IMG/VR virus record: IMGVR_UViG_3300048576_000618
Span: 1-35,432 of that record
Origin: a virus
Lineage: Duplodnaviria > Caudoviricetes
Direction: 5' to 3' (one strand)
Length of the DNA: 35,432 nt
Shown: positions 1-35,432 of the stretch, piece after piece
How the letters are laid out: every line of letters begins with the position of its first letter
How positions within the stretch are numbered: position 1 is the first letter of the stretch
Position numbers and translations under genes: made by a program
Notes under the pieces: model-generated
Database searches by the model: none
What the model saw: only the letters and a program-made list of their open reading frames with translations
Told to the model about the DNA's origin: nothing

Positions 1-588
1 TTATTTTAGTTTGTAGTATAAAGAGAAAAGGTAATTTTTTGACGTAAAATTAGTTTGATATTGTGCCGAAACCCCAATATCATAATAATAGGCTCCTATA
101 CCTGCGCCTATCCATTTATTTGTGCTATATGACCCGACTATAAACGGCGTGAATACCCGTTTCTTTTCGATTGTCGTCACTTTTTGCATCGGAGTAAAGT
201 TGTAACTTAGTTTTTGAAGCAAATTGTACTGCACGTCCGCGGATACAATTAATTTGCCATTATCATCGTCAAACAGCTGTTTCCGGTAGCTATTCTTTGT
301 AATGTAGTTTTGAATGATTTTAGCCGTGTCAGTTTTTAGAATTACAGCATAAGGCACAGAATCACCTGGAAGATAAACTGTATCAGGTTTCGCGGGAAGT
401 GCAGGGTTATCGGGTATCTCCGAATGATACGGCGATAACTGTTGCGAGTATAGCGTATCCGTAACTGTTTTCCCAGGCACTAACTTTGTTGTTGTTTTAA
501 CTTCAGATGTTTGACGGCCAACAAAGAATCCGACAGCCAGCAATAGAATGGCAACTGCTATTTTCCAGTATTTTTTAAGTGTTTCCAT
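1..588 (-). CDS. Lysis-cassette membrane-anchored protein (Rz/i-spanin-like position), 195 aa
   Basis: Likely start METLKKYW at 588 rather than the track start at 813. N-terminal hydrophobic helix IAVAILLLAVGFFVG; last gene of the holin-endolysin cluster. Function is inferred from position only. Confidence 0.55.
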   Translation of the reverse strand: METLKKYWKIAVAILLLAVGFFVGRQTSEVKTTTKLVPGKTVTDTLYSQQLSPYHSEIPDNPALPAKPDTVYLPGDSVPYAVILKTDTAKIIQNYITKNSYRKQLFDDDNGKLIVSADVQYNLLQKLSYNFTPMQKVTTIEKKRVFTPFIVGSYSTNKWIGAGIGAYYYDIGVSAQYQTNFTSKNYLFSLYYKLK

Positions 589-593
589 CGCTG

Positions 594-833
594 CTATCTT
601 TTTTGTGCAAATTGTGCAGTACCGGCAATAAAAGCACATCCGGCAACTACATAACCAAGCACGGTTATTAAAGTTGGATTCAAACTGAGAGACATAACTG
701 CATTTGCTGAAATAACTGCTCCACATGATACGCCTAATTTCAAAGCTGAATTTCTCAACTTTTTGAAAAATGGGGGAAGATCGGTCTTTAACCGGCTTTT
801 TGCTTCTTTGCAAAAATCAAATAATTTTTTCAT
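594..833 (-). CDS. Small two-helix membrane protein, possible second holin or antiholin
   Basis: 79 aa with a basic N-terminus and two hydrophobic stretches. ATGA overlap with the endolysin stop. Confidence 0.55.
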   Translation of the reverse strand: MKKLFDFCKEAKSRLKTDLPPFFKKLRNSALKLGVSCGAVISANAVMSLSLNPTLITVLGYVVAGCAFIAGTAQFAQKR

Positions 834-1396
834 ACTGCGTTTTTGAAAAGTTGATAATTTGCGGCCATAGTTTCGTCATACGGAGTCCTACCCCACTTAA
901 TGGCCATTTCTTTGTATTTTGCTCCATTGTAGATATAGGCCACAATTCCCCAACATTTAGTTTTTAACGCGGCCAACAATTTTGCGTCCGTCTGAATGAA
1001 CCGGATGATTTGCCATACTTGACGATCAATACCCTTCTTTGCGTCATCCCACATTGCCCCAACTGAAGCATATCCGAGTCTTTGCCAATGTTCACCCATT
1101 ATTTGACCGAGACCGATGCTGGTAGCCTCCATTGCAGCATTAGCATTCTTCGCAAACGCATCGTTAAACGCTTTCCACTCCGCAGCCTGACGTTCCACAC
1201 CATTAAGTGACCAAAGCCCGGATGGAGCATAGGGAGCTTGTTTACGGAACCACACGGGTTCAAACTGGATGGTTATCTTTCCGGTTGTCGGATCGAAGCC
1301 CTGCCCGCCTGTTTCGGTTTGGATGAAAGCAAGTACCGAGGCGAGCTCTATATCGCCCCGGTACTTGTTCGCTGAGTCAATTATTTGTTTGTTCAT
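830..1396 (-). CDS. Endolysin, N-acetylmuramidase (DUF3380-like)
   Basis: Motifs ETGGQGF..IQFEPVWF, ATSIGLGQIMG.HW..LGY and YNG..Y are typical of DUF3380 muramidases. Lies directly after a holin. Confidence 0.88.
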   Translation of the reverse strand: MNKQIIDSANKYRGDIELASVLAFIQTETGGQGFDPTTGKITIQFEPVWFRKQAPYAPSGLWSLNGVERQAAEWKAFNDAFAKNANAAMEATSIGLGQIMGEHWQRLGYASVGAMWDDAKKGIDRQVWQIIRFIQTDAKLLAALKTKCWGIVAYIYNGAKYKEMAIKWGRTPYDETMAANYQLFKNAV

Positions 1397-1853
1397 TTTT
1401 TTTCTTCAGATTAAAAAGATTTCTAAAATATCCAATTCCTTGAATTGTAACAATGTCATAGAGTAATTCAACTGCTTTGTTTCCGGGAAGTAACTGTTTG
1501 CCATTTTTGAGTATATTGATTACGTACGAATAGGAGACTATCACCGAAAACCACCTTACCCCATAATCTGATAATATACTTTCGTGAAGGTTAACGCTAA
1601 CGGCAGATAAAAAAAACATCAAACCGAAATAATAGCACATCTGTATGATTGCATCAAAAGACTTTTTCATGCTGAACGAAGCGTTATTAACCCTTATATC
1701 GGTAACGAATCCTGTAATGTAATTTACCGTAAAACCAACAAGAAGAATAAAAAAGGCCTCTTTCATTGGTAAAAATGTGGACACAATACCAGTGAATATA
1801 AACTGAAAAACTCCCTTGATAAAATCCAAAAAACGCGCTATTAATTCTTCCAT
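1377..1853 (-). CDS. Holin (phage holin 4-like)
   Basis: 158 aa with several hydrophobic segments, including NYITG and SYVINILKN patterns. Precedes the endolysin. Confidence 0.75.
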   Translation of the reverse strand: MEELIARFLDFIKGVFQFIFTGIVSTFLPMKEAFFILLVGFTVNYITGFVTDIRVNNASFSMKKSFDAIIQMCYYFGLMFFLSAVSVNLHESILSDYGVRWFSVIVSYSYVINILKNGKQLLPGNKAVELLYDIVTIQGIGYFRNLFNLKKKNEQTNN

Positions 1854-1864
1854 GATCGTACTAA

Positions 1865-2152
1865 TTACTTTGTCAATCCTGCAACTATGTCGTAAAAATC
1901 GGATAATACTTGTGCTGTTTCATCTTTTGTCAAAGAGCTTGATAGCGTTGTACAATAATTAGTGTTATCATATTGTCCGGTACCAAGAAACTCTCCAATT
2001 GTTTCCGTTTTAGAATCATATCGACGAATAGCCGATGCAGTCACTTTGACGAGGTTTGAACCTGCTGTTTCTATTTGCACATCATAAATAAAAGATGTGT
2101 TTTTAAATTGCGATGTACGCAATCCGCTTTGTGATAAAATTTGTTCTTCCAT
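1865..2152 (-). CDS. Hypothetical protein downstream of the tail-tip gene
   Basis: 95-aa ORF, co-oriented and tightly packed in the late operon. Confidence 0.7.
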   Translation of the reverse strand: MEEQILSQSGLRTSQFKNTSFIYDVQIETAGSNLVKVTASAIRRYDSKTETIGEFLGTGQYDNTNYCTTLSSSLTKDETAQVLSDFYDIVAGLTK

Positions 2153-2173
2153 AATTGAATTGTTAATTATTAA

Positions 2174-5100
2174 TTAGTTGTCAAGGTATACACATCCGGT
2201 TTGTTTATCGTAACAGAGACTGACCCTATTTGAATCATTTCCGCTTGCAGACTGCGACCAGGAAGGAAATAAAGCCCTGAATAATACCTTTCTTACCGTC
2301 TGTCCATCTTGCTGAAAGTTTTGCCAGCCTAATTGTAAATTTCGTAACGTAGAACCAGCCACCTCGCTATGGTCAAAACCACCTAATGGCGATATTCCAG
2401 CGTGGGAATATACCGAAGCTGAACGCACTAATTCGGCATTAAAGGAAGTCATCTTACTTCCATCCGTATCAGTAATCCACGAAAAAGAACCAATTACATT
2501 ATTTGACGCGTCGTAAAATTTCAAACCGGCTCCATCTGGACTTAATTCTGCCCTTACCCCGTCAGATGCCGTTTTTACCGTTCCGGCTATAGATACATTT
2601 CCATTTGCATCGATGTCGAAATTATCAGTATCAATGATAATTTTTGAGCCGTTAAATTGAATAGCACCATTTCCCAATCGGAATGTTCCGTCTTTTTTAA
2701 ATAATGTAGATGCTATTCCGGCTAATGCATCGGCATAAGTGCCATTTCCCCACATTAAAATATTGTCTGATTGCAGACCGCTCATTCCTGCCGTTATTTG
2801 GCCGTTGAGTGCTTTCAACAAAAGCACAGTGGTAGCTAATAAACCGCCATTTATTTCCGTGCTGCCTTGCAATGCAGATGCGAGATATGTCAATGCACTT
2901 GGTACATCTTCTTGTGCTAATGAAAAATCAGTTGCTTTATTTCCAATTTCAAGTTTGAAATTTCTAAAGAAATAATAAAGTGAATTTTCTAATCCAGTGA
3001 TTATCAAGTTTGAATTTAAATTGAAATTTGAAATTTGGATTGAAAATCTTTTCCATCCTGTTGTCAATTGAGGATATAGTTTGTTGCTTGAATCCGAATC
3101 AACATAAACAGTCATTGATCTTGCACCTCCGTTGCAATAAGCGTCAAAAGACAATATCATTTGCTTTCCTGTTATAGATGAATCTGTTATCGTATCACCT
3201 ATGTATCTGAATATGCCGGCGGAAAAGTTATTTCCCCCTGTCGTAAGTCTAAAATAATCACTAAAATAATTGATAGTGCCTATATCAGAGGTATTACCAA
3301 CCCATCCACTTTTTTGAATGATGGTTTTTATATAATTCCTTCCGCCTACCTGTATATTATTTGCTGTTGTCAAAGCATTATCAGCCTGCGTTTTTGCCGC
3401 ATTGGCCAGCAATTGAGCCGTTCCAGCACTCGACCCGGCGGCACTGGCGGTGCTTTGAGCGGATGAAACGGCATCGTTAACAGATACACCTGATGTGAAC
3501 CTGAAGTTTCCCTGAATATCTCCTGTATCCAGATCAACGTACATTACTCCGCTTTGCGACTGAATTCGGCCAGTTTTGATATGCCGCCCATTGATTGTCG
3601 TGCCTCCATACGTTAGTGACAATAATCGCGTATTAGTTGCAGAGTCTACTGAATTTGCTATGCCAATCCAAAAATGGTAATAATTTACATCACTGTCTGA
3701 TTTTATTTGTTCTGTTGAGAACAACATGATTCCATTGCCGGTAGTCCTTGAACATTTTGCATAAATATAATAGGCAGAATCAGAAGTCAGTGTCAAATCA
3801 CCATCTGAAATAGCCCAAATTTTTGAATTGCCAGAAGAATCAGTAATTGCCTGATGAGTCAATGTACCTCCCGTGTACACGATCCTGTTTTTAGCTCCTA
3901 AATAGTTGGGTTGAAAAAGAGTATTCGTCAGACTGAATTGCTGCGACTTTGAGCTAACAGAAAGCATTGACGTCTCGATTGACAGCGGCCTTATCTTGTC
4001 CGTAAAGTAACCGTCAGGATCGAATACCATGTTCAATACCTCCTGTGAGGCTTTGTAGTTTTGACGTGCCCGTGCCGGATCGTTTAGATTGTTAAGGTTT
4101 ACGATTGTATTAATTGATTTTACATCCGTAACAGTTCTTGCAATTGTTCCTATCTCAACCGGGATGTCAGATATTGTCAACGTATACGAAAACTCATTGA
4201 TCAGATCACGCGAGAACCGAGTTATGCGTATTGCCTTATCAACTTCAAGATCCGAATCTTTAATGTGAATTACATCGCCAATTGAGAATATGTTTGAAGA
4301 CACACCACCCATTATACTCTTTAGATAAAATTGATCTATTGTAAGAGAGTATTGTATGCGCGGTTTAGAATACGTATCTAAAAAGCTTTGTCCTGATGTT
4401 TGCAAGTCTGTTTCAGCCGTATCAATATAGCTTTGCGGCTGATTTACATCAATCAATACATATTGATCACCTACGGCAAATTGAAATTCAGACAGCGTTT
4501 CAGAAGGAAATGAATAATTGTTTTCGTCTGTCTGTTTTACGATTGTAAAAGTCTTTGTTTCGTGATCGTAGGCTGTTGTCTCAAATTCATATCCAGCCAA
4601 CTTTCCGGTATTGAAATGCACCTTTGCGGATGTTCCAGAAAGCAGATATTTTGTTTCTCCGGTACTATCTTTTTCATTAAGATCGAACATGGCATTGTCA
4701 GCAAACTTATACACAGACGATCCAAGTGCTGTAATAGTTCCGATCCGACGCGGGTAGATGCTATCGTATATCTTTTTCCCCTCCCAAATCCCGTATTTAG
4801 CAATTGAATCTGCATCTTCAATATAGCTTAATGCTTTGCTTTTGCCCGGCAAGCATAGTACATCAGCTCTATACTTTGTAGTAACAATATTTTTTGAACC
4901 TCCATATACAAATAGCCGATTGATTATGTTCGACGATGATACCTTTTCGCGCGTCAACTCATAGATTCCTTTACCCTTTCCATATTCAAATACAAAAGGG
5001 AAAAGAGAACCCAACTGCCCGATATTGATAGTCCTGTTACCGGATCCGTCAATTGATATATTGAACTCAGTATCATAGTTATCTGAATTGCAAAGTGATT

Positions 5101-5599
5101 GAATAACAGATAAGCATGTGTCCGAATCACTGAACGATATTGTTTTTGTTTCTGTTCCTGAAGGATAGGTTCCAACTGACCATTTACCAGGAAAAATACG
5201 GTTTGCGTTAGCTACAATAATATCAAGAAACATTTTTATGTCTCCTGTCAATACGTTTCCGTTTAGATCCTGAATGATATTTCCAGTTGTATCAACATTT
5301 ACATTAAAACTTGCACGTAACAAGTCATATTGAACACCTTCGAGCTGAATATCATATTCAAAATGGCTATCAGATACCTTTTTTTCTTTTGCCGGAATAT
5401 TCAACGTATAATCACGCCCGTAAACAGTGATTTTGTCACCAAGATAAAACTTTAGTTTTTTTGCTGATTGTATGGAAATATCTACGGTGTCGGAATCAAA
5501 AGAAACAGTCTGACTTGCTTTTGTTACTGAACTAACATTTTCTTTTGAGTTCAGATTTAAGATAGTTCCGTCAATATGTGTGATTATAATTTGTTCCAT
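2174..5599 (-). CDS. Large tail-tip / Tal-like central fibre (receptor-binding) protein, ~1141 aa
   Basis: Probable start MEQIIITH at 5599, overlapping the Dit stop. N-terminal prophage-tail-like region (FEYGKGKGIY, RLFVYGGSKNI, IYP.R.G), an Ala/Ser coiled linker, and a GGRNY...KLEIGNKATDF carbohydrate-binding-like module. Follows TMP and Dit. Confidence 0.85.
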   Translation of the reverse strand: MEQIIITHIDGTILNLNSKENVSSVTKASQTVSFDSDTVDISIQSAKKLKFYLGDKITVYGRDYTLNIPAKEKKVSDSHFEYDIQLEGVQYDLLRASFNVNVDTTGNIIQDLNGNVLTGDIKMFLDIIVANANRIFPGKWSVGTYPSGTETKTISFSDSDTCLSVIQSLCNSDNYDTEFNISIDGSGNRTINIGQLGSLFPFVFEYGKGKGIYELTREKVSSSNIINRLFVYGGSKNIVTTKYRADVLCLPGKSKALSYIEDADSIAKYGIWEGKKIYDSIYPRRIGTITALGSSVYKFADNAMFDLNEKDSTGETKYLLSGTSAKVHFNTGKLAGYEFETTAYDHETKTFTIVKQTDENNYSFPSETLSEFQFAVGDQYVLIDVNQPQSYIDTAETDLQTSGQSFLDTYSKPRIQYSLTIDQFYLKSIMGGVSSNIFSIGDVIHIKDSDLEVDKAIRITRFSRDLINEFSYTLTISDIPVEIGTIARTVTDVKSINTIVNLNNLNDPARARQNYKASQEVLNMVFDPDGYFTDKIRPLSIETSMLSVSSKSQQFSLTNTLFQPNYLGAKNRIVYTGGTLTHQAITDSSGNSKIWAISDGDLTLTSDSAYYIYAKCSRTTGNGIMLFSTEQIKSDSDVNYYHFWIGIANSVDSATNTRLLSLTYGGTTINGRHIKTGRIQSQSGVMYVDLDTGDIQGNFRFTSGVSVNDAVSSAQSTASAAGSSAGTAQLLANAAKTQADNALTTANNIQVGGRNYIKTIIQKSGWVGNTSDIGTINYFSDYFRLTTGGNNFSAGIFRYIGDTITDSSITGKQMILSFDAYCNGGARSMTVYVDSDSSNKLYPQLTTGWKRFSIQISNFNLNSNLIITGLENSLYYFFRNFKLEIGNKATDFSLAQEDVPSALTYLASALQGSTEINGGLLATTVLLLKALNGQITAGMSGLQSDNILMWGNGTYADALAGIASTLFKKDGTFRLGNGAIQFNGSKIIIDTDNFDIDANGNVSIAGTVKTASDGVRAELSPDGAGLKFYDASNNVIGSFSWITDTDGSKMTSFNAELVRSASVYSHAGISPLGGFDHSEVAGSTLRNLQLGWQNFQQDGQTVRKVLFRALFPSWSQSASGNDSNRVSLCYDKQTGCVYLDN

Positions 5600-6240
5600 A
5601 ATACTGTCCCGGTAGTAGTTAATGACGTTATTTCGTCTATATTTCCAGTTATTACGATATAATATGTACCATCTATTGAATAACTGTGTGCTATTGTTTG
5701 AGATGTACCACCTACATCGTAAGTATGCGAACCATCCCCCCAATAGATATTCAACAGCTTTGATGACGTAACGGTTATACTTACCGTCTTATCAGAGTCA
5801 CTTGTCCTTATGTATTTCAGAACTTTTTTAACTGGCTCCGGCTCTTTCAGTTCGAGGGTAAATGTTCCGGTCATATTTGCATCACTCCACTTTTTGTCAA
5901 CGTCAACGTTTTTGCTCAAATAAACTTCGTACACAAGAGGATTAGATGAGTCTACGGATACCATAAGCCGACGTGTGCCGGTTTGATCAAACAGGGAAAA
6001 AAAATTGTTGCACTGAGTTATGAATGTTGATTTGCTTGCTGCCGTGATGAAGCATGTAAGCTTTATCTCTCTTGCTTTATAATATTTGTGTTCAAGATCT
6101 ATAACGTCTCCATGATACCCCTCCCAGCTGACAGTTAAAGGCTCTTTAAGCTCTGGTCTACTTAACAATCCATCCGATGCCGATACATGAACACCAAACG
6201 TTTTTATGTCAATTCCATCTATTAAGTAGTTTATAGTCAT
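5584..6240 (-). CDS. Distal tail protein (Dit-like) with a C-terminal PKD/Ig-like extension
   Basis: Sits between TMP and the tail-tip gene. N-terminal YLIDGID...FGV pattern; C-terminal IYWGDGS...HSY...GTY motif. Confidence 0.7.
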   Translation of the reverse strand: MTINYLIDGIDIKTFGVHVSASDGLLSRPELKEPLTVSWEGYHGDVIDLEHKYYKAREIKLTCFITAASKSTFITQCNNFFSLFDQTGTRRLMVSVDSSNPLVYEVYLSKNVDVDKKWSDANMTGTFTLELKEPEPVKKVLKYIRTSDSDKTVSITVTSSKLLNIYWGDGSHTYDVGGTSQTIAHSYSIDGTYYIVITGNIDEITSLTTTGTVLWNKL

Positions 6241-6241
6241 A

Positions 6242-6751
6242 TTAATAGGTGCTTTTGTTTTTCTCTATTACTTTTATCAATGCGTTTCCGTTTACTTTCT
6301 GAATAACCCTACCTCCATACCGGTTAATGCAAACTTTTGCTTCATCAAAAGCCACAACGCTTAGTGTGGTATTTTCAAACATGTCTATCACGACGAATGA
6401 ATTTCCCTCTGCTTTAAGTGTTATTTCGGAATCGTGCTTTAAAAACACTTCGCTGATGTTGTATTCGCTTACCTCCACTATACCGGTACATTTTCCAAGT
6501 GCTACTATTTTCTTATCATTAGCCACATGAATAGATTCGTCGAGATGTATGCCAAAAGATTCCATCTTGCCCTTAAAGTTTTTTCGTATGTAATCGTTTG
6601 TAGGATAGTCATTTGACAGACAGAAATCAATACCTCTCAGATACATACTCAAAAGAGCATTTGTATCAGTGGTATTAACCAAATCATTATACCATTCTTC
6701 ACAAATGCCTTTTCTTTTTGCTTGTTTTGCGAGATCTTTGTTTATACTCAT
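6242..6751 (-). CDS. Hypothetical phage protein, 169 aa
   Basis: Probable start MSINKDL at 6751, downstream of the operator and -7 box at 6759-6780. Confidence 0.7.
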   Translation of the reverse strand: MSINKDLAKQAKRKGICEEWYNDLVNTTDTNALLSMYLRGIDFCLSNDYPTNDYIRKNFKGKMESFGIHLDESIHVANDKKIVALGKCTGIVEVSEYNISEVFLKHDSEITLKAEGNSFVVIDMFENTTLSVVAFDEAKVCINRYGGRVIQKVNGNALIKVIEKNKSTY

Positions 6752-6758
6752 AATAATA

Positions 6759-6780
6759 GTATCACTGTGATACAAATTTA
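6759..6780 (-). promoter_or_regulatory. Operator palindrome GTATCACTGTGATAC (6759-6773) abutting a minus-strand -7 box TAAATTTG (6773-6780)
   Basis: Perfect 7-1-7 palindrome in the TMP/downstream-gene gap; the box matches the Bacteroidetes TAnnTTTG consensus. Confidence 0.7.
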
Positions 6781-6781
6781 A

Positions 6782-9700
6782 TTAATTCAAACCAAGCCCC
6801 CGTAATGAATCCCCAGAAAGTTTTGATAAAGTTTTATCAATGTTTTCAAGAAATTTATTGTATGCTGTATTTTTTGCGATTTCATCAAGCTTTAATAGTT
6901 GATTTCTCATAATATCGATGCTTTGAGCCTGATTGATACGAATCGCGTTTATATATCCGGCAAGAAGCGTCGCTGTTTCTTCAGTTACAGTGCTTGAGAT
7001 GCTGCCAGACAAAGAAGAAGAACTACTATTTGAATCTCCAAGGTATTTTTTAATGCTATCCGGCATCTGGTCGAGCACTGACGTAATACCAGAACTTAAA
7101 GACGTCAACTCGGTGCCCATTTGTGCGGCCTGAGTCATAACTGAATCAAATCCTAAGAAATTGCCATCCGAATCAACCCATTTAGCGAGATACTTGTTTA
7201 TGATATTACCAACAGGCTCTTCGACAAGCTTTTGTATGAGCATCTTTTTTATGACGTCCCCGACAACGTCATTTACCTTGTTCGCCCAAGCCTGAGCCGC
7301 ATCTTCGCCGTTGGCAAATGCTGTTATAATTGCATCTCCGAGGCTGTCTGCTACGTCTTTCACTGCACCTCCTATCAGATCCTCTCGAATAGAATTAACG
7401 GTATCCTCAATCTTGTTCTGAATATCCGTTATCTGATTTTTGTATTCGTCAATTTTCCCGCTGTCTGTTTTTTTCTTTGCCTCTTCAGCGGCAATCATTG
7501 CCTGATACTCCTGTTGTTGCTGTTTCAGATTTTTTATTGCAGAAACCTGATTAGCATACGTTTCAGACCCCAACGCTTTGTCTATTGTTCTCTCAAGTTG
7601 CTCATATGTAGCCTGAAGATCCTTTACATTGTCCTGGTGTTTTTTTATTGTAGCTTCCAGTTTTCGGTCTTTAGACCCAAATAACAAATCGTATCCGCTC
7701 GAAATTACACTAATCGATCCTTGAATGATCGAAAGGGGATTACCCGATGCAATTCCGGTAGCCAACTGAGATGCCCCTGACATAATACCGTCGATGTCAC
7801 CTATTACAGCTTTTGTATTCTCTGACATTGATATACCCATTTTATCCATGCCTCCAATAACGGCATCAAATGAGCCTTTTACAAGATCGATACCGGATGC
7901 AGCTGATTTGAATATATCCTTGAAAGCTTTGTCTTTGTCTTCGTCTTTCGTAGCTGATTTGTAACTCTGAAAAGCATCTTTAAGTGCTGCAAATGGATTT
8001 TTGGTTCGTATTTGATCGTTTATTTTATCCATCTGATCACGTAATGCTTTCAACTGATCCGGGGGAAGATTTAATTTTGACCATTCAGCTTCCAACCGAT
8101 TACGCAATTCGATCATTTTATTGATCGTAAGCGTATCCATATTTCCGAATAGAGTTGTCCAGTCTGTTGATTTCATTAGCTGATCAACTTCAAATTGCCC
8201 ACTTGATTTTTTGAAAGCATCATTTCTGGCAGCTATCGCATCCATTATTTGCTGCTTTTCGTCATCTGTTTTTGCCTTAAACAATCTCTTGTTAAGCTCT
8301 TCAATATCATTGTTGTAATTTGCTTGCAACTCAACAATCTGCTGCTGTGTAGTTTTGTATTGATTCAACAGGTCATTGAAGTACTTCCTTGATTCGTCAG
8401 AACTGGTTTTATCGATTAATTGCAACGCTTGCGTCTTTTGCTCAGGAGTAAGATTTTTATTGTCGTTTACCTTTTTACGAGTTTCTGCCAGCTTTTCAAG
8501 GTATTCAGTTGTAGTTTTAGAATCATCTTTCAACTTCGATAAGTCTTCTTGAAATTGTGCAAACGGATCCTTAATGCCTTTTGCCTCATTCAAAGCCTTG
8601 GTTAGCTTGTTAAGGTTTTCGATCTGCTCGGATGTTGCACCACCTTTTGAAACGATAGACTGCAATTCTTTTTGTTTGTTTTCAAGAAATTCAGTGTATG
8701 AAGAACCTCTGCTTTTCAATGCTTCAAATTGCTTGTTTGCTGCTTCCTGACCAAACATTATTACATACTGATAATATTCGTCATACTGCTGCTTCCTGTA
8801 GCTCATTTCTTCGTCAAACGAACGATATGTAAGAGCTTTTATCTTTGCTTCTGCGGCTGCAATGTCGGCAGTGATGTCAACACCTTTTTGTGTAGGTTGA
8901 AGTTTTGAATTGAATTTTGAACCAACAGCTTTGCCGGTTATCGAATCGTAAGCCGTAATACTGTCTTTCATTTTTTTCAAAACTTCAGTCCAATATTCGA
9001 GAGTGCCGAAAGGGGTAATTTTTCCGGCTCTTGCTTGTTTGTCTGAATATGACTTTAGGTGCGCATCTGCCTCTGCAATAAGCTGTGATTGCTTTCTCCA
9101 TGATTCAGATCCTTTTTCTGTATCGGCCATTGCGTCTCTGGCCGTTTGTGCATTCTTCTTTTGATCCTCCCAGTATTGCTTATTCTTTACAATGACTTTT
9201 TCAGTTCCAGTTGCCGTTTTGCTGGTTGCATCTTGAGCATCTCCAAAAATTGAAAGAGTATCTTTAAGGTCATTCTTCATTTTAGAGTTTAACTGATCGA
9301 TGTTGTCAAATGTTTTGCTTACTGATCCGCTAAACCATCCTACTGCCTGCGGTGATATTCCATTTTTGCTCAATATATTTTCTGCCGCATATTTTCCGCT
9401 CTTGTCAAATGCGGCTTTAACCTGAGACAAAAGAGCGTTACCGGCATCAGACCCCAGCTTATCCGTTAGTTTCTTTTGCACTGACTGCCATTGATCTGCT
9501 ATTTTCTCTGAGTAATTATCTGAAATATCTTTTGTGTACTTATCTTTCAATCTTGCTTTTGCAGAATCTACAACGGCTTTAGTTAGCTTGTCATAAGCTA
9601 TTTTCATCCCGTTAACCGTGTTCAACTCCGTGTTTAGCATTGAGTCGTACTGACCGTATTTTTGAATAATAGATTCTTTAGCTTTTTGATATTCCTCCGT

Positions 9701-10891
9701 GCCCTGCTTTGCGTTTTTAAGCCTGTCAAACAGGATATCAAGCGTCATCGTTTCGCTCGATATTGAGGCATTCAATTCTTTTTGTGCATCTTCTGCCACT
9801 GTCGTAGCTGTTGCAAATTTGTATGCAACTACTGCAAGTCCTGCGAGTGCTGCGGCTGCGAGTGCGTACGGATTCATTAGGGCTGCGTTGTTGAATGCAA
9901 TTTGGTTTGCAGTAGCAAATCCTAATGCTTTTGCCATTGTCAAATACTCCTGTATAAATGTTGACAAAGCGACCGCTTTTTGCGCTACGGCAGTGACAAT
10001 TAAAGCGGCTTTATAAGCTCCGTATGCTGCTATAATTGGCTCTATCGCTCCAAGTATGTCTTGATAATGTTCAATAGCGCCAGTTGTTCCGGTTATTATG
10101 TCTGATAGGAAAGAATCATTGCTTTCTCCTATCTTATTCAGCATTCTATCCCAAGCATCTTCCAGGTTGCTAATTTGGCCAGTGAGAGTTTGAGATTGCT
10201 TTTCCATCAGGTTATAAAACATTCCACCCTGATTAGTAAGATTTTGAATAACCTGCTGAACCTGCGGAAATCCTATTTTGCCATTTTCAACCATTTTTGA
10301 AATCTGGTCATCAGCAACACCCATAACCTTTGCAAGCTCATGAATGATTGGAATTCCGGCCTCTGTGAATTGCCTCATGTCATCGCCTTGTAGCTTGCCT
10401 TTAGCCTTTACTTGACCGTATGCAAGAATAAGCCGGTCGAGAGGAACAGAAACGCCAGCAGATATATTGCCGAGTCGAATAACGGTGTCGTTTACATCTT
10501 CGGCGGCAACCTGATACGCAAGAAGTTGTTTTGCACCTGAAGCTACCTGAGTAAGCGTAAATGGTGTTTTTGCAGCTGTGTCAACAATCTGAGCCATCAG
10601 TTTATCTGACTTTTCCTTGCTGCCGAGCATTGTTGTAAATGCTACGTCAAGCTGTTGAAACTCTCCGCGCACATTAACAAGCTCACGTCCAAAACCGGTC
10701 AAAGCCTGAATACCGAAGTAACCGGCCATTAACCCACCTACTTTTGAAAATGCGTCATCAATTTTTTTACTCTCATTGACTGCCGACGAAGAAAGACCCT
10801 GTATTCTTCTTTCAGTTTCTTGACATCCTGCTATCAGCTTATCGTTATTCAGATACGCGTCAAATTCGAGTGCTCCGTTATCTGTATTCAT
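6782..10891 (-). CDS. Tape measure protein, 1369 aa
   Basis: Long helical Ala/Lys/Gln-rich protein with the tape-measure N-terminal domain (AAKTPF...AKQLLAY...YGQVKAKGKLQG). Follows the chaperone genes. Confidence 0.95.
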   Translation of the reverse strand: MNTDNGALEFDAYLNNDKLIAGCQETERRIQGLSSSAVNESKKIDDAFSKVGGLMAGYFGIQALTGFGRELVNVRGEFQQLDVAFTTMLGSKEKSDKLMAQIVDTAAKTPFTLTQVASGAKQLLAYQVAAEDVNDTVIRLGNISAGVSVPLDRLILAYGQVKAKGKLQGDDMRQFTEAGIPIIHELAKVMGVADDQISKMVENGKIGFPQVQQVIQNLTNQGGMFYNLMEKQSQTLTGQISNLEDAWDRMLNKIGESNDSFLSDIITGTTGAIEHYQDILGAIEPIIAAYGAYKAALIVTAVAQKAVALSTFIQEYLTMAKALGFATANQIAFNNAALMNPYALAAAALAGLAVVAYKFATATTVAEDAQKELNASISSETMTLDILFDRLKNAKQGTEEYQKAKESIIQKYGQYDSMLNTELNTVNGMKIAYDKLTKAVVDSAKARLKDKYTKDISDNYSEKIADQWQSVQKKLTDKLGSDAGNALLSQVKAAFDKSGKYAAENILSKNGISPQAVGWFSGSVSKTFDNIDQLNSKMKNDLKDTLSIFGDAQDATSKTATGTEKVIVKNKQYWEDQKKNAQTARDAMADTEKGSESWRKQSQLIAEADAHLKSYSDKQARAGKITPFGTLEYWTEVLKKMKDSITAYDSITGKAVGSKFNSKLQPTQKGVDITADIAAAEAKIKALTYRSFDEEMSYRKQQYDEYYQYVIMFGQEAANKQFEALKSRGSSYTEFLENKQKELQSIVSKGGATSEQIENLNKLTKALNEAKGIKDPFAQFQEDLSKLKDDSKTTTEYLEKLAETRKKVNDNKNLTPEQKTQALQLIDKTSSDESRKYFNDLLNQYKTTQQQIVELQANYNNDIEELNKRLFKAKTDDEKQQIMDAIAARNDAFKKSSGQFEVDQLMKSTDWTTLFGNMDTLTINKMIELRNRLEAEWSKLNLPPDQLKALRDQMDKINDQIRTKNPFAALKDAFQSYKSATKDEDKDKAFKDIFKSAASGIDLVKGSFDAVIGGMDKMGISMSENTKAVIGDIDGIMSGASQLATGIASGNPLSIIQGSISVISSGYDLLFGSKDRKLEATIKKHQDNVKDLQATYEQLERTIDKALGSETYANQVSAIKNLKQQQQEYQAMIAAEEAKKKTDSGKIDEYKNQITDIQNKIEDTVNSIREDLIGGAVKDVADSLGDAIITAFANGEDAAQAWANKVNDVVGDVIKKMLIQKLVEEPVGNIINKYLAKWVDSDGNFLGFDSVMTQAAQMGTELTSLSSGITSVLDQMPDSIKKYLGDSNSSSSSLSGSISSTVTEETATLLAGYINAIRINQAQSIDIMRNQLLKLDEIAKNTAYNKFLENIDKTLSKLSGDSLRGLGLN

Positions 10892-10893
10892 AA

Positions 10894-11106
10894 TTACCCA
10901 AGTAAATTAATGTATTGTGAAACATTCTCAGCGTTTTCCTTGTTGAGTTTCATGTCGTCGTCGTCATCTTTCTTAAATTCATACGACGGTAAATCGCTCA
11001 TAAACCGCTGTACAATCGCCCATGCGATGCCGTTGTGTAAATAGTCCCATGTCCAGTGAAGATGAGCGCATATCGCAGCCCTTCGCCCGTACGGACTGTT
11101 TAAGCC
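10894..11106 (-). CDS. Tail assembly chaperone T segment (probable -1 frameshift extension)
   Basis: Open frame GLNSPYGRR...LHWTWDYL...LG lies in the -1 frame relative to 11100-11663. It has no convincing start of its own and sits just upstream of TMP. Confidence 0.65.
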   Translation of the reverse strand, partial: GLNSPYGRRAAICAHLHWTWDYLHNGIAWAIVQRFMSDLPSYEFKKDDDDDMKLNKENAENVSQYINLLG

Positions 11107-11663
11107 TTTTGTTTTTCCTCTATCAGATTCGGCATCGTCGTCCTTGCTGCTGACATCAATCTGATAGAGCTGATAAAATCCCCTATGTTCGACATTGTGT
11201 TGATCAGGATGCAATACTGAACCAACTGTGAAGGTTTCAAATTCATAAAAAACAACTCCGTCAATTCATCAAGGCGTTTGTCATCATTCTTATGAACGAT
11301 TCTGCCGCTTTCCTGTATGCTTATCACGTAATCCTGACCAATCACCGCAAGCGCAATAATTCTTGCAAGTCTTCGTCCATGTTTAGACACGAGCATTTTA
11401 GCCTCCTGCATTGCAGACTCTTTAAGTAATGATTCGTCAATTCTCAAATCAATTTGCTCTGCTGTAATTCTGTCAAGAGTTGAAAGTGTAGGTTCATGAA
11501 TGGTGAATTTTACAGTTTCAATTCTTTTCACCTTCTTCCAAAAACGTTTTATAAATCCGTGGTGACGGACGTATATTGTCCTATCAACACTAATGTTCAC
11601 CCCTTTGTCTATCAACAGGTTTATTTCTTGTTTTTCAGCAATAATTTTTTCTTCTTCCGTCAT
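11100..11663 (-). CDS. Tail assembly chaperone G
   Basis: 187 aa, located between the tail tube and TMP genes. Confidence 0.75.
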   Translation of the reverse strand: MTEEEKIIAEKQEINLLIDKGVNISVDRTIYVRHHGFIKRFWKKVKRIETVKFTIHEPTLSTLDRITAEQIDLRIDESLLKESAMQEAKMLVSKHGRRLARIIALAVIGQDYVISIQESGRIVHKNDDKRLDELTELFFMNLKPSQLVQYCILINTMSNIGDFISSIRLMSAARTTMPNLIEEKQKA

Positions 11664-11676
11664 GTCATTGTGTATT

Positions 11677-11711
11677 AAAAAAGCCCCGAAAAGAAATATT
11701 CCGGGGCTTTT
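11677..11711 (-). terminator. Intrinsic terminator after the major tail gene
   Basis: AAAAGCCCCG...CGGGGCTTTT stem, followed by a T6 run on the minus strand. Confidence 0.75.
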
Positions 11712-11739
11712 CGGTTACGATTTAACGCCTTTCGATTGT

Positions 11740-12498
11740 TTATGCACCAGCCTGTGTCACAGGAACTATTGCAGTAAGACCATCCGCAACTATGGTCACA
11801 TTTGCAGTCCTGCTTTCACTGTTAGTGTTTGCAGTCACCTTAACAGTAACTACTTTGCCAGAGCGTGTAACCGTCAACCATTCAACATCGTTAGGAGCCG
11901 ATGCGTAAGACACATTTCCGGTAGATGTTGCTGTAATTGTCTGCCCGGTAGCATCAGCAGCAGCGGTAAAGTTTAATGATGTAGGAGCTACTACAAGTCC
12001 AGAACTTGCCGCATATGAATGAATTGACTTTCCGGATGTAACTGCCTGTGGTGTCACTGTGAATTCTACAAGGAAAATTCCTTTTGCGCTGAATTCTGCA
12101 TTAATAGTAGCTTCAATGTCAGCGTTCGGGATGTCTATCAGAAGCCCTTGTTCCGTGACAACCTGAATAGCTTTGTTGTCAACAGTCTCAGTCCCATCAA
12201 ATCCCCATTTTTTAGCCCCTGCGGTGCCGATATTCGTTCCACCCACGTAGCTGATAAGCGTGTCTACATCAGCATCCATGATCGAAAATGTCAAAACAGG
12301 TATTTTCTTCTGTTTTTTTGTAACCTCTGGCGCAGATTTTCCTTCTTCAAAATGCTGAGTTACATCTGCTTTGTCCTGTGCCAATTTACATGAGTCCTTG
12401 TAGGTTTTGCCTATCTTCGACATAGAAGAAGGCATTGTGCCGGATGTACTTGCCGTTCCTACATTAATTTGAGATAATCCTAATGTGATTAATGACAT
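11740..12498 (-). CDS. Major tail (tube) protein with a C-terminal BACON/Ig-like domain
   Basis: Probable start MSLITLG at 12498. C-terminal V.PTSLNF...WLTV...N...R.A.V.I...V.Q pattern is characteristic of BACON domains. Followed by a terminator. Confidence 0.85.
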   Translation of the reverse strand: MSLITLGLSQINVGTASTSGTMPSSMSKIGKTYKDSCKLAQDKADVTQHFEEGKSAPEVTKKQKKIPVLTFSIMDADVDTLISYVGGTNIGTAGAKKWGFDGTETVDNKAIQVVTEQGLLIDIPNADIEATINAEFSAKGIFLVEFTVTPQAVTSGKSIHSYAASSGLVVAPTSLNFTAAADATGQTITATSTGNVSYASAPNDVEWLTVTRSGKVVTVKVTANTNSESRTANVTIVADGLTAIVPVTQAGA

Positions 12499-12509
12499 AA
12501 TTGTAATTT

Positions 12510-12917
12510 TTATTGTTGTATATTCCAAGTAATTCTTATATTGACAAAGTGTTGAGCAACATCGGCTTCTGCAAGTATATTTTGTGATTCAACTGACATT
12601 TTCAATCCTGGTATTCTTGCGTTTCTGATAGCATTTACAACCAACAAGGATATAGATTGCAGTTTTGCCGTATCGGCTACGTTTTGCTGCACTCCTCCGA
12701 TGGTTACTTTCAAATCGGGTACATGAATATTAATGTTCGATGTCCCAATTTGAGGAAGCGAGTCTTGTGTCAGTGTAATCGTGTTTACAACAATATCGAT
12801 TAGCTTTGAACTTGTCGGCCTATCAACCAGATAAATGCCACCAGTAACGGCTGATTTTATAGCCGGTACATTTACGGTAGTAAATAAAATAGTATCAGTG
12901 TCAAATGATAATTTCAT
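12510..12917 (-). CDS. Tail terminator/completion protein
   Basis: 135 aa immediately upstream of the tail tube gene (synteny). Confidence 0.6.
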   Translation of the reverse strand: MKLSFDTDTILFTTVNVPAIKSAVTGGIYLVDRPTSSKLIDIVVNTITLTQDSLPQIGTSNINIHVPDLKVTIGGVQQNVADTAKLQSISLLVVNAIRNARIPGLKMSVESQNILAEADVAQHFVNIRITWNIQQ

Positions 12918-13372
12918 TATTCAATAAGCTTATTGATATTGCGTTTAAGTTGTTCAAGTAATTTCGGCAGTTCTTGCGTGGCGAGCATCTCTGTTGATGT
13001 AAGCACGTCCCGTCCTGTAGCTTCTACATACAATGCGTAATTCATTCCGGCCACAACAACAAGCAAAAGCCCTTTGTCATATTTAGCGGCTGCGTTACCA
13101 GCAATTCTTTTGCCTTCATTTACGCCCTGTGATCCGTTAAGTGTATTATAAAATGCTTCACGCAATGCTACACCGTCTTTGAAAACCACATATCCGACAG
13201 ACGAGCGCAGATTTCCGGTTTGGTCGGTGTAATCCCCATTTTCACGCGCATGTTTCACGCATAGTTCGCCTAGGTATTGAAGTTTTTGTATTTGCCTTTT
13301 TTCAACTACTTCCAGAAAGGAATCTAACCGGCTTCTTATGTCTGCTTGTGTGAATTTTGGTGTTATAGCCAT
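12917..13372 (-). CDS. Neck / tail completion protein (HK97 gp10-like)
   Basis: DQTGNLRSS and YALYVE motifs. Probable start MAITPK at 13372. Confidence 0.75.
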   Translation of the reverse strand: MAITPKFTQADIRSRLDSFLEVVEKRQIQKLQYLGELCVKHARENGDYTDQTGNLRSSVGYVVFKDGVALREAFYNTLNGSQGVNEGKRIAGNAAAKYDKGLLLVVVAGMNYALYVEATGRDVLTSTEMLATQELPKLLEQLKRNINKLIE

Positions 13373-13680
13373 AACCTGCAATTGAGTTGACCTTTGTCAA
13401 ACTTCAACACCTTACCTGTTATTCTAATACCGTCATTTGATAGTACCTGAATTTCGGTAAGTACATTGATTGGCAATACATTAACAGGCATATAGACAAC
13501 CGATGAAAAAACAATTGCTTGACCATCTGATAAGGCGATTAAAGTGCCTTTCCCGTTCGTTTCTTCCCTGCATTCTGTAACATAAACCCACGATTCACCA
13601 CCATTCGACCAACTCCCGTCAGGGTTTTGAGTCGATTCTGAAACTTGTTTTACTTGTAGTGTATGTGGGTATTGTATCAT
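13363..13680 (-). CDS. Head closure / head-tail adaptor protein
   Basis: 105-aa beta-rich protein in the neck gene cluster (synteny). Confidence 0.6.
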   Translation of the reverse strand: MIQYPHTLQVKQVSESTQNPDGSWSNGGESWVYVTECREETNGKGTLIALSDGQAIVFSSVVYMPVNVLPINVLTEIQVLSNDGIRITGKVLKFDKGQLNCRLWL

Positions 13681-13682
13681 GA

Positions 13683-13991
13683 TTACCAGTAATGCGAACG
13701 GTTACGGATTGTTGATTGTAGCGGATTGAATACACCGTACTTTGAAAATATGCCGGTTGCAAGCTTCGTTAAGTTTGCTTTTTCAGTCATTGACGCCTGA
13801 TAATTTCCTTCTGCGATTGAACCTGACGTAACAAGCAATACATATAAATTGGCCGTTGCCAATTCAAATGCTTTTGTAATACCTGTATATTCGTCAATAT
13901 CTTTTATTCCCTGATCGATCAGAAGCTTTTGTAGTTTCTTATCTTCTACAGGATAATTGCAGGCTGCCGATATTGCTTCAAGATTTGTCAT
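13683..13991 (-). CDS. Head-tail connector protein
   Basis: Probable start MTNLEAI at 13991. First gene after the capsid gene. Confidence 0.6.
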   Translation of the reverse strand: MTNLEAISAACNYPVEDKKLQKLLIDQGIKDIDEYTGITKAFELATANLYVLLVTSGSIAEGNYQASMTEKANLTKLATGIFSKYGVFNPLQSTIRNRSHYW

Positions 13992-14003
13992 GATAAATAG
14001 CAT

Positions 14004-14030
14004 AGGGGGCTATATTTCAAGCCCCCTTTT
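14004..14030. terminator. GC-rich hairpin after the major capsid gene
   Basis: AGGGGGCT-N8-AGCCCCCT. The T-run is on the plus strand, so on the coding strand it may be a stabiliser or weak terminator. Confidence 0.55.
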
Positions 14031-14032
14031 GG

Positions 14033-15127
14033 TTACTTATTCCAACTCGTGTTGTTGGTTTGCAACAAGTACGAGCGGGTCGATTGGTTCCATGCCGGGA
14101 ATGCGTTAGCGATACCCTGTGTAACTTCTTTCACCGGTTCTTCGTTGCTGAACTTTTTGATCAGAGTGTGACCGTTCATCACTTTCAGAGCTACCGAATT
14201 TTGAACATTCAGATCGATAGGACGCTTCCAGTAGGTAGTTCCTAAAATCTGAGATTCAGAGAAGGTGACAACGTTCGATTCAAACGGATTTACAGTCGTG
14301 CGGTTGCCGTTAGGCAATTCGATGGTCAATTGCTGATCGATAACAACGATTTGCAAACCGTACAGGTCAGGACGACGAGTCATCATGCTGTTTACGTCTG
14401 TGAGAGCAGGAACCTGAGCGGCACCGGCAATATTTGCCAACATGGTAGCGCACATTTTGATAGTTTCGTCTTGCGAGGCAAGAGAAACAAATGTGTCAAG
14501 GTTCATGAAAGCGTACTTCAGGTAAATACCTTTTGCGCGGTATGCTTTCACGATTGCCGGGAAATCTTTCGAGAATGGCTTTCCGGTCGTTCCATTATCC
14601 CAACGAGTATTTACGCCACCTTTTTGATCAGATTCGAGTTGATAATCAACGTCAAATTCAGTCAATACAGCCGAGTTGTTGGTATTGGTAACTTTAACCT
14701 TACCCAATGAGATCTGTTGTAATGCAATCCATTCGAGACGAGCAGCAACACCGTCCCAGCAGAACTGGGTATCTTCAGCCCAAAAGTCAACCAAAGCGCG
14801 AAGGTCAGGGTTTCCACCGGCCATTGCGATCATAATGTCATATTCCGTCAGTTCATCTTCCAGCTTGTCGCGAGAAATGGCAATTTTAGGAATATCACCC
14901 TGAATACGGGCGATCGCTTCACGGGTTTTTTTGGGGATAGATGATCCACGAGCCACAAGGTCGGCAGCGATTCTCAAACCGGCTTGTCCTTCAAGCATTT
15001 TCCAAGTCAAAGTATTGGTTTCCTTTAACGGGAAGAGAGTAGGATAGTAGAAGTCATTCAACTTGTAGGTATTAACTACAGCCTGCATGTCTTTCTCGTT
15101 CAATCCTAACATCAATGTCTTTTGCAT
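14033..15127 (-). CDS. Major capsid protein (lambda gpE-like family)
   Basis: 364 aa with LFP near the N-terminus, GDIPKI, ARLEW..LQ..S.G and a C-terminal ANAFP. Follows scaffold and decoration genes. Confidence 0.9.
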   Translation of the reverse strand: MQKTLMLGLNEKDMQAVVNTYKLNDFYYPTLFPLKETNTLTWKMLEGQAGLRIAADLVARGSSIPKKTREAIARIQGDIPKIAISRDKLEDELTEYDIMIAMAGGNPDLRALVDFWAEDTQFCWDGVAARLEWIALQQISLGKVKVTNTNNSAVLTEFDVDYQLESDQKGGVNTRWDNGTTGKPFSKDFPAIVKAYRAKGIYLKYAFMNLDTFVSLASQDETIKMCATMLANIAGAAQVPALTDVNSMMTRRPDLYGLQIVVIDQQLTIELPNGNRTTVNPFESNVVTFSESQILGTTYWKRPIDLNVQNSVALKVMNGHTLIKKFSNEEPVKEVTQGIANAFPAWNQSTRSYLLQTNNTSWNK

Positions 15128-15146
15128 ATCTGTAATTTTTTAAGGG

Positions 15147-15722
15147 TTAAACAATGTAGTTGATACCTTTCAGCGTGGATTTCAGCGTATCGTTTACGGC
15201 AGGTGCATTTACGGCACGTACCACGGCGATAACCTGTGCATCTACAAACAAGTTGTCAGAAGCGACAACATCAGCATTTTGACCCGCAATGCAGGTAGGA
15301 ACATATTTTACGATTTTGTTTGCGCCTGCTGTTTCGTAGGCAACTGTTTTAGAAGCTGCTGTAATAGCAACCCCGAGAGTAGTACCTACAGTAACAACAT
15401 CTTTCGATGCGTCCGTTTTGTCAATAGCAGTGATAGCCTGACCATTTGCACCTTCGGTACCGATTTTGTCACCTACTTTTAAGTGACTTCCTTTTGCAAT
15501 TGAAATAGTTGTAGCATCTGCTGCAACATCTTCAACGATCAATGCAGTTTTGGTGACATGATACATCCCGTCGTCTGCCAAATAAGCAAGAGGCGTACCT
15601 TCCAAAAGTGCAGATCCACCAAGTTCAGCCGTTTTCACGGTAACACCTCCTGGCACATCGGCCAATCGGTGTAGGATAGCCTTTACGATCCGGCTATCTT
15701 TGCTTTTTGAGATCTTCAACAT
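15147..15722 (-). CDS. Head decoration protein
   Basis: 191 aa with DVPGGV...EGTPL. Between scaffold and capsid genes. Confidence 0.7.
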   Translation of the reverse strand: MLKISKSKDSRIVKAILHRLADVPGGVTVKTAELGGSALLEGTPLAYLADDGMYHVTKTALIVEDVAADATTISIAKGSHLKVGDKIGTEGANGQAITAIDKTDASKDVVTVGTTLGVAITAASKTVAYETAGANKIVKYVPTCIAGQNADVVASDNLFVDAQVIAVVRAVNAPAVNDTLKSTLKGINYIV

Positions 15723-15742
15723 TTTAGTGTTTTTTTAATGTG

Positions 15743-16459
15743 TTACAATTTTTTGCCTTCAAGATTTGCATCCGGCTTTGTCTTGTCATCCACATAAGCG
15801 GCTACCGCGGACGATATGCCATCTTTGTTTTGACCACCCATCAGCGGGCGACCGTGACCGGATAAACCTATATCGGCTATTTCCTGATTTAAACCTGTAA
15901 TGTCCGTATCGAGTCCTGTCAAGTATTCTGCAAACTTCTCGTCGTTTTCAAAGTTCATGAAACCGAAATCTTTCAGTTTTTGAGCCTTGAATTGTTCTCC
16001 TATTTTGTTCCCTTCAGGAAATACGGAGAGCTTTGATTGAAGTTGTTGAAGCCTTGTTTCGTTTACTTTTTGACCTTCAAAAGCAGAAAGTTTTTGCTGC
16101 AATGGTTCTACCGCTGTTTTTACAGCGTTAGCAACGATAGTAGCAATGTCGTTTGTATCTGTTGCCTTGTTAGGGTCTGGGTCCTTGTTTGGATCCGGCT
16201 CTTTCTTTTCAACAAAATCAAACTTCTTCTTCAAGGTACCTTCGTAGGTCTTGTTTGCTTCGGACACCTCTTTGTCCACGTCTTTGCGGTAGTCTGACAC
16301 AAACTCATTCACCTTTTCAGGAGTAAGTTTTTCGACCAGTGCGCCCGCTTCTGTTTCATCTGCGGCTTGTAACGACAAGGCATTTGCCAATCGTGCCAAC
16401 CCGTCTTTTCGCACGCCTGCAAACTTTGCTACCAGTAATGCGAGAATTTTTTCTTTCAT
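15743..16459 (-). CDS. Capsid scaffolding protein
   Basis: 238 aa, charged and helical with a PDPNK repeat linker. First gene of the head operon. Confidence 0.75.
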   Translation of the reverse strand: MKEKILALLVAKFAGVRKDGLARLANALSLQAADETEAGALVEKLTPEKVNEFVSDYRKDVDKEVSEANKTYEGTLKKKFDFVEKKEPDPNKDPDPNKATDTNDIATIVANAVKTAVEPLQQKLSAFEGQKVNETRLQQLQSKLSVFPEGNKIGEQFKAQKLKDFGFMNFENDEKFAEYLTGLDTDITGLNQEIADIGLSGHGRPLMGGQNKDGISSAVAAYVDDKTKPDANLEGKKL

Positions 16460-16493
16460 GTGTTCAAAAATTTTGGTTTATAATCAAGCAGAA

Positions 16494-16520
16494 CAAAATT
16501 AACAAGTATCACTCTGATAC
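16494..16520 (-). promoter_or_regulatory. Head-operon promoter: -7 box TAATTTTG (16494-16501) with upstream operator GTATCACTCTGATAC (16506-16520)
   Basis: Matches TAnnTTTG; the operator has 1 mismatch to the palindrome. Confidence 0.7.
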
Positions 16521-16639
16521 ACTAATAATCAGCGTTTGACTTATGAAAAATTTATGCTTTCAGAATGTTACGGTGTTAAATATCTGGTAAATTAACATGA
16601 TTTAACCACTACACAGATACATATATTCAATATATGTAA

Positions 16640-16666
16640 TACTTTTGCACCGTATCACAGTGATAC
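16640..16666 (+). promoter_or_regulatory. Island promoter: -7 box TACTTTTG (16640-16647) and operator GTATCACAGTGATAC (16652-16666)
   Basis: Perfect palindrome over the expected transcription start; first ATG at 16694. Confidence 0.75.
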
Positions 16667-16693
16667 AACAAATAACATTCAAACTGATACATT

Positions 16694-16843
16694 ATGAAAC
16701 CAAAAACCTATTCAGTATCTAGAGAAAAAGCAATTAAAATAGCAATGAATCATAATTGCGTATCGCGTGAAGTGGCAGAAGAGTACACAGACTCGGAACT
16801 AAAAGAAGTTCTTAGGCACTTAAGTATTAAGGCTAATTTTTAA
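16694..16843 (+). CDS. Small hypothetical protein, 49 aa (MKPKTYSVSREKAIKIAMNHNCVSREVAEEYTDSELKEVLRHLSIKANF)
   Basis: Translated by hand (below the ORF-track cutoff). First ORF after the promoter, with an AT-rich leader. Confidence 0.65.
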   Translation: MKPKTYSVSREKAIKIAMNHNCVSREVAEEYTDSELKEVLRHLSIKANF

Positions 16844-16862
16844 TCAATAATCTTATACAATA

Positions 16863-17078
16863 ATGGCAGCAAAAGAAATCCTAACTGTTTACAACGCTTG
16901 CAAAGCCGCTACAGTGTCATGCATCAGCAATCCAGAATGGGGAACAAAGCGATTTAACTACAACGAACAGCCATTGACAGAAGGACGATTTGCAAGTACT
17001 GTTGGAATCGGTTGTAATTCAAAAGTACTGTTTGAAAGTGAATATCATTTATGGCAAATAGAAAATGGCATTATTTAA
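16863..17078 (+). CDS. Small hypothetical protein, 71 aa
   Basis: Co-oriented island ORF; its stop overlaps the next ATG (TAATG). Confidence 0.65.
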   Translation: MAAKEILTVYNACKAATVSCISNPEWGTKRFNYNEQPLTEGRFASTVGIGCNSKVLFESEYHLWQIENGII

Positions 17079-17500
17079 TGAATCCTCAATTCAAATCAAA
17101 GGGAGGATCGGTAGATAAACCCTGTTTTACTTTGATTGCCGGAATGGACAAGTCGCCAGCTTATTTGATAGAGACTTCAACCGATATTAAAAAAGTTCCT
17201 TCGTTTGTAAAAATATATTCGGATCATATTGTATATGAGATTTACGATACGGATTCGGATATAATTAAGAAGGTGAAAGAGTTCATGGCTTTATACGGAA
17301 TTATCGACATTAAAATGCGAATGCTTCGTATTCCGGAGCTGAAAAAAATAATGGGTTTCCCGGAAGATTATATTTTGATAGGCACTCAAGCAGAGCAAAA
17401 AAAATTTATCGGGAATGCGGTTGAAGTTCACATGGCTTCGGCATTAGTAAAAGCAACAGCTTTAGGATTAATAAATAAAAATAAAAGCATAGCAGTATGA
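17051..17500 (+). pseudogene. C-terminal fragment of a DNA cytosine-C5 methyltransferase (end of TRD plus motifs IX-X)
   Basis: RML.IPEL..IMGFPEDY...QKKFIGNAV corresponds to motifs IX/X. No motif I (FxGxG) or ENV motif upstream. Could be translated from ATG 17051 or 17078. Confidence 0.7.
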
Positions 17501-18966
17501 ACGGAAACATGTTCGGGATAGACCTGTATCCTACACCAAAAGAGGTCATTGAATTGATGCTAAGGAACGTAATCGTTAGCAACAAGGTAATACTTGAGCC
17601 GTCAGCGGGTACCGGCAACATCGTCGATTATTGCTATGAATACGGCGCAAAGGAAGTAATAGCTTGTGAGATCGACTCGCGTCTTCGCCGGATCCTGTCA
17701 CCAAAGTGCCACATCGTTGAAGACGACTTTATGAATCTAACGCCCGAGAAGGTGTCGCACGTGGACCTTATCGTTATGAATCCGCCTTTCAGTTCTCAGG
17801 AAAAACACGTGCTGCACGCTTGGGATATTGCACCGGCAGGCTGTCAGATCATTTCCCTGTGCAATAACTCCATGCTTGATAACCGATATTCACGGACACG
17901 TACTCAGATCATGGAGTTGGTGAATGCTTACGGCAGCTCACAGGCATTTGGAAGCTGTTTTGACACCGCGGAACGGCAAACGAATGTAGAGATCGGTTGT
18001 GTGTGGTTACATAAGCCAGGTACCGGAGAAAACGAGTTTGAAGGTTACTTCGATTTGTCGGAAGACGAACGGCGTGATATTAACGGATCCGGTATTGTGC
18101 GCTACGACTTTGTGCAGGACATTGTTTCCCGGTACGTGGAATCTGTTAGTATGTTCGACGAGGTTGACGCGGCCAATAATCGTATCAATGCAGCTATCTC
18201 CGGTGTTGTTTCTGGATTCAATATCAGATTTGGGGCTAATAAGACAGGCCGTGACAACGAATATAAGCAGATCGACAGGCAGACATTCAAAAAGGAACTT
18301 CAAAAGGCCGCTTGGAACAAACTGTTTGATCTTTTCAAAATGGACAAATACGTTACTCGTGGCGTAATGGCCGACATCAACAAGTTTGTTGAACAGCAAA
18401 CGCACGTACCATTCACTGTCAAGAATGTATACCTGATGATCCGCATGATTGTCGGAACGCATGGCAGTAGAATGGATAAAGTACTTGTTGAAGCATTCGA
18501 GAAGATATGCTCATTTTCAAAAGATAACAGCGGCGCCGGTGAAGGTTGGCGGACAAATACCGACTTCACGATAAATAAAAAATTCATTCTTCCGTATATG
18601 ACACGCATAGGTTGGTCAGGCGAATTACAGTTGAGTTATTCCAGTAGCGATAAAATGGATGACATTGTAAAAGCTTTATGTTTTCTTACTGCTATAAATT
18701 ATGATCAAGTAAAAAGATTTGATTCATTTATTTCAGACTTCAACAACGCGGTAAAGCATCCAATGAATAAGATGCAATTCGGACAATGGTATGAATGGTC
18801 ATTTTTTAGATTCAAGGGGTATAAGAAGGGTACCATGCACTTTGAGTTTATTGATGAAGACATATGGCTTCGCTTCAACCAAAAAGTAGCTGAGATTAAA
18901 GGATGGAAGAACATTTTGACACATTCAAAAAAAGCGCGCCGTCAAACAACAAGAAAAACGACTTAA
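17497..18966 (+). CDS. SAM-dependent amino (N6-adenine-type) DNA methyltransferase with a DUF4942-like C-terminal domain
   Basis: YPTP, LEPSAGTG (motif I) and MNPPF (motif IV); C-terminal F.FKGYKKGT.H..F. Confidence 0.85.
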   Translation: MNGNMFGIDLYPTPKEVIELMLRNVIVSNKVILEPSAGTGNIVDYCYEYGAKEVIACEIDSRLRRILSPKCHIVEDDFMNLTPEKVSHVDLIVMNPPFSSQEKHVLHAWDIAPAGCQIISLCNNSMLDNRYSRTRTQIMELVNAYGSSQAFGSCFDTAERQTNVEIGCVWLHKPGTGENEFEGYFDLSEDERRDINGSGIVRYDFVQDIVSRYVESVSMFDEVDAANNRINAAISGVVSGFNIRFGANKTGRDNEYKQIDRQTFKKELQKAAWNKLFDLFKMDKYVTRGVMADINKFVEQQTHVPFTVKNVYLMIRMIVGTHGSRMDKVLVEAFEKICSFSKDNSGAGEGWRTNTDFTINKKFILPYMTRIGWSGELQLSYSSSDKMDDIVKALCFLTAINYDQVKRFDSFISDFNNAVKHPMNKMQFGQWYEWSFFRFKGYKKGTMHFEFIDEDIWLRFNQKVAEIKGWKNILTHSKKARRQTTRKTT

Positions 18967-19036
18967 TTTCACAATTATTAATAATTATAAGCCTAATATT
19001 TAACTGTTTGACCGCACCATCTATTAAATATATATG

Positions 19037-19060
19037 TACTTTTGTGTATCACACTGATAC
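19037..19060 (+). promoter_or_regulatory. Promoter of the non-coding unit: -7 box TACTTTTG (19037-19044) and operator GTATCACACTGATAC (19046-19060)
   Basis: Same ATATATGTA..CTTTTG + operator architecture as the promoter at 16640. Confidence 0.75.
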
Positions 19061-19288
19061 GATAACGAATTATATCTGAAGAGAGAAATACGTACAGCGA
19101 CCGGCCAATCCGTGACGGCTAATGACCTGGTTTCGATAATCTAAAGAGAAATTTTACTAACCAAAATTTTAAGATGGGTCGCCCCCTGAAAAATAAGACT
19201 GGTTCGCTACCGTGACTGAAATGGTGCTTCCATAATAAAGTGTAATGCTGCTCTGCAAGGTGACAGTTTTCATCTTAACAGCAAGTTT

Positions 19289-19389
19289 GCCTGTTTAGCT
19301 CAACGGTAGAGCGGTAGATGCTTTTAACTTAACCATGGAACTGAGGAGTAAACATTTACAGGTCGCAAGTTCGAATCTTGCATCAGGCG
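19289..19389 (+). tRNA. tRNA-like element with expanded anticodon arm (Lys-UUU-like loop sequence CTTTTAA plus 25-nt insert)
   Basis: Acceptor GCCTGTT/ATCAGGC, D arm GCTC-AACGGTA-GAGC, variable loop AGGTC, T arm GCAAG-TTCGAAT-CTTGC. Stem GTAGATG/CATTTAC encloses 32 nt. No encoded CCA. Confidence 0.65.
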
Positions 19390-19525
19390 CATAATCCCCT
19401 GCTTTGAGGATTGAGAGGTAATAATCAGGTAAAAGCCCTCCCTATGTGCTACAGGTTATTGAGTTCAAGTCGAAATGAACAGCAAGCACAGATTGCAGAC
19501 TGACAGCCGGGAAAGACCGGCACAC

Positions 19526-19652
19526 GGAGAGATGACGAAAGTCGGATAGACGTACTATGACGATAGGTTTGTATAACAGGATATGCGTATAGGGTAGCGA
19601 GTCGGTGCAACTCCGACGAATACAAATGCCGGTTCGAATCCGGCTCTCTCCA
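19526..19652 (+). tRNA. tRNA-like element with class II (Ser/Leu-like) frame, truncated anticodon arm and ~60-nt variable arm
   Basis: Perfect acceptor GGAGAGA/TCTCTCC, D arm ACG-N13-CGT, T arm GCCGG-TTCGAAT-CCGGC. CTAT-GACG-ATAG replaces the anticodon arm. Confidence 0.65.
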
Positions 19653-19792
19653 CAAACCAAATTAGTGAACCGGTTAAAGACCGGCGGCTCTTGCAGGCCG
19701 ACAAATGTCAAAGTAGCAAGAAGGCTTTGAATCGCTAAGTGACAACATTGCTCTGTTGAGGAACTTAGTTAAAGGTTTTACAGAGAGTTTTT

Positions 19793-19824
19793 AGACCGGC
19801 GGCAATACCGTCGCCGGTCTTTTA
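19793..19824 (+). terminator. Intrinsic terminator closing the non-coding unit
   Basis: AGACCGGCGGC-AATACC-GTCGCCGGTCT followed by TTTA. Confidence 0.7.
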
Positions 19825-19836
19825 AAAGCAAGTAAT

Positions 19837-20220
19837 ATGAAGAATCTGATTATTATTGTAATAATGCTTACGTGCATATCCTGTAATAAGCATGAACCGA
19901 AAATGGATGTGATCGGAGTATGGCGTGTTACACATGTCAGTAATAACGGCAATGATTATCGTAGCGCTATGGAATATAACTGGTACCTGAATTTTTACCC
20001 GGACGGTACCTTTATATACAGTCTTCAATATGAAGATGTGAACGAATACCAAATAGGGCATTATACGATGGAACTTAACCGGATAAGCTGTGATATTCCG
20101 AAAACGCATCCGGTAACAATCGATGTATTGGATTTAAACGGCAATACAATGACGATTAAAATGCAGCAAAATACGGCTATCTCGGTGATGTATGGGATAG
20201 CTGAAAAACAGATTAAATAA
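19837..20220 (+). CDS. Lipoprotein, lipocalin-like beta-barrel
   Basis: Signal peptide MKNLIIIVIMLTCISC with lipobox Cys; IGVW and F.PDGTF motifs. Confidence 0.75.
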   Translation: MKNLIIIVIMLTCISCNKHEPKMDVIGVWRVTHVSNNGNDYRSAMEYNWYLNFYPDGTFIYSLQYEDVNEYQIGHYTMELNRISCDIPKTHPVTIDVLDLNGNTMTIKMQQNTAISVMYGIAEKQIK

Positions 20221-20231
20221 CGTTTAATGTT

Positions 20232-20363
20232 ATGAAACTAACTGATAAACAAAAGGCTCGGGTGATGCTTGCCGTAATGGCATCATGTATACTCTCTATC
20301 TGGATTATCCATATCTACGTTAAAGGATTTGATGCTTGGCTTAACTACATGATAAGTAAATGA
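20232..20363 (+). CDS. Small single-TM protein, 43 aa
   Basis: Hand-translated MKLTDKQKARVMLAVMASCILSIWIIHIYVKGFDAWLNYMISK; ATGA overlap with the next ORF. Confidence 0.55.
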   Translation: MKLTDKQKARVMLAVMASCILSIWIIHIYVKGFDAWLNYMISK

Positions 20364-20500
20364 AAAAGCACACTTTACGCCGAAAATTCAAAGCATGGAT
20401 GCTTTGGCAGGATCGTTTTTGGTCAAAGCCTGAAAACAAAGAAATGCTTACGTACATGTTTATGCATCAACAATTTGGTCAATCTGGAATTTGGCTGTAA
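20360..20500 (+). CDS. Small hypothetical protein, 46 aa
   Basis: Hand-translated MKKHTLRRKFKAWMLWQDRFWSKPENKEMLTYMFMHQQFGQSGIWL; translationally coupled to the previous ORF. Confidence 0.5.
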   Translation: MKKHTLRRKFKAWMLWQDRFWSKPENKEMLTYMFMHQQFGQSGIWL

Positions 20501-20511
20501 TAACATACAAT

Positions 20512-20766
20512 ATGGAATTTGGAAAGAAAGTGATACACGTACACATAAATGAATCTGACGAAAACAGATACTTCGGATCCATTACCGCGATGCTAAATCA
20601 AACAAACAATGGCAAAGATCTCGGTGTTACCAGAAAGGCATTATATGGATCTGGGTTTGCAACAACTGGAACATTCTCGAATGATATATGTGTAATCACA
20701 AGAGGCGAGATTGAACGGATGCCTGGCAACAGAAAGGCTCCTGTAAGGATATTGCGCGTAATTTAA
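20512..20766 (+). CDS. Hypothetical protein, 84 aa, possibly DNA-binding
   Basis: Probable start MEFGKKVIHV at 20512. YFGSITA...LGVTRKALY resembles a small HTH-like fold (weak). Confidence 0.6.
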   Translation: MEFGKKVIHVHINESDENRYFGSITAMLNQTNNGKDLGVTRKALYGSGFATTGTFSNDICVITRGEIERMPGNRKAPVRILRVI

Positions 20767-20778
20767 TAAAATCACATC

Positions 20779-21021
20779 ATGACATCTCAACAGCTCTCAA
20801 TATTTGAATCGGCTTCACCCGTAATTACTCATTCATTTCAAAGAGAAAGGGATAAGAGGGGAAGATTTAAGTATCAGGCGTCCGATCTGCTTAAGCTGAT
20901 AAAACTGTGGAAGAAACGAGCTGCCTTTTGGGAATGCAAGTACGAGGAAGAGCGAAGAAAGTGCGAGCAACTTATTAGAACAAATTCGGTTTTACAAAAA
21001 AGCATCGGAATAAATAAATAA
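20779..21021 (+). CDS. Hypothetical basic coiled-coil protein, 80 aa
   Basis: Co-oriented ORF with an RDKRGRF motif. Confidence 0.6.
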   Translation: MTSQQLSIFESASPVITHSFQRERDKRGRFKYQASDLLKLIKLWKKRAAFWECKYEEERRKCEQLIRTNSVLQKSIGINK

Positions 21022-21022
21022 T

Positions 21023-21030
21023 TATATTTG
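21023..21030 (+). promoter_or_regulatory. -7 promoter box TATATTTG, 6 nt before ATG 21037
   Basis: TAnnTTTG match in the short intergenic gap. Would give a near-leaderless transcript. Confidence 0.45.
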
Positions 21031-21036
21031 CAAAAC

Positions 21037-21543
21037 ATGGAGACACCTAAAACATTTATCACGGAAGAATACATTACCGATTATTTAAGCGATAAATCAC
21101 GTCGCTCAATCAATTCAAAGTCGCTTGTGGGTTTTAATGGAGAAACAACTAATGTTGATTCTTTGTTAGAAAGGATTTTTGGAAAAGTAAAGCTCACAAA
21201 AGAACTGGTAAGTGAAATTGAGTCTATAAAATCAACGGTTCCTGTTGTATCTTTGCTTGGAATTATAAAAAGACTACCACCGGACGTTGGTCAGATAAAC
21301 GAGACAATATCATTGCTTGAAAGGCGCATTGAAGACAAGCGAATTAATAGATCTGTAAATGCAGGTGTAAAAGAAGGCTATGAGTTGTCTATTGACATAC
21401 TGGCAAATGATGTTGAAGACATCGATAGAGAAATAAACTGCCTTAAAACTATTCAAGGCAGGGCGATTGCTTATTTGGCTATTGACTACCTTAAAGGAGA
21501 TTGCAATCAGAATATTTTGTGCGATGTACCAATAAGAAATTGA
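21037..21543 (+). CDS. Hypothetical protein, 168 aa
   Basis: Probable start METPKT at 21037; no recognised family. Confidence 0.65.
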   Translation: METPKTFITEEYITDYLSDKSRRSINSKSLVGFNGETTNVDSLLERIFGKVKLTKELVSEIESIKSTVPVVSLLGIIKRLPPDVGQINETISLLERRIEDKRINRSVNAGVKEGYELSIDILANDVEDIDREINCLKTIQGRAIAYLAIDYLKGDCNQNILCDVPIRN

Positions 21544-21545
21544 TT

Positions 21546-21743
21546 ATGGAAACGATTGACAAAGGATTTGAAAATTATAAACCATACACCTCAAAGTGTA
21601 CGATATGCACGCATTTTGATTCTATTCACTTTACATGCGTTGCTTTTCCTAATTCAATTCCATCTAAATTTTTATCAGGAACCGCCGTGCATGATAAGAT
21701 AGAAACTGGCCAAACCGGAGAAGTTACTCTTACATTGTCTTAG
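21546..21743 (+). CDS. Small Cys/His protein (CxxCxH...CxAFPxxIP...H), 65 aa
   Basis: Start METIDK at 21546. I recall this motif from small genes next to MuF-toxin genes (not verified). Converges on and overlaps the MuF stop by 14 nt. Confidence 0.7.
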   Translation: METIDKGFENYKPYTSKCTICTHFDSIHFTCVAFPNSIPSKFLSGTAVHDKIETGQTGEVTLTLS

Positions 21744-23394
21744 CTTTTGTATATTCTATGCCGTATTTGTCACACAAGCGTTTCCAAAGCACATGAAAAT
21801 GAAGTACGTTTGCCCTTTCAATATCAACCTCCTGATTTTTACTATTGCGTATTATACTTTCAAAGTACGATCTTACTTCAGAATTCATTTTCTTGTAATA
21901 TCCAACCATATCAGAAACGCTCATCCACCCCTCTTTAGGTCTTTTAATTGAAAATGTATAAAGAGGAGTTACAGCCCTCATTTCTGCCGCATTGGCACTA
22001 ATAGCGGTTGTAATATCTTCAGGACTGAATGAGCTACCTATTCGCAACAAAGAGCCTTCATCATACTTCCATCCTTTTGGATGGTTATGCGTGACTATAT
22101 TATCCTTAAAGTTGAGTAAGTCTTCACTTGAAAAAGACACAGACGTTGACCCACCCTGTTTTCTGAAAACCTCATTTCCATTCATATCAAAGGCAACCAG
22201 CGTTTCAAATTTTTTGTTTATGCGAATATCATTCTCAACAGATTTTATTTTATCGTAAACTCCAATATTACTTTTGTTTGAGTTTTCAACAGCATCCAGA
22301 TTCAAACCACCAGACAACTTCCCTCCTTTGAAATTATCCCGGATAAAGTATGGCTGTGACGTCCAGTTTTTTGATTTCTCTGTGTTTAATGCTACCCACT
22401 TTTTGAAACCGTCAGGAACGTCTGTAACTGTATTCGCAGATTGATATTTCCGGTACTCTGTACCGTATAGAGCCGCTTTCATTTCGTTCAATTCGTCCGT
22501 ATCGAATTCATCAGGATCCATCAGTATGGGTACTGCATGGCAACGGCACTGCGGGTGCCATCCTACAAACTTAAAGTCTTTTGGGTATTTACCTTTTAGC
22601 GCATCGCAAATGTCTGGGAATGGGTGGTTATTAGACAGCTTTACTTCAAATCCCGCAACAAAATCCATCTGCCGCCACCGAAGTTGATCAGATTCCCGAT
22701 AGGCCATGTTGACCTCTGATCGCGTCAATCGCATTGCGTTCTTGTAGCTGGATCTATATTTTCCTTGCCCCGGATGAAAAGCTTTAGCAGCTTTCGACAG
22801 TTGCAAGTTACCTCTTTTATCACGAACTCGACGGAAAAGCTTATCTGGATCCACAAGGAATTGGCGCAACTGTTTCGACAGATCTTGCGCAGACGTTCCT
22901 TGTCCAATTCTTACATCAATTCCGAGTTCCATTTGAGTCTTCATCTGACTGGCATAGTTCCATATCCTTTGCGAAAGATCAAGACCATTTACTTTGCGCG
23001 TTTGGAACGCGCTCAGAGCATCGAGATTGCGATCCTGCATCTTTGCCATGGTTGCTTTCTTTAGATTCGTGGTGTCGAGTATAGAAGCAATGAAGTTGTC
23101 GTTTTTATCACACGCGTAAAGCCACTGCGCCTTGACCCCATTGTTTATTACAGATTGAATGTTGTTTGCAAGACCCTGTATGATATTTTTTGCCTGCGCA
23201 TTGGCCTGTGGATAGTCTGAAAATGAGAAAGCCTTTGACGGGTCTATGTTCAATCGTATGGCAGCACGAGAAAAGTCATCGACTGCAGACTGATACAGCA
23301 TGTCGATGGCCTGTGCATACGATTCTGTCAATTTATAGCTATTGACATCATATCCCTGAAACGAAAAACCCGTTTTTTTTGGCTTCTGAGGCAT
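21730..23394 (-). CDS. MuF / SPP1 gp7-like minor head protein with a C-terminal JAB/MPN-like extension
   Basis: RL.RSE.N.AY, CD.L.G.YPKDFKF.GWHPQCRC (MuF). C-terminal E...THNHP...SFS.ED. Probable start MPQKPKK at 23394. Confidence 0.85.
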   Translation of the reverse strand: MPQKPKKTGFSFQGYDVNSYKLTESYAQAIDMLYQSAVDDFSRAAIRLNIDPSKAFSFSDYPQANAQAKNIIQGLANNIQSVINNGVKAQWLYACDKNDNFIASILDTTNLKKATMAKMQDRNLDALSAFQTRKVNGLDLSQRIWNYASQMKTQMELGIDVRIGQGTSAQDLSKQLRQFLVDPDKLFRRVRDKRGNLQLSKAAKAFHPGQGKYRSSYKNAMRLTRSEVNMAYRESDQLRWRQMDFVAGFEVKLSNNHPFPDICDALKGKYPKDFKFVGWHPQCRCHAVPILMDPDEFDTDELNEMKAALYGTEYRKYQSANTVTDVPDGFKKWVALNTEKSKNWTSQPYFIRDNFKGGKLSGGLNLDAVENSNKSNIGVYDKIKSVENDIRINKKFETLVAFDMNGNEVFRKQGGSTSVSFSSEDLLNFKDNIVTHNHPKGWKYDEGSLLRIGSSFSPEDITTAISANAAEMRAVTPLYTFSIKRPKEGWMSVSDMVGYYKKMNSEVRSYFESIIRNSKNQEVDIERANVLHFHVLWKRLCDKYGIEYTKAKTM

Positions 23395-23396
23395 TT

Positions 23397-23579
23397 TTAT
23401 CGTTGTTTGAAGTAATCGCACCTACGAGGCCAGTATCCTATCTTGTAGCCATTCGGATTGCGCTCTGTGTTCGTGCAATCAATCATTATATTCTCGACAA
23501 TACCAGGACATGAAACACATTGAAGGCAATCAATATCCGGTTTTTGCTCTATTTGGGTATTTTTCGGCATACTATTCAA
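23397..23579 (-). CDS. Small Cys-rich protein (~57-60 aa)
   Basis: CxxC..C...C...C pattern; fills the gap between the GNAT and MuF genes. Confidence 0.55.
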   Translation of the reverse strand: MNSMPKNTQIEQKPDIDCLQCVSCPGIVENIMIDCTNTERNPNGYKIGYWPRRCDYFKQR

Positions 23580-23580
23580 T

Positions 23581-23961
23581 TTACAGCGTCTTTGACATCC
23601 ACACTAAGTTGTTATCGTTGTCATCTTCTCGCAAGTATTCATACCCACGACGTTTGTACCAATCATGCATCCAAGATCCTTTTTCTACTTGTAAACTGGA
23701 TACGGATGCGCCTAATTTTCTGCCTATTTCTTCACGTATTTCCTGCAATTCGGTGCCTATGCCTTTTTTTCTTGAAGATTCGGATACGCTTAACCAGTTT
23801 AGATTAATAGTAGACTTGTCGTCGTGATACCAATACGCATGAGCAAATGCAAACCCATGTTTTTCCATTATTAGGATTTCATCTCCCCATGAATTTGTGG
23901 AGTAATGGGATATATACTTACATGGCACTTGCTGTAATATTAAATTAATATCTATTATCAT
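23581..23961 (-). CDS. GNAT-family acetyltransferase
   Basis: LSV.E.SRKKGIGTEL (acetyl-CoA motif A) and WYKRRGY (motif B). Confidence 0.85.
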   Translation of the reverse strand: MIIDINLILQQVPCKYISHYSTNSWGDEILIMEKHGFAFAHAYWYHDDKSTINLNWLSVSESSRKKGIGTELQEIREEIGRKLGASVSSLQVEKGSWMHDWYKRRGYEYLREDDNDNNLVWMSKTL

Positions 23962-23979
23962 AGTTGTTAGGTTAATAGT

Positions 23980-24009
23980 TATGGGCGAAGATTTACACCT
24001 TCACCCATA
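23980..24009. terminator. Intergenic hairpin
   Basis: TATGGGCGAAG-N8-CTTCACCCATA; no strong T-run on the coding strand. Confidence 0.4.
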
Positions 24010-24017
24010 TTTAATGT

Positions 24018-24308
24018 TTACAGCTTTGTAAGCGTACTCCCGGATTCTGTCACAATAAAGTATGACATCTTTCGGAGAGGCAGATCATTTTCAATAAAAA
24101 ATGTCTGTTGTCTCTGAGTTACCAGTAAAGCTCTGATTTTTGATTTGTCTTCATTAGGATAATCAGAATCTATTGCTTCATCAAACTCTGTAGTTACTCC
24201 ATTTTTCAAAATAGAATAAGATCCTCCGATGTCAAAATCAGTTGTTACGCTACCAAACGGAGAATTTTCATCTTTCCTGCGTTCTTCAATTACTCTTAAT
24301 GTGTACAT
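24018..24308 (-). CDS. Hypothetical protein, ~96 aa
   Basis: Probable start MYTLRVIEE at 24308. Confidence 0.65.
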   Translation of the reverse strand: MYTLRVIEERRKDENSPFGSVTTDFDIGGSYSILKNGVTTEFDEAIDSDYPNEDKSKIRALLVTQRQQTFFIENDLPLRKMSYFIVTESGSTLTKL

Positions 24309-24369
24309 GATGTATATATTTATATATGTGCCTACTCTATTAAAGGTTTTCGGCATCCCCTATTGTATT

Positions 24370-25869
24370 TTATGCCGGTGTTGGTTCGTTAAGTGCAAAG
24401 CTATTTTGGCGAGATGTGGCCGAATCCTGTTCTTTAAGGTACTGGTCATAGTCAGAATCAGGATCCTGCGTCATCCCGGCTTTTTGGAAGCTGGCCTTTT
24501 GGGACATCACAGCATTTCCACCGTTAGCGTCAGACCAAATCTTTAGCTCTGCCGCTTCATCCCGAATGATGTACGGAGTGATAACCGGCTCAACAAATAA
24601 GTTTTCGGCATCCGTAGCAAGTTTTGTGTTGAACTTTCCGATGTATGCCTTTACCACGTTAATCCGACGTTGTAGATACTCGTCGAAAACCTCCTGATGA
24701 TCGGCAACCTTCAGGTGAGCATCCATGAACAGAAGTTTCAAAGCAATGCCAGATATTGCACCGAGGCCTTTCACGGCTTCAAATGAAATGTCAGGCGTTT
24801 GCGTTATTGTGTATATCATTCGAAGAAGCGTTTCAATCTCGAGTTTAACGGCTTCTGGCGCGTTATCCCATGAAAGATATTTTGCATCCGCTTCACCGTC
24901 TGCTTGGATGATTGCACCAGACTCCCCTTTCTTTGCAAAGCCTTTTAATTCTCCTTTTACGAATATCTTAGGTGAAGCAAAGTAATCGTTAGTATCGGCA
25001 AAATTGGATAGCAATTTTTCGAGTCGGTCAATGAGATTCTGAACGTCTTCCCACTCAACGTGTTGCTGATGTCCATATATCACGGGTATTTTTCCGATTG
25101 CATTTTCGGCTGGGTACCCATCTACAAGGGTATATCCGCCGTCAGACAATGCCCACAAAAAGTGAAACTTGTCAGTGTATGTTTCAAAATAGCTTGTTGT
25201 TTTTTGGTTATGATCCTTAATGGAAAATGCACGTGAAAAAGCTACCATATCGCCAGTTTCGTCAAAATACGGATACAGCGTATCTCCGCGCATGGGAGAA
25301 AATATGCCACATCTCAATTTGAAATTACTATCAAACCCGTAAATTGAATTTTCTTTTTGTATCGGGTACCATACTTCGGCAACTTCTGTTGAACTGAACA
25401 ATTCCCTTGCCACCCTGCGGTTGAATGATCGTTCTTTCACGTCGTACATGACCCGCTTAAGTGCTTTCATTACAATCTTTTCGTTGTCATTTTCAGGGGT
25501 TGCATCCAATTCAACAGGATTGCCAAATATGAAAGAAACGGCACGTTTTACAATCAGTTTTTGAATCGCCAATGCCACACGGGCGACCGGTTCAAGCCTA
25601 TAGCCTGACTGTCGTGCTGCTCCTGCCGTCACATTCAGCACTGTTTCATTTTCAGGGTAATAATCCGGATCATCAGGGTCGATCTTTATTTTTTTGTCAG
25701 GCCGCTTTATACGGTTGCAAACGTCATGCTCTTTTGGGTTAAGCCCTTTTTTTGAAAGTTCAACATTTGGCAAATCAATGTATCTTTTTGACTTTAACTC
25801 GTCAATCACTTTTGAAAAGTCAAGTTCTTCACCTTCTGGTGCAATAAATAAGTCGTTAACATCTGGCAT
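24370..25869 (-). CDS. Portal protein (SPP1 gp6-like)
   Basis: FIFGNPV, N.IGKIPV.Y, LID..E...S...D..DYF..P and SG.ALK motifs. Follows the large terminase. Confidence 0.93.
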   Translation of the reverse strand: MPDVNDLFIAPEGEELDFSKVIDELKSKRYIDLPNVELSKKGLNPKEHDVCNRIKRPDKKIKIDPDDPDYYPENETVLNVTAGAARQSGYRLEPVARVALAIQKLIVKRAVSFIFGNPVELDATPENDNEKIVMKALKRVMYDVKERSFNRRVARELFSSTEVAEVWYPIQKENSIYGFDSNFKLRCGIFSPMRGDTLYPYFDETGDMVAFSRAFSIKDHNQKTTSYFETYTDKFHFLWALSDGGYTLVDGYPAENAIGKIPVIYGHQQHVEWEDVQNLIDRLEKLLSNFADTNDYFASPKIFVKGELKGFAKKGESGAIIQADGEADAKYLSWDNAPEAVKLEIETLLRMIYTITQTPDISFEAVKGLGAISGIALKLLFMDAHLKVADHQEVFDEYLQRRINVVKAYIGKFNTKLATDAENLFVEPVITPYIIRDEAAELKIWSDANGGNAVMSQKASFQKAGMTQDPDSDYDQYLKEQDSATSRQNSFALNEPTPA

Positions 25870-25885
25870 AGTATTGTGTGTTAAA

Positions 25886-25900
25886 GTATCACAGTGATAC
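25886..25900. promoter_or_regulatory. Operator palindrome GTATCACAGTGATAC between terminase and portal genes
   Basis: Perfect 7-1-7 palindrome in a 39-nt gap. A minus-strand TATTTTTG lies at 25910-25917, overlapping the terL stop. Confidence 0.7.
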
Positions 25901-25908
25901 GTTTATAA

Positions 25909-27381
25909 TCAAAAATATCCGGTAAGATCCTTTGCGGCTCCGTTAGATTTTCCTCTCCATTCTACGGTACCGGTTAAGCAGTCCGGGGCGTCGTCATGCT
26001 TGTTCTTGCCTACTTTCATATAGTTTGTTATGTCATTATAAAACTCTGGCCACATCTTCTCCCAACCAGTAGGGAAATAAACAAGATTCTGAACGTCTGC
26101 CGACTTTGAGAATATCCTAATAGATTTGTTTTCGGTTTGCGTGAACCATTTGAAAGTAGTTTTGTTGTTTCCAATGATCCTACATTGATCTTCAACTTTT
26201 CTCGCAAACCCTCGACCTCCATTGTTTGATTCAACGATAGCTCTTTCAATTACATGTTTTGAAAACATTTCGGCTGTCTTGGGTTCTGTGTACTCCATCG
26301 GCTTCTGAGTATATAAAACATCTGTAACATAATTAGCGACGTCTGTTTCCACGTAGCATATAGAGCACAAATAATCGCTTCCCGTGTCTGCCGTATCTGT
26401 ATAGCTCTTTTTGATAGCCTTTTTGCAATACGGTATTACATCGTAAGTCCTAAAGCCTTGTTCATACATAAGCCCTTCGAGTGGCTTCGGGTTTTGCTGA
26501 TAAAGAGACTCAAATACGTGATTGTTTTTTCTCCTTGCAGCCTTTAGCTTATCCAGGCTATGACGCTCTGGCCATAATGGTTCTCCTTCATGTCTTGGGT
26601 CGTATTCCGTGGGCTTTCCTATTTTAATTGCCTGATATATAATTACTACCCATCCATCAGGATTTTCTATAGGGTCATATATTCCCTGTTCTTTAAGTAG
26701 TCTTCCGGCAAGGTCGTCTTGATGCCAACGCGTGAACACGATCAGCTGTTGAGAATCGTTGTGTAAACGGGTATCGGCAACTGTGTCATACCAATCGCTT
26801 ACAGTTTCACGAATAGTTGGCGACCATGCTGTTTTTGCATCTTTGTACAGGTCGTCCATTATCAGCGTATCCACAGGATCCCCCGTTAATGGTCCGCCTA
26901 CACCAACAGTCTTGCAGCCGCCTCTATGTCCTACTATTTCAAATTCATCCGATGTCCGTATGTAATTATCCCTGTTTGGATCTTCCGTATAATCTGATCC
27001 AGCTAAACATGTTTTTGGGAATATATCGTGGTACTCTTCAGTGTTGATTATACGCTGAATTTCCCTGTTGAATTTCCGTGCCTTTGGTGCGTTGTATGAC
27101 ACTACCGCAATCTTTCTGTCAGGGTCTTTCCCTAATAGATATGCAGGAAGGCGTCTTGTTGATCCTTCAGACTTACCATGCTGCGGAGGCATGAATACCA
27201 TCAGCTTTTTTATATTACCATCCGCAAAATCGGTAAGGACGCCATAATATCGCTTTTGAAAATCGACAGGTTTGAAAGTTGGCATTGTTGCCTTTGTGAA
27301 TGAAAACAGACTGGTGCGACTTTTACGCATCAACCTTTCATTCAACATAGATAGATATTCCAACTTTTCACGCTTATTCAT
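25909..27381 (-). CDS. terL: Terminase large subunit
   Basis: Walker A MPPQHGKS, Walker B LIMDD, TRWHQDDL, YQQNP, and nuclease motifs D.A..G.DY / HDDAPD. Confidence 0.96.
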   Translation of the reverse strand: MNKREKLEYLSMLNERLMRKSRTSLFSFTKATMPTFKPVDFQKRYYGVLTDFADGNIKKLMVFMPPQHGKSEGSTRRLPAYLLGKDPDRKIAVVSYNAPKARKFNREIQRIINTEEYHDIFPKTCLAGSDYTEDPNRDNYIRTSDEFEIVGHRGGCKTVGVGGPLTGDPVDTLIMDDLYKDAKTAWSPTIRETVSDWYDTVADTRLHNDSQQLIVFTRWHQDDLAGRLLKEQGIYDPIENPDGWVVIIYQAIKIGKPTEYDPRHEGEPLWPERHSLDKLKAARRKNNHVFESLYQQNPKPLEGLMYEQGFRTYDVIPYCKKAIKKSYTDTADTGSDYLCSICYVETDVANYVTDVLYTQKPMEYTEPKTAEMFSKHVIERAIVESNNGGRGFARKVEDQCRIIGNNKTTFKWFTQTENKSIRIFSKSADVQNLVYFPTGWEKMWPEFYNDITNYMKVGKNKHDDAPDCLTGTVEWRGKSNGAAKDLTGYF

Positions 27382-27899
27382 CCATTCAATTTCCGCAATG
27401 TTTCTTCGATTTTTTGATCGAGCTCTTCATCTGTCATGCCCGAATACTTCCCAAATAGATCTTTTCCCCCTTTGCCGGTTACTTCGTTGTTAACCCTGTT
27501 TTGATATTCACCAGAGGCTTTGTTAGTAAGGGCAAACACTATGGCTGCCGTATCGGGTTGAAAATGTTTCTTGATTATGGTTTGCTCCTTGATTTTGGCT
27601 TTCGGCTTTCTGGTTACCGGATCCACCTCTTTTGAATCGACATACAAGGTCTTTGTTTCGTCAACAGTATAACCGTTGATCTTCTTTCTGAGTGAGTTTT
27701 TAGCTTCTTTTACAAGGATCTCGTCAAATTGATCTTGTGCGCGCGCGATGGCTTCTGCAAATTCTGATTTTTCTTCCTTCCATGTATAGAATGAACGCTC
27801 TGATATTCCGACAGTTAAACATATTTCTGCAATCGTGTAAGTGTCAGAGCTTATCAGCTTACAAATTCTATTAACAATCTTTTTGCTGTACTTTGCCAT
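27378..27899 (-). CDS. terS: Terminase small subunit
   Basis: N-terminal HTH (IAEIC..VGISERSFY.W) and PDTAAIVF.L.N; overlaps the terL start. Confidence 0.85.
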   Translation of the reverse strand: MAKYSKKIVNRICKLISSDTYTIAEICLTVGISERSFYTWKEEKSEFAEAIARAQDQFDEILVKEAKNSLRKKINGYTVDETKTLYVDSKEVDPVTRKPKAKIKEQTIIKKHFQPDTAAIVFALTNKASGEYQNRVNNEVTGKGGKDLFGKYSGMTDEELDQKIEETLRKLNG

Positions 27900-27903
27900 G
27901 GCA

Positions 27904-28455
27904 TTACTCTTTTAGTTCGCATTTAAAGCCTCTATCCTGTAACTCAGAGAAAAGCAAAGAAAGTTTTGCAACATCTTCGCATTCCACCACAAGACGTGTT
28001 AATATTTCCTTTTTCACATCCGGTTCTTCCTTTTCTTCTTTTTCAAAGTCGACATTCACACCCCATTCTTCGGGCATAACTTCCCATTGTTCAGTAATCT
28101 TCTGAATATTTTCTTCGTCCCAGTCAAGATTAACCTTGCTTGTTGCATTGTCTGCAAGTGCCAGTTCACGCCCTCTTTTTGAATCAAGGTCAATATCTGT
28201 ACGCTTCACGGCAACAAGCTTTGTCCCGTCCGTTTCAACAACAATAACATCTTCAAGGCCAATAGAAGAAGCCGCTTCAATAGACTTATTTCCAGCGATA
28301 ATACGATTGTTCTTATCGAGAAGAATAGATCTTCCGGCTCCCAGTTCACTGAATGACTTTTCAATCAATCTATGCCCGTACTCGGTGCCTTTGTTTGCGT
28401 TCAGATCATCCGGCACAAGAATATCAATTTTAGATTGGGTAACTTTTTCTTTCAT
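27904..28455 (-). CDS. ParB/Srx-like N-terminal domain protein
   Basis: N.N.G...IEKS...G.GRSILLDKNNRIIAGN...LALADN. Probable start MKEKVT at 28455. Confidence 0.75.
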   Translation of the reverse strand: MKEKVTQSKIDILVPDDLNANKGTEYGHRLIEKSFSELGAGRSILLDKNNRIIAGNKSIEAASSIGLEDVIVVETDGTKLVAVKRTDIDLDSKRGRELALADNATSKVNLDWDEENIQKITEQWEVMPEEWGVNVDFEKEEKEEPDVKKEILTRLVVECEDVAKLSLLFSELQDRGFKCELKE

Positions 28456-28472
28456 AATAACTTGCTTTGATA

Positions 28473-28509
28473 CAAAATTAAAAAAGACGTACCAGAGTGA
28501 TACGTCTTT
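28473..28509 (-). promoter_or_regulatory. Packaging-operon promoter: -7 box TAATTTTG (28473-28480) with upstream operator GTACCAGAGTGATAC (28489-28503)
   Basis: Operator has 2 mismatches and is extended by flanking AAAGAC/GTCTTT. A TGATAC half-site at 28468-28473 abuts the -7 box. Confidence 0.7.
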
Positions 28510-28561
28510 AGGCAAAAAGATATGATTTTTTTATGTGGCTAATGGTGGTTCATCACCGGTT

Positions 28562-29152
28562 TCATAATGTTTCAAATTTGCGTTCTTTGGTGCGAGTGTC
28601 AACTTCCTGATCTTTAATTTCCGATACGTATTGGATCATCTTCATCCTATACCATTGAAACCATGCCCATTTGTCAAAAAATCCTCCATTTGAAAGATAT
28701 TCTTTTATTTCTCCGGATAACGTAGCACGAAGCATGTAGAACCAGTACGGGTCATAACATACGGATAACTTATCGGCAAAGCAAAGTTTAGATGGGAATG
28801 CACCGGCTTTTTTTGCGTAAAATCGTGAGTGGTATAGCGAAAAGTCATGCCATTTAAATGATCTGAATTCTCGTTTAACTTCAACAAAAGACCCTATTCG
28901 AGTGTTTGTGCATGTTACCTTCCATTTATCAAATACGTGCATGATCTTTGCTCCAAATTCCGGATGTTTCTCACCTTCTTCTCCGTCCATATTTGGACAT
29001 CCAAAATAACCAAGATCATGCACAAAAAATGCAATCCAAATGCGTGGATCCCATGGGAAATCATATAATTTAACCCACGATATCGCTACTACGATTGGGT
29101 GCCACCAAAATGCGTGCACTCCGAATAAAACTGATTTAGTTCCTACTTTCAT
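28562..29152 (-). CDS. HD-domain-like metal-dependent phosphohydrolase
   Basis: H...VHDLG...HP..GA...YH...ADK spacing. Probable start MKVGTK at 29152, ATGA-coupled to the upstream gene. Confidence 0.55.
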   Translation of the reverse strand: MKVGTKSVLFGVHAFWWHPIVVAISWVKLYDFPWDPRIWIAFFVHDLGYFGCPNMDGEEGEKHPEFGAKIMHVFDKWKVTCTNTRIGSFVEVKREFRSFKWHDFSLYHSRFYAKKAGAFPSKLCFADKLSVCYDPYWFYMLRATLSGEIKEYLSNGGFFDKWAWFQWYRMKMIQYVSEIKDQEVDTRTKERKFETL

Positions 29153-29400
29153 GGTTCTGTGCAATTTTCAGGTTTAAGAAACGACATCATAATAGGGTGA
29201 AAATTTTGTCTAAACGTCAAAACAGTGATCCAAACCTTGCCGGTTTCTGCAACTTGTTTGCGTTCTTCTTCATCAAGTTCACAGCACATAGTTACCGGTG
29301 TTGTAGGATCTTCAAGATCAATATACACTGGCAGCGTTTCGTATTCAGGCTGATTCTCAGCAATACAAACATTTACTTCTGGAAATTCAATTGCTTTCAT
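29149..29400 (-). CDS. Hypothetical phage protein, 83 aa
   Basis: Probable start MKAIEF at 29400; QPEY.TLP motif. Confidence 0.7.
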   Translation of the reverse strand: MKAIEFPEVNVCIAENQPEYETLPVYIDLEDPTTPVTMCCELDEEERKQVAETGKVWITVLTFRQNFHPIMMSFLKPENCTEP

Positions 29401-29401
29401 G

Positions 29402-29659
29402 TCAATAAGCATTAGTAATTACCACATCGCCAGAAACTTCAACAAGTTTGCCTGTCGATTTATCCTTAAAAAAGTAGCCGTCTGATTCTTTCTCAGTTGA
29501 TACTTTTCCCGTAGAAGTCCATTCGCGCACCAGCTTTCCACCAGAATACATTTCAACCTTGAACGAATTTCCATAGTTGGCGAGATACTTTTCTTTTACT
29601 GCATCTGTGCATGATAGAGCTGAAATGCCAATAACGAGTAATAAAAAAATCTTTTTCAT
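29402..29659 (-). CDS. Small lipoprotein
   Basis: MKKIFLLLVIGISALSC lipobox. Confidence 0.75.
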   Translation of the reverse strand: MKKIFLLLVIGISALSCTDAVKEKYLANYGNSFKVEMYSGGKLVREWTSTGKVSTEKESDGYFFKDKSTGKLVEVSGDVVITNAY

Positions 29660-29692
29660 GTTGTTGGTGACTTGCCTATACAGTCGAGGTTT

Positions 29693-30181
29693 TTAACTAT
29701 TAATCAATAATTTAAGTTGTGTATCAACTTTGTAATTTTTGAAACTGAATATCTGTGGCTTGATTTCAATCCTTCTCATAATTGAATCAATGATATTCAT
29801 TTCAAAACGACTATTTTTTACCATTATTTCAGGTTTTACGACCTCTGTGATCTTGTTATTATTGTCAACGTAAAGCAATCCCCAGCCTTTTGGCAAATCA
29901 CTTTCCTTAATAATTCCAGCAGGGCACAAATAGCTTCTGTAGTCTCCTACGTCGTTAGCCGGATAGATCCTGTGTGATTTCTTTAAGTCGGCCAAAAAAT
30001 CGCTTCGTGATACTTTTACTTCAATCTGCTGTGTCTTATCACATCCAAACCCAAAAATATCAGGTTCGCACGGTATAAGGCATGTTATCTCAACGACCAC
30101 GTATTTAGGTTTATTCCATCTTACAATTCCGTGAGATTTAAGCCATTTTGCGCCTAAAAAACAAAGTTCTGTGTGTGTCAT
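29693..30181 (-). CDS. PD-(D/E)xK nuclease-fold protein (MmcB-like)
   Basis: EPD..G...IEVKVSRSDF.AD..K and LP.GWGL motifs. Confidence 0.75.
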   Translation of the reverse strand: MTHTELCFLGAKWLKSHGIVRWNKPKYVVVEITCLIPCEPDIFGFGCDKTQQIEVKVSRSDFLADLKKSHRIYPANDVGDYRSYLCPAGIIKESDLPKGWGLLYVDNNNKITEVVKPEIMVKNSRFEMNIIDSIMRRIEIKPQIFSFKNYKVDTQLKLLINS

Positions 30182-30198
30182 ACACCTATTGATTGAAC

Positions 30199-30693
30199 CT
30201 ATTTAACTCTGATCAGATAGCCGACATATGCCCATGCTATCAATGCCGCGTCTCGTTCCTCCTGATTCGTCCTATTTGGCAATCCGGGGATGAATTGCGA
30301 AATCTCTTCATGCGTTATTTTGCCGTCTTTTCCTTTCCAGCACTTTCGTAATGGTGGCACTTCCTGAACATTTATCCCGTAATGCCTACACATTTCAACG
30401 ATCTTTCTGCCTGTCTCGTGGTTTCGTCCTGTCTTGTTTCCTATTGCAGCTGCGTACTTGTGGTTTTGTCCTGTTGACGTGTGCCAGTTATGGAAGATAA
30501 GCCATGATGCTTCAACATAGACGATAAAACTTTGAGACAACTTGTCTGCGCATTCCTTTTCTGACTTTATCTGGTCAATGAGAGTCGGAAAAGAAAGAGC
30601 AATAACATACATTGAACTGTCATGCGTACTTAAAAACGCCAGCCCCGATTTGTCGCAATCAGGGTCAATTGCTATAATACGATCGTATTTCAT
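30199..30693 (-). CDS. RuvC-like Holliday junction resolvase
   Basis: IAIDP, VYVE, P..W and ERDAA catalytic pattern. Confidence 0.7.
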   Translation of the reverse strand: MKYDRIIAIDPDCDKSGLAFLSTHDSSMYVIALSFPTLIDQIKSEKECADKLSQSFIVYVEASWLIFHNWHTSTGQNHKYAAAIGNKTGRNHETGRKIVEMCRHYGINVQEVPPLRKCWKGKDGKITHEEISQFIPGLPNRTNQEERDAALIAWAYVGYLIRVK

Positions 30694-30703
30694 AATCTAA
30701 TTA

Positions 30704-31480
30704 TTATAGTTCTAATTTTGTTTGATGATCTCTCATAAAGCAATATTCTTTAATGGACAAATCACTAAGCCACCATTTTACGGCATCTTTTCCAGACTTA
30801 AATCTTTTTGCAAATCCGCATTCAGGATTTAGATCAATTACTTTCTGACAAGTGTTTTCATAAGCTTTTTTTACATTAGGATATTGCTCTAATTCTTTCG
30901 CTTGATTATGACTTATCGGGCATCCTATGCAACCTATACGCATTTGCGATTTATATAAAGAACAGGCAGAAATATTTCTTGATGCCAGAAAACTCCATAC
31001 GTCTGTGTCTTTCCAATCTAAAATTGGGGCAAATAAATTTTTATCACATCCATTCTTGCACGAAAATGTAATTTCTTGCCAATTTTCTCTTTTTTTACTT
31101 TCGGAATGTCGAACTCCAATTATAGCAACTCGATTTAACGCATTTCTCTCCTTAATAAATTCACAACAATACCTGCCCATCCGTGTTGGCAAACATTTCT
31201 TTTTCAAAATCAATTGAAACATTGTCATTTTAGGGCGTAACCAAATTACATCAGGATAATTTTCACGAATAAATAAAAGCAACTCCTTCGGATCAACGCT
31301 TGTTTTATAAAAAAACGCCTGGAACTTAACTCCTGCCATCTTGGCGAGCTCATAAATTACCTGACTATCTTTCCCACCCGAAAACGCTAAATGAAACCCA
31401 TCATCGGAATACTTCAGTGCAAGATTCTCTGTTTTTTGAATCAAAGCGATTGAATGATTTATTTTTTCTTGTAGTGTCAT
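30704..31480 (-). CDS. PAPS-reductase-family protein
   Basis: FSGGKDS, RYCC, GVR..ES..R, PILDW and RIGCIGCP motifs. Probable start MTLQEK at 31480. Confidence 0.9.
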   Translation of the reverse strand: MTLQEKINHSIALIQKTENLALKYSDDGFHLAFSGGKDSQVIYELAKMAGVKFQAFFYKTSVDPKELLLFIRENYPDVIWLRPKMTMFQLILKKKCLPTRMGRYCCEFIKERNALNRVAIIGVRHSESKKRENWQEITFSCKNGCDKNLFAPILDWKDTDVWSFLASRNISACSLYKSQMRIGCIGCPISHNQAKELEQYPNVKKAYENTCQKVIDLNPECGFAKRFKSGKDAVKWWLSDLSIKEYCFMRDHQTKLEL

Positions 31481-31481
31481 A

Positions 31482-31496
31482 GTATTACAGTGATAC
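31482..31496. promoter_or_regulatory. Operator GTATTACAGTGATAC overlapping the stop of the DUF4406-HTH gene
   Basis: 1 mismatch to the palindrome; 1 nt upstream of the PAPS-reductase ATG. Confidence 0.6.
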
Positions 31497-32075
31497 AGTT
31501 TTGGATATGATTTCGTTGACTTTGTAATAAATCTCACGAAATGATTTGTTGTATTTGACTTCGTCGTCAAAATTCTTCAGATAACGATGAATTGTACATC
31601 TGTCGCGATGAACGATATTTACAAGATCTTCAGGAAGCATAAATAATACATCAACGCAATATTTCACGAATAATACACGAGCGTAGTAACATGGTCTGAA
31701 CCGTCTGGATGTTGTATATTCGTCAATGTCAAGACCGATAACTTCACGTATAGCATCTTTCACATCCATAACGACCGTTTGATTAACGTCAATCTCGTTG
31801 AGTATTGTCATGTTCATTTGTTGGGCAATATAACGCTCGATTCTGGCACCTTTGGAGTCAGTCCAGTCCCTCAAAAGAAGAATAGCATCACAATCCATCA
31901 AATTTGATATTGATTCTTTCATCATATCCGCCCAGCTTTTTGATTGATCCGCCCAGCTCATTGGATTAACGGGATCCATGCCTATATTTGCTATTAATGA
32001 GGCTGCACCATCAAATTTTGCCTGAACTTTTTCAAGTTCCAAACCTGTTATTTTTCCCGATATGTATGTTCTCAT
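31485..32075 (-). CDS. DUF4406 (nucleoside deoxyribosyltransferase-like) domain fused to a C-terminal HTH
   Basis: YISG.ITG...CDAI.LL.DW..S.GA..E; C-terminal HRDRCTIHRY resembles a DnaA domain IV-like HTH. Confidence 0.8.
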   Translation of the reverse strand: MRTYISGKITGLELEKVQAKFDGAASLIANIGMDPVNPMSWADQSKSWADMMKESISNLMDCDAILLLRDWTDSKGARIERYIAQQMNMTILNEIDVNQTVVMDVKDAIREVIGLDIDEYTTSRRFRPCYYARVLFVKYCVDVLFMLPEDLVNIVHRDRCTIHRYLKNFDDEVKYNKSFREIYYKVNEIISKTVSL

Positions 32076-32077
32076 GA

Positions 32078-32737
32078 TTAATAGTTTGTGTTTCTGATTC
32101 TGTGTTTTTTTAAGCTCATAATCACTTTTTTACGGATTTTCTTTTCGGCTTTCATCCGTTCCCATTGTTCGCTTGTAATTGCGTTTTTTGCCCACTCATC
32201 CCGTTTAGCTTTCTGTTCTTTTTTTTGAATCTCGTCAATCTTTGCGCGCCGGTATTCGAGAAATTTTCTTAAAGCATCCGTTACAACAAGATTATCAAAA
32301 ATGCCATAGAACTTTCCGTATTCGCCAGATTTGAACTTCTGAAAGAAAACCATCAGTTCTGTAGCCTTCAAGTAGCCAAATGCGCTTAAAATCGTTTTTG
32401 CAAGCATTTCTACCTGTTTTATGTACTCGGAATCTTCAGCTTTCTTTACCCCAGAGAAAAACGCAAGGTCGTTTATTTGAATTTCAAGCCATATCTCTGC
32501 CGTTGGCTCTCCAAAGGTTCCCGATATTCTTGAAAGACTTGGAGCTTCCCCCATAAAGCACTTATCAATATTCCGGCAATAATCAATTTGTTTCCCAGGA
32601 TTAAACAGCTTCAGAAATTTCTCACCGCTTTCATACCTGGTTATTATTGCTGTTTTCCAGTTTTGACTTGATGTGGTCGACAAATGCCTGTTGTCTTGTA
32701 GAACTTGCGGGAGAATATCCCCTATCTTTTGAATCAT
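32078..32737 (-). CDS. Replication protein (helicase loader/inhibitor-like)
   Basis: LK.TEL..FF..FK.G.YGKFYG motif; directly follows the initiator. Confidence 0.6.
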   Translation of the reverse strand: MIQKIGDILPQVLQDNRHLSTTSSQNWKTAIITRYESGEKFLKLFNPGKQIDYCRNIDKCFMGEAPSLSRISGTFGEPTAEIWLEIQINDLAFFSGVKKAEDSEYIKQVEMLAKTILSAFGYLKATELMVFFQKFKSGEYGKFYGIFDNLVVTDALRKFLEYRRAKIDEIQKKEQKAKRDEWAKNAITSEQWERMKAEKKIRKKVIMSLKKHRIRNTNY

Positions 32738-33422
32738 ATCCGTTTTTTGTTATCTCGTTAAAGTACCATTCCGCCTTAAATCCCTGCCAGCTTTTTTCAG
32801 CTGCCATCTTAACACATTTGTTGGCTTCCGCCCCCGTTTTGTTTATTTCTCTTACAAGAGCATCGAATGCTGTTTCTGTATTCGCCGCCCGTTTTGTTTT
32901 TCTTACCTGTAACCAGTCATTAGCTACTTTTTCATCAACACCCAAACCGATAATAAATTTTTTGAAATCAAATTTTTCGGTAGATGTATTAATACTTCTT
33001 TTCTTCTTTATTTCTTTACTTTCTTTATTTGTTATCGCTGGCGTTTCATCTGCGTTTCGTTCGCATGTCATTTGCGTTTCATCTGCGTTTTGATCTCCTT
33101 GATAACTTTCATAATTACAGATTGTTATCCGTGTCGTTTTATGCATATTTTCTGCCACAATCATCTTCTCACTTTTGAGCAAATCGAAAAAACGCTTTAC
33201 TTTGGATTTATCCCATAAAAACATCTTACCCCACGTCTCAAGAGAACGAATTGATTGCCCTCTTTTTACTTCTATTTTTTCGTTACCAATAAGCACGGAT
33301 TCATCACGATAGTTGGCAAAAGAAATCATATCTTCCCACGCCTCACGACGTGTGTGAGGACGGTTTTCTCTGTATAAAAAATTCTCATACGATTTACGAT
33401 GTAGTTTTATCCAACCTTCCAT
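32631..33422 (-). CDS. Replication initiator / replisome organiser
   Basis: GWIKLHR, RGQ...S...L...W.W, ITICNY..YQ, low-complexity linker and C-terminal W.G domain. Confidence 0.85.
   Translation of the reverse strand: MEGWIKLHRKSYENFLYRENRPHTRREAWEDMISFANYRDESVLIGNEKIEVKRGQSIRSLETWGKMFLWDKSKVKRFFDLLKSEKMIVAENMHKTTRITICNYESYQGDQNADETQMTCERNADETPAITNKESKEIKKKRSINTSTEKFDFKKFIIGLGVDEKVANDWLQVRKTKRAANTETAFDALVREINKTGAEANKCVKMAAEKSWQGFKAEWYFNEITKNGYDSKDRGYSPASSTRQQAFVDHIKSKLENSNNNQV
32995..33095. repeat. Putative replication origin: 11-bp phased iterons plus adjacent AT/pyrimidine tract
   Basis: GCGTTTCATCT-like units at 33041, 33052, 33063, 33074 and 33085; T-rich tract at ~32995-33032. Confidence 0.65.
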
Positions 33423-33440
33423 TTCGTTCGATTGTTATTT

Positions 33441-33469
33441 AAGCCCCCTGATACAATCACAGGGGGCTT
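33441..33469. terminator. GC-rich intergenic hairpin upstream of the initiator gene
   Basis: AAGCCCCCTG-N9-CAGGGGGCTT; no T-run on the coding strand. Confidence 0.5.
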
Positions 33470-33480
33470 GTTTCTGACGG

Positions 33481-34224
33481 TTATACTTCAAAAATGGCAA
33501 TGTCTGGTGCGATTTCACGAATAGCTTTTAACTGTTCGTCAATAACGCTATCGCGAAGCGTCTCCATGCTTTCGTTAGCACCAGGAGAAAGAAGCGTAAA
33601 ACCAACCTCACGGCCATCAATGGAGGCGAATGTTTCTACATCGAAAGTTTCTGCAGGTTGTCCTTTGAAAATTGGCATTTGGAGCGAAAACGATTCAGGC
33701 AGGTTTGAATCAACTGTCTGTGTGAACACATCGTTACGATCTCCTTTTTCGGATGCTCCCTGTTCGAGTTTTGCATTTACCTTAGCTTTGAAGTTTTTCA
33801 GATCAGAAACTAACTTCATTGCTACATTTTTATCAGCAAAAAATGACCGGTTCATTTTGATAAACATAGCCAATTCAAACGGAGACCATACCTTTCCGGA
33901 GTTAACCCCAAACTCAACAAATTTCTGGTTGAATTCAAGTTTACCAGTAACGGTTCCACGGGTGTACTCGTCATTTTCACAGATGACAAGTTGAATGGAA
34001 ATTTTGTCCCTGTTGACAATAACATGTGATAGCTTTTGATTTACCTGATTAGGTTGGTCAATGCGCTTCAATAAAAACTCAACAGGAGATTGGATAGTTC
34101 CGCTGATTGATACTCTCACAGGGGCTCTTGGGTCAAGCACTATCGGTGCGTCGCCCTGACGAATGATTACTTCTTGCTGGCCGGGAGCCAGCGTAATGTT
34201 AAATTTTTTTTGTTCTTCTGACAT
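33481..34224 (-). CDS. Conserved hypothetical phage early protein, 247 aa
   Basis: LPE.F.L..PIFKG pattern is reminiscent of DUF2303-like proteins (uncertain). Confidence 0.65.
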   Translation of the reverse strand: MSEEQKKFNITLAPGQQEVIIRQGDAPIVLDPRAPVRVSISGTIQSPVEFLLKRIDQPNQVNQKLSHVIVNRDKISIQLVICENDEYTRGTVTGKLEFNQKFVEFGVNSGKVWSPFELAMFIKMNRSFFADKNVAMKLVSDLKNFKAKVNAKLEQGASEKGDRNDVFTQTVDSNLPESFSLQMPIFKGQPAETFDVETFASIDGREVGFTLLSPGANESMETLRDSVIDEQLKAIREIAPDIAIFEV

Positions 34225-34250
34225 AATAATAAAATTTTGATGGTAAATAA

Positions 34251-34676
34251 TTAACCCTCAGTTCCGGTTATTGGCAATCTGAAGATTGTTGTTTGTCGCT
34301 CTTCTGAAAGTATGCCTCGCTCGTAACGAAGAATACCGGCTTCATCATAAAATCCAACACGACCCGCTTCCTGATCGATGAATTTGTAAAGTTCCTCGTT
34401 AACAAATTCGGATTTCTCTTTGATATTCTTAAGAAGTTTCGAACGATCTTCTTTGAGAGGTTTAAGTTCGTCTTTCAGCGACTTTGTGAGTTCTTTGATT
34501 TGCTCTTCTTTGTCGTTGATTGAAATGTCAGTCTCCGCAAGATCCGTTTTGAACTGGTCGATCTCTTCGACTTCAAAAGGCTTTGTGTAGCCTATTTTCT
34601 CAATACCCGTAGCGTTATCCTCAAGGTATTGTTTACGTTTTTTTTCTGGTATTTCTCCAAAAAGAATTTTTTCCAT
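34251..34676 (-). CDS. Hypothetical coiled-coil protein, 141 aa
   Basis: Intact charged ORF in the early operon. Confidence 0.7.
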   Translation of the reverse strand: MEKILFGEIPEKKRKQYLEDNATGIEKIGYTKPFEVEEIDQFKTDLAETDISINDKEEQIKELTKSLKDELKPLKEDRSKLLKNIKEKSEFVNEELYKFIDQEAGRVGFYDEAGILRYERGILSEERQTTIFRLPITGTEG

Positions 34677-34706
34677 ACAAATTGCGGTTTGTGCCCTGAT
34701 TGGCGG

Positions 34707-35432
34707 TTAATTATTGAAAAATGAAGCAAATAAATTGTTGCCAAATTCACCTTTTGTTAATATGATAATCTCAGAGATTGAGTATTCTTTCTTTTGCTGT
34801 GAAAGTCTGTTTTTAACGAAGTCTTTAGTCCCAAAAGAACAAGCACCTGTGATTATTCGGTAGCATTCTATCGCTTTTTCATATGACAGTTTGCTTTCAA
34901 GAGTCAACGCTTGAAATTCTGATTTATCACGATTTGATATTTTGAATATCAAATCTTCCTTAGCCTCTTTTATAGTATCGCCATGCGAAAACTTTCCATT
35001 TCCATCAGTTACAACAAAAAATTCTTTCTTGCTTCCAATTTTAGAGACTCTATAAACATTTATTTTTTTCTGAATAACATGGACAAACATCCCATCACAT
35101 TTAATGTATTTCTCATTATCCCAAGAAAAAAGGTAGTTATCGGCTTCTATCTTAGAATATTTAGATTCCGTGATCTGCGTTCCTTCAAGGAAGAGAGAGC
35201 CGCCAACGGTAAGGTTATCCGGTAGGGATGTGATCTGCGTTCCTCTAAGGTCGAGATAGCCGCCAACGGTAAGGTTATCCGGTAGGGATGTGATCTGCGT
35301 TCCTTCAAGGTCGAGATAGCCGCCAACGGTAAGGTTATCCGGTAGGGATGTGATCTGCGTTCCTCTAAGGTCGAGATAGCCGCCAACGGTAAGGTACTGC
35401 GGTAGGGATGTGATCTGCGTTCCTGGAAGGTC
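34707..35432 (-). CDS. LRR-like repeat protein (5' end beyond the window)
   Basis: The frame of the 127-aa track ORF stays open to the window edge and reads (LDLRGTQITSLPDNLTVGGY)n followed by a unique C-terminal domain. Confidence 0.85.
   Translation of the reverse strand, partial: DLPGTQITSLPQYLTVGGYLDLRGTQITSLPDNLTVGGYLDLEGTQITSLPDNLTVGGYLDLRGTQITSLPDNLTVGGSLFLEGTQITESKYSKIEADNYLFSWDNEKYIKCDGMFVHVIQKKINVYRVSKIGSKKEFFVVTDGNGKFSHGDTIKEAKEDLIFKISNRDKSEFQALTLESKLSYEKAIECYRIITGACSFGTKDFVKNRLSQQKKEYSISEIIILTKGEFGNNLFASFFNN
35170..35432. repeat. 60-bp tandem repeat, at least 4.4 copies (coding)
   Basis: GTGATCTGCGTTCC...GGTAGGGAT repeats in register on successive 60-nt lines. Confidence 0.97.

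What the first reader, a model, noticed from the sequence alone, without database searches (positions are those of the whole stretch)
19050..19824. Operator-controlled ~770-nt structured non-coding RNA unit built around two aberrant tRNA mimics
Seen: in an otherwise gene-dense phage this interval has no long plus-strand ORF, yet has its own -7 promoter (19037), operator (19046) and terminator (19793-19824). It is tiled with complementary stems: TTAAGATG/CATCTTAA, two cloverleaf-like domains, AATCC/GGATT, TGTGCT/AGCACA with GTTCA/TGAAC, GCCGG-GAAAGA-CCGGC, TCTTGC/GCAAGA, and GCTAAGT/ACTTAGT with CAACA/TGTTG. Known: large ornate phage ncRNAs (GOLLD, ROOL) occur near or around tRNAs, and phage tRNAs can counter anticodon-nuclease defences. 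Inference: this is either one large ornate RNA or a precursor cut at the tRNA-like units into several small RNAs, possibly an RNA-based counter-defence or host-control module. I could not assign it to a known family by eye.
Basis: partly seen in the sequence, partly recalled or inferred. Interest (0 to 1): 0.88.

Follow-up and report, generated by a model that had tools for sequence, protein, structure and literature searches.

The report
Phage RNA-only operon of tRNA look-alikes
A virus of Bacteroidota bacteria carries a protein-free stretch holding two oversized tRNA-shaped sequences with no usable anticodon, behind the same DNA control motif as its virion genes; it is likely transcribed during lytic growth and likely cut by host tRNA-processing enzymes into small look-alike RNAs that may act as decoys, but it is known from this one phage only.

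Summary
The interval is a real non-coding unit, but the evidence favours a string of modules, not one ornate RNA. Confirmed: a TAnnTTTG box (19037), a 15-bp palindrome present five times, each time next to such a box, three of them ahead of virion genes, two tRNA frames (19289-19389, Rfam 50.8 bits; 19526-19652) and a terminal hairpin. Neither frame has a canonical anticodon loop. New: frame 2 follows, at 3 nt, a 22-nt GAAAGA hairpin. Its 21-nt core recurs letter-perfect in about 1000 viral stretches, variant stems keep pairing, and it sits 2-6 nt before a tRNA frame in 28 of 106 contexts. No GOLLD, ROOL or ribozyme hit and no homologue of the unit was found, so covariation of the inserts is untested. 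Closest known: phage T5 RNA1/RNA2 and T4 species 1/2 stable RNAs; it is not a member of the T5 RNA1 family. Likely mechanism: lytic derepression, RNase P and CCA processing, non-decoding tRNA mimics; decoy function inferred only.

The parts
19037..19044 (+). TAnnTTTG box (Bacteroidota -7 promoter consensus, recalled); predicted start of transcription about 19049-19052
19046..19060 (.). Palindrome GTATCA-N3-TGATAC over the predicted start site; likely repressor operator
   Evidence: 5 exact copies, all within 25 nt of a TAnnTTTG box; 5% of positions are that close to a box; related palindromes in 33 of 80 kin loci
19061..19288 (+). 5' leader without supported fold; holds a 13-codon ATG frame (19174-19215) and a possible deleted copy of the GAAAGA hairpin (19094-19105)
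   Evidence: z +1.1 and -0.2; stems at chance level
19289..19389 (+). tRNA-like 1 (101 nt): class I frame, acceptor 6/7 (U6.U67) with Thr-like first pairs, G73; anticodon arm extended to a 7-bp stem plus internal loop and 4-bp hairpin; no canonical anticodon loop
   Evidence: Rfam RF00005 50.8 bits; fold; host tRNA comparison
19390..19500 (+). Spacer without supported fold
   Evidence: z +0.7
19501..19522 (+). Pan-phage GAAAGA hairpin, 3 nt before tRNA-like 2
   Evidence: 21-mer exact in about 1000 viral stretches; flanks unconserved; tRNA frame 2-6 nt downstream in 28 of 106 contexts, 0 of 2380 shuffles; 6 of 8 variant stems keep 4/4 pairs
19526..19652 (+). tRNA-like 2 (127 nt): Ser-type acceptor 7/7 with A73, Leu-type D loop and T arm, A15:U48; insert of about 73 nt with a second T-loop arm
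   Evidence: sequence
19601..19617 (+). Second T arm (5-bp stem, UGCAACU loop) inside tRNA-like 2
   Evidence: pair probability 0.94
19653..19792 (+). 3' tail, weakly structured; hairpin 19670-19684 resembles the GAAAGA motif; 11-mer at 19678 repeats the terminator 5' arm
   Evidence: z -2.2; repeats
19793..19823 (+). Terminal GC-rich hairpin with short U tract; likely leaky intrinsic terminator
   Evidence: z -6.0; kept in a relative whose upstream sequence differs (run X2)
16506..16520 (.). Operator copy ahead of the putative scaffold and capsid genes (others: 6759, 16652, 25886)
17497..18966 (+). Upstream neighbour: N6 methyltransferase-DUF4942 protein (context)
19837..20220 (+). Downstream neighbour: lipocalin-like lipoprotein, 13 nt after the hairpin (context)

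Best explanation
This is an RNA-only accessory unit of a likely temperate Bacteroidota siphovirus: a promoter box and palindrome shared with virion genes would switch it on in lytic growth, and host RNase P and CCA-adding enzyme would likely cut the ~770-nt transcript into two non-decoding tRNA look-alikes that probably act as decoys for tRNA-binding host proteins. Shown: box, palindrome, two tRNA frames without canonical anticodon loop, the conserved hairpin at 3 nt before frame 2, terminal hairpin. Inferred: (1) a repressor blocks all palindrome-bearing promoters in the lysogen (about 0.7); (2) RNase P cuts at 19289 and 19526, 3' ends are trimmed and CCA is added, and the GAAAGA hairpin marks or protects the leader of frame 2 (about 0.7); (3) the products keep elbow and acceptor, are read by enzymes that recognise tRNA shape, and cannot decode; frame 2 may be leucylated; (4) their use is to titrate tRNA-cleaving defence nucleases or other tRNA-binding factors late in infection (about 0.3).
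For: Palindrome: 5 of 5 copies beside a TAnnTTTG box, three ahead of portal, putative scaffold/capsid and tail genes; conserved in 33 of 80 kin loci. Frames: Rfam 50.8 bits; frame 2 acceptor and T-stem probabilities 1.0 and 0.99. Frame 2 has A10-U25 where host tRNA-Leu has G10-C25, and A73 plus A15:U48, which PMC9976931 lists as bacterial Leu identity elements (passages). A 7-bp acceptor stem is a major RNase P determinant and a tRNA-like Y RNA module is cut and CCA-tailed in vivo (PMC4201824, passages). Most host-type tRNAs listed lack encoded CCA too. Hairpin spacing equals the mode seen before real tRNAs (offset 3-4 in 21 of 28), and 7 other oversized frames follow the same hairpin. Linkers show no excess structure. 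Precedent: T5 RNA1/RNA2 annotated tRNA-like stable RNAs with stable spacer RNAs. Neighbours are DNA methyltransferase-type genes.
Against: No homologue of the inserts or linkers in any search (71/72, 79, 98-101), so selection on them is unshown. Frame 1 has an acceptor mismatch, whereas 87 of 98 long frames are 7/7, and its acceptor does not form in the full-length ensemble. Frame 2 has a 3-nt beta region and one extra D-loop base, so leucylation is uncertain. The known phage counter to tRNA nucleases is a cleavage-resistant functional tRNA, not a decoy; the word decoy does not occur in PMC11464382 (passages), and AriB there reads the anticodon stem-loop, which these RNAs lack. No repressor or integrase gene was recognised in the contig.
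Confidence: 0.5

Rival explanations
1. Decaying remnant of a captured tRNA cluster: the frames and hairpin copies are relics and the RNAs have no function now.
For: Single instance; none of 80 viral and 28 genome kin loci carries the unit; U6.U67 mismatch; apparent deleted hairpin copy at 19094-19105; a relative has another sequence before the same terminal hairpin (run X2).
Against: Frame 2 acceptor, both T arms, hairpin, operator and terminator are perfect; inserts of 29 and about 40-50 extra nt sit where they leave the frame intact; oversized frames are a common phage design (98 long frames; about 1500 stretches estimated).
Confidence: 0.2
2. One large ornate RNA (GOLLD/ROOL-like) with embedded tRNA domains that works uncut, perhaps as an RNA cage.
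For: Length about 770 nt, phage, next to tRNA-like units, likely lytic expression, as described for GOLLD and ROOL (passages); excess of 7-bp stems over the whole interval; GACCGGC four times, only here on the + strand, allowing long-range pairs.
Against: No Rfam hit at E up to 10; leader and spacer z near or above 0; centroid fold leaves most linker bases unpaired; no conserved core found elsewhere.
Confidence: 0.12
3. Frame 2 is charged with leucine and serves as a non-ribosomal aminoacyl carrier or synthetase sink rather than as a nuclease decoy.
For: A73, A15:U48, G18G19 and a long variable region; the anticodon arm is dispensable for bacterial leucylation (PMC9976931 passages).
Against: Ser-type acceptor and altered D-loop lengths; no recognised aminoacyl-transfer enzyme in the contig, apart from an unassigned GNAT gene at 23581-23961.
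Confidence: 0.12
4. The stretch is mainly a long 5' leader or attenuator that sets read-through into the lipoprotein operon at 19837.
For: Gene starts 13 nt after the hairpin, with no TAnnTTTG box in between; short U tract; upstream 10-11-mers at 19512 and 19676 are fully complementary to the hairpin's 3' arm.
Against: The competing segments copy the 5' arm and are themselves in hairpins; a relative keeps hairpin and gene with another upstream sequence; two complete tRNA frames are not needed for this.
Confidence: 0.08
5. The inserts are introns whose removal gives working tRNAs, for example tRNA-Lys(UUU) from frame 1.
For: CUUUUAA follows the 7-nt 5' stem strand of frame 1 (19321-19327); other phage tRNAs carry anticodon inserts.
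Against: Removing 25 nt would leave a 7-bp anticodon stem; no cut gives a 5-bp stem with U33 and a purine at 37 (from the sequence); G73 and Thr-like acceptor do not fit Lys (A73); no ligase recognised.
Confidence: 0.04

Closest known systems
Phage T5 RNA1 and RNA2 (GenBank AY543070, 30501-30644 and 32959-33083; annotated tRNA-like stable RNA with unknown functions)
   Same: RNA1 has a Leu-type D arm, an extended anticodon arm, a variable arm and a T arm in 144 nt, the plan of fold A of frame 2; RNA2 holds a second T loop; stable spacer RNAs lie between tRNAs.
   Different: Invariant loops of the RNA1 family are absent; model score 16.6 bits against 150.9 for a member and up to 39.1 for ordinary host class II tRNAs. 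The T5 RNAs sit in a large cluster of working tRNAs of a lytic phage; here there is no canonical tRNA and the unit has its own operator.
Phage T4 rnaC and rnaD (species 1 and 2 RNAs, AF158101)
   Same: 119-139-nt stable RNAs in a tRNA operon; rnaC ends in a T arm.
   Different: No D-arm frame like the window's in the folds; part of a canonical tRNA cluster.
GOLLD (RF02032) and ROOL (RF03087) RNAs (accession numbers from earlier scan notes)
   Same: Size class, phage setting, tRNA neighbourhood, lytic expression reported for GOLLD.
   Different: No model hit; no evidence of multistem junctions or pseudoknots in the linkers.
Bacterial Y RNAs (YrlA; PMC4201824)
   Same: tRNA-mimicking module that RNase P and CCA-adding enzyme can process (passages).
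   Different: No Ro60/TROVE gene recognised in the contig; no Rfam hit; arms in normal tRNA order.
Phage tRNAs that defeat tRNA-nuclease defences (T5 tRNA-Lys against PARIS; PMC11464382)
   Same: Phage tRNA-shaped RNA expressed in infection.
   Different: That mechanism needs a decoding tRNA; these RNAs have no canonical anticodon loop.

Membership tests
Canonical tRNA (RF00005) | Acceptor, D and T arms with conserved elbow bases | tested here: met
   Frame 1 50.8 bits; frame 2 by fold and comparison, not by the Rfam model
Canonical tRNA (RF00005) | 5-bp anticodon stem with 7-nt loop, U33, purine 37 | tested here: not met
   35-nt loop region in frame 1; neither fold of frame 2 gives a 7-nt loop; ARAGORN 0 genes
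T5 RNA1 family | Leu-type frame with extended anticodon arm and variable arm | tested here: inconclusive
   Fold A fits, fold B is within 0.9 kcal/mol
T5 RNA1 family | Invariant apical and variable-arm loop sequences; model score above ordinary tRNAs | tested here: not met
   Alignments of 9 of 487 records; 16.6 bits
GOLLD / ROOL | Covariance-model match | tested here: not met
GOLLD / ROOL | Covarying multistem and pseudoknot core | not testable with these tools
   No homologues; linker stems at chance level
tmRNA | G3.U70 tRNA-like domain and tag frame | tested here: not met
   Only the T arm matches, 9-11.7 bits; A3-U70 and C3-G70 in the two frames; ARAGORN 0
Y RNA (YrlA) | Adjacent Ro60 gene and model match | tested here: not met
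   contig is incomplete
HDV-like / theta ribozyme (features recalled) | Nested double pseudoknot starting at the tRNA 3' end | tested here: inconclusive
   Own descriptor found 0 sites but had no positive control; no Rfam ribozyme hit
Pan-phage GAAAGA hairpin (uncatalogued; earlier scan notes) | TGACAG leader, paired stem, GAAAGA loop, few nt before a tRNA frame | tested here: met
ACAGCAA stem motif of phage tRNA arrays (uncatalogued) | Conserved stem strand 5' of ACAGCAA | tested here: not met
   Window copies score -7.1 and -9.0; family median 7.1, background median -8.5

The most novel reading that the evidence does not exclude
A small temperate phage carries a dedicated, repressor-controlled RNA-only anti-defence operon: two processed tRNA mimics, one with a second T-loop elbow, that soak up tRNA-cleaving defence nucleases or other elbow-binding host factors during virion assembly, with the pan-phage GAAAGA hairpin as a processing signal. 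That would be a decoy-RNA counter-defence distinct from cleavage-resistant replacement tRNAs, and a minimal system in which to test the long-unexplained T4/T5 tRNA-like stable RNAs.
Probability: 0.2. Interest if true: 0.8.

Novelty: new variant of a known kind. Interest (0 to 1): 0.43.

Why it matters
Phage tRNA-like stable RNAs have been annotated in T4 and T5 with unknown function, buried among working tRNAs. Here two of them form a self-contained unit with promoter, operator and terminator and no canonical tRNA, so the unit can be cloned whole and tested. It also shows the uncatalogued GAAAGA hairpin again at the leader position of an oversized tRNA frame. The weight is limited because the unit is known from one contig and nothing shows expression or selection on the inserts.

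Tried and rejected
Homologue searches, all without a homologue of the unit:
- blastn of annotated phages (only the hairpin, 2 records; none) and plasmids (none).
- Exact patterns in viral contigs (0) and metagenomes (0).
- Architecture patterns: tandem T loops (54 loci; 11; 26), none alike in the insert.
- 80 of 113 viral kin loci, 2 DUF4942 loci, 28 genome loci; Rfam on 8 of these kin loci gave 0 hits.
- Whole genomes: 5, 401 twice, 401, 64; hits were ordinary tRNA arms, the hairpin and one isolated 29-nt match (two weak T-arm-region hits were not opened).
- The downstream lipoprotein has no relative either.

Sequencing runs: no RNA holder listed. In run X1, kin contigs touch 25 of 30 bins of 16400-21800 and none in 19115-19657; a hole proves nothing. 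A closer look at these runs over the unit is open.

Rejected readings:
- ACAGCAA family membership.
- T5 RNA1 membership; the shared ATAGGTTT is not conserved in that family.
- L144 as a homologue; only the 5' arm is shared.
- Hidden protein gene.
- Antisense targets; only 12-14-nt matches.
- Relaxed ARAGORN gave noise. The first relaxed hairpin regex missed the window's own copy and was not used. The frame identity scores were out of register by one base; only the listed sequences were used.

Paper searches with 0 hits. Searches listed papers, none on such a unit by title or abstract start.

Full report
Setting. The window is the whole record G000. Pfam and PHROG scans of 45 ORFs give terminase, SPP1-type portal, major capsid E, BACON-bearing tail tube, tape measure, holin-like and muramidase genes on the minus strand. 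Relatives of the gene at 15743-16459 (putative scaffold, by position) lie mostly in Bacteroidota genome contigs, so a temperate Bacteroidota siphovirus is inferred. No repressor or integrase was recognised and the contig is incomplete. A plus-strand accessory block (16863-21743) interrupts the head genes: a C5 methyltransferase fragment, an N6 methyltransferase-DUF4942 gene, the non-coding gap, a lipocalin-like lipoprotein and small unknown ORFs. In kin this block has other content.

Control signals. GTATCA-N3-TGATAC occurs exactly five times (6759, 16506, 16652, 19046, 25886). Each copy is within 25 nt of a TAnnTTTG box, the Bacteroidota -7 consensus (recalled), while 5% of positions are that near a box (AT-rich intergenic bias is not corrected). 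Four copies lie just downstream of the box, over the predicted start site, which suits a repressor; one lies just upstream. Three copies head portal, putative scaffold/capsid and tail genes. Related palindromes with half-site variation occur in 33 of 80 kin loci, often about 60 nt before the same gene. The RNA unit therefore likely shares the regulation of the virion genes. The terminal hairpin is strong (z -6.0) but has a short U tract. A contig of run X2 keeps it and the start of the next gene with a different upstream sequence, and a contig of run X3 matches 18936-19101 with 3 differences.

tRNA-like 1 (19289-19389). Rfam RF00005 scores 50.8 bits with 35 unmatched bases in the anticodon loop; ARAGORN finds nothing. 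D arm, short variable loop and T arm are normal. The acceptor is 6/7, its first pairs resemble host-type tRNA-Thr, and the discriminator is G. The anticodon arm folds as a 7-bp stem, an internal loop and a 4-bp hairpin with a 10-nt loop. A Lys-like CUUUUAA follows the 5' stem strand, but no excision yields a canonical arm. A generic pattern for such enlarged frames matches an estimated 1500 viral stretches (6 of 64 parts scanned, 121 loci). Among all loci then held, 98 long frames have an intact T arm and acceptor; 87 are 7/7 and 10 share A15:C48. The design is common; this sequence is not.

tRNA-like 2 (19526-19652). The acceptor equals host-type tRNA-Ser(UGA) but with A73. The D loop and T arm resemble tRNA-Leu, with A10-U25 in place of G10-C25 and A15:U48. 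PMC9976931 (passages) gives A73, A15-U48, G18G19, A20a and a long variable region as bacterial Leu identity and G73 for Ser, so leucylation is possible but unproven. The insert holds a second T arm (19601-19617, pair probability 0.94). Two folds differ by 0.9 kcal/mol: a long anticodon arm with the T loop capping the variable arm, or a 4-bp arm plus a 7-bp closed domain. Neither has an anticodon loop.

The hairpin. The 21-mer at 19502-19522 gave the only blastn hit among annotated phages and matches 38 records at loose E. It occurs exactly in an estimated 1000 viral stretches (8 of 64 parts scanned, 120 loci) with unconserved flanks. It is rare in host chromosomes: 3 of 401 genomes at up to 2 mismatches. 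In 28 of 106 distinct contexts, the window and one genome locus included, a tRNA frame starts 2-6 nt later, 21 of them at 3-4 nt, against 0 of 2380 shuffles. Seven frames besides the window's exceed 100 nt. Of 8 variant stems found with a loop-only anchor, 6 keep all four pairs, against 11 of 153 unanchored controls; these variants come from few, partly related loci. Rfam has no family for it and a full-text search found no paper. Earlier scan notes describe the same hairpin; they are leads, not independent support.

Linkers. Fold z-scores are +1.1, -0.2, +0.7 and -2.2, within the range of 20 control windows. Over the whole interval 7-bp stems are in excess (9 against 3.4), partly because GACCGGC occurs four times here and nowhere else on the plus strand and cross-pairs with the T arm and terminator. 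No ribozyme, GOLLD, ROOL, tmRNA or Y RNA model matches at E up to 10 beyond T-arm fragments.

Homologues. None was found for the inserts or linkers in annotated phages, plasmids, viral contigs, metagenomes, kin loci or sampled Bacteroidota genomes (calls listed under Tried and rejected). Covariation could not be tested, and decay cannot be excluded.

Mechanism. Most likely the unit is silent in the lysogen, transcribed with the virion genes, and cut at the two frames by RNase P, with 3' trimming and CCA addition, as shown for a tRNA-like Y RNA module with a 7-bp acceptor (PMC4201824, passages). The products would look like tRNA at elbow and acceptor and could not decode. Titration of tRNA-cleaving defence enzymes or other tRNA-binding factors is my preferred use (about 0.3), given timing and the methyltransferase neighbours. 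Against it, the published counter-defence uses a functional cleavage-resistant tRNA, and AriB reads the anticodon stem-loop (PMC11464382, passages).

Comparison. T5 RNA1 and RNA2 are annotated tRNA-like stable RNAs of unknown function. RNA1 has the plan of fold A and RNA2 holds a second T loop. A model from 9 of 487 RNA1 records picks frame 2 as the best window hit (16.6 bits) but ranks most host class II tRNAs tested higher (up to 39.1 bits), so it works like, and is not a member of, that family. T4 rnaC and rnaD are similar in kind. GOLLD and ROOL share only the niche (10.1101/2024.12.08.627333 and PMC5737381, passages). PMC4810235 and PMC7609411 (passages) describe no such phage unit in the passages seen. 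No supplements were read; candidate-RNA tables there could list the hairpin.

Verdict. Real, modular, single-instance: a new variant of a known but unexplained kind. Interest 0.43.

Noticed in passing
window 6759, 16506, 16652, 19046, 25886 (2-mismatch copies 28489, 31482); kin loci L001-L076: A 15-bp palindrome sits at promoters of portal, putative scaffold/capsid and tail genes and of accessory modules across this phage clade; its binding protein is not in the contig.
   Followed up: partly
window 24329-24363 (-): Rfam DUF805b motif, 49.2 bits, just downstream of the portal gene.
   Followed up: no
window 19159-19215: A 12-mer identical to the 5' UTR of the putative scaffold gene precedes a 13-codon ATG frame; micro-ORF or gene remnant.
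   Followed up: partly
window 19099, 19515, 19679, 19794: GACCGGC four times within the unit and nowhere else on the plus strand; an 11-mer is repeated at 19678 and 19793.
   Followed up: partly
window 19074 and 19139; L144 minus strand 1113: ATCT(G/A)AAGAGA word twice in the leader, and once before a tRNA-like frame with the same 5' arm that precedes a transposase-like ORF in another phage.
   Followed up: partly
L083, L084, L110, L117, L122, L125, L143, L172, L176, L194: Repeated stem-ACAGCAA motif in phage tRNA arrays, also grafted into anticodon stems.
   Followed up: partly
L212, L221, L431, L442, L448, L459, L463: Conserved Leu-frame RNA of about 130 nt whose insert has interleaved complementary segments suggesting a pseudoknot.
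   Followed up: no
L203, L213, L215, L243, L209: Phage tRNA frames whose anticodon loop is interrupted by an insert bearing a UGCAA T-loop arm.
   Followed up: no
L311, L336, L338, L359, L381, L387: Oversized tRNA frames of 130-230 nt directly after the GAAAGA hairpin.
   Followed up: partly
T5-like phages: T5 RNA1 is conserved in 487 phage records and unannotated in nearly all of the 60 listed; apical and variable-arm loops are nearly invariant in the 9 aligned.
   Followed up: partly
run X2 loose end before window 19794: A relative has a different sequence with a small T-loop-like hairpin just before the same terminator, hinting at an alternative RNA allele in this slot.
   Followed up: no
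window 19564-19571: A second TAnnTTTG box lies inside tRNA-like 2; probably chance (35 such boxes on both strands).
   Followed up: no

What the first reader, a model, noticed from the sequence alone, without database searches (positions are those of the whole stretch)
19289..19389. tRNA mimic with a Lys(UUU)-type loop sequence interrupted by a 25-nt insert at an intron-like position
Seen: acceptor (one T-T mismatch), D arm, variable loop and T arm are canonical. The anticodon stem is 7 bp (GTAGATG/CATTTAC) and encloses CTTTTAA followed by CTTAACCATGGAACTGAGGAGTAAA. Removing 25 nt after the base equivalent to position 37 restores a 7-nt CTTTTAA loop. Known: CUUUUAA is the tRNA-Lys(UUU) anticodon loop, 37/38 is the canonical archaeal/eukaryotic intron site, and PrrC and PARIS AriB cut tRNA-Lys(UUU). 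Inference: this could be a decoy or inhibitor for anticodon nucleases, a spliced tRNA, or a tRNA scaffold displaying a guide-like loop. The extra 2 bp argue against normal decoding.
Basis: partly seen in the sequence, partly recalled or inferred. Interest (0 to 1): 0.75.

Follow-up and report, generated by a model that had tools for sequence, protein, structure and literature searches.

The report
Phage tRNA mimic keeping lysine anticodon
Three distantly related phages, likely of Bacteroidota bacteria, carry a tRNA-shaped gene whose stems differ almost completely but still pair, while the lysine-tRNA loop sequence is unchanged inside an over-long arm predicted to be unable to read codons, so the RNA is likely kept as bait for a host protein that recognises lysine tRNA.

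Summary
The gene lies in a non-coding unit of a Bacteroidota-type provirus. I found two homologs in other temperate phages (L267, L350).

In all three a 7-bp anticodon stem is followed directly by CUUUUAA and a 25-29-nt insert. Acceptor stems share only 2-7 of 14 bases yet stay paired; 13 of 30 pairs change on both sides (0 of 500 shuffles). The loop is invariant, so this is a selected RNA, not a decayed tRNA.

Splicing is poorly supported: a 37/38 cut puts G at position 38 in L267, the 7-bp stem remains, and no phage encodes a splicing endonuclease or RtcB. The U-run is predicted to be partly paired with the insert, and the AriB cleavage motif is absent.

Best reading: an unspliced, non-decoding tRNA-Lys look-alike that binds a host tRNA-Lys-recognising protein (0.4). 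A scaffold for an unrelated protein-binding loop is the main rival. No expression data; three members only.

The scan noted similar anticodon-less phage mimics on other DNA, but not this family. New variant of the T4 species 1 / T5 RNA1 kind.

The parts
19289..19389 (+). tRNA-like gene (the finding), 101 nt, class I body, G73, CCA not encoded
19314..19359 (+). enlarged anticodon arm: 7-bp stem (19314-19320/19353-19359) closing 32 nt
   Evidence: 4 of the 7 pairs change on both sides, including both extra pairs
19321..19327 (+). CUUUUAA, the tRNA-Lys(UUU) loop sequence, identical in 3 of 3 homologs
   Evidence: identity as the Lys loop: established knowledge, and the T5 tRNA-Lys printed has it
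19328..19352 (+). 25-nt insert; positions 3, 4, 10, 12-14, 17 and three bases near its 3' end are identical in all three homologs; ends in AAA (AAG in L267, AAA in L350)
19246..19283 (+). predicted hairpin ending 5 nt before the gene; a hairpin of different sequence ends 5-6 nt before both homologs (not tested against chance)
19037..19060 (+). likely promoter of the non-coding unit: TAnnTTTG box (19037-19044; Bacteroidota -7 consensus, recalled; not enriched in the window) followed by a perfect palindrome (19046-19060) that also precedes late operons
19498..19521 (+). 24-nt hairpin motif widespread in phages, 4 nt before the second tRNA-like gene
19526..19652 (+). second tRNA-like gene, class II body (A73), with enlarged D loop, 28-nt anticodon loop and long variable arm; no homolog found
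   Evidence: Rfam matches only its T arm
19786..19825 (+). terminator-like hairpin with T run closing the non-coding unit
   Evidence: core 19797-19813; longer stem

Best explanation
This is a conserved tRNA-shaped gene of temperate phages with an invariant lysine-tRNA loop sequence in an over-long arm; it is predicted not to decode, is likely not spliced, and likely works as bait that binds a host protein recognising tRNA-Lys. Shown: the anatomy, three homologs, covariation of acceptor, anticodon and T stems, invariance of CUUUUAA. Inferred steps: (1) transcription from the upstream promoter together with lytic genes, because the same palindrome precedes late operons; (2) trimming by host RNase P and 3' nucleases, because the elbow is intact; (3) two extra base pairs and the insert move the Lys sequence out of decoding position and partly pair it, so the ribosome does not use it; (4) a tRNA-Lys-reading host protein, most plausibly an anticodon-arm nuclease of anti-phage defence, otherwise LysRS or a U34/A37 modification enzyme, binds it and is titrated. 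No partner protein was identified.
For: Stems diverge but pair: acceptor identity 7/14, 3/14, 2/14; 6 of 7 acceptor and 3 of 5 T pairs change on both sides; 0 of 500 shuffles reach the whole-structure counts. Loop heptamer 7/7 in all pairs. Of 104 distinct enlarged arms found with a D/T-loop pattern that leaves the arm free, 5 close a stem of 7 bp or more and 2 of these carry CUUUUAA directly behind it. L350 matches 17 of 23 loop positions shared by window and L267; next best arm 11; 0 of 200,000 shuffles. Flanks are unrelated (20/90 and 31/100) and no neighbouring protein is shared, so the RNA is kept on its own. It is the only RF00005 match in G000 and G484, so it is not part of a decoding tRNA array. 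tRNA-Lys(UUU) is the reported target of PrrC and AriB (PMC3014915 passages; PMC12409363).
Against: Three members only. No RNA evidence. The AriB motif (U36-A-A-U-C, U39 essential) is absent in 3 of 3, and PrrC reads a 17-nt stem-loop with modified U34, which the unspliced RNA lacks; bait action needs binding without these. The anticodon Us are predicted to be partly paired (unpaired probability 0.26/0.45/0.64, 0.12/0.32/0.33, 0.03/0.03/0.06), so invariance could serve a fold or another protein. Insert positions beyond the Lys loop are also conserved (10 of 16 in L350, shuffle p about 0.008), which bait for a tRNA-Lys enzyme does not explain. My four literature searches on decoys and tRNA-like phage RNAs listed no demonstrated tRNA-shaped RNA decoy; documented phage counter-measures are functional, cleavage-resistant tRNAs.
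Confidence: 0.4

Rival explanations
1. Natural tRNA scaffold: the body only stabilises and releases a roughly 32-nt functional loop that binds a phage or host protein unrelated to tRNA-Lys; CUUUUAA is an inherited part of that motif or one strand of an irregular helix.
For: Ten insert positions are identical in all three homologs. Three pairs between the U-run and the 3' end of the insert are kept in 3 of 3 (columns 35-68, 36-67, 38-65). RNAalifold of window and L267 pairs the U-run.
Against: Those pairs never vary, so they say nothing for the helix. Registers differ between single-sequence folds. The only fully invariant run is exactly the 7-nt Lys loop, placed directly on the stem as in a tRNA.
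Confidence: 0.27
2. Pre-tRNA with a small intron: an unknown nuclease and host RtcB remove the insert and give a tRNA-Lys-like RNA with a 7-bp anticodon stem (a latent decoy or an unusual decoder).
For: A cut after position 38 restores the Lys loop in 3 of 3. Discriminators are purines (G, G, A). RtcB rings in the Bacteroides thetaiotaomicron control. Putative introns are described in Lak phage tRNAs (PMC6784885 passages).
Against: A 37/38 cut gives G38, pairing with C32, in L267. No single excision yields a 5- or 6-bp stem with a canonical loop in window or L267 (L350 not tested for this). No EndA or RtcB in 3 of 3 phage records, and EndA rings only in the 4 archaeal controls (G000 is 71% complete). 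No bulge-helix-bulge by inspection: the nearest fold has a 4-nt bulge and probability 0.02 in the window, 0.18 in L267.
Confidence: 0.15
3. Processing signal only: the tRNA shape directs RNase P and 3' trimming to cut the phage transcript and release neighbouring RNAs or mRNAs.
For: A hairpin ends 5-6 nt upstream in all three. In L267 and L350 an ORF starts 23 and 13 nt downstream. The window unit holds several structured pieces.
Against: RNase P does not read the anticodon arm (established knowledge), so this does not explain the invariant loop or the covarying extra pairs. Neighbours differ in all three.
Confidence: 0.1
4. Decayed tRNA-Lys pseudogene with a random insertion.
For: One T-T mismatch, no encoded CCA, rare, absent from 80 of 80 loci of related phages.
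Against: 13 two-sided pair changes, fixed register, insert 16/25 identical without gaps (42 of 200,000 shuffles) while flanks are unrelated. The T-T position is A-U in both homologs.
Confidence: 0.04

Closest known systems
Phage T5 RNA1 and RNA2 (NC_005859, annotated 'tRNA-like stable RNA with unknown functions') and T4 species 1 RNA (rnaC, NC_000866)
   Same: Phage genes with a tRNA acceptor/T top half and an enlarged arm where the anticodon should be; function unknown (PMC3014915 passage says the roles of RNAC and RNAD are unknown).
   Different: Those lie in tRNA arrays of lytic coliphages and have long variable arms; this has a canonical class I core, a covarying 7-bp stem and an invariant Lys loop, and is the sole RF00005 match in two of the phages. 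No significant sequence likeness (19, 44 and 24 of 200 shuffles score as well).
tRNA-Lys(UUU), Rfam RF00005
   Same: Acceptor, D arm, 5-nt variable loop, T arm, loop heptamer, purine discriminator.
   Different: 7-bp stem, 32-36 nt enclosed, U-run predicted partly paired.
Intron-containing pre-tRNAs (archaeal/eukaryal 37/38 introns; putative Lak phage tRNA introns, PMC6784885)
   Same: Short insert 3' of an anticodon-like triplet.
   Different: Removal leaves a 7-bp stem; 37/38 does not work in L267; no splicing enzymes in the phages; no insert-less allele found.
Phage tRNAs that counter tRNA nucleases (T5 tRNA-Lys/Thr/Asn against PARIS, PMC12409363; phage tRNA-Thr against P2 OLD, PMC12445682 abstract)
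   Same: Phage-encoded, tRNA-Lys-related, lacks the nuclease's cleavage motif.
   Different: Those decode and replace the cut host tRNA; this one is predicted not to decode, so it could only act by binding.

Membership tests
Decoding class I tRNA (RF00005) | 7-bp acceptor, D arm with GG, T arm with TTCRA | tested here: met
Decoding class I tRNA (RF00005) | 5-bp anticodon stem with a 7-nt loop | tested here: not met
   7-bp stem, 32-36 nt enclosed in 3 of 3
Decoding class I tRNA (RF00005) | CCA end and aminoacylation | not testable with these tools
   CCA not encoded in any of the three; host addition possible
Archaeal/eukaryal intron pre-tRNA | Excision at 37/38 gives a canonical anticodon arm | tested here: not met
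   7-bp stem remains; G38 in L267
Archaeal/eukaryal intron pre-tRNA | Bulge-helix-bulge motif (3-4-3; definition recalled) | tested here: not met
   nearest fold has a 4-nt bulge and 5-bp helix, probability 0.02 and 0.18
Archaeal/eukaryal intron pre-tRNA | Splicing endonuclease and ligase available | tested here: inconclusive
   PF01974 and PF01139 in 0 of 3 phage records; RtcB present in the Bacteroides control; hosts not searched
Lak-type phage tRNA intron | Insert-less allele that is a normal tRNA | tested here: inconclusive
   none found; the patterns required an enlarged arm or the shifted loop, so the test was weak
T4 species 1 / T5 RNA1 type tRNA-like RNA | tRNA top half without a usable anticodon arm | tested here: met
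T4 species 1 / T5 RNA1 type tRNA-like RNA | Sequence homology to rnaC, rnaD or the T5 RNAs | tested here: not met
   no alignment beats shuffles
T4 species 1 / T5 RNA1 type tRNA-like RNA | Lies in a tRNA gene array | tested here: not met
   only RF00005 match in G000 and G484; in G003 the other three matches are a host-type tRNA-Met(CAT) and two partial copies
T4 species 1 / T5 RNA1 type tRNA-like RNA | Accumulates as a stable RNA in infection | not testable with these tools
   no RNA holder listed
AriB (PARIS) substrate | U36-A-A-U-C motif, U39 essential | tested here: not met
   absent in 3 of 3
PrrC substrate | Lys anticodon with modified U34 in a 17-nt stem-loop | tested here: not met
   no 7-nt loop in the unspliced RNA; modification not testable
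Any other Rfam family (group I intron, tmRNA, Y RNA, ribozymes) | Covariance-model match at gathering score | tested here: not met
   only RF00005 passes in 18950-19850

The most novel reading that the evidence does not exclude
A family of phage RNA decoys: tRNA-Lys look-alikes that keep the elbow and the Lys loop sequence but push it two base pairs out of register and fold it against their own insert (which ends in a Lys codon, AAA or AAG, in all three), so that they bind and jam tRNA-Lys nucleases of Bacteroidota defence without being decoded or cut; possibly unmasked by cleavage of the insert.
Probability: 0.25. Interest if true: 0.85.

Novelty: new variant of a known kind. Interest (0 to 1): 0.57.

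Why it matters
T4 species 1 and the T5 tRNA-like RNAs have had no known function for decades. This family gives a sharper handle: everything that could vary has varied except the elbow, a 7-bp stem and the loop of tRNA-Lys(UUU), a recurrent target of anti-phage tRNA nucleases. That points to a specific, mutable determinant. If it is bait, phages counter tRNA nucleases with an RNA inhibitor as well as with replacement tRNAs. ARAGORN at default settings misses all three genes, so such genes are likely under-annotated.

Tried and rejected
Searches that gave no further member: viral patterns (2 of 2 chance; 0; 1 of 25 real, L267; 1 of 6 real, the same gene); metagenome pattern (0 of 5 real); GTDB pattern leaving the triplet free (0 of 41); 401 genomes of a Bacteroidales-labelled centre's order by DNA (0); 401 of its phylum by pattern (2 hits, both in coding DNA); model R2 on 151 genomes (44 with matches, all listed ones 72-73 nt; the 10 fetched are ordinary Thr, Gly or Lys tRNAs); GenBank phages and plasmids by blastn; model R1 on 48 and 45 viral records (these covered 50 loci each, not all loci held); model R2 on 100 session sources (99 of the 121 loci) and on 4 cultured phages. 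The arm-free scan read 24 of 64 parts of IMG/VR and required a particular D and T loop, so more members likely exist.

R1, built without L350, did not single L350 out (46 bits, within the 45-57 of ordinary tRNAs); its membership rests on the anchored loop score.

Relatives found with the neighbouring methylase (2 loci) and scaffold protein (80 loci) lack the gene.

Likeness of 19185-19288 to T4 rnaD looked good by eye but 15 of 200 shuffles score as well: rejected.

In-cis pairing of UUU with the terminal AAA/AAG is less favourable than the open loop in 3 of 3: kept only as a possibility.

ARAGORN with introns at lowered threshold gave noise. Expression: no RNA holder listed; the one run laid (probably DNA) does not cover the gene. 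PADLOC: 0 of 18 proteins match a defence model other than methyltransferases.

Full report
OBSERVATION. It has a 7-bp acceptor with one T-T pair, a 4-bp D stem, a 7-bp anticodon stem, CUUUUAA, a 25-nt insert, a 5-nt variable loop, a canonical T arm and G73; CCA is not encoded. Rfam RF00005 scores it 50.8 bits (cut-off 29). ARAGORN finds no gene in the window. It is the only RF00005 match in the record, a provirus rated 71% complete.

SETTING. The window is a siphovirus-like provirus (terminase, portal, capsid, tape measure, endolysin). Its capsid protein is 66.9% identical to that of Porphyromonas phage005, so the host is likely in Bacteroidales (inference). The gene lies in a block (16863-21743) that runs against the late genes, between head-morphogenesis and scaffold genes; phage005 has a different reversed block in this slot. 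Between a methylase-like gene and a lipocalin-like gene are 870 nt; the longest plus-strand ATG frame in 19050-19825 is 34 aa. This stretch starts at a TAnnTTTG box (recalled Bacteroidota consensus; 35 matches in the window against 39.9 expected) followed by a perfect palindrome found 5 times in the window and 0 times in 100 shuffles, mostly before late operons. It ends at a terminator-like hairpin. It also holds a widespread 24-nt hairpin and a second tRNA-like gene. I infer a non-coding unit regulated with the lytic genes.

HOMOLOGS. A pattern fixing only D and T loops and leaving the arm free returned 121 loci from 24 of 64 parts of IMG/VR, 104 distinct arms. Five close a stem of 7 bp or more; two of these have CUUUUAA directly behind it. 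The first, L165 = L267, lies in record G003, a temperate phage whose portal matches Bacteroides phages, which shares 2 proteins with the window and carries the gene after an antirepressor in the early region. The second, L127 = L350, lies in provirus G484, a distant siphovirus relative, between NinG and the terminase. L350 matches 17 of the 23 loop positions shared by the other two; the next arm reaches 11, and 0 of 200,000 shuffles reach 17; the insert alone gives 10 of 16, p about 0.008. A model built without L350 did not single it out, so it is the weaker member. Many further searches found no fourth member (see Tried and rejected). The gene is absent from 80 of 80 loci of the window's relatives.

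SELECTION. Pairwise identities (window/L267, window/L350, L267/L350): acceptor 7/14, 3/14, 2/14; T stem 5/10, 4/10, 5/10; anticodon stem 12/14, 5/14, 4/14; loop heptamer 7/7 in all. On the three-way alignment 13 of 30 tested pairs change on both sides; 0 of 500 shuffles and none of six slid structures come near. Four of these lie in the 7-bp stem and include both extra pairs. The tool warns that relatedness can beat shuffles, and D and T loops were imposed by the search pattern. The insert is 16 of 25 identical between window and L267 without gaps (42 of 200,000 shuffles), while flanks are at 20/90 and 31/100 and no neighbouring protein is shared. A decayed pseudogene is unlikely.

IS IT SPLICED? 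Poorly supported. A cut after 37 gives G38 opposite C32 in L267; only a cut after 38 restores the Lys loop in all three. No single excision gives a 5- or 6-bp stem with a canonical loop in window or L267. The connectors around the arm are of normal length, so two extra pairs would displace the triplet from decoding position (inference from tRNA geometry). The nearest bulge-helix fold has a 4-nt bulge and low probability. None of the three records encodes EndA or RtcB, though the Bacteroides control has RtcB. Lak phage tRNA introns are predictions resting on insert-less alleles (PMC6784885, passages); I found no such allele.

STRUCTURE OF THE LOOP. RNAalifold of window and L267 pairs the U-run with a purine tract of the insert. 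Single-sequence ensembles also pair it in part but in different registers; unpaired probabilities of the three anticodon Us are 0.26/0.45/0.64, 0.12/0.32/0.33 and 0.03/0.03/0.06. The pairs common to all three never vary, so the helix is unproven. The inserts end in AAA, AAG and AAA, the two Lys codons, but direct pairing with UUU is less favourable than the open loop.

MECHANISM. What is held fixed is the elbow, a 7-bp stem, the Lys loop and ten insert bases; what is free is the acceptor. I take this to mean the arm is read by a protein, and that the RNA is built to be outside decoding. The most likely reader is one that recognises tRNA-Lys(UUU), which PrrC and AriB cut (PMC3014915 passages; PMC12409363 abstract, passages and sections 3d-e). 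Against this, the RNA lacks the AriB motif and the PrrC-type 17-nt stem-loop, and has no paired CNG of the kind P2 OLD cuts (PMC12445682 abstract); this fits an uncut inhibitor but equally a non-substrate that is ignored. These specificities come from E. coli enzymes, not Bacteroidota ones. The extra conserved insert bases favour the scaffold rival. Confidence: functional non-decoding RNA about 0.85; bait for a tRNA-Lys-reading protein 0.4; scaffold 0.27; spliced 0.15; processing signal 0.1; pseudogene 0.04.

COMPARISON WITH WHAT IS KNOWN. It resembles T4 species 1 and T5 RNA1/RNA2 in kind but not in sequence or setting. Eight literature searches (listings and abstract starts, plus the four papers named above) showed no description of this family or of a proven tRNA-shaped decoy; the library lacks most subscription papers, and no supplements were read. 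Earlier notes of this scan describe other anticodon-less phage mimics and gave the T4, T5 and Lak leads; none matches this family by sequence, place or words.

VERDICT. Real, conserved, rare; a new variant of a known but unexplained kind of phage RNA, with an unusually specific testable determinant. Interest 0.57.

Noticed in passing
window 19526-19652 (+): Second tRNA-like gene with class II body, 28-nt anticodon loop and long variable arm, built like T5 RNA1; missed by Rfam and ARAGORN; no homolog among the 366 loci then held.
   Followed up: partly
window 19498-19521 (+); L009-L056: 24-nt hairpin motif with 48 exact viral matches and no Rfam family; in 18 of 48 loci (many near-identical phages) a tRNA starts 6 nt behind it; also in coliphage mEp390.
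   Followed up: partly
window 6759, 16506, 16652, 19046, 25886 (and 28489, 31482 with one mismatch): Perfect palindrome GTATCA-N3-TGATAC, 5 copies against 0 in 100 shuffles, before late operons and the non-coding unit; a like box in 33 of 80 related loci. Likely a phage regulator site.
   Followed up: partly
L067, L069, L080, L122, L149, L154: Phage tRNA-like genes with a hairpin plus ACAGCAA inserted in the anticodon arm; in some (L067, L122, L149) an anticodon-like loop follows, so these may be small tRNA introns in the 5' strand of the stem. ACAGCAA also occurs at window 19278 and 19479.
   Followed up: no
L297, L300, L306, L310, L317, L319, L321: Recurring 5'-half tRNA elements (D arm, then a conserved pyrimidine-rich stretch, no T arm), mostly in Bacteroidota genomes and often next to tRNA genes.
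   Followed up: no
PQ571277 58380-58466 (-), Bacteroides phage BS-TP4 (L371): Unannotated 87-nt tRNA-like gene with an enlarged anticodon arm and no Lys loop in a cultured phage; a ready test object for this class.
   Followed up: partly
L350, about 180-250 nt upstream of the homolog: Another tRNA-like sequence with a T arm and short acceptor stem, below Rfam's threshold.
   Followed up: no
L291 (Bacteroidaceae MAG), around 2001: Full tRNA body with a roughly 60-nt insert in the anticodon arm, not homologous to this family.
   Followed up: no
window 20653-20744 (+) and 24329-24363 (-): Weak Rfam alpha_tmRNA match (23.8 bits, cut-off 50) whose 3' part recurs in L194; DUF805b RNA above cut-off behind the portal gene.
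   Followed up: no
G003 4091-9793 and 59406-59488: The second phage record carries a type I restriction-modification operon beside its integration site and an RT-17 RNA match.
   Followed up: no
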